Position numbers and translations under genes: made by a program
Part shown: piece after piece, positions 1 through 64,000 of the stretch
How positions within the stretch are numbered: position 1 is the first letter of the stretch
Layout of the letters: the number at the start of each line of letters is the position of its first letter
The notes under the pieces: model-generated
Told to the model about the DNA's origin: nothing
Seen by the model: the letters and a program-made list of their open reading frames with translations, nothing else
Databases searched by the model: none
Assembly (NCBI GenBank): GCA_964016885.1
Contig: OZ024747.1
Coordinates: 70,432,001-70,496,000 of the forward strand
Direction of reading: 5' to 3'
Source of the DNA: Eledone cirrhosa
Lineage: Eukaryota
DNA: 64,000 nucleotides

Positions 1-1014
1 TGTTAAGTGGGAAGAAAGAAATACACATTGGTCTGACATGAGAGAAATGAAAAAGAAGGAAGGTGGAGAGAGGAAATAACGATAAAGAAGAGAAAGAAAC
101 GTTAAGAATTGCTGAGAAAAATAAATTTACAGGAAGAGATGGATGTAAAATAAACAGAAAGTGAGCCAGAATAATTACCAGAGAAAGAGGCGGATAATAA
201 GATTGAAGGGAGACTCCAAGTGAGAAGAAGAGATTTCCTCGCTATTTGCAAATAAAGCTGGTTTGGAGAAAGTGTGATTAGAAAAAGTGTCTGTTATTAT
301 AGCCGGCAGCAATACTAATACACTAGTCTCGTTACACCAGTCAGAAACAACGTGTTAACACTAGAAATGGTGATAAACATATTGGGTCTCAGTAGTGCAT
401 GACCCGGTGTTTCATACCAGCAAACGACTAACTACTAGCATGAAATCGGTACTTCCAGAAAGGAAGGAGTCGATATTTTACTCTTGCCTTTGCTATTCTT
501 TTATTTCTCTTTCTAGGTGACCGGATCTTGAACAATACATCGAAACATCTAGAGGAAATTACTTTTCTATTTCCTCTACATCATTATTTCCTTTTTTTTT
601 TTTTTTTTGGTTTTCTTTCTTTTTCTGAATGTAATTTAAAACGAATTTGACACTCATTTTCCTGTTTTTCTTGAATGGTGTTTTTAATTTGAATTCGAAA
701 TGTCTGCCTCGGTCAACAAGATCAGCTTGCGGAAACGGTACAAGTTAGCAGACTAAAAGGAGGATGTTTGGCACCAGTTGTAGTAGTGTATCCAATTGAT
801 CACTCTGACCAATGTCTCAGGACAACAGCAACAAAATACTTTCAGTACTATTTATTCAGTGCCTACATCTCTCATCATTCGTTAACGTAACAAATCACAT
901 ATGTGACAACTGCTAAAGCAATACGAAAACAAACGAAATGGCAATATTAAGTGGGAAAACAAAAGCTTAAAAATCAACATCAAAAGGAAATTCAAAGGAA
1001 CTGATGACAACAAT

Positions 1015-1215
1015 AATGGTTTCTAATTTCGGCACAAGGCATGCAATTTTTTATGTGTATAGTTAAAAGTCAATTCACTCAACCCAAATTGACTGGTACT
1101 ATATTTTATCGTCGATTCCCGAAAAGTAAAAGGCAAAGTTGACCTCGGAAAGATTTGAGTTTAGAATATAAAGAGTCGGATGCAATAATACTGGGCATTT
1201 TGTCCGGCGCTTATA
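1015..1215 (-). mobile_element. Same SINE family, reverse
   Basis: ggcacaaggc..ctggtact..aaaggcaaagttgacctcgg..atttga. Confidence 0.7.
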
Positions 1216-1659
1216 GAAGAGGTTAGTAGCTGAAATAGACACTGAATAAACGAAATTGTATATATATATATATATATATAAACATGAGAAGAATAAATAC
1301 TGCGTGGTTGCACATGGGTTACATATGATAAAAATAGTCTATATATATATATATGTATGATAACCGATGATAGCTGACACTTCTTTACATAAGACAGCCA
1401 TCTCTTCAACAAATTCCCTGCTATTATGAACCACCGCCAACTGTAGGCTGCTGGCCACATTGAAGACTGAACAGGCTTTGTTAATGTCAACTTTTCTAGG
1501 TATGGGTGAGCTTAGGCTTTTGAAAAAAATATCATTTAAAAAAACTCTTTTGCTGTAGTTTGAAAATGTTTTATAAAAGAAAAATGCATGAAATATTAAT
1601 GTTTGATTGCTAGAGTTATCGTAATATCGAATGGACCTCCGTCAGTTTCGACGTTCAGT

Positions 1660-1955
1660 GTCATAGTTGTTCGGAATAGCCTGCTCATGAGTTAACGTGT
1701 AAGTGTCTGATCATTCCATGAACACGTGTACCCTTAGTGTAATTGTCAAAGAGATGCAGCATGACAATATGTGACAAAGCTAGTCCTTTGAATTACAGGT
1801 ACAGTTTATTCGACGGCTTCCAATCAATTTCTCTATAGCCAATCTTAGTCACAAGTGAAAAGATGACCAATAGTGAATATGATTTACCCAAACTACTAAG
1901 TAGTGGGGTCGAACACGGAACCTAATGATTGCGAAACGAACTTTGTAGCCATGCA
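1660..1955 (-). mobile_element. Second SINE-like interspersed repeat (relatives about 47600-47800 and 61480-61720)
   Basis: B-box-like gttcgacccc on the minus strand; body resembles the other two sites. Confidence 0.45.
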
Positions 1956-2236
1956 ACTACACTATGTTCACTATCGCCATTTAATGCAGTGTAAGTCGGG
2001 GTCGTAGTTTACTGTAATAGTTGGAGGGGTTAAAATATTTTCAAGATTCGAGTGGATGTTAATTTGCTCTATATTCCATGTTATCTTTGTACTCCAATAA
2101 CTCTATATCATATATATGATTTGTTCTTTTCGTAGATGTTGAAGCCCTTTAGTGCCACATCGTGTTGAGTGGTGCTAGATAACTATATACGAAGGATTCC
2201 GTTTAGAACATTGATTGAGAAAGAAATATATATATA

Positions 2237-3099
2237 CTAGCAGTGGTATCCGGCGTTCCACGGGATAAGGTAAAAACTGCATGCCTGGACAATATGTAAA
2301 GAAAATAAACCGAATACTCTGATGGCTGGATAATCTTTAAGATTTTCCTCGATGAAACAGGAAAAATGCAGGTTTTCACCTAGGGGATCAAGAAAATGAA
2401 TTTTTTTATGTGCATAATACGCCTTGAAATTTCGGGAAAATCGGCTAGGTGTAACCTCAAAAAAGCCATAAAAAGCTGAAAAAAAATGAGGTTTTTCACC
2501 TAAAGCAGGCCCTAGGCCATAAAAAAGTTGCATTTTCTTTGCTCACGGTATGAAGAAGAGACTGACTAATACATAGTTACAATTTCAAGGAAATCGGTCT
2601 GACGTAACGCCTAAAAAAACCCCTAAAAATCTGGAAAAAATGCAGTTTTTCACCTCATGCGGGCTCTAGGGGATCAAAAAGTTGAATTTTACGTGCATAA
2701 CACTCCCTGAAACATAAGTAATACACATGTAAAGGTTGAAAAAAGTCGGTTAGGTACTTCTCGAGTTTTAGGGATTCAAACTCACAGACACACACGCACA
2801 CACACACACACACAGACATCCTCAGGGAAGTGACGTAATGCAGACAGCCAGACATACAGACAGATATTATAAGGGCGCGAGGTTATACGTATGTATCTAT
2901 CTAAAAAGAGAAAGACTAAGAATTATAGAGAGAGATGGCTAAATCGCCTAATGCAATCTCTAGCGCATTGAAAGTTTGAAACTTTTTTTTGCTCAGAACA
3001 CTCTCTGAAACATAAGTATTACATGTGTAAAGTCGGTTGGGTGCTTCGTGAGTTTTAGGGATTCAAACTCACACACACAGAGACAGACATCCTCAGTTT

Positions 3100-3105
<6 letters not shown>
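2237..3105 (-). mobile_element. Non-autonomous Helitron-like element
   Basis: Minus strand ends in hairpin tcccgtggaacgccgga + CTAG|T. The other end aaaactgaggatgtc follows (TA)n. Internal duplication 2690-2825 / 2995-3097; a TC-start terminus fold-back lies at 3234-3272. Confidence 0.5.
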
Positions 3106-3708
<603 letters not shown>

Positions 3709-5159
3709 GCGACAGAGGCTTTGACATATTAAGTTACTATTCGAGGCTAACACAACTGCTACACTACCAGTGCAATCGCCGCACCCCTACTACCACACTC
3801 ACTCTGTCATATCATATATACAAATATAAATGTAAGTGACTGGTGCAACTATTAATGAGTCACATTTAGTTCTTAAGTGGCATCCCCTTTAAAAAAAATC
3901 TTCTGCATGATTGCTAGGAAAATATGGCTTTATCCCACATTGGAATGCAACGACTGTAGCAGTGGACATGAACGTTGTGAGAACTCTTCAGAAATTGTTG
4001 ACAAATGTCTGGTTGACACTAACACGGGCAGCAGCTGGAAGGCACCATAAACGCTGCTAATCAGTTTATTAAAAAAGAAAATATTAGAACTAATACACTG
4101 CTGCACACGTAGAAGGGAAATTATAATAGAGTTAATATAATTATAATAAAACCACATTTGGTAACAAAATAACAATAGCCGAGAAAACTGAAAGCTAACA
4201 AATGTGTTGCCCAAATCCTTCTTTATTTACTCATTTACTTACTCTCTCACTCACACACTAACTCTCTATTTCTCGCTCACACTCTAACTCTATCTCTCTT
4301 TCTCTCTCAATCACTCCTACTTATATATATATATATATATATATAACTTTATATCGCTTTCTCTTCATTTCTATCTGTATTTCTTTATGTCCCCCTCCGA
4401 ATCTTTATCTTTTTAATTCTGCTTCTCGGAAACCTCTCAACATCCAGTTTCCTTACATTTACGCATCTCGTAATTCCCATATTTCAGGTTTAACTTTTTC
4501 GTTTCCACATTTATTATGATAATTGTTTCTACTTTTTTGCACAAGGCCAGCAATTATCCCAGTGTATTACTGGTATTTTATTTTATCCACCCACATTTAT
4601 TATGATAATGCTGCCTATGGTTTTCAAATAAATTTTTAAATAATCAAAAATGCCCAAAGATTTAATAATTTAACTAACATTCTCTCTATAAAGTTGGTGT
4701 TTGGAGCATAATTTAACAAATGCTCCCATATAAAATTTAGATGGGCGGTTTTGAGATAAATAACATTTTAAATCAAAGTTTTAAGATAGAACCAAATGCG
4801 GTTTCAGGCGGTTTGGCATCAAATGAAATAACATTGATTTTCTCTTTTTCATCATCATTTTATTTATATATCTATTTAATATTTTATCAATTTTGACATA
4901 CTTTCTTTCCACACACTATTTTCCCCATTTCTCTTCACTAATTCTATGCCTTCTTGTTATATTTTTCAATATCCTCTTTTCTTTTTCTCTGCGTCCCATT
5001 TTCCACTCCTTATATATTCTACAATCTCACTTTTCTCCACATTTCTCCATTATTTCTACTCTTTCTTTTCACAGTTCTTCACTCAGTTTTTCTGATACAA
5101 TTAACATGATCATTCTCCTGTCTAATTAATATTCATTATCTTTCCCTAGTGGGTTTCCC

Positions 5160-5348
5160 GGTGGGTTGGCAGTATCGGTAGAGGTTCGGACGCCATGCTT
5201 TGACGCATAGAGTTACGGCCCTTGCCATTCTGAGTTCAAATCCCGCCGAGGTTAACTTTGCCTTTCATCCTTACGGGGTCGATAAAATAAAGTACCAGTA
5301 ATGTACTGGGTAATTTTCTGGCCTTGTGCCAATAGTAGAAACAATTAT
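5160..5348 (+). mobile_element. tRNA-derived SINE (Octopus-type)
   Basis: A-box-like TGGCAGTATCGG, B-box GAGTTCAAATCC, core ctttgcctttcatcc..gtcgataaaataaagtacc, tail ggccttgtgcc..tagaaacaatt. Confidence 0.8.
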
Positions 5349-5399
5349 CTTTCCCTATTCTTTACTCCCAATTCCGCTGTCATATTATTATTATTATTA

Positions 5400-5870
5400 T
5401 TTTCATTCGTAACCTATTTGCTCTGGCCGTTGTTATACCAACACTACCATAAGAGATTATAGAATATATAAGGAGTGGAAAATGCCAACGGCCAAAGGTC
5501 CTTCTTTAATTTTTTAACAATCCCCTTAGAATCCTTGCTGTTCCTCGCAAGGCTAATGGTAATTCCTAGCTTCTAAAGCCATGCATCTAACCTTTTACTA
5601 ACTGCTCCCAGTGCAGCAACCACAATCGGTACCATCTCTACATGTCTGATTCTCCATAGTTTCCCGATTTCCCTCTTCAACTCCTGGTATATCTCAACTT
5701 TCTCCCTTTCCCTCTCATTCACAATATCCACAATACTTGGCTCGTTTCTATGACAACATTATCAGGTTTTCTAGCCATGATAAAATGGTCGCACTGGATG
5801 GTCATGTCCCACAAGATTTTATATTGTTCGTTTTCAGCAATCCTTTTCAGTTGTACTCATACCATTTCTC
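5400..5870 (-). mobile_element. Second R4/Dong-like 3' fragment
   Basis: Homologous to 53420-53840 (actgctcccagtgca..aaaatggtcgcactggatggtcatgtcc); (TTA)n at 5385-5400. Confidence 0.7.
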
Positions 5871-7811
5871 ACTTCTGCTCATGCGGATCTGGCAAAGTTG
5901 TTGTGCCTTCCGTTGTACTGTATATGTGGCCTTTTGTGGGCTTTCTCCACGAGTGACCCTCTGCAGTCTTCCCACCTCTATTGGGAAATTTTCTTTTATT
6001 CTAATTTTTTTTGCATTTTTGTTTTATGATTTTTTACACGCAGTAACTCCATTTGTACCGCGCTGTACCATGCTGTGTTATACTTAATGTTATTCTTTTG
6101 TAAACACTTGTTAATAAGGAAACCATAATTATTATTATCATTATTATCATCATTAGTGGTAGTAGTTGTTGTTGTTGTAGTAGTAAATCAGTACTCATAG
6201 AACAGACTCTTACTATAATTCTTATCTTTTATGGGATGAACCGCCCTAGGAAATTCTTTAACAATAACATAGATTTAAATCAGCATGGCGCCTCTCATTT
6301 CCATTGATGGAATCCTTCTAAAAAAGAGATAGCTCTTTTCTGGAGAGTTTTTCTTACATTATTAAATGCTCTCTTCACCTTTTAAGTGAAAATGAAAAGA
6401 GGGTACAAAAGAAAATATCGTGAAACACACTAGATAGATGAAAATATAAAAATCAGGAAATAGATTGTAAAAGGGGTTAATGACACCCAACAAGATTCAT
6501 TATGATTAATACAAGACTTAAAGGACTTTTCACTAGTAAGCAACTAAAAATATTTCCATGACAACAACTGGACAAAAAGCACTTAGAATATAAATATTAT
6601 TTTTTTCCATGCCCCTGGACACAGTTGCTTTGATTTATTAATGAAAAAGCTGCATTTATCTTTCAAAGAGAATTCATCATTTATTATTAAAGAAAAAGTT
6701 GATACACAAATATGTTCATCAAATGAAAAGCCAACTACGCCTTATTGTAGGAAAAGTAGATTTTGTTTTTATAGCGGACATCACTTCAGTTTCATACAGA
6801 TCATAATTCTATTATTCCTACACTAAGATTACTATTTCATTTCATTATTCCCTTTCATCTTTGTATTTTTTCTATCTCCTTGGTCTAGAATTAGGACAAG
6901 GAACAATCTATCTACCAATTCATCCTTGTTCTTGTTTGATTAATTTATTTGCATTGATGGAAAAGTGGAGATTTTGTTAATAGCAGAAAATTCAATAAAA
7001 ATAACTCTAGCGCAAACAACAGAGTTTTCTTTCTAGGGTGCTATCATACTTTTTAGTAAGGGTAATCATTATTATTGTATTTGATAGTTAGAAATGATGA
7101 TGTATTTGCTTTTTCATAATCTATTTGATGAGTCTTGCTGCTGATGTAAAGTACTGAGAACTTGGCTAAATGCATTATGATATCCTGCCGGAACTGAGTT
7201 CAAATCCCGTTTGAATAGAATAAGTCATTAATTTGATCGATAAAATAATTTCCAGCTATTATACAGTTATTGCTATTTTACAATGTGCTCTTGTCACTAA
7301 GAAAGTAATGTACTCTATTAGATTTGTAATGTATTAAGGTAAGTTTTATTCGTAGTTTCTCATTCTAAGCATAATATAATAAATTCTATATGCCATCTAT
7401 TATATGACTTTTTTTTTTTGTAGAAATCTACATTGTTCAACGCAAGTAAAACATTTCTTAAAGAAGATGAAAATATTTGTAAAATATGTTTTCAGAAAAG
7501 ATAGCATGTGGGATATATGACAGACGTTATAAAAAATGGCAATTTACTTACGAAACATTGGGAAGATTTGGAATGTGTACATCCCAACGCAAATGGTGAT
7601 AATAATAGTCGATCACTATAAATAATAGTCGAGAAAATCGGGAAAGGTACCCCTAGGTAGGTAAAAATCTAGACACGAGTTCCTGAATGTACGTGATAGA
7701 TTTTCTAGATAATTTGTAATTAATAATAATTTATTGCATAGTTCCAGAATAACTGTTTCTTTCCAGATTGAATAAGATCCCCAAACCTAAATCTGATATA
7801 CTTCTAATATA

Positions 7812-7891
<80 letters not shown>

Positions 7892-7895
<4 letters not shown>

Positions 7896-8500
7896 CAGCA
7901 TTTCATTTTCTCCTGCTAGGTGTGCTGCCATTGAAGGATAAGCTTAACGACTTCTCAAACCTATCGTCATTCTTGCTTGGTTCCAAAGCAAAATCTTTTC
8001 TGGGGACAATAGACAGGATGAGAACTCAAAACACATAGATCCAGAGTAAATAATGATTGACATCTCATCCCACTCCTTTCTAATATTTCCACCAATCTAA
8101 TGCTTTGAACTGGTAACAATAGAGAAATTATAAGCCTGCAAATGATAATTGATAAATGCATACAGAGGTATGTTTCAGATATATAAAGGAATATAATGCG
8201 ATTGCATGATATCCTTAATTCTTTCAAGAGTATTATGGACTGTTGAGCAAATGTGTATTAGCATAGCTTCAAAGCGATTTCAGTATTTTGAGTAAATTTG
8301 GGTAGGCAGACACTGTTCTGAATTCCTCCAATGCAGTCTACCTGGAATTCAAATGTTCAGAGTTCTCTGAATTTTCTCAGAGTATTGCATTAAGGGTAAA
8401 AGTGTCGGTGGATTACTCAGCCACATATAAACAGTTAGTTCAGTTGATAGAGTGACTGATTACCCATTGTGGAATGTGACTTAGTTCAATTTGCTGCTTC
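7892..8500 (-). mobile_element. Possible old RTE-like LINE 3' end
   Basis: Decayed HP...ILLW-like terminal motif on the minus strand ending at a (GA)n tract; boundaries uncertain. Confidence 0.3.
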
Positions 8501-10385
8501 ATGAGTACCAATGATCATTAGTGGAATAAATGAAGAGAGCAGCTGGAAGTCAAAAGAATTCAATTACAGGTCATCCCCACACTCTTCTGAAATCACACTA
8601 CAAATTTTACTGTTTGATTTTTCATTGCTATAAAGGATTATGGAGATCAGTAGATGAAATCATTGGTGTTGTGCCTGACAAAACATATTTTATTTCAAGT
8701 CGCATTTGGGACATAAGAGTCTCACTAGATTTTACCGGACCAATCACCAAAACAATGCATTTATGATGCTCGAATTAGAAAGAATATTGCACAGAACTTC
8801 ATTCAAAAGTAATTCAAAAGTTTCGGTTTATTCATATAGATAGCTACACCCCTACCCACATATATACTGCTGGTTTTTGCATATTCCTTCTAAGAAAATA
8901 CATTCAAAAGATATTGGCCAAACTGAGGATCTAGAAGAAAAAAAATTAAAAGTGACCTACATTGGGATGGAACATGGAACAAAATGCTGACAAACAGAAT
9001 TACTTAGCCACACAACCGCATTGCAGTATTAGGGATTTAGTTGCAATCGCACCGAAAGTCTATCAGATAAGTACTTTTTACTTGCGGAGAGTAATTCAAT
9101 GTAATGTCCTTCCCTAGAATTTCTCTGCGTGGAATATTTACCTTAGTAATATCTCCTGTATGCATGTATATGTTTCTATGTAGTGATCAAGGGTAATAGC
9201 GCGAATAAGTCACTGATAGCTTGTTACGTTTCTTCGTTAGTCTGCCCTGCTTCTTTGACGTATAAAACCCCAGACTCATGACACTTCATTATCCCAATGG
9301 AGAAAGCAGCTACCATGGATCTGCAGCTGCATTCATGTTGCTTGTAGAACCGGAGGCTTGGGTCTCAGAGAAACACGGATGCAGAGGCAGTTGCTGTCCA
9401 GTTGAGTAGCAGTTGGCAACGAGGGCACAGATATGGAGTTTAGGTGAACAAATCTTTATTAGATGATATACGAGCTGACCTGTATTTAATTTTCCTGTTC
9501 TACATTAGCCTAATCCACTACATCGTTTAAAACCCAATTAACCTTCTCTCACAATTTCGCTTCATAACCAGAATGTTTTTCGTCATGCTAAAACAAACCA
9601 GCATTATATATAACTTGATAAAACATCAAGCATCACTACTATCTGGTATTGAACCAGTATAGACTTGGGTACACACACGAACAACATATCAAAGTCAACG
9701 TCAGTGTTTCTGTTTATTCAGATATGACTCTCCAGAGAATTCTCCCCTTTTAAATCAAAAAGAAATGTAATTCTATTCAGCTAATATCCCTTCAACTAAA
9801 GCCTTACTGGACAACCTATCCCCGAACATTTCAGATGTATAATGACACTCTGGTAAATTATTTCAATGTTCTTCGCATTTCTTCGACATGTTTTCTGTCT
9901 TGAGAGACTTGTCAGTCCTCTTGATACTCTTTCGAAACGTAACAGTGTTAAGCAAATGCAAAAGATGCTGTCAAAATCCAATTTTAATATCGAATAACCG
10001 GACAACAACATTCTCATAGGAATTCCGAAAAGTTTCTTTTTATTCAAACTATATTTTCCTCTGAATAGAAAAAGTTATCTGATGCACAAGTAAATAAATT
10101 CTATAAGGCTTAATAAGTATTTGTAACAGCTGCAGAAAGCGATATCTGTATCAGTAATTCACAATTCGTTAAACGGAAAATAAAAATAATAAGTAAATAA
10201 GGATTTTATTTTTTCTTCTATTGAATAACTCCCAAAATTTGTAATTCTCTTTAGAGAAAACAAATTTCGTTAAAAACATTTTCAGAAATATTTTCATTAT
10301 CAAATTGTAGCCAGTGTCCCTAACAAAACCGTCGGCTAAATATAATTAAAAATCACAATAACAGGAAGATTAATATTAAAAATAA

Positions 10386-10695
10386 TAGTTTCTGGTTTAG
10401 GCACAAGGCTAACAAATTTGGGGGAGTGGGACGTCGATGAAATCTACACAGTACTTTATTTTAACGATCCCGTAAGGATGAAAGGCAAAGCTAACCTCGG
10501 CGAGATTTGAACTTAGAACGTAAAGGGTTGCAATTCTATGTAGAGAAGCATTGTGTCCGACGGACTATCGATACTTCCAATCCACAAACCTAACGATATT
10601 AGTTTCTGATTTAGGCACAAGGCCAACACCTTTTGGGGAGGGGAAAGACGATTAAATCGACCCAGTGCCTAACTGGTACTTTATGTTATCGACAC
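10386..10695 (-). mobile_element. Same SINE family, one near-full copy + one 3' fragment (other fragments 4522-4592, 13811-13890, 46116-46155)
   Basis: Same core and tail motifs in reverse. Confidence 0.72.
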
Positions 10696-11063
10696 TTGTT
10701 CAGGTATTTCTGTTGTTGACAAATTGTAAATGTTCACGAAAACACTGACAGTCTCACCATCACCATCACCTATGGCATTAGCAGAGTTTTTCTTATATCA
10801 GTGGTACAGTCTTTTCTTATATCAACATTTTTTCTATCAAAAATTGTTGAATTAATAAATGTGATGTGAATTTCTTAATCCACAGCGTGGCGGATTCATC
10901 GAAAAGACTCGATGAATAAATATTACAAAAATAAGAACAATGTTCCTAAGCAAACATGAGTGTCACTTGTATTTCCCTCCCCATACATTGGTGACCAAAA
11001 GCCCCTGCCCACATCTCCGTGAACATATGGTTAAGTAATAACTGAACCCGCACACACACACAC

Positions 11064-11184
<121 letters not shown>

Positions 11185-11413
11185 TATATATATATATACA
11201 TATATATATATGTATATATATATGTAAATGTTATGTATATATATATATATATACATTTTATTCTGGATATGAGTTATCACATAAATGGTTTATATAAATA
11301 TTAGTAATAATAATAAATTAGAAGACTAAAATCCAAAGAGGGCTCGATAAGGATGAATATGTATCAAATATATAAGAACCGTAGAGCAAATATTTATTAA
11401 AATAACAGATTAC

Positions 11414-11464
11414 AGTTTAAGCAAAGAATCGCTGCTTTAACCCTTAACGGGATCTTCTGAAACT
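11414..11464 (-). ncRNA. Hammerhead motif copy with damaged GAAA (UAAA); the copy at 19150-19200 (-) has core CAAAAGA
   Basis: Reverse complement of the family motif with single core substitutions. Confidence 0.55.
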
Positions 11465-12390
11465 AACAAAGTCAATCTGTAAACGCAGAAATGGATATTT
11501 CAAAAAACGTTGCAACCGGAGGAAGACAGGAAGACGATACTTTGGTTCCTGGAAACGTTCGCTGGCTAAGAACGGGAAAAAACGAATATAATACGTCATT
11601 AATAGGAGCGGTGAAAAACAATTACGCGCAAAGACAGAACCACGTTTATGGTATAAAAGAGGTCGTAGACTAATGTTCTCTTAGATGGTGCATAGAGACG
11701 TTCTCTGGCAATGCACGAAAAAAACGAAGATAATACGTCATATGTGGAGCGTGGAGAACAATAGCACGCAAAGACAAAACCACGTAAATGGTATAGCAGA
11801 AGTCGTAGACTAAATTCTAACTAGGAGACCGAATGAATCTCCGCTACAGAGTTAAGAAATAAATACAACACAGAAGTAATAGAAATAAATAAATACATAC
11901 ACGCAAACAAATACATACATACACAAGCATACGCAAAAACTTACCATAGGTAAACAAAACCACGCACATATAAATGTGTGTGTGTGTGTGTAAGCGTGTA
12001 TACAAATAAATAAATAATTATATAAACGTATATAAATAAATAAATACGTATATAACAAGCGCACACACATACCTACATGTAAATACACGAATGTTCGGAG
12101 ACGTAAGTCCACCAAAATATGAAGTACACATATACACACGCCCTACATACGTACGAACCTGCATACTCACACAGACGCAAAACTCCCGTATACACATAGC
12201 CGAACCATATGTACCAGAATATATGAAAAAATTATACGCCATAACAACCAAATATACGTACGAGAAGGTATATGTACCTTCACAAAACATACGGATAATA
12301 TATACTTACCTATGCAAATAAGTAAAGGTATAAACAAAACATATACTTAGCTCCCACATCGAGACGTAGAATATCCACGTATAGATCGTA

Positions 12391-13570
12391 CTATCCGTTA
12401 GGGTATAACGTGGTGCTGTAATACAGGAAAGTTTTGTGCAATTTATGTTTACAGGCCGAAATTGCCTCAGATTTTTTGTTTAAGATGTGGTCTGTGGCGT
12501 AGAGTATTTCCAGGGCCTCAGCGGCGCAGAGGTCACATGGTCTTTTATTTCCGTTATACGATCTAGCCCTAGCTAGGATCTCCCAGTGTAACTTATATTG
12601 TGTGTGGTTGTCTTTTAGACTCCAGATATAAGCTGAAAGTGACGTCATATTCCTTCTTAGAGGGTAACGAAAAGAATGGGTATGCATGTAAAGACGCTGC
12701 TTGAATCTATTGGCAGTTAACCCTATGTAGGCCCTACGGGACGTGGGTGTTACAACCTTACATTTGTAGACAATGTTACTAGAGAGGCATTTCCCGGATA
12801 GGGGGCAATCAACCCAATTCCTACAATTACAGTTAGTACTAACTACAGGGTTGCACGTGTTCCTACGGCTAGGTAGTTTAGCTAAATTTGAAGCTGTGAT
12901 GTTATGTGCAAGGTTATGAGTCGTAGAGTAAGAAATTTTAATAGTATTTCTATTAAAAATTTTACTATATTTATGTGTAGGGGGAAAATGCTTCGTAATA
13001 AGGGAAAGAAAGATCTTAGCTAATGGTGTGGCCACCTCCACATTATATGGTGGGTTATACCAACAAATGCGACGGGATCTATTTCTTCTAGTTCTATTTT
13101 CGTACTCTGTATATGCTACCTTATCGACAAATCCACTTCGAGCAAGAGCTTCATTGTAATAAGTGGAATGGTCCTTGAAAATACGCTCGTTGGTGGAAAG
13201 ACGGGAAAGCCTCAACGAAACGTTTCTTACCAGGTTCTTGGTTACGCTGGCAGGATGGTTGGAATGCTTACTTATGTAAGTAAGCGTATCATTTGGCTTT
13301 CTATACGGGTAATACAACCCATTCAATAAGTTGAGGGTAACGTTGAGGTAATTAACGACCGAGAGGTTGGCCTCAACCTGTATAGAAAGGTTGAAGCCTT
13401 TAAAGAAGGCTGTGAGTTCTTTTCTGAACCTGTCGCAAGAACGAGGTCCGCACTTAGTCATGGTCAAAAGACCATCGTCACGGTACAAACCACCGCTCGC
13501 GTTGGGGAAATCGTCCTTGATAGAGAAAAGAAGAAAAAGGCCGATAAGATAATTAACCTCCGCAGAATCA
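12391..13570 (-). pseudogene. C-terminal half of PLE protein (RT YRDD, thumb, CxC linker, GIY-YIG), uninterrupted but 5'-truncated
   Basis: ORF 12391-13488 (YRDDGL...CNCRNWVDCPLSGKC...AYIGLTANRFKQR...CDLCAAE...CKH); the frame stays open to the truncation near 13570. Confidence 0.9.
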
Positions 13571-13575
13571 CTGTT

Positions 13576-13626
13576 AGTTTCAGAAGATCCCGTTAAGGGT
13601 GAAAGCAGCGATTCTTTGCTTAAACT
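13576..13626 (+). ncRNA. Hammerhead motif (U4A variant) in inverted 5' piece
   Basis: Same core and stems as 31532-31582. Confidence 0.68.
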
Positions 13627-13637
13627 GTAATCTGTTA

Positions 13638-13701
<64 letters not shown>

Positions 13702-13707
13702 AATATA

Positions 13708-13753
<46 letters not shown>

Positions 13754-13758
13754 AATGG

Positions 13759-13814
<56 letters not shown>

Positions 13815-14102
13815 GTTTCTACTTTTGGCACAAGGCCAGCAATTACCCAGTTCATTACTGGTACTTTACTTTATCGACCCCGTAAGGATATATAATGACA
13901 GGGTTTGAGTGTGGTATGGATTGAAAAGTGGTCCACTACGGAAGTAGGAGCTACAGAACAAAGAAAGTGTGGTGTGAAACCAGCTGGAACAGAGTATTCG
14001 ATAATTAGGGCAGTAGAGTCACTCTAGTACCCTACGTATCGAGCACTCTGGTGCGTTATGGTCCACCTGGTTTCTTACCACACTTCCTTTGTTATACATA
14101 TA

Positions 14103-14145
14103 TATCGAGCCCTCTTCCGATTTTAGTCTTCACATTTATTATTAT

Positions 14146-14209
<64 letters not shown>

Positions 14210-14323
14210 TTATTAAAATAACAGATTAAAGTTTAAGCAAAGAATAGCTGCTTTCACCCTTAACGGGATCTATCCTTATCGAGCCCTCTTTGGACTTTAG
14301 TCTTCAAATTTATTATTATTACT
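14103..14323. mobile_element. Short pLTR shards of the main PLE family in mixed orientation (also 35385-35448 and 36153-36226)
   Basis: atcgagccctctt..tattattattact (+) and taaagtttaagcaaagaat..cccttaacgggatc (-) embedded in (TA)n. Confidence 0.8.
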
Positions 14324-15033
14324 ATATATATATAGATATACTATAAAGTATGTCCATAGAATCATTTGATAAGATATATACACCATTTCCTCTCCCGATC
14401 AGCATAATCAACCTCACAAAAAACAATTAAACCAGGCTATAAGATTAAAAGGCACCTATGAAGAAATAATAGATAAATAAACGGCAGCCATCTATTCGCG
14501 ATAAACAGCTATAGAATATTTACCCAGCATTTCAATAGCACGTGGAAATCGATTAAATATATCGTCCACCATACATAATTAGGTATAAAATTAAAATTAG
14601 AAGAAAAAATGTATATAAACATACCAGGATTACGTTTCTACTGCTTGGGATTTCATTCGCTTTTGGAAATATCCGATCAAGGATAAATCTCGAGCTTCGA
14701 AATCACCAGGAAACAAACTCACTTGGACGAAGATTTTTCTTAAATGATTCCAGCCAGAATCGAATTCAAAATGGCTAAGAACTGTGACGTGGCAGTGGTC
14801 AAGTCAGAAAGAATGTGATTGGTGCCTTACGGCGAGTGGGATGGTTGCTAGAAAGCGCAGCCTAATATTGCCTAAATTGCATATGGGAGATTATCAAATA
14901 TAAAGATTTACATGTACACAAACTAGACAAAGTCATATATATATATGTCTTGGGCAACCATTCACGATGTGGCTCAATGATGAATTAATTAATTTAATAA
15001 TCAGAGCAATATACTATAAAGTATGTCCATAGA

Positions 15034-15074
<41 letters not shown>

Positions 15075-15079
<5 letters not shown>

Positions 15080-15270
15080 AACAAGTAAGACCCCGACAGC
15101 TGAGCTCAAGCCGTTTCGACGGCTAATTCTGTACTGAATTAGCCGTCGAAACGGCTTGAGCTCAGCTGTCGGGGTCTTACTTGTTCCTATTACCCACTCT
15201 ACTACCCTAAGTATTGAGTACTTTGGTGTGTTATGGTCCACCTGGTTCTTTACCACTTTTCTTTCGTTAT
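15075..15270 (+). mobile_element. Hairpin pLTR element (55-bp perfect inverted arms + about 80-bp tail) in (TA)n
   Basis: Arms 15075-15129 / 15136-15190; each arm holds the 3' half of an HHR (GAAA-CGGC...GCUG-UC). Confidence 0.8.
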
Positions 15271-16735
15271 ATATATATATATACATCTATGTAGCTTTTT
15301 CTTGGACGACGAGGTAAATAATATGTACCTAGACAGTCTCCTCGAAGTATTTACTTATCTGTCTATACAGGATGATCTATATGTTTAGGATGCTCAAAAT
15401 TACGATCAGGCGCCGTTCATGGGAAATATGGAGATAAATTGACTGAACCAAGATCAGAAACCACTTTAAAAGGAGTCTATTATTTTTATGACACATGCCA
15501 TTGTATATAGGTATTGAAGATTAAATTAACTCAGTATATTGCGAGTACTTATTAAATGATGATGAGATTTGAACTCAAAACAGTTAAGAATCTATCTAGA
15601 TGTATATTAAAACATCAAGTATATCGTGCTAATATCATTTAGTGCTATGTTTCGTGCAAACATCACTTAGTGGTGTGTTTTGTCAGACGTCTACTTGTGT
15701 CTATTGGCAATAAAAAATGATTTTATATGATTATTTATAATAGCAAAACTGCCTTGTGTTACAGAAATTACGACAGCGTTGACAGATTTATGTTTAAAAA
15801 AATCGTGCTAGAATTACACCTTAGATAAAGTATGATAGTTTTGAGTTATTTCCTCTTCTTTCTAAACGTAAAAGGATACGCTAATTTTCGTTGTTGCTAA
15901 ATTATCAATAAAGAACAATATTAAAAGTCACTTCTGTTCAATCCATCTTTTCTATACTTTTTATAACATGTGTGTTTATACAGATGAGTATTCTGCTCAA
16001 TGTGTCTATCGGGATAGAAGAATTTGTAATTGACTTCAATGCACTGTGTTCCTTCGTCAGCTGAAAGGTACATAGGTTCCATAGATTGGGACAACTGAAC
16101 AAGGTGATTTGGGGAGTGATTAAAGTTAAGGCTTGTTACAATAGTTTGTAGCACGATATCATAGCAATTAAACATATTACAAGATCCAATGGTTGGACAA
16201 CTCGTTACGAAGTTTAAACTATTGACCAATATGTCCCAGGTGTGTATCCTATTTTTTTTTATTACTAATGTATTAGGTTCGTAGCAAATCTACTAAGCCT
16301 TTTATAACTACTTACCTCTAACTGATACCGCGCTTAAGAGCACGTCCCATTGCAACCTGTTTCAACTTCGCCTCGCGGAAAAAATGACAAAGTTATTACC
16401 ATGAAGAATGGCCAGAGACCACCGCTGCAACTGCCACCCCATCTCACGGGGCTCCTTCCTCAAGCAGGTTGCTGTCATTCCGATTTTACGGTGGAAATCA
16501 GGAGTACGGGGACCAAAGAAACCAAAGGTCTCAACGGAGACCGGTACAAGTCAGGCGCCAGTATTTAACTATCTTTCTCTCCTCTGCGCTGCAAGCAGCG
16601 GGGCCTAAGCCATAAAACTGAGAGATGAGATGTATACATATAATATACATATAACGAGTATAGGAATTTATGAATAAGATGGTGGGGCGCTCATGGTTTA
16701 TTTTGTTTCTAACAAAATTTGTCTTTGTCTTCAGT

Positions 16736-16791
<56 letters not shown>

Positions 16792-18708
16792 GTACGTATG
16801 TATATATGTATATATGTGTGTGTGTGTGCATAGACACCCATGTGTACGTTTTTGAAGACTCTCATTCAATTGATTATAAAACACCCAACACTAGGTTTTG
16901 TTCATTATTTCTTACTTATTGTTCCTTTCTTGATATTTATCTCAGAATATAAATAGTAATGATGTTTGCTGCTCAGTAAGAAAAAATAGCAGCTTTGTCA
17001 GGCCAGTGGGTCGTATACGATACGTCATTTAAAGTAATGTTTTGCACTCAGAAATAAACTTCACCAATTAGAAGAAAGGAACGTTATTGTTACTTTTAGT
17101 GGTTTACCATAGACGGATAGAAAGAATGATTGATTGATGAAGCAGGTAGGTTGTTTTGGTAGATGATAGTTAGATCTTTAGTAACAAACAACACTTGTTC
17201 TTCGAGCAATATGAAATCTGTTGTTTTCACTAGATGTTTTTCAATCTCATGTTTATCACACATGCTTTGCTAGGTCTCATTTTTATGTGTTTTTCTTAAA
17301 CTTTTCTTCCTTTACCGATTATTATTCTCAATCTTTCAACTTTTGTCACAACTCATTTTCTTTTTCCTCTCTTCAAAACCTACCAATTATTCTACATCTC
17401 GTCTTTTTTCCTTCATAATTCGTCGTTTTTCTGCTCTTTCTTTTCCTTTTCTACAATTTTGCTTACCGTTTTTACAAAGGTGCTTCATTTTCTCCGCTTA
17501 TTTTGTTTAGTGCATATGTTGTTCTTTCTCTATTTTCTCTATTTCTTCTAAATTATACTTTGTTCTTTTCTTCTTTTTTTTTGGAATTGGTTTCGTGAGA
17601 CTAACCCATCTGTTTGTTTAAGTTGTCCTCTTTGTCATGGCGTTTTTATCTCTTTTCCACGTTTACGCAGGCATTTCTCATATCAATATACCAAATATTG
17701 ATCTAACAATTCCAACAGAACTTTGTTGTAATTTATTATAGATACATTTCTCATGTTTTCCTACAGATGCATTTCATATTGCAATCTTTTTCTCATCACT
17801 ATGATATCAATCTTAACATTTATATTAATTACAATCGGAACAGTCTCTATTTGTCTTCTGATATGTTTATATCATTGTATCTCCTAACGTTTATCAATTG
17901 TCAGATAGTTACACTTTTGTAATAAATAAAGTTTCGTTGTGATAATAACAATTTGATATTGGAAAATTGTCTCTGTTTTTCAAAATAGCTTCTAATATAA
18001 ATTTCTCAAGTCTCCATCCTATCACACTTAAGATGTATGAAATACTTGACAAAAGAAAACAGACAAGATTTTGTTCAGTGTAACAGATGGCAAGCCTCTA
18101 CTAATTCATTATTGTATATATTTTGCCATACTTACCACATATAATCACAAGCAAATGTTACAATTGTAATTGACAATATAGAGTAACCCTTTGTTGTGCA
18201 TCTATTAAAACCAACTTGTGTTGGACCAATTAAGGAGAGAGGTAGTCATCATTATTTACAACAATGTTGCCTGTCATACACACAATCTGAAGAAAAACAA
18301 ACGAAAAATAGGACACACATCTATATCATACAGAATATGTATTGTTATGCTTGTTTGTGTGTAGTGGTAATTTATCTAACACACATAGCAAAGAAAATAT
18401 CCTTCCGCTCTCAGTATGTTTACATATAATCCCAGGGTGCCTGTCACGGCTATCTATGTGAAATCTCCAATATCCGAACACCAGATTTTGTTTTGTCAAA
18501 CGGACATTTCGGAAGCAATATACTTGAAAAGGTTACTTTAAAACGTTTTATATCAGACAAAATAATTAATAATGATTGAATAGCTTTATAGTACAATGAT
18601 TCCACTGGTTTTAAATACGATATTTCACCTGGTTAAACTACAGTATAATGGAGTCAAGATTAGACGATATTCCCCGTTTTACGAGAAACAAAACTAATAC
18701 ATAATAAA

Positions 18709-18827
<119 letters not shown>

Positions 18828-19099
18828 TGGTAAAAAAAAGGTAGAACCACATTCGGGCATGAACGCTCCTGCGCTTTGCATCAAGAAAGTGCCCCTACGA
18901 TGTACAAACACGTGCAAAATTGTTTGTGGAGGACCAGCAGTGACACATTCATAACATCTTCCCTTCTCTGCGCAATGCATGTAGTCCAGGGGAAAGGCAA
19001 TACCCATTAAAACTTCAAACAAGTGACATATCACCACATATTTCTACAGCTGAGTGAACAACGTGGGCCGGATGGCTGGAACAGGTAAAAGAGTAAAAG

Positions 19100-19126
<27 letters not shown>

Positions 19127-19130
<4 letters not shown>

Positions 19131-20398
19131 TATTAGAATAACAGATTAAAGTTTAAGCAAAGAATCGCTGCTTTCACCCTTAACGGGATCTTTTGAAACT
19201 AACAAAGTCAATCTGTAAACGCAGAAGTGGATATTTCAAAAAACGTTGCAACCGGAGGAAGACAGGAAGACGATACTTTGGTTCGTGGAAACGTTCGCTG
19301 GCAAAGAACTGGAAAAACGAATATAATACGTCATTTATAGGAGCGGTGAAAAACAATTACGCGCAAAGACAGAACCACGTTTATGGTATAAAAGAAGTCG
19401 TAGACTAATGTTCTCTTAGGTGGTTCATAGAGACGTTCTCTGGCAATGAACGAAAAAACGAAGATAATACGTCATATGTGGAGCGTGGAGAACAATAGCA
19501 CGCAAAGACAAAACCACGTAAATGGTATAGCTCAAGTCGTAGACTAAAATTCTAACTAGGAAACCGTAAGAATCTCCGCTTCAGAGTTAAGAATAAAGTA
19601 AAAAAATACAATACAGAGGTAATAGAAATTAAATAAATACATACACGCATGCAAATACGTACATACACAAGCATACGCGAAAACACTTGCCATAGGTATA
19701 CAAAACGACGCACATATAAATATGTGTGTGTGTGCGTGTATACAAATAAATAAATAAATAAATAAACGTATATAAATAAATAAATACGTATATAACAAAC
19801 GCACACACATACCTACATGTAAATACACAAATGTTCGGATACGTACGTCAACCAAAATATGAAGTACACATATACACACACCCTACATACGTACGAACCT
19901 GCATACTCACACAGACGCAAAACTCCCGTATACACATAACCAAACCATATGTACCAGAATATATAAAATTATACGCCATAACATATACAATCAAATATAC
20001 GTACGAGAAAGTATACGTACCTTCACAAAACATACAGGTAATATATACTTTCCTATGCAAATAAGTAATGGTATAAACATAACATATACTTAGCTACCAC
20101 ATCAAAACGTATATCCACGTATAGATCGTACTATCCGTTAGGGTATAATTTGGGGCTGTAATATAGGAAAGTTTTGTGCAATTTATGTTTACAAGCCGAA
20201 ATTGCCTCAGAATTTTTGTTTAAGATGTGGTCTGTGGCGTAGAGTATTTCCATGGCCTCAGCGGCGCAGAGGTCACATAGTCTAAAAGACAACCACACCC
20301 TATTTAAGTTACACTGGGAGGTCCTAGCTAGGGCTAGATTGTATAACGGAAATAAAAGACCATGTGACCTATGCGCCGCTGAGGCCCTGGAAATACTC
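19127..20398 (-). mobile_element. 3' fragment of the same PLE family with a local 5' inversion (20279-20398 on +)
   Basis: 19127-20278 matches the 3'UTR and ORF end in reverse; 20279-20398 matches about 33611-33730 in forward orientation. Confidence 0.88.
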
Positions 20399-20639
20399 AG
20401 CCCTCCCACTTATTACATTTTAGTAATCTCCGGTGACATTTTATGGTTAGTTAATCATATTGATAGAGCTGCTGCAGAATCTAATAATTATTTTATTTTA
20501 TATTTAAAAAGAAAACATTATATATGACAAAAGAAGAACATTACAAGAAATCTCATATTTACGAACATAGACTATACAATTCCTGATTTCCCAAGCCGCC
20601 CCCATTATTGCCACCCCTCATATTATTTGGGATCCTAGA

Positions 20640-21250
20640 GTGCCAGAAAACTTTCCTCCTCTCTATGTCTATCATAGAAAACTCTCTTTTAATCCCCCTC
20701 TTTGTATCTACTAAAATCAATCTCTACCCCTCTGTATATCAACCACGACACCGCCTCTCTTACCCCACTCTCTATATCTAAGACTAATACACTCACCCTT
20801 TTTAAATATCTACACTTATCTCTCCCAATCCCCCTCTGTATATCAATCACCCCTAACCTCTCACCCTCTCTATATCTACTACATGGCCCTCTCCCATTAT
20901 CCCTCTCTATATACCTACAACCACCAAACTTTCCCCCTCTTTACATCAACCACACAGAACTCTTTTCCAATCCACCTCTCTATATCAAGTAACACCAAAC
21001 TCTCCCCCTCTCTCTATCTACTACAGGGAACTCTCTTCCAATACTCCTCTCTATATCAATTAACACCAAACTCTTCCCCTATCTATATCTCCTATGAAGA
21101 ACTCTCTTCCAATATCCCTCTCTCTATCAATTAACCAAAAACTCTCCCCCTATCTATATCTAATATACAACATACTCTCCCAACCATCCTCTCTATATCA
21201 ATTACCACCAAACTCTCCCTCTTTTTATATCTATATCTATCTCTACCATC
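20640..21250. repeat. Degenerate C/T-rich minisatellite, period about 71 bp (about 35-bp subunits)
   Basis: ctctcttccaat at 21031 and 21102; recurring cctctctatatc. Confidence 0.7.
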
Positions 21251-21467
21251 TGTCTATACATAACATATACATACATTGTAGCGCATATACAAATAGATGT
21301 GGGCTTTTGGTAGTTTGGGGAAAAAAATATAATTATTGGGTAGGCCATGGCTCCTTTGAAAGGTTCCACCGCCCTTGGTTTGTATGTATTTATGGATATA
21401 TGTATGTGTGTGTTTGTGTGTGAGTGTGTGCGCATGTATGTATTTATTTATTTATATTTTTTTTTAT

Positions 21468-21795
21468 ATGGGAGTGAAAGGCCTCCAACTGTTGTCACAA
21501 CACCTTTCTAGGAGAGGGAAACTCTGAAAAAAAGACAACAACAAAACCTGCGGTTTCGGAAGCATCCTATGATGTTGACCAGTTCTCCTTTTCGGGTAGT
21601 GATTTCGATATTCAGAGAGTGGGATTGGTCGAGTGCAAGGCCTTTCCCCACTTAAAAAACATTCAAAGCACAGGCATTGCTTGTTCAGGATATGTTACAC
21701 TTCCGTGTGGCTGGCCGTAGCCTGAAAGTGCACCAAACTCTATAATCTGACAAGCAATTGCAATACTCTTAGCAGAATTTTCAGCCATCATCTAT
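21468..21795 (+). repeat. About 300-bp interspersed repeat (reverse copy about 54200-54525; ctaggagaaggaaaactctga motif also at 50650), possibly RTE 5'-derived
   Basis: Direct sequence match between the two loci; both end at (ATGT)n-like tracts. Confidence 0.6.
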
Positions 21796-22282
21796 GTGTG
21801 TATGTATGCATGTATGGATGGATGGACGGATGGATGCACGTTTGTATGTATATATTGGACGCTGGAAGACATTATCAACCAAAGTAGGATTTATTTCAGA
21901 ACGTATATATATACAACTCTAAATTCAACAGAGCATTTTGTCAGCCAGAAATTTGAATTAATTCAGCCGGCTTCAGGTCTGGACTCTCACTATATTATGT
22001 CGAATAAATCAAAGCAGTATTTGATATCAGATCGTAAAGGATCACAATTTATATGCTGGTGTCACTCAATTCAGTGATCTACTGGCTTGTTATCTACCAT
22101 ACATTTGTCGATGATGAAGAAAATGAACATTAAAATACTGAAGATGATCATCACCATCATCACAATACTAATATGAATAGCTTTCGCTTGAGGCGATCTT
22201 CTGCCATATTTAGGTTTTGTCAACACATATTTTCTCAAAAGCATTGTAGCAAGATAATATTCTTACGCGTGTTTAAATATTT

Positions 22283-22319
<37 letters not shown>

Positions 22320-22324
<5 letters not shown>

Positions 22325-22516
22325 AAAATGTTCAAGACCCCGACGGCAGAGCTCAAGCCGTTTCGACAGCTATTTCAGTCCAGGAATAGCCATCGAAACG
22401 GCTTGAGCTCTGCCATCGGGGTCTTGAGCATTTTCCTATTATCCACTCTACTACCCTAAGTATCGAGTACTCTGGTGCGTTATGGTCCATCTGGTTCCTT
22501 ACCACACTTCCTTCGT

Positions 22517-22520
<4 letters not shown>
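22320..22520 (+). mobile_element. Hairpin pLTR element, second copy
   Basis: Inverted arms about 22320-22376 / 22383-22439, same tail, (TA)n flanks. Confidence 0.8.
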
Positions 22521-22547
<27 letters not shown>

Positions 22548-22716
22548 GACGTAAAATAAGAAAATTATAAAAATTAACTTACATACTAAGTAGGCAGTGA
22601 TTTTTTTAATGTCTTGGAATTTAGTCCACGCTTGCTTTTTTCCATCCACTGAATTATTTTTGTATAAGTTCCCTGTGTCCACTCATCGCCTGGGAACTTA
22701 GCTGAGAATAGACTCC

Positions 22717-22763
22717 CTGATGACGAAAGGCTTTTTCCATGCGTTCCATTCGGAAACCATGTT
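22717..22763 (+). ncRNA. Probable decayed hammerhead
   Basis: CUGAUGA-CGAAAGG...CCAUUCG-GAAA-CCAUG-UU; proximal stem I not pairable. Confidence 0.4.
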
Positions 22764-23032
22764 TATTCCCTTTCAGAAACTAAATTAGTTGGAGTGAAAT
22801 TTTAGTAAGTAAGTTAATTTTTATAATTTTCTTATTTTACGTCTTTCATATAATTGTTCTGCATCCCTTTGCATTGAACCACAAAGTTACTAAGACAAAA
22901 CCTATATATTTGCTAGCATAGTTATGCATCTGTATATATATGTTGGTAGATATACTAATTCTCTCTCTCTCTATATATATATATAAACACATACACACAC
23001 ATACAAACACACACACACACTCTCTCTCACAG

Positions 23033-23064
<32 letters not shown>

Positions 23065-23168
23065 GTATATATATATATATATGTATATATATTTACTTTA
23101 ATAGCGAGAGAGATGGACAGTCATTGTATTTATTTGTTCGTCTGTTTGTGTGTATGCGCGTTTATGTA

Positions 23169-23203
<35 letters not shown>

Positions 23204-25665
23204 CTGTATGGGCGTGCGTGTTTATGATTTTGTTTGTGAGCCGATTTGACATACGGTTTTGTCAGTAGATAACTGTATGCTTCAATGTCCTGAAGGTTGA
23301 ATTACATAGTTAATATGAGTCAATCATAGATGAAATCAAAAGGTGCAATAAATGAACAAGATTTTGACGGTATTCATATCTTATTACCCCGGAAGCCTAG
23401 AATTGAGAAATTGGTCATTGAAACCATAAATTAAATTATCTTTTTTCTCAGTTCTTTCTACCATGTACCTCTGCCTTTTGGCACGTCGTAATCGTACAAA
23501 GTGCCTTTAGACAAACTTTGGATCATTGGATCTTTCATTGGTGGATTTTACTTAACTAATAGCTTTTTATCGATCAATGACTTTCGTTGCTACCTCTTAT
23601 TTCACATTTATCACCAAAGCCATAAAACTGATTTTTGCTTTTCTGCTTTGTTGTTATATATATTTTTGTATATAGTTCAGATCAGTTTCTATTTGTTTCT
23701 CATAACATGTGACATAGTAGAACAAGAAGTATGTACGGGAACCCTACAATATAAATGATATAACCTGTCAAATAGTGGAAACGGCTCTCCTAGCGAACAC
23801 AATGTCTAACCATACACGGAGAGGAAATACTCGCTACTAGCTTACCTATATATTGAAGCATGCTGCTCTAAATGTACATACGTCTATTTATGTTACGTAT
23901 TTTAGATGGATGTTTTCGAATATAATATATATTTTATGAAGACAAATGGTGGTAGAAGATGAGATTTTGGACAGCTTCAATGAGAAAATGAATAGAGTGA
24001 TAATGATAAACGAATTAATCACAAAGCATGACGTTAAATTATATTCTTCAAGATAAAAACATTTTTCAAGTTCCATATTATCGGTATGTAGACAGAGAAA
24101 GACATTTGCAAAAGAGAGAGATAAGGGTTTAGATGTAGAAGTTTACAATAGTGATTTCTTGAATATGTGTAGTCGATTAAATATGTGTAGTCGATTAAAA
24201 CCTTTAAGAACGGATTTGAAATCAGCGTAAACACAACCTAATTAAGAAAAGCATGAAAATTTAAATCAAACGATGCGGCTTCTACGTGGTATTTAATTCT
24301 GTATGAAATAACATTTAAATTATATCAAATAAAACGCTAGTTTAGTAAACAAGGGAAGATCCCTTTGCTATTGTTGTCTCTAACGTAAAAAAAAGACGGG
24401 ACTAACGAGGAGCTAAAGTACTTCAAATAACAGCCACAAGAAACAAATTCATATATATTTCAGTGATAATGAATGGGTATTGCAATTTACTATGTCGCAA
24501 TCAATATATAATCAAGATTTAATCAATATATATTTAATAAATAATAATTATATTACTCTATATATGATCAATATTAGCAGGAAAACGAAAATGGCAAGAT
24601 CGTATAGTATTCTTGTGCAGGATTTTGATTGAATCCATACAAGGAAAGTTTTATGCGTTATCCAGAAGAATATTTAGTCACTATTTTACAAGATAATCAT
24701 TATTGGACATTATTTCACACTCTTTGCTGTTTAATTATAATCTAAATAAATACCAATAAGTTGTTTTGCATTTAAGTTTTGCAATTCGATTGGTATGAAG
24801 ATCTGTTAATTAGATAAGCACTGTTTATATGTATGTTGCATTTAATTAAGTTATTTCTACCCACAAGAGAGGCCGTAGTTGATATCCTTTTACATCTAGT
24901 TTCAGTGTTTATGCTCGTTTCCTTAACACTCTGCGGTATTCTTCACTCTCAAGAGATAATCCATTCTCATCAAAATCCTTTATTCATGGCAAGTGTACAT
25001 ATGTAGTTGTCAATCGAATGCGATCTTTAAGGGTTCTAACCATAATGTTAGGAAAACGAACGTGGTCCGCTGTGACTTTGACAACTTTATTTATTGTTCA
25101 AGTCAGGAATTTTATGATATCCAAACAAATAAATTTTCTTATTATTATTCCGACAATCTTTTCCTTGGAGTGAACACCATATTCTAACAAGTACTCTTGA
25201 ACTTGTGAATAAAATAATTAATGAGTATGCAGAGATGTTTGAGATCTCCGAGGAACCATAATAATCTGCAACTAATATCAATTTTAAATTGCTAAATTCT
25301 AACGAGAATGCTTTTAATCTCGCTCCCTCTGAACACGGACATAAAGACGTTACATATGTGCACACACACAACACACAAATACAAAAACAAATATAGACGC
25401 ATATGTCTGTGAAATTGTGTGTGGTGTGCACATGTGTATATGTGCATGTGTGTGCATCTTATATTCTTAGATTGATTCTAGACATGAGGCTGTTCGGAAG
25501 CATACACAAGCATACAAGCATATATATATTATATACGTACACACAAACACACACACACGCATATATATATGTGTATATATATAAATATATATATATATAT
25601 GTATGTTTACTACATAGAGCACTCTTTTTTCCTGGACTTTTCCGACGGAATTACTTCATTTATAT

Positions 25666-25753
<88 letters not shown>

Positions 25754-25777
25754 GTATGTTTATGTATGTTTGTCGGC

Positions 25778-26258
25778 TGCTAAAACCTATAGTACAGGGA
25801 TGTCCCACTGCGGGCTATGTGATCTTGAGCTATTGTATATCCTCAAAAATGTAAAAAAGCTACTTAACAATAAGTTAGAAAGATCTATCTTCTGCAGACA
25901 TAGAATTGCCACTAAATTCATAAGATTCAAACCTCCGTGAATCGAACCAACACAACATAGCTTTAAATTAGGATACCTACTACCCACAGAAATATATTCA
26001 TTAAGTATACTATATCCTTCATAAGTCTATACCACACAAATGTCTGTAAGTACCTCATCAACCCACAAACTTATTCCTTCTCAGCTGCTGCCATCATTTG
26101 ATCCTAAATTCTAGTTTTTCTCAAATCACTACTACAATGTAATTTTACCTTCCTTTTGCCATAATTACAATTAGCACGCTTATCTCTTTGCATGTATGTA
26201 TATTTTTGTACGAGTGTATATTGATGTGTATGTATGTGTCTATGTACACATGCATGTG

Positions 26259-26320
<62 letters not shown>

Positions 26321-26860
26321 AATATATGCGTATATTACCTCGTTAACCTCTGTATTAACTCAACAACTATTTAGCTTTGACAGTGTTGTCCCACTCATGT
26401 ATGTTATTGAAGATGAAAAGAAAGACTGTAAACACTGGCTTATCTTTATAATTTAAAATTGATACACACTTCGATACTCTGTACATGCCAAACTCTTACT
26501 TTTGCCTCATGACAGCTAGTTTTACACGCCGTAATCTTAGATACACTATACCCCCCACCTAAGTAATGTCAGGGTCTCCTCAAATAATTTATTAATAGCA
26601 TTGTTGTAATTGTTGTTATTGTTCAAACTGAATGCCATTACTACTTCATATAGTAGCCTGTATATTCTTTTCTTGCCTCTGTATTCTCTTCATTCTCGCA
26701 TGCTCCGAAGATCTGACTGGTTATAATTTTGTATTGGCGATCGAGTAACGTGAAAATAAGCGAAGAGCGATCTCTAGACCTACCAGTTCAGAGAAACAAT
26801 TGTCAGCTATGAGATTAAAAACCTTTTTTGTATAGCAAACCATGTCAACCTTCTTTCCTG

Positions 26861-26862
<2 letters not shown>
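25778..26862 (+). mobile_element. 3' fragment of a different Hydra-like PLE (EN C-terminus, 3'UTR, pLTR) between (TA)n tracts
   Basis: KTYSTGMSHCGLCDLELLYILKNVKKLLNNKLERSIFCRH aligns to the CxLCxxE..N..CxH end of the main ORF; HHR near the 3' end. Confidence 0.8.
26694..26814 (+). ncRNA. Hammerhead motif, CCGAAGA core, about 60-nt insertion in stem II
   Basis: GCU-CCGAAGA-UCUGACUGGU...ACCAGUUCAGA-GAAA-CAAUUG-UC^-AGC. Confidence 0.65.
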
Positions 26863-26950
<88 letters not shown>

Positions 26951-26955
26951 TATAT

Positions 26956-27002
<47 letters not shown>

Positions 27003-27131
27003 AAACATATATATATATATATATATATATATACAAGTTAATATAAATTAATATATTTGATAAACACAAATACCAACATATCCGTGTTTGTATTGTAAAT
27101 GACTAAGTTAGCTAGATTGAAAAATACTAAT

Positions 27132-27186
<55 letters not shown>

Positions 27187-27364
27187 AGAAGCAAAAAATT
27201 GCTTATTGTGATCCAGTTTTTGGTTAAGAAAGCCAGTTTTATGGATGGTTTCAACGTACGGTTAGGGGTAACTCCACAAGTTTGTAAAAATTCCGTTCAA
27301 TCTTGGAGTATAAAGTATAAAAGAGAAAACACAGGTAAGCATTAAGAGAAGGATTTTATCCAGG

Positions 27365-27467
27365 TATTTACGACCGTTTCATTGGTAAGTGCAACCTTAT
27401 ATTGCTATACTGCAAATAGCAGCCACTCAATTATAATTGTTGTTCACAGTCCAAATTTTTCAAAATA
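27365..27467 (-). ncRNA. Candidate hammerhead with U3-A8 core and long stem II
   Basis: UAUU-UUGAAAA-AUUUGG...CCAAU-GAAA-CGGUCG-UA^-AAUA; downstream sequence recurs inverted at 30150-30215 next to a PLE fragment. Confidence 0.45.
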
Positions 27468-27902
27468 GTAAGTTACTCTTGAAATAATTCTTAATATATA
27501 AAAACATTTATTTGCAATTGTATTTACTAGTATAGAGAGAGAGGTATCAGAAGGTGAGGGGACATGCGGAATAGTATAGAGAGAGAGGAAGGGGGAAGAG
27601 GTAGGAAGTAGAGTGACAAACTGAGATGGAGGGAGGGGTAGAGGTGGAAGGATTCCTTGGTCAGTTTTGATAGCAGACTTCATGTCATGGAATGTAGTGA
27701 GTTAAAGAGAATTAAATTGATCATAGTGGGAGGGATGGATAGAGAGGGAGAGAGAAAGGGGGAGATATAAAGAGATAAATATATATATAAGTTGAAAAAA
27801 ATGAAAACGAAATTTCATTTCTCACTCTTAGTATGGCACTTACTTAAATGTAAGTATGTATGTATACGCACATACATATATGTATACAGACGTACAGTAG
27901 TA

Positions 27903-27946
<44 letters not shown>

Positions 27947-28116
27947 TATACACATATGCATACAGGTACACATACATATATGCACGCATCAGTTTAGCCG
28001 ACGTTTATTAAAACGCCTGCTTTGTTCGTTTGTTTGTCAACAAATCGAACAGCCTGAATTTATGCCATACGGTGTTAAGGCAACCACGTCACCTTTTTGT
28101 TCAACACTGACACAGG

Positions 28117-28160
28117 AACGATGTACTAGTTTCAAGCTTGTTAGCTATAATCAGCACGTT
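28117..28160 (-). ncRNA. Family A hammerhead with G8U mutation
   Basis: Minus strand core CUGAUUA; stems retained apart from a 1-nt deletion in stem I. Confidence 0.7.
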
Positions 28161-28440
28161 TACCCATCTGCCAGATAGTTGAACGTTCGAAAGTATATAC
28201 TTTCCTTATGAAAATTAACGGCTGAGCAGCCTAATTTGCATATTGAGTGAGTTAAATCGGTCAAGCATACCGAAAACGATAAGTTGAAAAAAAGGTGACG
28301 TGGTTGCCTTAACACCGTATGGCATAAATTCAGGCTGTTCAATTTGTTGACAAACAAACGAACAAAGCAGGCGTTATAATAAACGTCGGCTAAACTGATG
28401 CGTGCATATATGTATGTGTACCTGTATGCATATGTGTATA

Positions 28441-28528
<88 letters not shown>

Positions 28529-28762
28529 TGCTACTGTACGTCTGTATACATATATGTATGTACGTATACATACATACATACATTTAAGTAAGTGCCATAC
28601 TAAGAGTGAGAAATGAAATTTCGTTTTCATTTTTTTCAACTTATCGTTTTCGGTATGCCTGACCGATTTAACTCACTCAATATGCAAATTAGGCTGCTCA
28701 GCCGTTAATTTTCATAAGGAAAGTATATACTTTCGAACGTTCAACTATCTGGCAGATGGGTA

Positions 28763-28807
28763 AACGGTGCTGATGATAGCTAACAAGCTTGAAACTAGTA
28801 CATCGTT
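28763..28807 (+). ncRNA. Intact minimal type-I hammerhead (family A)
   Basis: AACGGUG-CUGAUGA-UAGCU AACA AGCUU-GAAA-CUAG-UA^-CAUCGUU. Confidence 0.88.
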
Positions 28808-28977
28808 CCTGTGTCAGTGTTGAACAAAAAGGTGACGTGGTTGCCTTAACACCGTATGGCATAAATTCAGGCTGTTCGATTTGTTGACAAACAAACGAAC
28901 AAAGCAGGCGTTATAATAAACGTCGGCTAAACTGATGCGTGCATATATGTATGTGTACCTGTATGCATATGTGTATA

Positions 28978-29069
<92 letters not shown>

Positions 29070-29303
29070 TGCTACTGTACGTCTGTATACATATATGTAT
29101 GTACGTATACATACACACTTACATTTAAGTAAGTGCCATACTAAGAGTGAGAAATGAAATTTCGTTTTCATTTTTTTCAACTTATCGTTTTCGGTATGCC
29201 TGACCGATTTAACTCACTCAATATGCAAATTAGGCTACTCAGCCGTTAATTTTCATAAGGAAAGTATATACTTTCGAACGTTCAACTATCTGGCAGATGG
29301 GTA

Positions 29304-29348
29304 AACGGTGGTGATGATAGCTAACAAGCTTGAAACTAGTACATCGTT
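29304..29348 (+). ncRNA. Family A hammerhead with C3G mutation
   Basis: Core reads GUGAUGA; otherwise identical to 28763-28807. Confidence 0.7.
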
Positions 29349-29507
29349 CCTGTGTCAGTGTTGAACAAAAAGGTGACGTGGTTGCCTTAACACCGTATGG
29401 CATAAATTCAGGCTGTTCGATTTGTTGTCAAACAAACGAACAAAGCAGGCGTTATAATAAACGTCGGCTAAACTGATGCGTGCATATATGTATGTGTACC
29501 TGTATGC

Positions 29508-29598
<91 letters not shown>

Positions 29599-29664
29599 TG
29601 CTACTGTACGTCTGTATACATATATGTATGTACGTATACATACATACTTACAATATATATATAT

Positions 29665-30211
29665 AAAAAATAAATAATAAAGATAATAATGACAAAAATA
29701 AAAGCAAAGAAGGGGGTGAGAAGAAGAAAAGAAAAGATAGCTAAGAAGGGGTGGGAAGGAAGGAAGAAAACTAAGAAATAGAAGTGGAATGAGGGAGAAT
29801 AGGGGGATATATGTATTGGTTTTGTGGGTAATTAAAGGGTTTAGATACAACAAGAGGGTATAAAGTCTAAGTATATGCAGTTTGTCAGTTTGTAGTAACA
29901 GGTTAAGGGTTCGATCTGTAGTGCGAAAACTTCTCTTTGAGTCTATGGTTACAATAAATTGATCTCTCGATTTTATTGTTGAGTAACTTCTTCTTCGAAC
30001 TTAAGATGTGGAACAGCTCAAGGTCGCATAATCGACAGCTTTTCATACCACTCCGATATGGGGGCGCGTTCGATAATTTTTTCCACTTCAGGGTGTATTG
30101 ATGGTTACTTTCCCTCAGTTGCCAGGTCATGTTTGCAAGGGTAGTTACATAACGGTCGTAAATACCTGGATAAAATCCTTCTCTTAATGCTTACCTGCGT
30201 TTTCTATTTTA

Positions 30212-30215
<4 letters not shown>
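29665..30215 (-). mobile_element. 3' fragment of another Hydra-like PLE, with inverted pLTR piece 30150-30215
   Basis: [37 protein letters not shown] (29903-30130); the inverted piece matches 27312-27378. Confidence 0.8.
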
Positions 30216-30280
<65 letters not shown>

Positions 30281-30633
30281 CAGTATTCTTTCGCGTTGCG
30301 GAAGCAATACGTTCCAGAAAATCATGTTGTTAGGCGAAACAAATTTTTCAATTGATTTACATGTGTATGAAGTGAGATGCATTCCGAGGTATTTTTTTTT
30401 TGAGAAAAGGCACTTACCAAAAACCCAAAAGCAAAAAACTCCTTGTAGGGTTAATGATAGCAACTTCTATACTTACAAAGTTTCATATGAATACATAAGA
30501 ACATTTGAAGAGAAAATCTTGAAGGAAAGCATGACAATCGTAACATTCGAACATGGTACAGGACACAATATATACATACACAGACGTACACAAATATCAA
30601 CAGTGAAATAATTTACAAATTTTTATAATCACT

Positions 30634-30690
<57 letters not shown>

Positions 30691-30777
30691 GTAAAGTTAT
30701 ATTTAAAATTGTTGGGTTACAACTAGTAAATATTTATAACTGATATAAAAGCACTCGACAAATATTTGGAGTATATT

Positions 30778-31151
30778 TACAATATTAAATAAATGGAAAA
30801 CTATATTTATAAAACCATATTTATTTCATTATATATATTTCGGGGATATCATATTAACAATATGCTATGCCTTCATCAGACAAAATACAATATAAACAGT
30901 TTTATAGATAAATATATTCGACATACCGTAATAAACATCAACTTCATTTGAAGAGGTTTACGCTAGCGTAAACATCTTCAAATGAAGTTGATGTTTATTA
31001 CGGTATGTCGAATATATTTATCTATAAAACTGTTTATATTGTATTTTGTCTGATGAAGGCATAGCATATTGTTAATATGATATCCCCGAAATATATATAA
31101 TGAAATAAATATGGTTTTATAAATATAGTTTTCCATTTATTTAATATTGTA
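30778..31151. repeat. Spacerless palindrome with 187-bp arms made of a PLE-type pLTR
   Basis: Centre cgct|agcg at 30964/30965; only one mismatch seen, near the centre. Confidence 0.93.
31042..31107 (+). ncRNA. Minimal hammerhead (mirror copy 30822-30887 on -)
   Basis: UAUUUUGU-CUGAUGA-AGGCAUAGCAUAUU GUU AAUAUGAUAUCCCC-GAAA-UAUAUA-UA^-AUGAAAUA. Confidence 0.75.
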
Positions 31152-31198
31152 TATGTATATATATATATTTGTATGTATGTATATAATTTTATGTACAG

Positions 31199-31256
<58 letters not shown>

Positions 31257-31288
31257 ATCTGTACATAAAATTATATACATACATACAA

Positions 31289-31371
<83 letters not shown>

Positions 31372-31515
31372 CAAGTGATTATAAAAACCTGTGAATTATT
31401 TCACTGTTGATATTTGTGTACGTCTGTGTATGTATATATTGTGTCCTGTGCCAAAGTATCGTCTTCCTGTCTTCCTCCTGTTGCAACGTTTTTTGAAATA
31501 TCCACTTCTGCGTTT

Positions 31516-31591
31516 ACAGATCGACTTTGTTAGTTTCAGAAGATCCCGTTAAGGGTGAAAGCAGCGATTCTTTGCTTAAACTTTAATCTGT
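31516..31591 (+). ncRNA. Type-I hammerhead ribozyme motif, U4A core variant, in 5' pLTR
   Basis: AGUUU-CAGAAGA-UCCC GUUAA GGGU-GAAA-GCA...UGC-UU^-AAACU, with distal stem I ACAGAU(C)G/UAAUCUGU beyond a bulge. Confidence 0.7.
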
Positions 31592-31736
31592 TATTTTAAT
31601 AAATATTTGCTCTACGGTTCTTATATATTTGATATATATTTATCCTTATCGAGCCCTCTTTGGATTTTAGTCTTCAAATTTATTATTATTACTATTTGGC
31701 TCCCTCGGTTGAGCACTCTATTGACTTATATTCATC

Positions 31737-33840
31737 ATGCAGAAACAACACCTGAATATTTCTACAAAGAACATACCCGTACCAAGCAGGAAAACATACC
31801 TAAAACTCCTGATACAGAAAACAGACGCGTTCATTAAAAGGTTGCGTTGGCGTGCCTTTTATTTCGATAATCCGCGAAAAGCAGACAACAAACAGGATAA
31901 ATTTGGGTGTAAAACCTATAATAACCCTCCGTGTAACCCAGCATTGCTACCCTTCGAAAATGATGTCTTGGAACTCATACGGAGTATCACATTTCGAAAT
32001 AGGAGCAATTCCTTCCAGCAGGACCTGAAGAATAGAATTCCTTCCATTAAGGATTCTAATGCCGTGCACGTCCATTCCGACAAAACTGGCAACCTATATC
32101 AAGTGGAGCGCAGTACTTACCATCAACTACTACATAATACTGTAACTAAGGATTACCGTAAAACTAATCGGTGCGTCATCAATGAAATCAACGATGCTGG
32201 GTTTAAAATCACCTCTGGACCGGACCGAACCTCTGGACACTATTTCTCCCCACTTTACCCTGAAGGATCACAAATCCAATTTTCCGAACAACCCCTCTAT
32301 TCGGCTTATTAACCCTACGAAGTCCGATTTAGGTAGACTTAGTAAAAGGATTCTTGATAGAATTATACCTGAAATTAGAAGTTTGGCCCCTCTTGCACTG
32401 TGGAACAATTCTTTCGCGGTGATTGATTGGTTCAACGGCATATGCAACAAGGAACATTGCCGTTTTATCCAATTCGACATCAACAATTACTACACCTCCA
32501 TAACTTTACCACTTCTCCTTAGAGCTATCAATTTCGCTAAAACACTCACAGTGGTTAAGGATTTCGAAGTTGATGTCATCCTCGATGCCCGTAAGTCGGT
32601 GATTAATTTCGACGACTCTATTTGGATTACAAAATCCAATAGTAACCCATTCGACGTGAGTATGGGCGCCAGCGATTCTGCGGAGGTTACTGATCTTATC
32701 GGCTTTCTCTATCAAGGACGAATTCCCCAACGCGAGCGGTGGTTTGTACCGTGATGATTGTCTTTTGACCATGACTAAGTGCGGACCTCGTGCTTGCGAC
32801 AGGTTCAGAAAAGAACTCACAGCCTTCTTTAAAGGCTTGAACCTCTCTATACAGGTTGAGGCCTATCCCTCGGTCGTTAATTACCTCGACGTTACCCTAA
32901 ATTTATCGAATGGGTTGTATTATGCGTATAGAAAGCAGAATGATTCGCTTAATTACATAAGTAGGTATTCCAACCATCCTGCCAGCATAACCAAGAACCT
33001 GGTAAGAAACGTTTCGTTGAGGCTTTCCCGTCTATCTACTAACGAGCATATTTTCAACGACCATTCCACATATTATAATGAAGCTCTTGCTCGGAGTGGA
33101 TTTGTCGATAAGGTAGCATATACAGAGTAGGAAAACAGACCTAGAAGAAATAGATCCCGTCGCATCTGTTGGTATAACCCACCATATAATATGGAGGTGG
33201 CCACACCATTAGCTAAGATCTTTCTTTCCCTTATTACGAAGCATTTTCCCCCTACACATAAATATAGTAACATTTTTAATAGAAATACTATTAAAATTTC
33301 TTACTCTACGACTCCTAACCTTGCACATAACATCACCGCTTCAAATTTAGCTAAACTACCTAGCTGTAGGAACACGTGCAACCCTGTAGTTAGTACTAAC
33401 TGTAATTGTAGGAATCGGGTTGATTGCCCCCTATCCGGGAAATGCCTCTCTAGTAAGATTGTCTACAAATGTAAGGTTGAAACACCCACGTCCCGTAGGG
33501 CCTACATAGGGTTAACCGCCAATAGATTCAAGCAGCGTCTTTACATGCATACCCATTCTTTTCGTTACCCTCTAAGAAGGAATATGACGTCACTTTCAGC
33601 TTATATCAGGAGTCTAAAAGACAACCACACCCAATTTAAATTACACTGGGAGATCCTAGCTAGGGCTAGATTGTATAACGGAAATAAAAGACCATGTGAC
33701 CTCTGCGCCGCTGAGGCCCTGGAAGTACACTACGCCAAAGACCACATCTTAAACAAAAAATTTAAGGCAATTTCGGCTTGCAAACATAAATTGCACAAAA
33801 CATTCCTGTATTACAGCCCCAAATTATACCCTAACGGATT
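31737..33840 (+). pseudogene. PLE RT-GIY-YIG polyprotein, disrupted
   Basis: ORF pieces 31737-32312, 32182-32754, 32744-33130 and 33191-33988 join into one protein. There is a frameshift near 32220, an 11-nt deletion near 32703 (versus the 13.5-kb copy, which reads IGLFLLFSIKDDFPNASGGLYRDDG) and an in-frame TAG at 33128 (TAC in the other copy). The native stop has mutated TAG>TTG near 33839. Confidence 0.92.
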
Positions 33841-34436
33841 GTACGATCTAAACGTGGATATTTTACGTCTTGATGTGGTAGCTAAATATATACCAGTTTT
33901 GTTTATACCATTACTTATTTGCATAGGTAAGTATATAGTACCTGTATGTTTTGTGAAGGTACGTATACTTTCACATACGTATATTTGATTGTTTATGTTT
34001 GGCGTTTACATTTTTTATATATTCTGGTACATATGGTTTGGTTATGTGTATACGGGAGTTTTGCGTCTGTGTGAATATGCAGGTTCGTACGTATGTAGGG
34101 TGTGTGTATATGTGTACTTCATGTTTTGGTTGACTTAGGTCTCCGAACATTTGTGTATTTACATGTAGGTATGTGTGTGCGCTTGTTATATACGTATTTA
34201 TTTATTTATATACGTTTATTTATTTATTTATCTATTTGCATACACGCACGCACACACGCACATATTTATATGTGCGTGGTTTTGTTTACCTATGGCAAGT
34301 GTTTTCGCGTATGCTTGTGTATGTATGTATTTGCATGCGTGTATGCATTTATTTAATTTCTATTACCTCTGTATTGTATTTATTTACTTTATTCTTAACT
34401 CTGAAGCGGAGATTCATTCGGTTTCCTAATTAGAAC

Positions 34437-34690
34437 TTAGTCTACGACTTGAGCTATACCATTTACGTGGTTTTGTCTTTGCGTGCCATTGTTCTCCACG
34501 CTCCACATATGACGTATTATCTTCGTTTTTTCCGTTCATTGCCAGAGAACGTCTCTATGAACCACCTAAGAGAACATTAGTCTACAACGTCTTTTATACC
34601 ATGAACAAGGTTCTGTCTTTGCGCGTAATCGTTTTTCACCGCTCCTATTAATGACGTATTATATTCGTTTTTTCCCGTTCTTTGCCAGCA
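34437..34690 (+). repeat. Diverged 140-bp tandem duplication inside the PLE 3'UTR
   Basis: ttagtctac at 34437 and 34577; present in all three copies. Confidence 0.8.
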
Positions 34691-34785
34691 AACGTTTCCA
34701 CGAACCAAAGTATCGTCTTCCTGTCTTCCTCCGGTTGCAACGTTTTTTGAAATATCCACTTCTGCGTTTACAGATTGACTTTGTT

Positions 34786-34836
34786 AGTTTCAGAAGATCC
34801 CGTTAAGGGTGAAAGCTGCGATTCTTTGCTTAAACT
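34786..34836 (+). ncRNA. Hammerhead motif (U4A variant) in 3' pLTR
   Basis: Same fold as 31532-31582, with one stem III mismatch (GCU). Confidence 0.65.
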
Positions 34837-34943
34837 TTAATCTGTTATTTTAATAAATGTTTGCCCTACGATTCTTATATATTTGATATATATTTATCCT
34901 TATCGAGCCCTCTTTGGATTTTAGTCTTCAAATTTATTATTAT

Positions 34944-35085
<142 letters not shown>

Positions 35086-35137
35086 TTACATATATATATA
35101 TATATATGATATATAATGTATATATATATATGTAAAC

Positions 35138-35168
<31 letters not shown>

Positions 35169-35171
35169 CAC

Positions 35172-35214
<43 letters not shown>

Positions 35215-35505
35215 CGTGTGCGTGTGTGTGTGCAGATTATTATGGTTCCTAGGAGATATACATATATATATTTGTATGTATGTATATAATTATTTTATGT
35301 ACAGATTATATACATATATACATATATATCTATTATATATATATACATAGTATGTATATATATATATTATATATATTATATATATTTATTAATAGAACAG
35401 ATTAAAGTTTAAGCAAAGAATCGCTGCTTTCACCCTTAACGGGATCTTCATATATATATATGTGTGAAAAATAACACGGATCGGCCATGTAGTAGGGTTT
35501 ATTCC

Positions 35506-35617
35506 AAGTATTAACAAATGTTTCAATGGTCCGGTGTGTCTAAGAACCGCTATCTGCAGTGTGTCGTCACAATCGAATTTAAGTACCATTAAGACTAACC
35601 AAATTCTCAAAATACTT
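35506..35617 (-). ncRNA. Candidate hammerhead with U3-A8 core and long stem II
   Basis: AAGUAUU-UUGAGAA-UUUGGUU...GACCAUU-GAAA-CAUUUG-UU^-AAUACUU; perfect 7-bp stem I. Confidence 0.55.
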
Positions 35618-35689
35618 ATAAACATCCCGATATAGCGTGCTCATAACCTCTACTTGGATTGCCTTAAAGGATATCTCGTTAACTTAAAG

Positions 35690-35719
<30 letters not shown>

Positions 35720-35724
<5 letters not shown>

Positions 35725-35902
35725 AAAAGGTTCAGGACCCCGACGGCAGAGCTGAAGCCGTTTCGACAGCTATTTCTGGGTTCCAGAAATAACCGTCGAA
35801 ACGGCGTGAGCTCTGCCGTCCGAGTCCTGAACCTTTTCCTATTACCCACTCTACTACCGAAAGTCTCGGGTACTCTGGTGCGTTATGGATCGTCTGGTTC
35901 TC
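35720..35902 (+). mobile_element. Hairpin pLTR element, third copy
   Basis: Arms pivot at tttctggg|ttccagaaa; same tail. Confidence 0.78.
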
Positions 35903-35934
35903 ACGAATGAAACAGTTCTAGTCCTGTAGAAAGT

Positions 35935-36039
<105 letters not shown>

Positions 36040-36221
36040 TGTATATATATATATAAATATATATATATCAATGATATATATATACATATTATATATATAT
36101 TATATATACATATTATATATATATATACATATGTATTATCTATATATATATATAGTAATAATAATAAATTTGAAGATTAAAATCCAGTGATTCTTTGCTT
36201 AAACTTTAATCTGTTATTTTA

Positions 36222-36293
<72 letters not shown>

Positions 36294-36367
36294 TGTATAT
36301 ATATATATATATATATAATATATATGTATATATATATATATAAATATATATATATCAATGATATTGA

Positions 36368-37320
36368 TAAATGGAAACTATATTTATAAAACCATATTTA
36401 TTCTATTATATATATTTCAAGGGTACCAAAACTTTGGTACGCCCTCATCAGATAAAATACAAAGTTTGTTTTATAAACAGTGACATACCCAGGAATCAGA
36501 CCCTAACGGTTCAAGGTTTAAATGAAGCAGTGAGTAAGTCAAGGTTTATATGAAGGAAATTTACGTTGGTAAGATTAGTATCTATAGTATTTTAAGATTT
36601 AGGTCAGAGAATAGTTTAATTAAATCTTTACGAAGTGTCGAGGTCATGGCCATTGGTGGTATGAGAGACTGCTAGTCCGTCATCTTGATATAACCCGATG
36701 GTATGACTTGGGAGTTTTCCCTTTATTGTGTATAGAAAGAACAAACCGACCAAATCACACACATCGACACTGTCAAAGGAGCCCATAGAGACATCAAAAG
36801 GGTTTTCTGGATTAGATCTGTTTCCCCAAGATTCATTTTTGGCAAAAAGTCAAGTTTTCCGGGCATGTAAAATTACTTACTCTTCTAAATCGGATATATT
36901 AGTGTAATATTTTGCGAAATCTAATGCTTTGGCTAATAAAGATTGAGTAATAGAGGAATAGATGTCTATTATATCGAATTGAGTGAATCAAGATATATTT
37001 TTATCAGGTATAATATTAAACCATGAAACTACTGAAGATATATTAAGCCATTGATTAGTTGTGTTTTACTTCTTATTTCTAATATTATATTTCTCAATAT
37101 TTTTTTACTGGCAAGACCGATTTCTGATTTAGCATGGTTAATGAGTCTACAACTAGGTCTGTTATTGAAATTTATTTTGTGGTCTTTCAATGTAATATAG
37201 GCTATACGTTTAGCTCGGCTTTCAGTTCTATTCTCAATTTTTAATTTACTTGCAATGTCTTTAGCTTCAATATTTATATTATTAAGGGTGTTACTTTTGG
37301 CATTTTGATATTTGGTAGTG
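36368..37320 (-). mobile_element. Degenerate Hydra-like PLE: RT fragment (about 36550-37320) joined to an HHR-bearing pLTR
   Basis: AYITLKDHKINFNNRPSCRLIN..KSEIG, QFDI, PFDVSMGSFDS, LYQDDGL across frameshifts and stops. Confidence 0.85.
36399..36459 (-). ncRNA. Minimal hammerhead related to 31042-31107
   Basis: UAUUUUAU-CUGAUGA-GGGCGUACCAAAGUUUUGGUACCCUU-GAAA-UAUAUA-UA^-AUAGAAUA. Confidence 0.8.
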
Positions 37321-37321
37321 A

Positions 37322-37972
37322 TGTTCAAAGATGCGAACAGGACATTAAAACCGTTCTGCACGCAATTGTTCAGTGCCCAGGGGTGACTGACCTGTGGAAT
37401 TATGTCGATCAGCTACTGTCACTTGTCACGGAATCCTTCGTGAGGATCACCCCACCGCCTTCATTTAAGAATGAAAGAGAGGCGGATTTCCTCTGTCTGG
37501 TGACTATGGCGAAAGAGGTAATATGATGGACGAGGTTAAAAAGACTGAGGGCAAAAACCTTCCTCTCCGGACAATAATACATCCCCTTCTTTAAATACCA
37601 CTTCAGAAAGAACGTGAGTGTGGAGAGGTGCTACGCCCCAGTAAATTCGCTGAAAGGTGTGTGAATGTGGCGAAAATGGCCCGAGTGAATTGGCCTTCTC
37701 TGTATATAAAACTGTAGGTTGAGGAAGACAAAAAGAGGGAAGACGGGATCACCTACAAAACATGCCCCTAGTGTTGAGAGGTGTTCTATCTATGGGGTGT
37801 AAAACAACCACGCAGTAACGTTCTCCACTATTGGGGATTATTATTTTAATTTATATATAGTTTATTGTTATTTATTAATATTAAAGTTGTATAATTTTTA
37901 TGTAAAATACCCGCCGTCACGTCTTGTAATGTCCCATTTTTTGTACACCCTTGAGGCAAATAAAGAAAGATA
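37322..37972 (+). mobile_element. 3' end of Tx1/L1-like LINE (CCHC zinc knuckle + 3'UTR)
   Basis: CxRC..TVLHAIVQC..LW motif; AATAAA near the 3' end. Confidence 0.65.
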
Positions 37973-38112
37973 TCTCTCTATCACACTCCTCCGTCGCTTT
38001 GTTTCTCTCTGCACACAATCTCTTTCAATATATACCATTTATCCATTTGAACGTTCCCCTATGTTGATTTTCGCCCGCTGTTGACCTTTGGTATGCATAT
38101 ATATATATATAT

Positions 38113-38228
38113 ATAAGTTGAAAAAAATGAAAACGAAATTTCATTTCTCACTCTTAGTATGGCACTTACTTAAATGTAAGTATGTATGTATACGTACATA
38201 CATATATGTATACAGACGTACAGTAGCA

Positions 38229-38308
<80 letters not shown>

Positions 38309-38639
38309 CAGGTACACATACATATATGCACGCATCAGTTTAGCGGACGCTTATTATAACGCCGCTTTGTTCGTTTGTCAACAAACTGAACAGCCTGAAT
38401 TTATGCCATACGGTGTTAAATAAGGAAGGTATATACTTTCGAACGTTCATCTATCTGGCAGATGGGTAAACGGTGCTGATGATAGCTAACAAGCTTGAAA
38501 CTAGTACATCGTTCCTGTGTCAGTGTTGAACAAAAAGGTGACGTGGTTGCCTTAACACCGCATGGCATAAATTCAGGCTATTCAGTTTGTTGACAAACGA
38601 ACAAAGCGGCGTTATAATAAGCGTCCGCTAAACTGATGC

Positions 38640-38698
<59 letters not shown>

Positions 38699-38735
38699 TG
38701 CTACTGTACGTCTGTATACATATATGTATGTACGT

Positions 38736-38745
<10 letters not shown>
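38113..38745. repeat. Second locus of family A (inverted partial 38113-38419 + forward 38420-38745)
   Basis: High identity to 27787-29651; flanked by (TA)n. Confidence 0.88.
38469..38513 (+). ncRNA. Intact minimal hammerhead (family A)
   Basis: Identical to 28763-28807. Confidence 0.88.
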
Positions 38746-38775
<30 letters not shown>

Positions 38776-38777
<2 letters not shown>

Positions 38778-39655
38778 CAATTAAGTTAAAAATGTACATC
38801 CACATATGTATACTGAAATACTAGTATGCATATGAATACACACACGTATACATATGTAGATGTACCGAGTTTTTCACTGGTCACTTTACTGTGAGTGTCC
38901 AGCTATTCTGTATGTAAACACACAGACAAACCGGTTTTTAGAGTCATACTGGTTTTTGAGGAAACACCTTTCCTCTATTCTCCAGAAAGCCAGGCAAGGA
39001 ATATTGAACTAGTTTCGATGTTGTTACATCTCATCAGCAATATTTACCTATCTTCCGGCCTCTCTAGAGAATCGTAAAAGCACATATCGTTATATGCTTT
39101 TTCTATGAAAATTAGTAGTGGGCAGACTAATTTGCATAGAGCGTGAGTACGTACCGGTTCAACGGAGACGATAAAAACAAATAACGAAACGAAATTAAAT
39201 TTCGTTTCATTTGTAACTCACTTTTGTATGACTGACGCTTAAACAATTAAGTTAAAAATGTACATCCACATATGTATACTGAAATACTAGTATGCATATG
39301 AATACACACACGTATACATATGTAGATGTACCGAGTTTTTCACTGGTCACTTTACTAGTTCAATATTCCTTGCCTGGCTTTCTGGAGAATAGAGGAAAGG
39401 TGTTTCCTCAAAAACCAGTATGACTCTAAAAACCGGTTTGTCTGTGTGTTTACATACAGAATTGCTGGACACTCACAGTAAAGTGACCAGTGAAAAACTC
39501 GGTACATCTACATATGTATACGTGTGTGTATTCATATGCATACTAGTATTTCAGTATACATATGTGGATGTACATTTTTAACTTAATTGTTTAAGCGTCA
39601 GTCATACAAAAGTGAGTTACAAATGAAACGAAATTTAATTTCGTTTCGTTATTTG

Positions 39656-39660
<5 letters not shown>
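38776..39660. repeat. Non-coding 466-bp HHR repeat (family B), about 1.25 units then an inversion near 39355
   Basis: aacaattaagttaaaaatg at 38776 and 39242; 39355-39660 is the reverse complement of unit sequence; flanked by (TA)n. Confidence 0.88.
39000..39044 (-). ncRNA. Intact minimal type-I hammerhead (family B)
   Basis: AAUAUUG-CUGAUGA-GAUGU AACA ACAUC-GAAA-CUAG-UU^-CAAUAUU. Confidence 0.9.
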
Positions 39661-39698
<38 letters not shown>

Positions 39699-39880
39699 GC
39701 ACACACACATATGCGAAAGGTCAACGACGAATATCAACATAGGGGAACGATATAATGCAGCGATGATTGGTTATATAAAGAGAAAGAAAGAGAGGGAGAG
39801 AGACAGGGGGAGGGAGTGGAGAGAGAAAAACAGATAGTTGGAGGAGCTCGATTGATTGATAGATAAATATATATATATGT

Positions 39881-40056
39881 ATAGGAACAATTAGGACCCC
39901 GACGGCTGAGCTCAAGCCGTTTCGACGGCTAATTCTGGACTAATTCTCAGCCGTCGGGGTCCTACTTGTTCCTATTACTCACTCTACTACTCTAAATATT
40001 GAGTACTTTGGTGCGTTATGGTCCATCTGGTTCCTTACCACATTTCCTTCATTATA
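39881..40056 (+). mobile_element. Hairpin pLTR element, fourth copy (internal deletion in right arm); a tail-only relative lies at about 13960-14095
   Basis: Same termini and tail (actctactac.ctaa.tat.gagtact.tggtgcgttatggtcca). Confidence 0.75.
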
Positions 40057-40200
40057 TATATATGAATATATACATATACACACACGCAAACAAAAGCGCG
40101 CACACACACACACGCATACACACACATATATATATATATATTTGTGTTTGTGCATGTACACACTACTCAATCTTTCTGTTTTTCTCTCTCTCTCGTTCTC

Positions 40201-40231
<31 letters not shown>

Positions 40232-40385
40232 TTCTCTCTTTCTCTCCCTCTTTATATATACGACTAATATATATCATCAATGCATTGTATCTTTCCCCTA
40301 TGATGATATTCATTGTTCACCTTTCGCATATATACATACATGTATATATATATATATATATACATGTACACGCATACATACACAT

Positions 40386-40485
<100 letters not shown>

Positions 40486-40679
40486 CAAATTAACTATACA
40501 TTGATTTTAGCTAAGACACCGAAATACGGCTTTGCCTTAGAAGAATGTTTAGGTTTTACATTGTTATACTTAAAAACATGGGAATAAAAGAATAAATAAC
40601 CTACCTTTTACTATAGACGTGGTTTAACCAATACCTTTCTCTGTATATGCGAGTTAGGTATGTAGCAACAGTTACACAC

Positions 40680-40769
40680 CATATCTGATGAGATGTCGAA
40701 GACGAGTGTGGCCCCGTCATTTTGATTGTACCCTGAGCTGATCGATATCGAAAAAAAAATTGTAATATG
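40680..40769 (+). ncRNA. Hammerhead motif with long stem II, stem III eroded
   Basis: CAUAU-CUGAUGA-GAUGUCGA...UCGAUAUC-GAAA-AAAAAAUUG-UA^-AUAUG. Confidence 0.62.
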
Positions 40770-42008
40770 ATGTTAACAATGTTTGTACGTATACTCCAAC
40801 AATGACTTTCATTCTATTTTCTCTCTCTTTCTCTCTCTCTCTCTTTCTCGTTCTCTCTCTCTCTCTCACTATATATATATATAGAGAGAGAGATGAGGAG
40901 AGGTGCTACTTCAGAGTTCGGCTCTTCACACACACACACATATATATGCGTGTGTCTGAGGGGGGGGGGGTCTGTCTGTGTGTTTGTGTCTCCCAGGTAC
41001 TATCGCGCAATGCTTTAATCATCTCTTCCTAGCCAGAGCACATTACACCCAGTATCGACATCCTACTATCAATTCGTCTATATATTATCAAGAATCAAGA
41101 AAGAAGAAAGAAAAAGTAATGTCCAGTATTGAAGTAACGTTCTTTAAAACAATCCTCTTTAAAATTCCCATACATTCATACGTCAGCTTTCTAATATTTC
41201 AACACAGTACAAACCCCTACCGTAATCATGGATTACGGTAGGGGTTTGTACTGTGCTGAAATCACGCTTCATTAAATCATATATATATATATATATACAT
41301 ACATATATATATATATCCTACACCACTGGTAACACGCTCTGGACATCCTCCTTTTTATACCCGGATTTTTTCACCATCTGTCCATACACTCACCGGGAAA
41401 ACATTCAGGAACACACAAACTTACACAAACACTTACACCATTTTCGCAGAAACGCAACCATATATTCCCACGTATCTACACCACACAAAACACACACACA
41501 CACACGTGCGTATCCTCACATACACCTACACGGCCTCCGGACTCCGCACACGCCCTCTCCCCACCTCCTCCGACCCCTCTCCATCCACACGCACACACAC
41601 ACTGACTTACACCCCACCCCATTTACACACTTTTTTCCCATTACCCGAACATGGAATCTCGTTCTTCCCCAAACTCTCACACTCATATTCACACACACAC
41701 ACGTACACCTACACACATACACACATACCACCTTCCGCCCTCCCCACTCGGACCCCTTTTTCCTTATCCCCTTCCTCCGTCCACCCACCACCACCTCTAC
41801 ACGCCTCACACCCTTTTACCACTTGTTTTCATTTTAATTGTTTCCCTCTTTTCAATTTTTTTTCCTTATCTTTAATCCAACTCCCCTTTTTAATGTCTTT
41901 CCAACACTCCCTCACACCCTGGGAACTCTTTTTCCTTCCTGTCTTTTTAATGTCTTTCCACCACTCCCACTCACACCCTCGGAACTCTTTTTCCTTCCTG
42001 CTTTTCTC

Positions 42009-42036
42009 CTGATGAAGGGCTTATGCCTGAAACGTC
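42009..42036 (+). ncRNA. Hammerhead core + stem II in a PLE-type 3' end (related copy 54752-54785 on -)
   Basis: CUGAUGA-AGGGC UUAU GCCU-GAAA-CGUC; second copy CUGAAGA-AGGGC UUAU GCCC-GAAA-CGUC; stem I weak in both. Confidence 0.5.
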
Positions 42037-42122
42037 ATCCCCCACCCCACTCTCAAGCGTGAACCTAATACCACACTGTTCGTACTGCACTCTTTGTTAT
42101 TGTTTTTGTTTTTTTGTTTTTT

Positions 42123-42163
<41 letters not shown>

Positions 42164-43919
42164 CATATATATAGCAGCTAAACCTTTCTTAAACATCACC
42201 CTTGCTTCACACATGGTCCCTGCGTGGTTCAAACTAAGCTTAGATACATCAACGTATTGAACTCTGTAATTTGATGTAAACTAAATACTGTAAAATATGT
42301 AAGTATATTTTCAGAAATATATGAAATGCATAATTTTGTGTGTATATATTATATGTATATTTGAATCATATGGAACATTTTGTTCATCATAATTTCAAGT
42401 GCAATAAACTGCAGTAACAGATCTACTACTGACACAGAAATGCGTCTACAATTAATTGTAGTTATTTATTCGATATGACAGAGCACAATTTCAATTAATG
42501 ATTTCCTTAACAATGCCACTTTATTTTAATGAGATTGGTATTACTGATTCTCAGCCGCAGGTCATCCGATATCGTGTGGACAAGCCGTGATTTTGTAATT
42601 TTTTTCTGTGATATTGAGAAACTGTGACTACCTCTCCATCAACGTTTTACAGTATGAGTTGGGTGAGATTTATTTATTGTTTTTATAACAACTGTTGAAA
42701 GTATTGCCGTTCCTTCAGAAATCTATTTTGTGAAAACCATCGTGTTTTTCATTTGTTCGCTCAAAACATCACAAAGTATGTAACTATATACAAAAAAGCG
42801 TCCATGTAGTTTCGTGCATATTTCTTCCCGGTATATGCTAACATATGCACAAATATGTGCACATATACATATACTCATGCATATAACTTGAGAAAATATT
42901 TTGAACAGTTTTATTATTTTTGTGTAACATTACACATTAACGTAATGTGTACTTTGGTAGTATATTGAAATAACCCAACCAATTAGGAACATGAACGTTT
43001 AAATTAGAATTTATACTATACCATCGACAAGTGTATTAGAAATAACTTCGATTTCCTGCTTGATAGATACCATTACTTCTGCATTTCCTTTCTTAAAAAC
43101 CTTTATTTGTTAAAGTCTATTCCTACCATTTACTTTATCTTACAATGCATTCTTCAAATTGAAAACCCATATTACATAAGACACGAAATACAAGAAGGGT
43201 TCGAATCCATATAGAAATAGAACATTGTTTTCAAACAGCAATATCTATTTGCCGTCGTTTAATTGTTTGATCTTCAGCAAGAGATTAACGATATATTGTT
43301 TCTAAAAGGATTTCCTTGACTATTTCAGCAACAAAAGAATAGGAAACATACAATTTCAATTTAGTTAGTTTTGAAAGTATTTAAGGAAATAGTTTAGGTG
43401 TAATGACTATAAATCTTCGAGGAAGCCTCGCAGCAAACAATATATCAGAGTATATGAATGTTTTAATCCATAATCATGTGCATATATCTTCTGAAATGTC
43501 TTTAAACCTCATTCCTTTTGTTTTCACTTCCGAATGATCAAATACTTATGGCAAACTTATCTTATTTCAAAGCTACCTCCTCCAAACTTTACTTTCATTT
43601 TTGAATTCCTGTAAATATGTTTCTCTCTTTTCTAACATTAACAACTTAGATATAAAATTTCACAAATATTTCCGGTAGAACAGGAATTATGTGTATTGAT
43701 CTACACAATGGCACTTATTATTTGTGTTCGTATTTGTGCAACTTAACATAAAGTACTTTCAATTAGACATCAAATCTACTCTTTTTTCTTTTTTTTTTTG
43801 TTATATACATTCCATTCAACATACAAAAGTAAAGATATCGAACATGAGAAATTATACATCTTTCAGTATCTTTCAAAGATTTTCAAAAATACGTTAGAAG
43901 ATACCGAAGCATATATATA

Positions 43920-44084
<165 letters not shown>

Positions 44085-44384
44085 AGGAGGTGGGCTTTAT
44101 TGTAGCACAATAAAGCAATGCAAATATCGGATAAGTAGCACTCAACAGTTTATAGGACTGGAGTATAAATAATATCATCCCATGATGATATTTGTTTTTC
44201 AAATGCGCATAATAAAGTACATGGAACTCTTTAACCATCTTTTGATTTTATATTATATATATATATATATATTTATGATCGGATACTGAAACTATTGCTC
44301 CAGGCTATGTCTACATAATATGAAGTCTTTCAGTTCATAGTTCATCTCTCAGACATATTTTGGGTACCATGGCCCACTTCAGTA

Positions 44385-44790
44385 AAAAGTTATTGGCTGC
44401 CGGAGTCATATCCGGGGGAAAGGAGGTAATCCGGAAAGTCTAAGAGATATATGCCCAGGGAAAGTTTGGATTTTATGGAATCTTTTTCTCTCTTAATATA
44501 TCTTATTTAATATTAAATAGAGCAGGATTAGTTGAGGTGAAATAGCTGTGTCATAATGTTGTTAAAAGAAACGAGGAAGATTTTTGTAGTGGGAAGATAG
44601 CTCTTGCACAAAGCCATGGGTTGATCTTAAAGTTGATGTCAATCTCATTTGGGTATTATTGACGAAATATTTTCCGCATCATGAAAATGCTGCAGCGCTC
44701 ATACCAGCGTTGGAGGGAGTAAAATCTTAAATTTTCTATTTGACCTCAATAGGCAAAATCCGTTTGAGTTGTTCTGCATCTGCTTCTCTG
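44385..44790 (-). mobile_element. Degenerate CR1/L2-group LINE 3' end
   Basis: LRFYSLQRWYER..MRKI..PN and downstream PD.P..PG motifs on the minus strand. Confidence 0.55.
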
Positions 44791-46840
44791 ACCGATTATT
44801 GAAAAGTTGGGCTGTTCTTTCGGCAATATGATTCAGACATGAAGCATCTTTGTTTTCAGTTTGGGAAAGATAAAATCGTACATTTATGAGAATGTTGATT
44901 TCATTCTCAGATAAATTTTAATTTTTGTAGGGGCATTATGTAGTCATTATGGTGGTTCTTTTCTTTTTCTGTATATAAACCGAAAAATTTAGGAAAGAAG
45001 GTCATTTGAAAAGAATTTTGGAAAGAAGATCCTTTAAACATTTTTTAAATAATCCTTCCTGGAATTGAAATGGGTAGTGCCATCAGTTAATGAGTTAGAA
45101 TCTGCACAGACTTTCGATTCCACCAAGTTTTACATCTTTCGAATCTATATTAAAACAGAGGCCTCATTGTAAGTCTATAATCAAATGATTTAATCGAATT
45201 CATATATTTAACATCTATCATTTCTCCCTTACTTCATGCAATAATGTTTAATATTTCCCCAGTTTATAGAAAAACAAAACAAAACACTGTTCTAATATAC
45301 AGAGGTGAATGTACATTATTCTATTTTGATAAAGTAGTGTTGCAGTTTTCACAGGGAGATTTACTAATTCCCCTGAAACAAGATTGATTTATCTTTTCAT
45401 CTCACTTTTATTTTCATTATTTTTTACACTTGTTAAGAACACACCCTCTGGGCACTTAAATAATCTCTGAAAGTTATCACATCCAACAACTTCCCTGTCA
45501 ATGTACAAAAAGTACTCGTCGGTAATGGAGAAACCATGTAATTCCATCCAAATCATTCCATGTAATATTGATTCCCAAAGCAGAAGCTAATCGTTTTTCT
45601 CAATAGTTTCTTTAGTCACTACCGCTGTTCCAGTTGAACGACATTTATTGGCAGGAAACAGCATTCATTACCTATGAAAAGTACTTGTGAAGCTGACTTT
45701 TTTCTCTGTATATTTGCATTTAGACAGCAATTAATAGCTTTTCTTTTCTCGTAATTTGTCTAGTTTAGTAGATATGTTATACATCAACCAATACTTTTTC
45801 ATACGTTTTTACGTTTCTTTTTACATCAACGCAGTATTCAATAAATCTTATCAGTTCTTGACGAAACAAAAATAAAAAAAAATAATTAACACTTTATTTT
45901 CCTTGCTGTATCTCCTGTACACAAAATTGTTTTCTTTACCGTAAATTGTGAACAGTAATTGCATGTTAGTTTAAATTTAAATGCATTTTAAACTTGTCTT
46001 AAACATTAAAGTTGATGTGAATATAAGGGATTACTTAGCAAATATCTAGGTATATTCTGACTTGCACACCAAGAGATTAGTTTATATAATTGAGATTTTG
46101 CATTCATATAAATGTAATTGTTTCTACTTTTAGGCACAAGGCCAGCAATTACCCACACTTCATTAGGAAATTGTGCAGCTTTACCTATATTTGCTGTTCT
46201 ACTAAGTTTCGAAATATGCATAACGATTCCAATATTTTGTCAAAAATAGCCATTTGCAACAAATCTCCGTAACGTACATTGTTTTGTGATTAAATGTCAA
46301 GCATTCCACCTGTTTATTTAGCAAACGAGTGACAGAAAACGTAACGTGAGCACACTCTAGTTGATAGTAAAAGTCATTTTAACGTATTAGATATTAATAA
46401 AAGTGGACACTTTCACTATTACCTGCATTATTTACATTATTTACGCCTATCTTAAACATTTTATTTTCTTGAAGCCAATGTCGTTCCATGAATTTATACG
46501 TGGAATTAGGAATGGAAAAGCGATAAACGATACTAACTGAAAAAAATTAGGTGAAGTGCTATTGAAGAAGTGTATCGACATTGCAATAACATTTAAGTCT
46601 TCATTGGAAGCTATTTTGTTCCCCTTATTCAGCTAATATTTCCAGAAACACATCATTGTCAAAATATTTAAATATTGCACACCAGCCAACTATAGATTTA
46701 TGCCTAGTGAAAAGAATAACACCTTGGCGTGAAGTAAGAAGAGTTATATCATTTGCAAAGACAAAAAGAAAACAGCTATGCATGCACATGCAATCACGCA
46801 CATACACACATACACACATTCATGCACACACACTCACACA

Positions 46841-46933
<93 letters not shown>

Positions 46934-49067
46934 GAAGGTGGTTTAGTTCTCTTGAATCATTGTGTAAGTGTATAAAGAATAAAGACCCTCTTCAGCCAAG
47001 AATGACCACGTGATTTGCACCTTGAAAGTTTCCATTCCGAGGCATAAGTCAAGGCAAGGTATTTTTGTGGAAGACCTGCAGTCACTCATACATGTCGATC
47101 TCCCTCTTCACGTCATCGATGTTGCCAAGGGAAAGGGTAAAGCCAATACAGCTTGGCACCAGTGGCGCCACAATATATTTCTGCTGTGGGAACCTATCGC
47201 CCGAAGCGGGAATTGAATTCACAACCTCATGATTGTGAATCCAACGTTCTCACCCTTAAGACACACACCTTCACGGTTGGTGTATAAAAGAAGATATTAG
47301 TGTGTCCCTTTTTAAGTGTCCTAATATTTCGGGTCTAAAATACCTTCACCAGGAGATTATAATAAGAAACTGGGTCGTAGCTGTGCGCTTTTCTTGTTAA
47401 AGGCATATATGGGAAATTCATTTCAGGTATCAGCTTTTTCTAGGCAGCTCTCAGTTGTATGTGCATGTACAAGATGGATAAGCAAATTACACCTACGTGG
47501 TATTATCTTGCGACTAATGAGTTCGGCTTAAAATCAGAAGCTCGTGAGATTCCGAGGGTGGTGATCTGTCCTTCCGCAAATCACCTTATTTAAGGTTGCT
47601 TTAAGCCACTCAGTTGGCAGACACTAGTTGTCTGTGTGTATTTAAAAGGGCCAGCATTACAACACACCGTAACGTCCTGAATCTTACTGAAAACTACGGT
47701 ACAATTCACGTGTTTGCGGAATGCTCAGTTAAATGCATGTTAATTTCACGATAAATCTGTTGTTTTCCGAACAAATAGAACTCTCGTTGTCGGAAGCGAC
47801 TGATGTCCACCAAACATACGTATGCACAGATACAAACGAAGATACACACGAATAGAAAGAGACATCAAAGAAGAATTGGCTCTGTTACTAGGCTTGTTAA
47901 TTATTTATGCACCTCGAAAAAAAAATGCGAAAGTGATCTCGGGGATTTTGAACGCAGAGTACAGAGTGTTGGAAAAATACTGCAAAGCATTCTATTCGGC
48001 ATTCTAACAACTAAGCCACTTCACCGCCTTACACATATCCCACGAACACACACATATGTATTCGCATGCACAGATACACAATTATATATACATGTATGTG
48101 TGCATGCATATAGATATGAATAAATGTATGCATTGGTAAGAGCGTACATCCATACATGCATTACAAGTTTATATACATATATGTGTGTGCTTCAAATTGT
48201 GTTGCGAGAGAGATCATACGTTGGCAAATCGTTTAACGTAAGTTTATTTCACAGCCTACATTAGCTTTCACTATTTTCTCTCTACAGAAAACGAAGCTTT
48301 TATTTAACAGCCGATCTTCGGGAGATAAAAAAAAGAAGAAAGGAAAAATACATAGCATATGTGGACTTAAAACGCAGCACATATTGATTTGTCTTGACAC
48401 CGGTAGCTTGCATTATTTGTTTAGGCAATTCATGGCTAAAACTATCAATGCAGGTGCCATTAAAGGAAAGACCTTTTGTACATGTATCGTAGCTATTGAT
48501 TAGATTAATGTAAACAAATGAGACTCTAGAGCAGAACTGGCAAGCATTATTGATAGCTATTGTATTCTTGAGTACGTTACTAGACATAGGTGTTCAAAAA
48601 GTGGTCTTGTGATACTCAATGACAGTCGAATGCTCAATTACAACAAATATCATAGGAAAATATTAGTTTCTTTTCACTAGGCATATGGCCAACTTTAGTT
48701 TGTAAAATAAAATATAATGAACATATATTACATAGTAATGGATACATCCAAAGTAGTTACCTATCGGTCTCTTGCCGAGGCAGATGGCCAATTTTGTTAT
48801 ATGAGCGTATATTTATATATTACTTGCGTAAAGATAAATATTACCTCACATACATTGATCTATCATGAAGAAAAGGAAAATATATATTGTTCGCTGTGTA
48901 GGTTTAATAAGACCGAAACATGCCTACTGATCAGAATATGATTCCTAGTTACCACATTACAAATTTTAGATTTTAATTGACTGAAACTATGTGGCATCGA
49001 AATATTCATAAAACACATACACACACATGTATGTAATTATGAACGTGAATATATATATACTGTATAC

Positions 49068-49240
<173 letters not shown>

Positions 49241-49273
49241 TACACGGGTGTGTATGATTGTGTATAGAAGATT

Positions 49274-49537
49274 ATATTAATAAAAGGAATTCCAACTTCA
49301 GGTTCATAATGTGTGGTGACAGTCTAGTTTGCAATTTTCAACAGTTGAAAATTGCAAACTTGACTGTCACCACACATTATGAATCTGAAGATTGCGAAAG
49401 CATGAAAGTACTTGTTCAATTAACAATTAACATTTAATATTCTACCATACTATTTCATTCTAATACCATTATAAATTTTAAACGATTGTAAATAAAACGA
49501 GTAAATCAGACAAAGTTGGAATTCCTTTTATTAATAT
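49274..49537. mobile_element. Mini pLTR remnant: about 25-bp terminal inverted repeats, internal 45-bp-arm fold-back, one HHR
   Basis: tattaataaaaggaattccaactt / aagttggaattccttttattaata at the ends; hairpin centred near 49343. Confidence 0.75.
49380..49418 (+). ncRNA. Minimal hammerhead
   Basis: UGAAU-CUGAAGA-UUGC GAAA GCAU-GAAA-GUAC-UU^-GUUCA. Confidence 0.8.
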
Positions 49538-50086
49538 ATATATATATATATATATGAGTGTGTCTCTGTGTGTGTGTGTGCATGTGTGTATGTGTGTGTA
49601 TATAAGAGGGTATTGTAGTTTCCTTGAATATGTTTGTAAAGGGTAGAATATAGTATTTTATTTGAAGGCTATCACAATTTGAATTGGAGGTAAAAGTTAT
49701 AATTAAGATAACAAGGATTTGGGGATGTTACCTTGCAGTATGATACAATTCCTACATCAAACTGTTAGTTATGGAAACTAATTTGGAGCTGTATATTTTT
49801 GTTGCTGTATATATTAAGTTGCCATGTGTGAAATTAATTGGGTATATCTATATTAGCTATTGTTGACTTCTAGACTATTGTTGATTTGGTGCTTGATTTG
49901 GGTTATTAGAATGTATAATTTCATTGCGATAGCCGGTACTCTTTGTTGTAACAACCACGAAGTACCACATCTATGATGAATGATGCACATAAAGTCGGGT
50001 GGTTTTGATTATTGTATAATGGTCTGGAGATAGGAAAAACTGGGATCACAAGTCCAGTTACCTATTAGTTAAATCGTACAATACAA

Positions 50087-50182
<96 letters not shown>

Positions 50183-51128
50183 TTGTGTGTGTTTGTGCGA
50201 TCTCAGCTATTATTTCAAGTTGCATATCTCTTTGTCAGTGCTATGTGTTATTTAGAGATTCAATTAACAGGTAACCATAATATAACCTTCGCAATGAAGG
50301 CCAATATAAAATAACCGCCAGATTGAAAGTTAAATGCTGATATTACAAGCAACACCTGTTTAGGAACACAGAAATTCGAACATCATAGGAAAAAGCCGAC
50401 ACAAATATATGGATTGGCACATTGTTTACATAGTCTTGCTGTTGTTTCTATCATCAATATTAAGCCATTTATTTATTCTTCCACCTTCCTTCTTTCTATC
50501 ACTCCTCTGTGTATTTTTTCTTCTAACTCTTTATTTTACGTAAAATAGTTGTACATCTATATCTAGCAAAAAAAAACCAAAAAAAAACTGAAGAGGAGAT
50601 AACATACACACATACATACAAACGCATACATGTATGTCAAGGCAGAATTCTAGGAGAAGGAAAACTCTGATATAACACCTGCAACCCTGATGGTATCCAA
50701 TGACGTTGACTTGTTTTTCTTTTTGGTAAATATCATCTTGGTTAAGAGAGTGGGACTGGCTTTGTGCAGTGCCTTTGCTCACTATAAAAGCTTCACGGCA
50801 GAGGCATTGCTTTATATCTGGAGATCTCTCTACACTTGTCGTCACATGGTACCATGGGCCCAGCACTATGTGTCAATAATTGTCACAAGTGTAGTGTTTG
50901 TACCAGAGTTTTCAAGCCGCTGGCAGGACTAAAAATTTACACTCGTTCAGCGCATCGGTAGGGGTTCTTCTACATGGATATAAAGTAGTGGCCGTACTCG
51001 AAAACGAGTTGGCAGCCACCATGTATGTATGTATGTATTTATGTATGTATGTATGTATGTATGTATGTATGTATGTATGTATGTATGTATGTATGTATGT
51101 ATGTATGTGTTTGTATGTATGTATATAC

Positions 51129-51211
<83 letters not shown>

Positions 51212-51242
51212 CACCCACCCACACCCACACACACAAAAAAAA

Positions 51243-51312
<70 letters not shown>

Positions 51313-52967
51313 GAGATGTTTATGAGTGTTTTGATCTATGATTTTGTCACAGCTATAAGTAAAATATTGTAATATTACTTAGATTGCATACCTTAGGACG
51401 TAGTTTAACAATGCAATCTCAATCCTATGAGCACTTCTGAAGGATACAAAAGAATCATCTTAAATCCGTAGGTATAATTCTCACATCCACTCTTTCAGAA
51501 ACCTCACCAAATACAATCAATCTTCGTTGGTTAATAAAATCAAAACTTTAAGAAGTTTATGGGTTTTTGAAGGATTAGACATAACGTTTCTTCATCTGTA
51601 ATCTGCCAATTCTATGCAGTTAGTTTGATTTCGATGTCATTAATAACTATTAAATATACGAATTATTCTAAAATGAAACTTTAACTTCTAAAATGCTTTA
51701 CAGTATGACATTGTACTGTCAGTATTAAATTATTATTAATCTTTTTATGTTTTTAATTTCCAGGTTTGCATAATTCTCTTAGTTATGATAATGGGAAGTG
51801 AACTAGCTATTACATTAATAGACGTTATTGTAGCAGTTGTATCAACAATGTCGCTGATAATAGTTAAGGCGAAATTAAAATCAACACATAATCTGAAACA
51901 CATGCAATGCTAACTAAGATGCAGATACAATACACATGATAATGTGAATTTTATATGACACGATAGAAATAACAACGAGAGTAGCATCGGGCATAGTTAT
52001 GACATGGTAGATGAAATTATGATCTTACTGTCTTAAAGTATTTTCTGCGACATTGCCTTTCAGCAATATGTTGAATTCTTATTGTATTCGAAAAATTAAT
52101 CTCATTATATTAATTGGTTATAATCCCATAGCCACCATCGCATTTAGTATTATCAAATTTTGAGTAATCTACTCCGTGTGTATAGGATATCACCCCCAAA
52201 GAAACGTACAGCTTCTGCCATTAAATTTTTACATTTGAATCGAATTTGGAAGAAAGAAATCTACTGCATTATTATTCCAATATATGATAACTTACACTCT
52301 TGCCAAAGAATGAAATACCGTGAATGATTTCCGTTTCACAAGCAATAGACATCCGTTTCTGCAGCAGAAAGCTTGTCGGCTGTGATCTGATGAAATTAAA
52401 ATTCTGAAAGATAGCTTGTAACCTTCGAAAACCTAAATTGAAATGCAGTTGCTTCTCAATTTGACTACGTAATCATAATTCGTCAACGATAGTCCGACGT
52501 ATTAAAATTGAAACATTTTGCTTGCTGACAGCGCATCAATACGCTTACATAATATCATATTAAGCCAAATAATTTCTATTGCTTTATTGCGTTAATGTGA
52601 ATCAAAGCATACAACAAATCATGTATTATTATTTTGGTAGTATGGGTAGAGTGTCGGATAACATGTGTTGCGGCATATAGTTACGACCCTTTAGTTTACT
52701 TTCTGACATTAAAAACATTTCCTTTTTTCCTCCAAAAACCTAGTAGCTCACCCTACTTCACAGTTTCACCCAAGTTTTGCTCTTTCAAGACATTCAATGA
52801 GTGTAGAATATTCTTCGTTTGTCCACATGTGTTTAGCTGCGTGCACATGTTTGGTGTGGTATGTTGCTTCCTCTGTTAATGAGGGCTCCAAACATCCTGG
52901 GCGAGTGACCTTCACCGTACTTGGTTCCAGATTCATTCACGCCGTAAAATATTTCATTATTGTTTTG

Positions 52968-53089
52968 CAACTGAGTTCAAATCCCGCCAAGGTTAACTTT
53001 GCCTTTCATCCTTACGGCGTCGATAAAATAAAGTACCCGTAACGTACTGGGAAAATTACTGGCCTTGTGCCAAAAGTAGAAACAATTAT
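52968..53089 (+). mobile_element. Same SINE family, 5'-truncated
   Basis: Near-identical to 5230-5348. Confidence 0.78.
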
Positions 53090-53339
53090 CGTTTTGCATG
53101 AGATTGGCTTGTGGATTTTCCTTCTCCCGCGTATTTTCATTGAGATAGCATCACTATATGACCTGCCTTACCAGGCTAAAGAGTGTCTTTATAATAATAA
53201 TTCTTTTTACACCCTGAAAACTACATTGTACCGCCCTGTGCTATCCTTCATATATTTTTATGTAAATCTTTCGTGGTCGGTAAAGAAAACATTATTATCA
53301 TTATCTCTATAAAATGACTTATCATTACCATTATTGTTA

Positions 53340-53860
53340 TTATTACTTTTATTCGTATTGCTCTTGTTCTGACAGATGTTATACCGACATCATATCACGA
53401 AAGGGCGAGCTTTAGCCAAGGGCCAAATGTCCTTTGGGTCATTCTTTCTCCTTCAACATTCCAACACCCGTCTTAGAATGTTTGGTGTTCCCAGGAATTC
53501 TGTTTTCTGCAACAACCTTGTCGTGATGGTAATTCCTAGCTCCTCAAACCAAGCATCCGACCTTTTATTAACTGCTCCCAGTGCACCAACCACAAACGGT
53601 ACCGCTGTTACGTGTCTGATTCTACAGTTTCCTTATTTCTCTCTTCAGCTCCTGATATTTCACAAATTTCTCACTTTCCTTCTCATTCACCATGTGGTGC
53701 CACGGTGAAGGAATATCCACAATACGTGTCTTGCTATTCTTCCTTTCTACAACAAAAATGTTAGACTTTCTAGCCACAATAAAATGGTCGCACTGGATGG
53801 TCATGTCCGACAACATATTATACCCTTCATTTTCAGCTACCCTCTCCAGTTGGCGAAAAG
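53340..53860 (-). mobile_element. 3' end of R4/Dong-like non-LTR element (restriction-like endonuclease)
   Basis: IVDIPSP..EKESEKFVKYQELKREI..VPFVVGALG..LLQK..LGT..ILRRVL; 3' end abuts degenerate (TAA)n. Confidence 0.72.
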
Positions 53861-55085
53861 CAACAACAAGTAGGGAGTAAATGTTGCTTCGCTGTGTCCC
53901 TGATCAATTTAGATTAATTGAAAACTTTCGATATGACGACCATCGATACCTGGACGGTGACCTCAAAGTAGCTGGTTATGGTATTCTCTCATGAGACTTG
54001 GATCACTGCAATGCGCAGCTTCATTTGCTAGGTGGTGAAAATCAACATCCAGTTATCAGAACCGTTCCAGATCATGTGCTCGTTCCGTCATGGATGAATT
54101 ATTTCAGCTATGATCATGCCGAATCTATCTCCCTGAGTGGTGGAAAAAAATATATATACATACACGCGCAGATACATACGTACATACAGACATACAGACA
54201 TACATACATATATGATGGCTGCAAACTCTACTAAGAGTATTGCAATCGCTGGTCAGATTATAGAGATTGGTGCACTTTTAGGCTACGGCCAGCCACACAA
54301 ACCTGTAACATATGCTGAACAAGCAATGATTGTGCTTTGAAGGTTTTTTTAAAGTGGGGAAAGGCCTTGCACTCGACCAATCCCACTCTCTGAGCATCGA
54401 AATCACTACCCGAAAGGGAAGACTGGTCAACATCATCAGATGCTTCCGAAGCCGCAGGTTTTCTTTCAGAGTTTCCCTCTCCTAGAAAGGTGTTGTGACA
54501 ACAACTGGGGGCCTTTCACTCCCAGGTAAAAAAAAAGTACTATATACATACATGTATGCATACATACCAACATACATACATGTCTGCAAACATATATATA
54601 CATGCACAAATATATACATACAGTGATACATACATACGTACGTACATATATATATATATATATAATGAAAAATTGAACAGGGACAGAACAGAGAGGCAGT
54701 ACAATAAATGTTTATTAAATTCACGCTCAGGAGAGTGGGGGGTAGGTGGGGGACGACGTTTCGGGCATAAGCCCTTCTTCAGGTGAGGAGTGTGTGCATG
54801 CCTGCATACATACACACTACATACATAGCTACACACATATGTGCATACATGTATGCATACATGCCTACATACATACATGCATGTCTGCATACATGTGTAT
54901 ACACAAACATACATACATATAGTGTGCATATAGTATTTAGAATACATAGTATTTTTCTTTAAAAGCATCTATATAGAGTGAGAGAGAAAAAAGTGCGTGC
55001 GTATGTGTGTGTATATACACACACAGAAACAAAATGGCGTAGGGCAGAACAAAGGAGAGGCACAGAAACAAAGAAAGGAATCCCC

Positions 55086-55130
55086 AGTCACTGAAGAGGT
55101 CACAGAGTGTGTGACGAAAGAACTATGACT
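55086..55130 (+). ncRNA. Minimal hammerhead (orphan)
   Basis: AGUCA-CUGAAGA-G-GUCACA GAGUG UGUGAC-GAAA-GAAC-UA^-UGACU. Confidence 0.75.
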
Positions 55131-55265
55131 ATATATAAACAGACCAACCAACCAACCAGAAATTTATAAATTTGTAAATTTATAAATTTCTAAATATATA
55201 ATAAATTGAAGTGAAAGCAACTGGTGCGTGTGTTTCTTATTGGCAACATGACCCTCCCAAAGTAT

Positions 55266-55372
<107 letters not shown>

Positions 55373-56252
55373 TGTGTGTGAGAAAGGGAAAACGATAGCA
55401 TTTTTATACAAATAGATTATTGATTTCATAACATGCAAGACCTTTGTGTTTGCCAAGAACAGCAGTAAGATCAAGAAATTACACTGGTACATTACTATGT
55501 TTAAGTTTACCACTATGTGAAGCAGAGCAATAAGGAACTGCATGTGATATAAAATATGTAGTCCAGCTGTCCAATCATTTTGCCAACCAACTCCATGACG
55601 CCTTTAAAAGAAAACATTGAAAACAAAACGAAAGAAATAATCCGATAGGGATAATCACCATAACCAAATATTACGAGAATATTGATTAAATTATTTTCGA
55701 ACATTGTGAATCGCATGAAAAAGTTCGTAAATCAACAACAACCAACATATAATTGACGTTTATTTTCTCGTTTACATATCATTCTTTCTGTTTTCTATGT
55801 AAAACATAGTTATTGAGAAGACATCTGAAGAAAGGGAATACCTGTTGTTTCTTTTGTTTGATTTACCGCAAGCAAGAACTATTTTGTCTGTGTTTAGCTA
55901 GAAACAAATATTCCAATTAATTTGCAGCTTGAATACACTCTAAAGCTGGCTACACAATCATTAATTATTTGGCAAAAGAATTTCAAAGTTCGTTCATGAT
56001 ATTTAGACTCTTAAAAACAACATAACCGATCATGAAAACCTTGTGTATTCGCAGGCACACTTTTTATAATATCTATTTGTGACTGGTCTTTAAATGAGAT
56101 GGTTTTTCCCAACAGAATATACTTTATTAGATGCACGTTTCATTACAGCGACCGAAATTGGTGCCAAAATAAAATACCACTCTGACGTACTCACAAGCAC
56201 GCGTACATTTCTGCGTACATAAACAATTTATATATTTATATATATATATATA

Positions 56253-56413
<161 letters not shown>

Positions 56414-56820
56414 TGTGTGTGTTTGTGCGAGTCTGTGCATGAGTGTATGCGTTGATATATATATATGTATGTATATGTACCTATATGTATGTATGTTTGT
56501 ATGTATGCATGTATGTATGTATTATGTATATTTGTATATATGTAGGTATGCAGGCATATGGGTAGGAATGTATCTATGCAGGCTTTGATGTCGCTTGTTT
56601 CGGTATGAAAAATATTAGAAAATTAAGAGAAAAATATGAAAGGAATTTTTAGTATACCATTCGAAGCTGAGACCGTATTTAATTGAGTTACTTATTATAA
56701 ACACATATATTTGGAATGATAACAGCCAAAACATTCGTGTTAGCTTAAATCATACTCCAAGGTAAGGCAGAAACAGTATTCATGATCAATTGTCAGTTAG
56801 TTTATTGTTGGATAAGAGAG

Positions 56821-56870
<50 letters not shown>

Positions 56871-56885
56871 TTAGTTATATGTTCA

Positions 56886-56924
<39 letters not shown>

Positions 56925-56939
56925 TTAGTTATATGTTCA

Positions 56940-56980
<41 letters not shown>

Positions 56981-59900
56981 TAGATAGATTGATCGATTGG
57001 TAGAGAGGGCGAGAAGGAGTGGGAGAGAATGAAAGAGAACAAGAGAAAGAGAGAGAGAGAGAACAAGAGAACGAGAGTGAGAGAGTGAGTGTCAGACACC
57101 ACTATCAAATTTTTCCTTCGATACCGGAGCAGTGAATTGCTGCCTTGTTTCGCCAGAAGAAATCTATAGTAATTTTATTTTCTTTAACCCTGTCATGTTC
57201 AGTTTTAAATCTTATCTCTTTGGTAACTCTTTTATTGATAAAATGTTTCATGGTGTGATTCACTCGGAAAGAAAGAAGATAGTGTTGGCAATTAGAGCTG
57301 ATGGCGTTTTGAATGAATGACCAAAAGAAATCGATAGATTTGTGAACAGTAAAGAAGCAAAATTCTTAGGTATATGTGTGTATATGTTTGTGTGTGTCTG
57401 TACGTGTTCGCGCGCGCGCGTGTATATGTCTGTGTGTGTATGTGTGTGTGTGTGTGTTTGATTGGATACACTCTGGTCAATGTTTTGGCAGCCTTCAATT
57501 GGCTGAAGGCCATTATTGGGAATAGGTTTTTCTATCTAACTAGCCCTCAACATACTAAACACGCTCTCAGCCTTTTCTTGATAACGTTACATCAAATTTA
57601 ATGTCCAGAAATGTTAAGTTAAAACATTGTGTATATCTAAAGAAAAATCATTTTCGAACAAAGGAAGAAATAAGAATTTTCCATCCGACAAGATTAAAAG
57701 TAATATGAAGTGAAATTTATTTTCATAGAATTTTTCACCTTTTCGTCACTTATGAAACACACCTAGGGCGTCATAATATTAATAGTTCAGTTATTACATA
57801 AAGCAGACATAACACAGCGTTTTGAACCACAAGGAACTACATCGAACAGAACAGTGATGTGATAAATTTACAAATATATTACTTCACTTTATTTGTTTGA
57901 TTTGTGATGACGAAATAACCAATATTAAGACTGTTGCATCCAATAAGATATACACCTTAAAACATATATCTATAGTATATTTGAAGAAGTAAATTAAATC
58001 ATGTTTTCTTTAGAATACTAATATATGATTGAATTTGAAATATATTTCTATATATAAAAGTATAGATCCAATCACAAACATTATTTCTATTTATATATAC
58101 AGCTGTTGTTTTTGCTGCTTTATTCCCAGGTCTTCAATGATCGAACAAACCTATAATCAAAGGCATTCAAGTTAATGACGAAAACATCCTTTTATCAAGC
58201 TTTATGTCTTTTATGTAGTTAGATAAACGCTAGCAAACATTCATGGTGTCATGTTTCAGTCATCTTAGACTTCTTTAGAAAATCATAGTCTTTCGACTAC
58301 CTGCCAGATCCTGCCGTGTTATGAGTTATAATGATTTTTAGTGAATGAACATTGACATGCTTGGTGGTAAGGAATATCATTCCTTGTCAAAGTTAATTCC
58401 TTGAAAATCATTATATATCTAAGCCAGGATCTGACATTTGCTCTTCAGACTACACTCAGCTAATACGTCTGAAACATGCCCTGAATTGTCTCTTTAGCCT
58501 TTCTTAGATAGAAGGTATTAACCGTTAAGATCCATGTTATTTTATCACTAGAGTACATGTTAAATTCATATTAACTCTGCTTTGCATACAGAACGCTTCC
58601 CTGGGTACGTTATTTGAGATGTCCTCCCGTTTTCATGTCAATACAGAAGGTTTTGAGAAAAATTTGCCTGCTACTTTTAGCAGTTTGATCGACTCGTAGG
58701 AGCCTTCCCCTTAGCTTATCGAACTTTGTGTCGATAATGAATGTGGATATTAAAACGTTAATAATTGTACATTATTGATGGTGATCATGACGGCGATTAT
58801 CGATGGCTGTTATGTTAGTGGTAGCTATTGTTAGTAGCGATAGCAATGGTTATTGATGGTGAATTTCGTATTTATTTTTATCATTATTATTATAGTGGTC
58901 GATTTGGAGGTTATTAGAGCGTTGTATATTTGTTCTGGGTCCCTATGTTCCTAGTAAAAATCAGACCGCGTTCAACTTTACCTTTTATCTTTTTAAGTTC
59001 GATAAAACATTACCAACCAATGTTAAAAAACTAGTTATCAGTTTTAGTGCAACAATGAAATGCTTTAGTTAGTGACACCCGATAATGGTTTCAAATTAAG
59101 CATTTTAATTAATTTAGAATGCACGTCTAATCGATAATATGGCTTACAAACCTAATCCAATTTAATTGAAATTATACCTTCACTTTTTTAAGAAAGGTCA
59201 CAGGTTAATAGTCTATCAATCATTATAAAAAACACACGCTTAATTAACAAAGAGTACACGTGCATAGTAATATATTTAATTTCCATAGCTAATTATCAAT
59301 TCCATACATCTGCCTTTCACTCTATTAATCAATGAATTAATCTGTCAATCAATCACTTAATCAATTAATCAATATTCATTGATTTCCCGTAATTGGGGCA
59401 AATAAACTCAGTTGCATAATCTTTTTTAATCAGATTTATTCATCAATAAGGGATTATTTCTATTGACATAAGCGGAAAACCTCTTCATGTTGCAGTCTTG
59501 AAAACTTTTGGAATCAGTAGAGAAAGTCAACGAAACATCAATGATTGACAGAAAGTACAGTTTAAAGTAGGAATGCTGCATCTCTGAAATGTTCTACTTT
59601 ATTGTTAAATAAACTAAGCGAAAATGAAGAATCTTGTGGACTATTAAACACGTCGCAACCACTAACGCAACCATCACAACTACAATATCGCAACCCTTCC
59701 ACAACCATTATTCGTATGTCTTGCGCCATTACTCCAGCCCTGATGGAATCATAGAAGCACCACTGTGTTATGCTGCGTATCCTATGGCGGGACACATTCC
59801 TTTTCAAATCTGACCCCAGCCAATATATTCAAGTGAGAGAGATAAAGCGAGAGAAGTGGGTGAGAAGGAAAGAGAGAGAAAGAGAGGGAGAGAGAGAGCG

Positions 59901-61113
59901 CACTTCTTAATACATATCTTAAATAATTACCGAAACGAGCGGTAATTATATGCAAATTAGTATATCCATTTCAGAAGAACAGTAAGAGCGAATGTGTATA
60001 TGTGGCCATCAGATACAAGTTGAAAAGGAAAGAGACGGTGTAGAGTGTGAGATTTAACCTCTGTACGTCTTACGTATTTATATACTGACCCTGAAAAGCA
60101 AAGTTGACTTCGGCAGGAACTCAGATTGCAGAAAATCAGAACATATACTGCAGTGCAATTTATTGGATGCTCAAAGGACTCTGCCAATCCATCCCTTAAC
60201 AACCACCCTAATCATTCAATAACTACTCTCACCACAAACGTATACCGCAAGTAACTCAACCACCACTCCCTCAACTTTCAGCACTTTTTTTGCCACTATC
60301 CAGTCTTCCACTACAACTCTAATCGCCACCATCACCCCCATTGCAGCTCTAACCACCATTGATTCGTTCCTGTCTATGATCACCACTACCACCACACCAC
60401 TATCTCCGCCAACATAGTTAAGACTGTTTCTTTGTTACCGTCACTCCAACTTCTCTACTGCAACCGAACCCAGCAGCAGTAACAGCAGCAGCAGCAGCAG
60501 CTGTAGCAATAAAAATAGGACTATCAACGTCCTATGTGTGTTTTAACATCAAAAGTATTGTGTGCCGTGAACCAAACAAGAGAAAAAGAGTATCACAACG
60601 TGAAATTATCCATGCCAAACGTTTATATTGTTATTTTCGTTTCTTCTGTATTTATATATCCATCTTATTTTATCCTTCAGGCCCTATTATTATTAAACCA
60701 CTTCCTTAATAGGTGTCTTACAAAATTCTCGAAAGTTCCTCTTACAGCAGCAGGCTTTTTTTTTGCAGTTATTTTAGTGTTGCTTTGCTTGCTACTACTC
60801 TTATTTTTAAATAATTCTCTGTTTGCTTCAAAATTGCCCAGCTAGTTTTATTTGCTGAAAGAAAGAACAACGATTTCCTATATATTGTAAAAGAGGAGAT
60901 ATTATTTCCCTTAAATTATCTGTACTTTTTTCTATTTGTCTGTAAATTTTACTGTGGGATGTGCTGTTTATCTTTGCTATGTTTTGTGTTCTTTATTCTA
61001 ATTTTCTACAGAATTCTATGGTTCAGAAGCAATCTAAATTCAGTAATTGGTGGTTACACAGACACACACACGCACGCGCACACATTCACACGCACGCACA
61101 CACACGCACGAAA

Positions 61114-61150
<37 letters not shown>

Positions 61151-61824
61151 CGTATAGATGAGAACATTGACCAGCCAAGAGCGCGAATATCATTTGGCTA
61201 CGTAAAACAATTCCTCAGTCAGTCCATCCAAAAATTGAACCACACAAACTTGTGTACATTAAAAGAATGATGTAGATTGAAGAGTAGAAACCTGGGGTTG
61301 TTATTTGAAATAAATTGATAAAAGTAGGTGTTTATATTGGATTAAGTTATTATAGAATGTTCGAGGCCTTTAGGATTTCGTAGTAATTCTCAAAACTCTT
61401 AGCAATATATGTATGTTTTTTAAATTTTACTTATCGTTTGTATACAGAACAAACTGCTAATCTATTTTGTGGGCGCAAGCAATCCTTGTGACACGGGTTC
61501 GTTCCCACTGCTTGGTATCAATACAAGTGATTTTACCATAGCCTCGAATCAACCCATGCATTTTGTGCGTACTTGGGTAGAAGCCCATCGGATGGATTAT
61601 ACTTGTAATTCAATTCCCCCCCCCCCCCCCCGCCTTGTCACAAATGGTGTCATGTTGATTCGTCTTGGGAAGTACGTGAGTGTGGAATCACTTACTTGTT
61701 AGTTCGGGAATTAGACATTCATTTTATTTAACAACCTAATATTCATCAATCTATCTTAATAGAAGCCCGAAACATTTTCCATCTTTATGTTTTAGCAACA
61801 GAAAGTATACATTTAGTGCGATTG

Positions 61825-62520
61825 AGAAAGGGGAGGGGGGTTGAGTTCATTAGGGAAACTGAACCCACGGCGGAAAATCAGATTCTATCCTGGTGCGCGA
61901 GGCCAGGAATCTATGATGTAAAAGGGCAGCAAGGATTGAGGAGTGGCCAGAGGAACTGAAATGACGAGCGACGGGTTTATCCATGCCGAGTCCTATGTCT
62001 CTCAAGTGTTCAGCGAAACGGTCTGACAGACGACGGTCTATTTGTCCGTTGTATGAGGACCCGCAAAAGGAACATCGGAGGGCATAGACTAAGCGGGTAG
62101 ATGTGCAGGTGAAATAGTGGTGGATACGGAAGGAACCGTTAGTGCCTGTGAGAGTATTGAGATTAGAAATGAAGGTATAGGTGTCAGAGCGTGGACAACA
62201 ACAGGGAGGATGCTGGGTGCAGTTTGAGGAGAGGAAGGAAAGGATCTGTGTACAAAGAGGTGGCAGATATTACAGGCAGGCTTAAAGCGGTGACGGGTGA
62301 GCCTGGAAAGAAGAGAGATGTGACGACGTCAGAAAAGTGAGTGCGGAAGTTGAGGAGGATTTGTCGCCGGAGATATAGTGTGGTGGGGTGGTAAGTGAGG
62401 GGGAAAGGAAGGTGTGTCCTGGTGGAGGAACAGGGTAAGGGCATATATATATATATATATGGAACAGGATAAGGATATATCTACGCTAGATAAAGCGGGG
62501 GTGGGGTCATGTTTTGACAC
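61825..62520 (-). mobile_element. Degenerate Neptune-like PLE, linker + GIY-YIG with CCHH
   Basis: Minus strand PLTYHPTT..., then FTCTSTRLVYALRCSFCGSSYNGQIDRRLSDRFAEH...PVARHF. Confidence 0.8.
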
Positions 62521-62626
62521 TGGGTCTCGAAATCATGATACTGTAACAGATACGATGAAGGCGGTGGAATTGGGAGTAGGGTACAGAGAGTTTGGTGTCG
62601 GTATGATATATATATATATATATATA

Positions 62627-63590
62627 TAGGAAAAGAGTCCGGACCCCGACGGCTGACCTCCGGCCATTTCGACAGCTAGATCCGAATGGATCTAGTCATA
62701 ACTCATTCAAGATAGAAGTTAAAGCTAGGGCTCGCCATCTTAAACGTCTGACGACATCTTCCGCTTTTTGTAGAAGCTTTAGGTAAACATGATTGGAGGG
62801 AGTGGGAATATTCTTCAGAGAGTAATCTACCTTTAATGAGTTAGGACTTAGGATAACAGTAGCTACTAACCTCTCTAGCGGAGATTTCTTAGACATTAAT
62901 TTAGACCTTCGCACACATACCTTCAAACCCTTCCATAAGCGAAACGAAAAACTTAATTACATACACAAGGACTCATGCCACCCTCCTACTGTTTTTAGAA
63001 ACTTCGTAAATAATATCAGTTCTAGAATCTCTAACCTCTCCTCTAATAAGGCTATCTTTTTCAGAGCGGCACCCTACTATAAGACTGCGTTAGCTAACAG
63101 CGGCTTCTCGCAAACTATCACTTACTCTCCCACTAACAACAACAACAATAAGAAAAGAAATCGTAACAACAGACAAACTATCTGGTTATCTCCTCCCTTC
63201 TCACACAACGTTAAAACTAATGTAGGAACATTTTTTTTTAGACCTTTTAGATAGACACTTTCCCATAGGTCACAAATACTGCTCCATCTTTAACAGACAC
63301 ATAGTAAAACTAGGGTACTCCTGCGCTAAGAATATGAAGGCCCACATAACCAACAGTCCTAAGAGCGGCACCCCACCAGGATGCTTTTGCCGAAAACCTG
63401 AAGCTTGTCCCCTTCAACAGCAATGCAACACATCCGCTGTAGTTTATGAAGCTGTAGTCACTTCCAATCGACCAAATCAACCACAGGAGGTCAAATCCTA
63501 GGTGGGTATGGCGGAGGGCCTATTTAAGGAACGCCTCCTGAACCATCAGTCGATCTTTAGGTACCCGGATAAACGATCATCCACGAAACA
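62627..63590. mobile_element. Rearranged Hydra-like PLE: HHR 3' half (62627-62696, -), N-terminus (62697-62845, -), thumb-CxC-GIY-YIG (62845-63590, +)
   Basis: YSLKNIPTPS..LRWRA on -; DFLDINLDL..SCHPP..ALANSGF..CFCRKPEACPLQQQC..VVYEA..VGMAEGLFKER on +. Confidence 0.85.
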
Positions 63591-64000
63591 TCCATGGGGT
63601 AGATTTTAAGGGAGATTTTACTACCATACTTAGGTTATCGAAAGATTACGTAAATGATCTTTTGTTGGTCTGTATTACTGGTATTGATAGTGTCGCTAGT
63701 GTTATTCCATAGTTTAATTCCTAATAGTATTGACGTTCTTATTGTGATTACTACCTTTGTTAATGCAGCTATACCTCCTGCTGTTATCATACAGTCAACT
63801 ATGTTACTGTTGATGCTGCTATTCTTAATATTATTGTTAATACTATTTATCACAGTTGTTACTGGAATGATGATGACTGTAGAGGGTGCTGGGGACTTGA
63901 TAGTGTTAATGCTGATGTAGTCGGTTCTATGTTAAGGCTGGTGGTAGAGTTGGATGGCGTGCTGATGGTCGTGAGAGATGTCGTGGTATTGGTCGAGGTG

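Follow-up and report, generated by a model that had tools for sequence, protein, structure and literature searches.

Non-LTR retrozymes of animals are non-coding tandem units of low GC content, each with one type I hammerhead ribozyme whose weak helix III is palindromic, and they are bordered by target duplications of >4 bp (PMC7229834; bioRxiv 10.64898/2026.07.22.740005; here and below, cited sources are represented by the accessible part of their text). Their RNA forms circles (PMC7229834), and expression and cleavage have been shown. Mobilization by Penelope-like elements (PLEs) through such circles has so far been a proposal (PMC7229834; bioRxiv 10.64898/2026.07.22.740005). According to the accessible text of the preprint, retrozymes, mostly of vertebrates, derive from the pLTRs of PLEs. 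Multimeric reverse transcription of the circles has likewise been proposed (PMC7761336, PMC4209133). In cephalopods, 235 hammerhead loci were counted in the giant squid (PMC6962438).

Insertions of PLEs, especially those of the Hydra clade, comprise an inverted, 5'-truncated copy, a tail of 30-40 nt at one end, target duplications of 8-10 bp and a preference for (TA)n (PMC8557442, PMC3846280). The tail is described as optional, and self-priming has been put forward to explain the inverted pLTR (PMC3846280). Another account attributes the tail to endonuclease resolution and calls the origin of the inverted arms and the one-sided tail an open question (PMC8557442). In vitro, the Anolis PLE Poseidon PAc nicks and extends both strands of an AT-rich target, initiates near a stem-loop at a pair of neighbouring internal positions of the RNA that mark the limits of the tail, is predicted to form a dimer, and inserts without a need for ribozyme cleavage (PMC11167929).

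We analyzed a 64,000-nt stretch of Eledone cirrhosa contig OZ024747.1, hereafter the window, and characterized one copy of a tandem family, family B, at 38776-39662. The copy does not form an array but comprises 1.25 units on the minus strand and an inverted 0.66-unit arm, joined head-to-head within (AT)n. The long arm (38776..39356, minus strand, 581 bp) begins at unit position 117, includes the ribozyme and terminates at 38776 in a fixed outer end, P1 (unit ~231). The inverted arm (39354..39662, plus strand, 309 bp) begins 7 nt ahead of the cleavage site, shares 3 nt with the long arm and has its outer end at a second fixed position, P2 (unit 302). As the first-pass annotation stated, the unit is 466 bp long: 38776-38890 recurs at 39242-39356, and tandem arrays of this period occur genome-wide. 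This length lies at the upper end of the range reported for metazoan retrozymes in the accessible text. A copy of the ~70-nt tail, spanning the P1-to-P2 positions, lies internally at 39171..39241 (minus strand) and includes a 13-bp hairpin at 39183-39211. The flanks (38750..38775 and 39663..39695) are (AT)n; the left flank is pure microsatellite, which renders the target duplication illegible here. Base counts gave a GC content of 36%, and the copy has no ORF of at least 90 aa. With a single whole ribozyme, it would presumably be unable to release a monomer on its own.

The minus strand carries a hammerhead at 38975..39072, with an extended and bulged stem I and a core at 39037-39013, in agreement with the earlier reading of this locus as a ribozyme. 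Stem I pairs 39044-39038 with 39006-39000 and is followed by the CUGAUGA core (39037-39031), a stem II of 5 bp capped by loop AACA (39030-39017), and GAAA-CUAGUU (39016-39007). The CUGANGA...GAAA...NUH core with an open helix I assigns it to type I, and a palindromic ACUAGU stands where a stable stem III would be. The RNA is predicted to cleave itself in type I fashion after GUU, between 39007 and 39006. Its region folded with -34.6 kcal/mol (z=-4.9 against 200 shuffles), whereas the family A ribozyme described below, folded alone, did no better than shuffles (z=-0.5). In Rfam, the hammerhead matched HH9 with E=3.9e-6 and 33.1 bits, under the gathering score of 52, and a search at the gathering score returned no match for it. 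Members of family B have either GUU or GUC as their cleavage triplet; by locus, position 17 is U in 100, C in 57, A in 30 and G in 1.

A related family, A, has two insertions in the window. One adjoins the B copy (38113..38756; core 38476-38500, plus strand) and has a two-arm P2/P1 layout like that of B; the other (27787..29651; core at 28770) has P2 at its left and P1 at its right. In the latter insertion, the first core C of the last ribozyme, at 29311, is replaced by G; judged by its sequence, this ribozyme is probably inactive. The two families had been described as homologous only in blocks. They are instead collinear from end to end and ~71% identical: 306 of 429 aligned pairs are the same, and the global alignment score was 195, compared with -29+/-15 for 200 shuffles. 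The first-pass annotation had further claimed that stems I and II differ between A and B but pair in both, and that the core, loop II AACA, loop III CUAG and an upstream GG.AGAU.GGUAAA are conserved. Compensatory pairing and all of the conserved elements are present in A and B, but stem II of A forms only four of five pairs, with a U-U at its base, and loop II reads AAUA in an older B subfamily. A hairpin (TATGCAAATTAG...TAATTTTCATA; ~39105-39140 in the window, minus strand) is also kept in both families. It has what we take to be an octamer-like motif and is a possible promoter or RNA element.

The remaining claim, of a diversified family under selection for ribozyme function rather than a one-off duplication, was borne out by 19,187 A and B motifs in the genome against none in a reversed control. 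Across 14 ribozyme haplotypes, 95.4% of cells were paired, compared with 39-50% in slid controls, and 13 of 34 stem pairs had changed on both sides, which none of 500 shuffles reached. The compensatory change is genuine, yet it stems from few events: nearly all double changes date from the A/B split, and the one addition is a stem II switch within B from A-U to U-A, counted as a single change when 111 loci (55 versus 56) are placed on a tree. With so few independent double changes, a test of the R-scape type would have little power. The best evidence of selection is the rarity of half-changed stem II intermediates (3 + 1 = 4 genome-wide) and a core devoid of lineage-fixed changes: in 94 loci selected by their ends, no variant at the 15 core sites was fixed among the units of its locus, compared with 5.3 expected (P=0.005). 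By contrast, changes confined to single units, which postdate insertion, occurred at the background rate (1.7 per 1000 nt in the core and 2.3 elsewhere). Transposing lineages thus keep the ribozyme while inserted copies decay; selection acts on the element, and nothing points to a host function. A pattern search for further sister families with another stem II gave five matches, one of which is an old relative of A.

Family B is a young, abundant, non-coding non-LTR retrozyme that is probably moved in the fashion of PLEs. The exact B ribozyme occurs in 2,559 copies in this 3.0-Gb genome, which is rich in AT microsatellites, and P2 ends followed by AT repeats number 2,334. Among the 40 of 636 candidates scored with a 361-nt B query, matches of 99-100% lay in tandem arrays on several contigs. 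The unit is present in public sequencing runs of four organisms, two of them with the alternative stem II pair. A search of four runs for an empty allele at one locus (L037) yielded no clean flank-to-flank joint. Near-identical long arrays in (AT)n assemble poorly, and one might take the family for an assembly artefact, for a satellite or product of local duplication, or for a ribozyme retained for host use. We consider these explanations highly improbable: the insertions are dispersed over many contigs and have target duplications, short-read contigs from the public runs join AT repeats to both fixed ends and recover many arm-to-arm joints, and the core of inserted copies mutates at the background rate. 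As a separate observation, one B insertion (L031:855-1148 and 8717-8791) lies within a family A unit, in the (AT)n that this unit has internally; family A brings along a target sequence of its own and so lends itself to nesting.

B insertions consist of two arms head-to-head in (AT)n with outer ends at P1 (unit ~230-231) and P2 (~302). Among 139 B-lineage loci, both ends could be read in 86, ends were ambiguous in 16, and a single arm was seen in 37, several of which do have a second arm of 10-15 nt. The readable two-arm loci paired P1 with P2 in 83 of 86 cases and P1 with P1 in three; P2/P2 was found in none of the 86. The pairing held in loci that had been chosen by ribozyme or identity rather than by their ends (26 of 26 readable; n=45). 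For the remaining sets, one end had served as the criterion of choice, and the three P1/P1 loci had been included as apparent exceptions. In a census by coordinates alone (C1, 1-117 Mb), 38 of 40 were P1/P2, and the one P2/P2 case proved to be two separate insertions. Locus L174 appeared to be P2/P2 at first look; its short arm abuts other sequence, and it was scored as ambiguous. Eight family A loci follow the same P1/P2 pairing. The family A locus L087 has an end inside an AT run and was scored as ambiguous. In both families P1 maps within or next to the loop of a predicted small hairpin; P2 follows a long one. At L093:2480-2500, a B arm is preceded by a short stretch that resembles the P2 end of family A; from its sequence, this locus is a possible A/B chimeric insertion.

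The target is duplicated. Duplications of at least 8 nt flank 30 of 32 informative loci outside microsatellites, compared with 129 of 992 mismatched flank pairs, and the median is 10 bp in the 20 least AT-repetitive loci, longer than the >4 bp by which retrozymes are recognized. The insertions also have an inverted 5'-truncated copy, a tail at one end and a (TA)n or AT-rich target. This anatomy of inverted arm, tail and short duplications is already known for PLEs, and its presence in B links a retrozyme to PLE chemistry. Compared with PLE insertions as described in the accessible text of PMC8557442 and PMC3846280, B has no ORF, its tail measures ~70 nt, both of its arms extend up to many units, and its two ends are nearly always unlike. 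Two multimeric head-to-head arms with fixed, paired ends are not part of the retrozyme anatomy described in the accessible text of PMC7229834 and bioRxiv 10.64898/2026.07.22.740005. Neither the pairing rule nor a twin-priming account was found in the PLE and retrozyme literature, as covered by main texts and a minority of subscription papers.

The joints between the arms bear on how the inverted arm arises. Arm 5' positions are evenly spread, and the arms are not mirror copies: their 5' ends lie at most 15 nt apart in 10 of 102 junctions, compared with 6.8 expected at random. The longer arm ends at P1 in 39 loci and at P2 in 44, and in 29 of 83 each of the two arms is longer than one unit. Overlaps of at least 2 nt occur at 51 of 75 clean joints, compared with 18% at random. 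In L1 twin priming, head-to-head inversion likewise comes with microhomology at the joint, and the internal site to which the second primer anneals is variable; in B, by contrast, both start sites are fixed, ~70 nt apart. Hypotheses from the PLE literature (PMC3846280, PMC8557442, in their accessible text) suggest another origin, in which a single priming event is followed by fold-back self-priming that yields the inverted arm and by endonuclease resolution that yields the tail. We regard this origin as quite unlikely for B. Some 8-10 of 102 junctions are palindromic, some of them with 18-37 nt of overlap, and arm stops are enriched near hairpins, as fold-back would have it. However, 92 of 102 junctions link unrelated unit positions, either arm can be the longer one, and both outer ends lie at fixed positions with a duplication of ~10 bp.

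The sequence of the units speaks to the template. The two arms of a locus share one haplotype, and arm-specific variants in multiple units were seen in two loci. In one insertion, a substitution is present in 16 of 16 covering units, seven in the minus-strand arm and nine in the plus-strand arm, and nowhere else in the 3-Gb assembly. At another locus, a different substitution marks 19 of 19 internal units, and among 98 matches no other array of at least three carries it. Arms run through the cleavage site in 177 of 238 cases. These arms would be explained most simply by two polymerases that each copied one circular monomer over and over; evidence for a single template was not found in the PLE and retrozyme main texts covered. 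Template editing by ADAR was considered and set aside: private, locus-fixed changes were A>G in 11 cases and T>C in 4 (RNA sense; p=0.07, not significant), and singletons in B units were A>G in 29 and T>C in 35.

The same element might instead copy a linear, uncleaved read-through RNA, the homogeneous arms reflecting its donor array or later unequal exchange or gene conversion. In vitro, unprocessed RNA does serve PLE insertion (PMC11167929, accessible text), and arms that cross the cleavage site would fit equally well. We nevertheless judge a linear template unlikely. The variant shared by all covering units of both arms has no donor in 3 Gb, and that of the second locus is as uniform, although the source of a private variant could be a donor array that this assembly lacks. 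Two older arrays (L103 and L106) hold 30-46 singletons, and arrays that keep such unit-specific changes indicate that homogenization is slow. Selection on the catalytic core also requires that cleavage matter. Arm stops are enriched about twofold at unit 1-31 and 249-279, both structured; at unit 1-4 there were 6 compared with 1.8 expected (two of them parsing artefacts), a slight excess by which some templates may be linear.

Our preferred explanation, which we hold to be probable, is that each locus is one insertion in which a PLE reverse transcriptase/endonuclease was primed on both nicked strands and rolled round one circular 466-nt RNA. We infer the following course. A tandem array would be transcribed, and the ribozyme would cut the RNA into monomers, probably as a dimer held through the ACUAGU palindrome; ligation of the monomers would yield circles. 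A PLE dimer would then bind the tail region and place one nick in each strand of AT-rich DNA, with an offset of ~10 bp that creates 3' overhangs. Both outer ends are 3' ends in the RNA sense, so both target strands would have primed, and together with the duplication of ~10 bp this implies nicks with 3' overhangs of ~10 nt. One overhang would prime at P1 and the other at P2, and the two cDNAs would end at largely random points before being joined by microhomology. The three true P1/P1 insertions, the 37 one-armed loci and several junctions that are perfect fold-backs count against this explanation, as do the tail, which is longer than in described PLEs, and the dispensability of ribozyme cleavage for Poseidon PAc insertion in vitro.

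We lean somewhat towards a more specific version, in which an asymmetric PLE dimer nicks the strands one helical turn apart, starts two cDNAs from two fixed sites, and has both polymerases roll round one circle. If correct, this version would give PLEs and animal retrozymes a common explanation for their inverted arm, one-sided tail and tandem arrays, and would define a cis element of ~70 nt for gene insertion primed on both strands. Poseidon PAc resembles B in its two tail-bounding starts, stem-loop and AT-rich target; the accessible text of PMC11167929 reports for it no strand difference in start site, pairing rule or nick spacing. Metazoan retrozymes have been followed to the level of RNA (PMC7229834; bioRxiv 10.64898/2026.07.22.740005), whereas B is known here from genome sequence. 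As a ribozyme family B is ordinary; its value is that it is very young and abundant, with insertions that can be counted, and these yield a pairing rule, a nick spacing and genomic evidence for a monomer template.

The mobilizing enzyme is probably a Hydra-clade PLE, as suggested by (TA)n targeting and identical anatomy. The window holds a broken element of this clade (31451..35196, plus strand), so classified by setting its RWR/RWK-like, DKT and CxCX5C motifs against the accessible description in PMC8557442. Other damaged copies of it, together with very short terminal insertions that have two arms, lie at 11051-13573, 19126-20398, 14088-14345 and 36152-36229. Its two end sites are separated by 89 nt and are paired, and eight of eight readable terminal insertions (one more was ambiguous) are paired as in B. 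Its hammerhead-like motif reads CAGAAGA, not CUGANGA. By analogy, this PLE indicates the class of the enzyme rather than the actual partner. An autonomous PLE with termini or a pLTR homologous to B was not found in the three families examined: 30 Neptune-type loci, 30 loci of one Hydra-like family, and the Hydra family of the window. Five ORFs of the window had no match in Pfam. Of the candidate partners, the Neptune-type PLE was rejected as its 30 loci carry another hammerhead, and the Hydra-like family, which is fused to B at one locus, as its 3' ends are unrelated in 30 loci. At that locus (L156:2786-4565), a B arm is joined via three shared bases to the end of the Hydra-like ORF in the same orientation, a possible template switch judging by the joint. 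An inverted copy of the flank lies upstream of the fusion.

Several other repeats were observed in the window. An endonuclease remnant of a Neptune-type PLE lies at 61850-62269 (minus strand); there are 11,316 candidates genome-wide, and its relatives carry their own hammerhead. A palindromic element (30554-31453 and 36415-36451) has a different hammerhead on each arm (cores at 31050, plus strand, and 30879, minus strand), and its outer ends seemingly both lie at one position, unlike those of A and B. Short palindromic repeats occur at 41196-41262 and 49296-49390. One further family of such repeats adjoins (AT)n at 15075-15190, 22320-22439, 35720-35842 and 39881-39975, and its members may be terminal insertions of another PLE.
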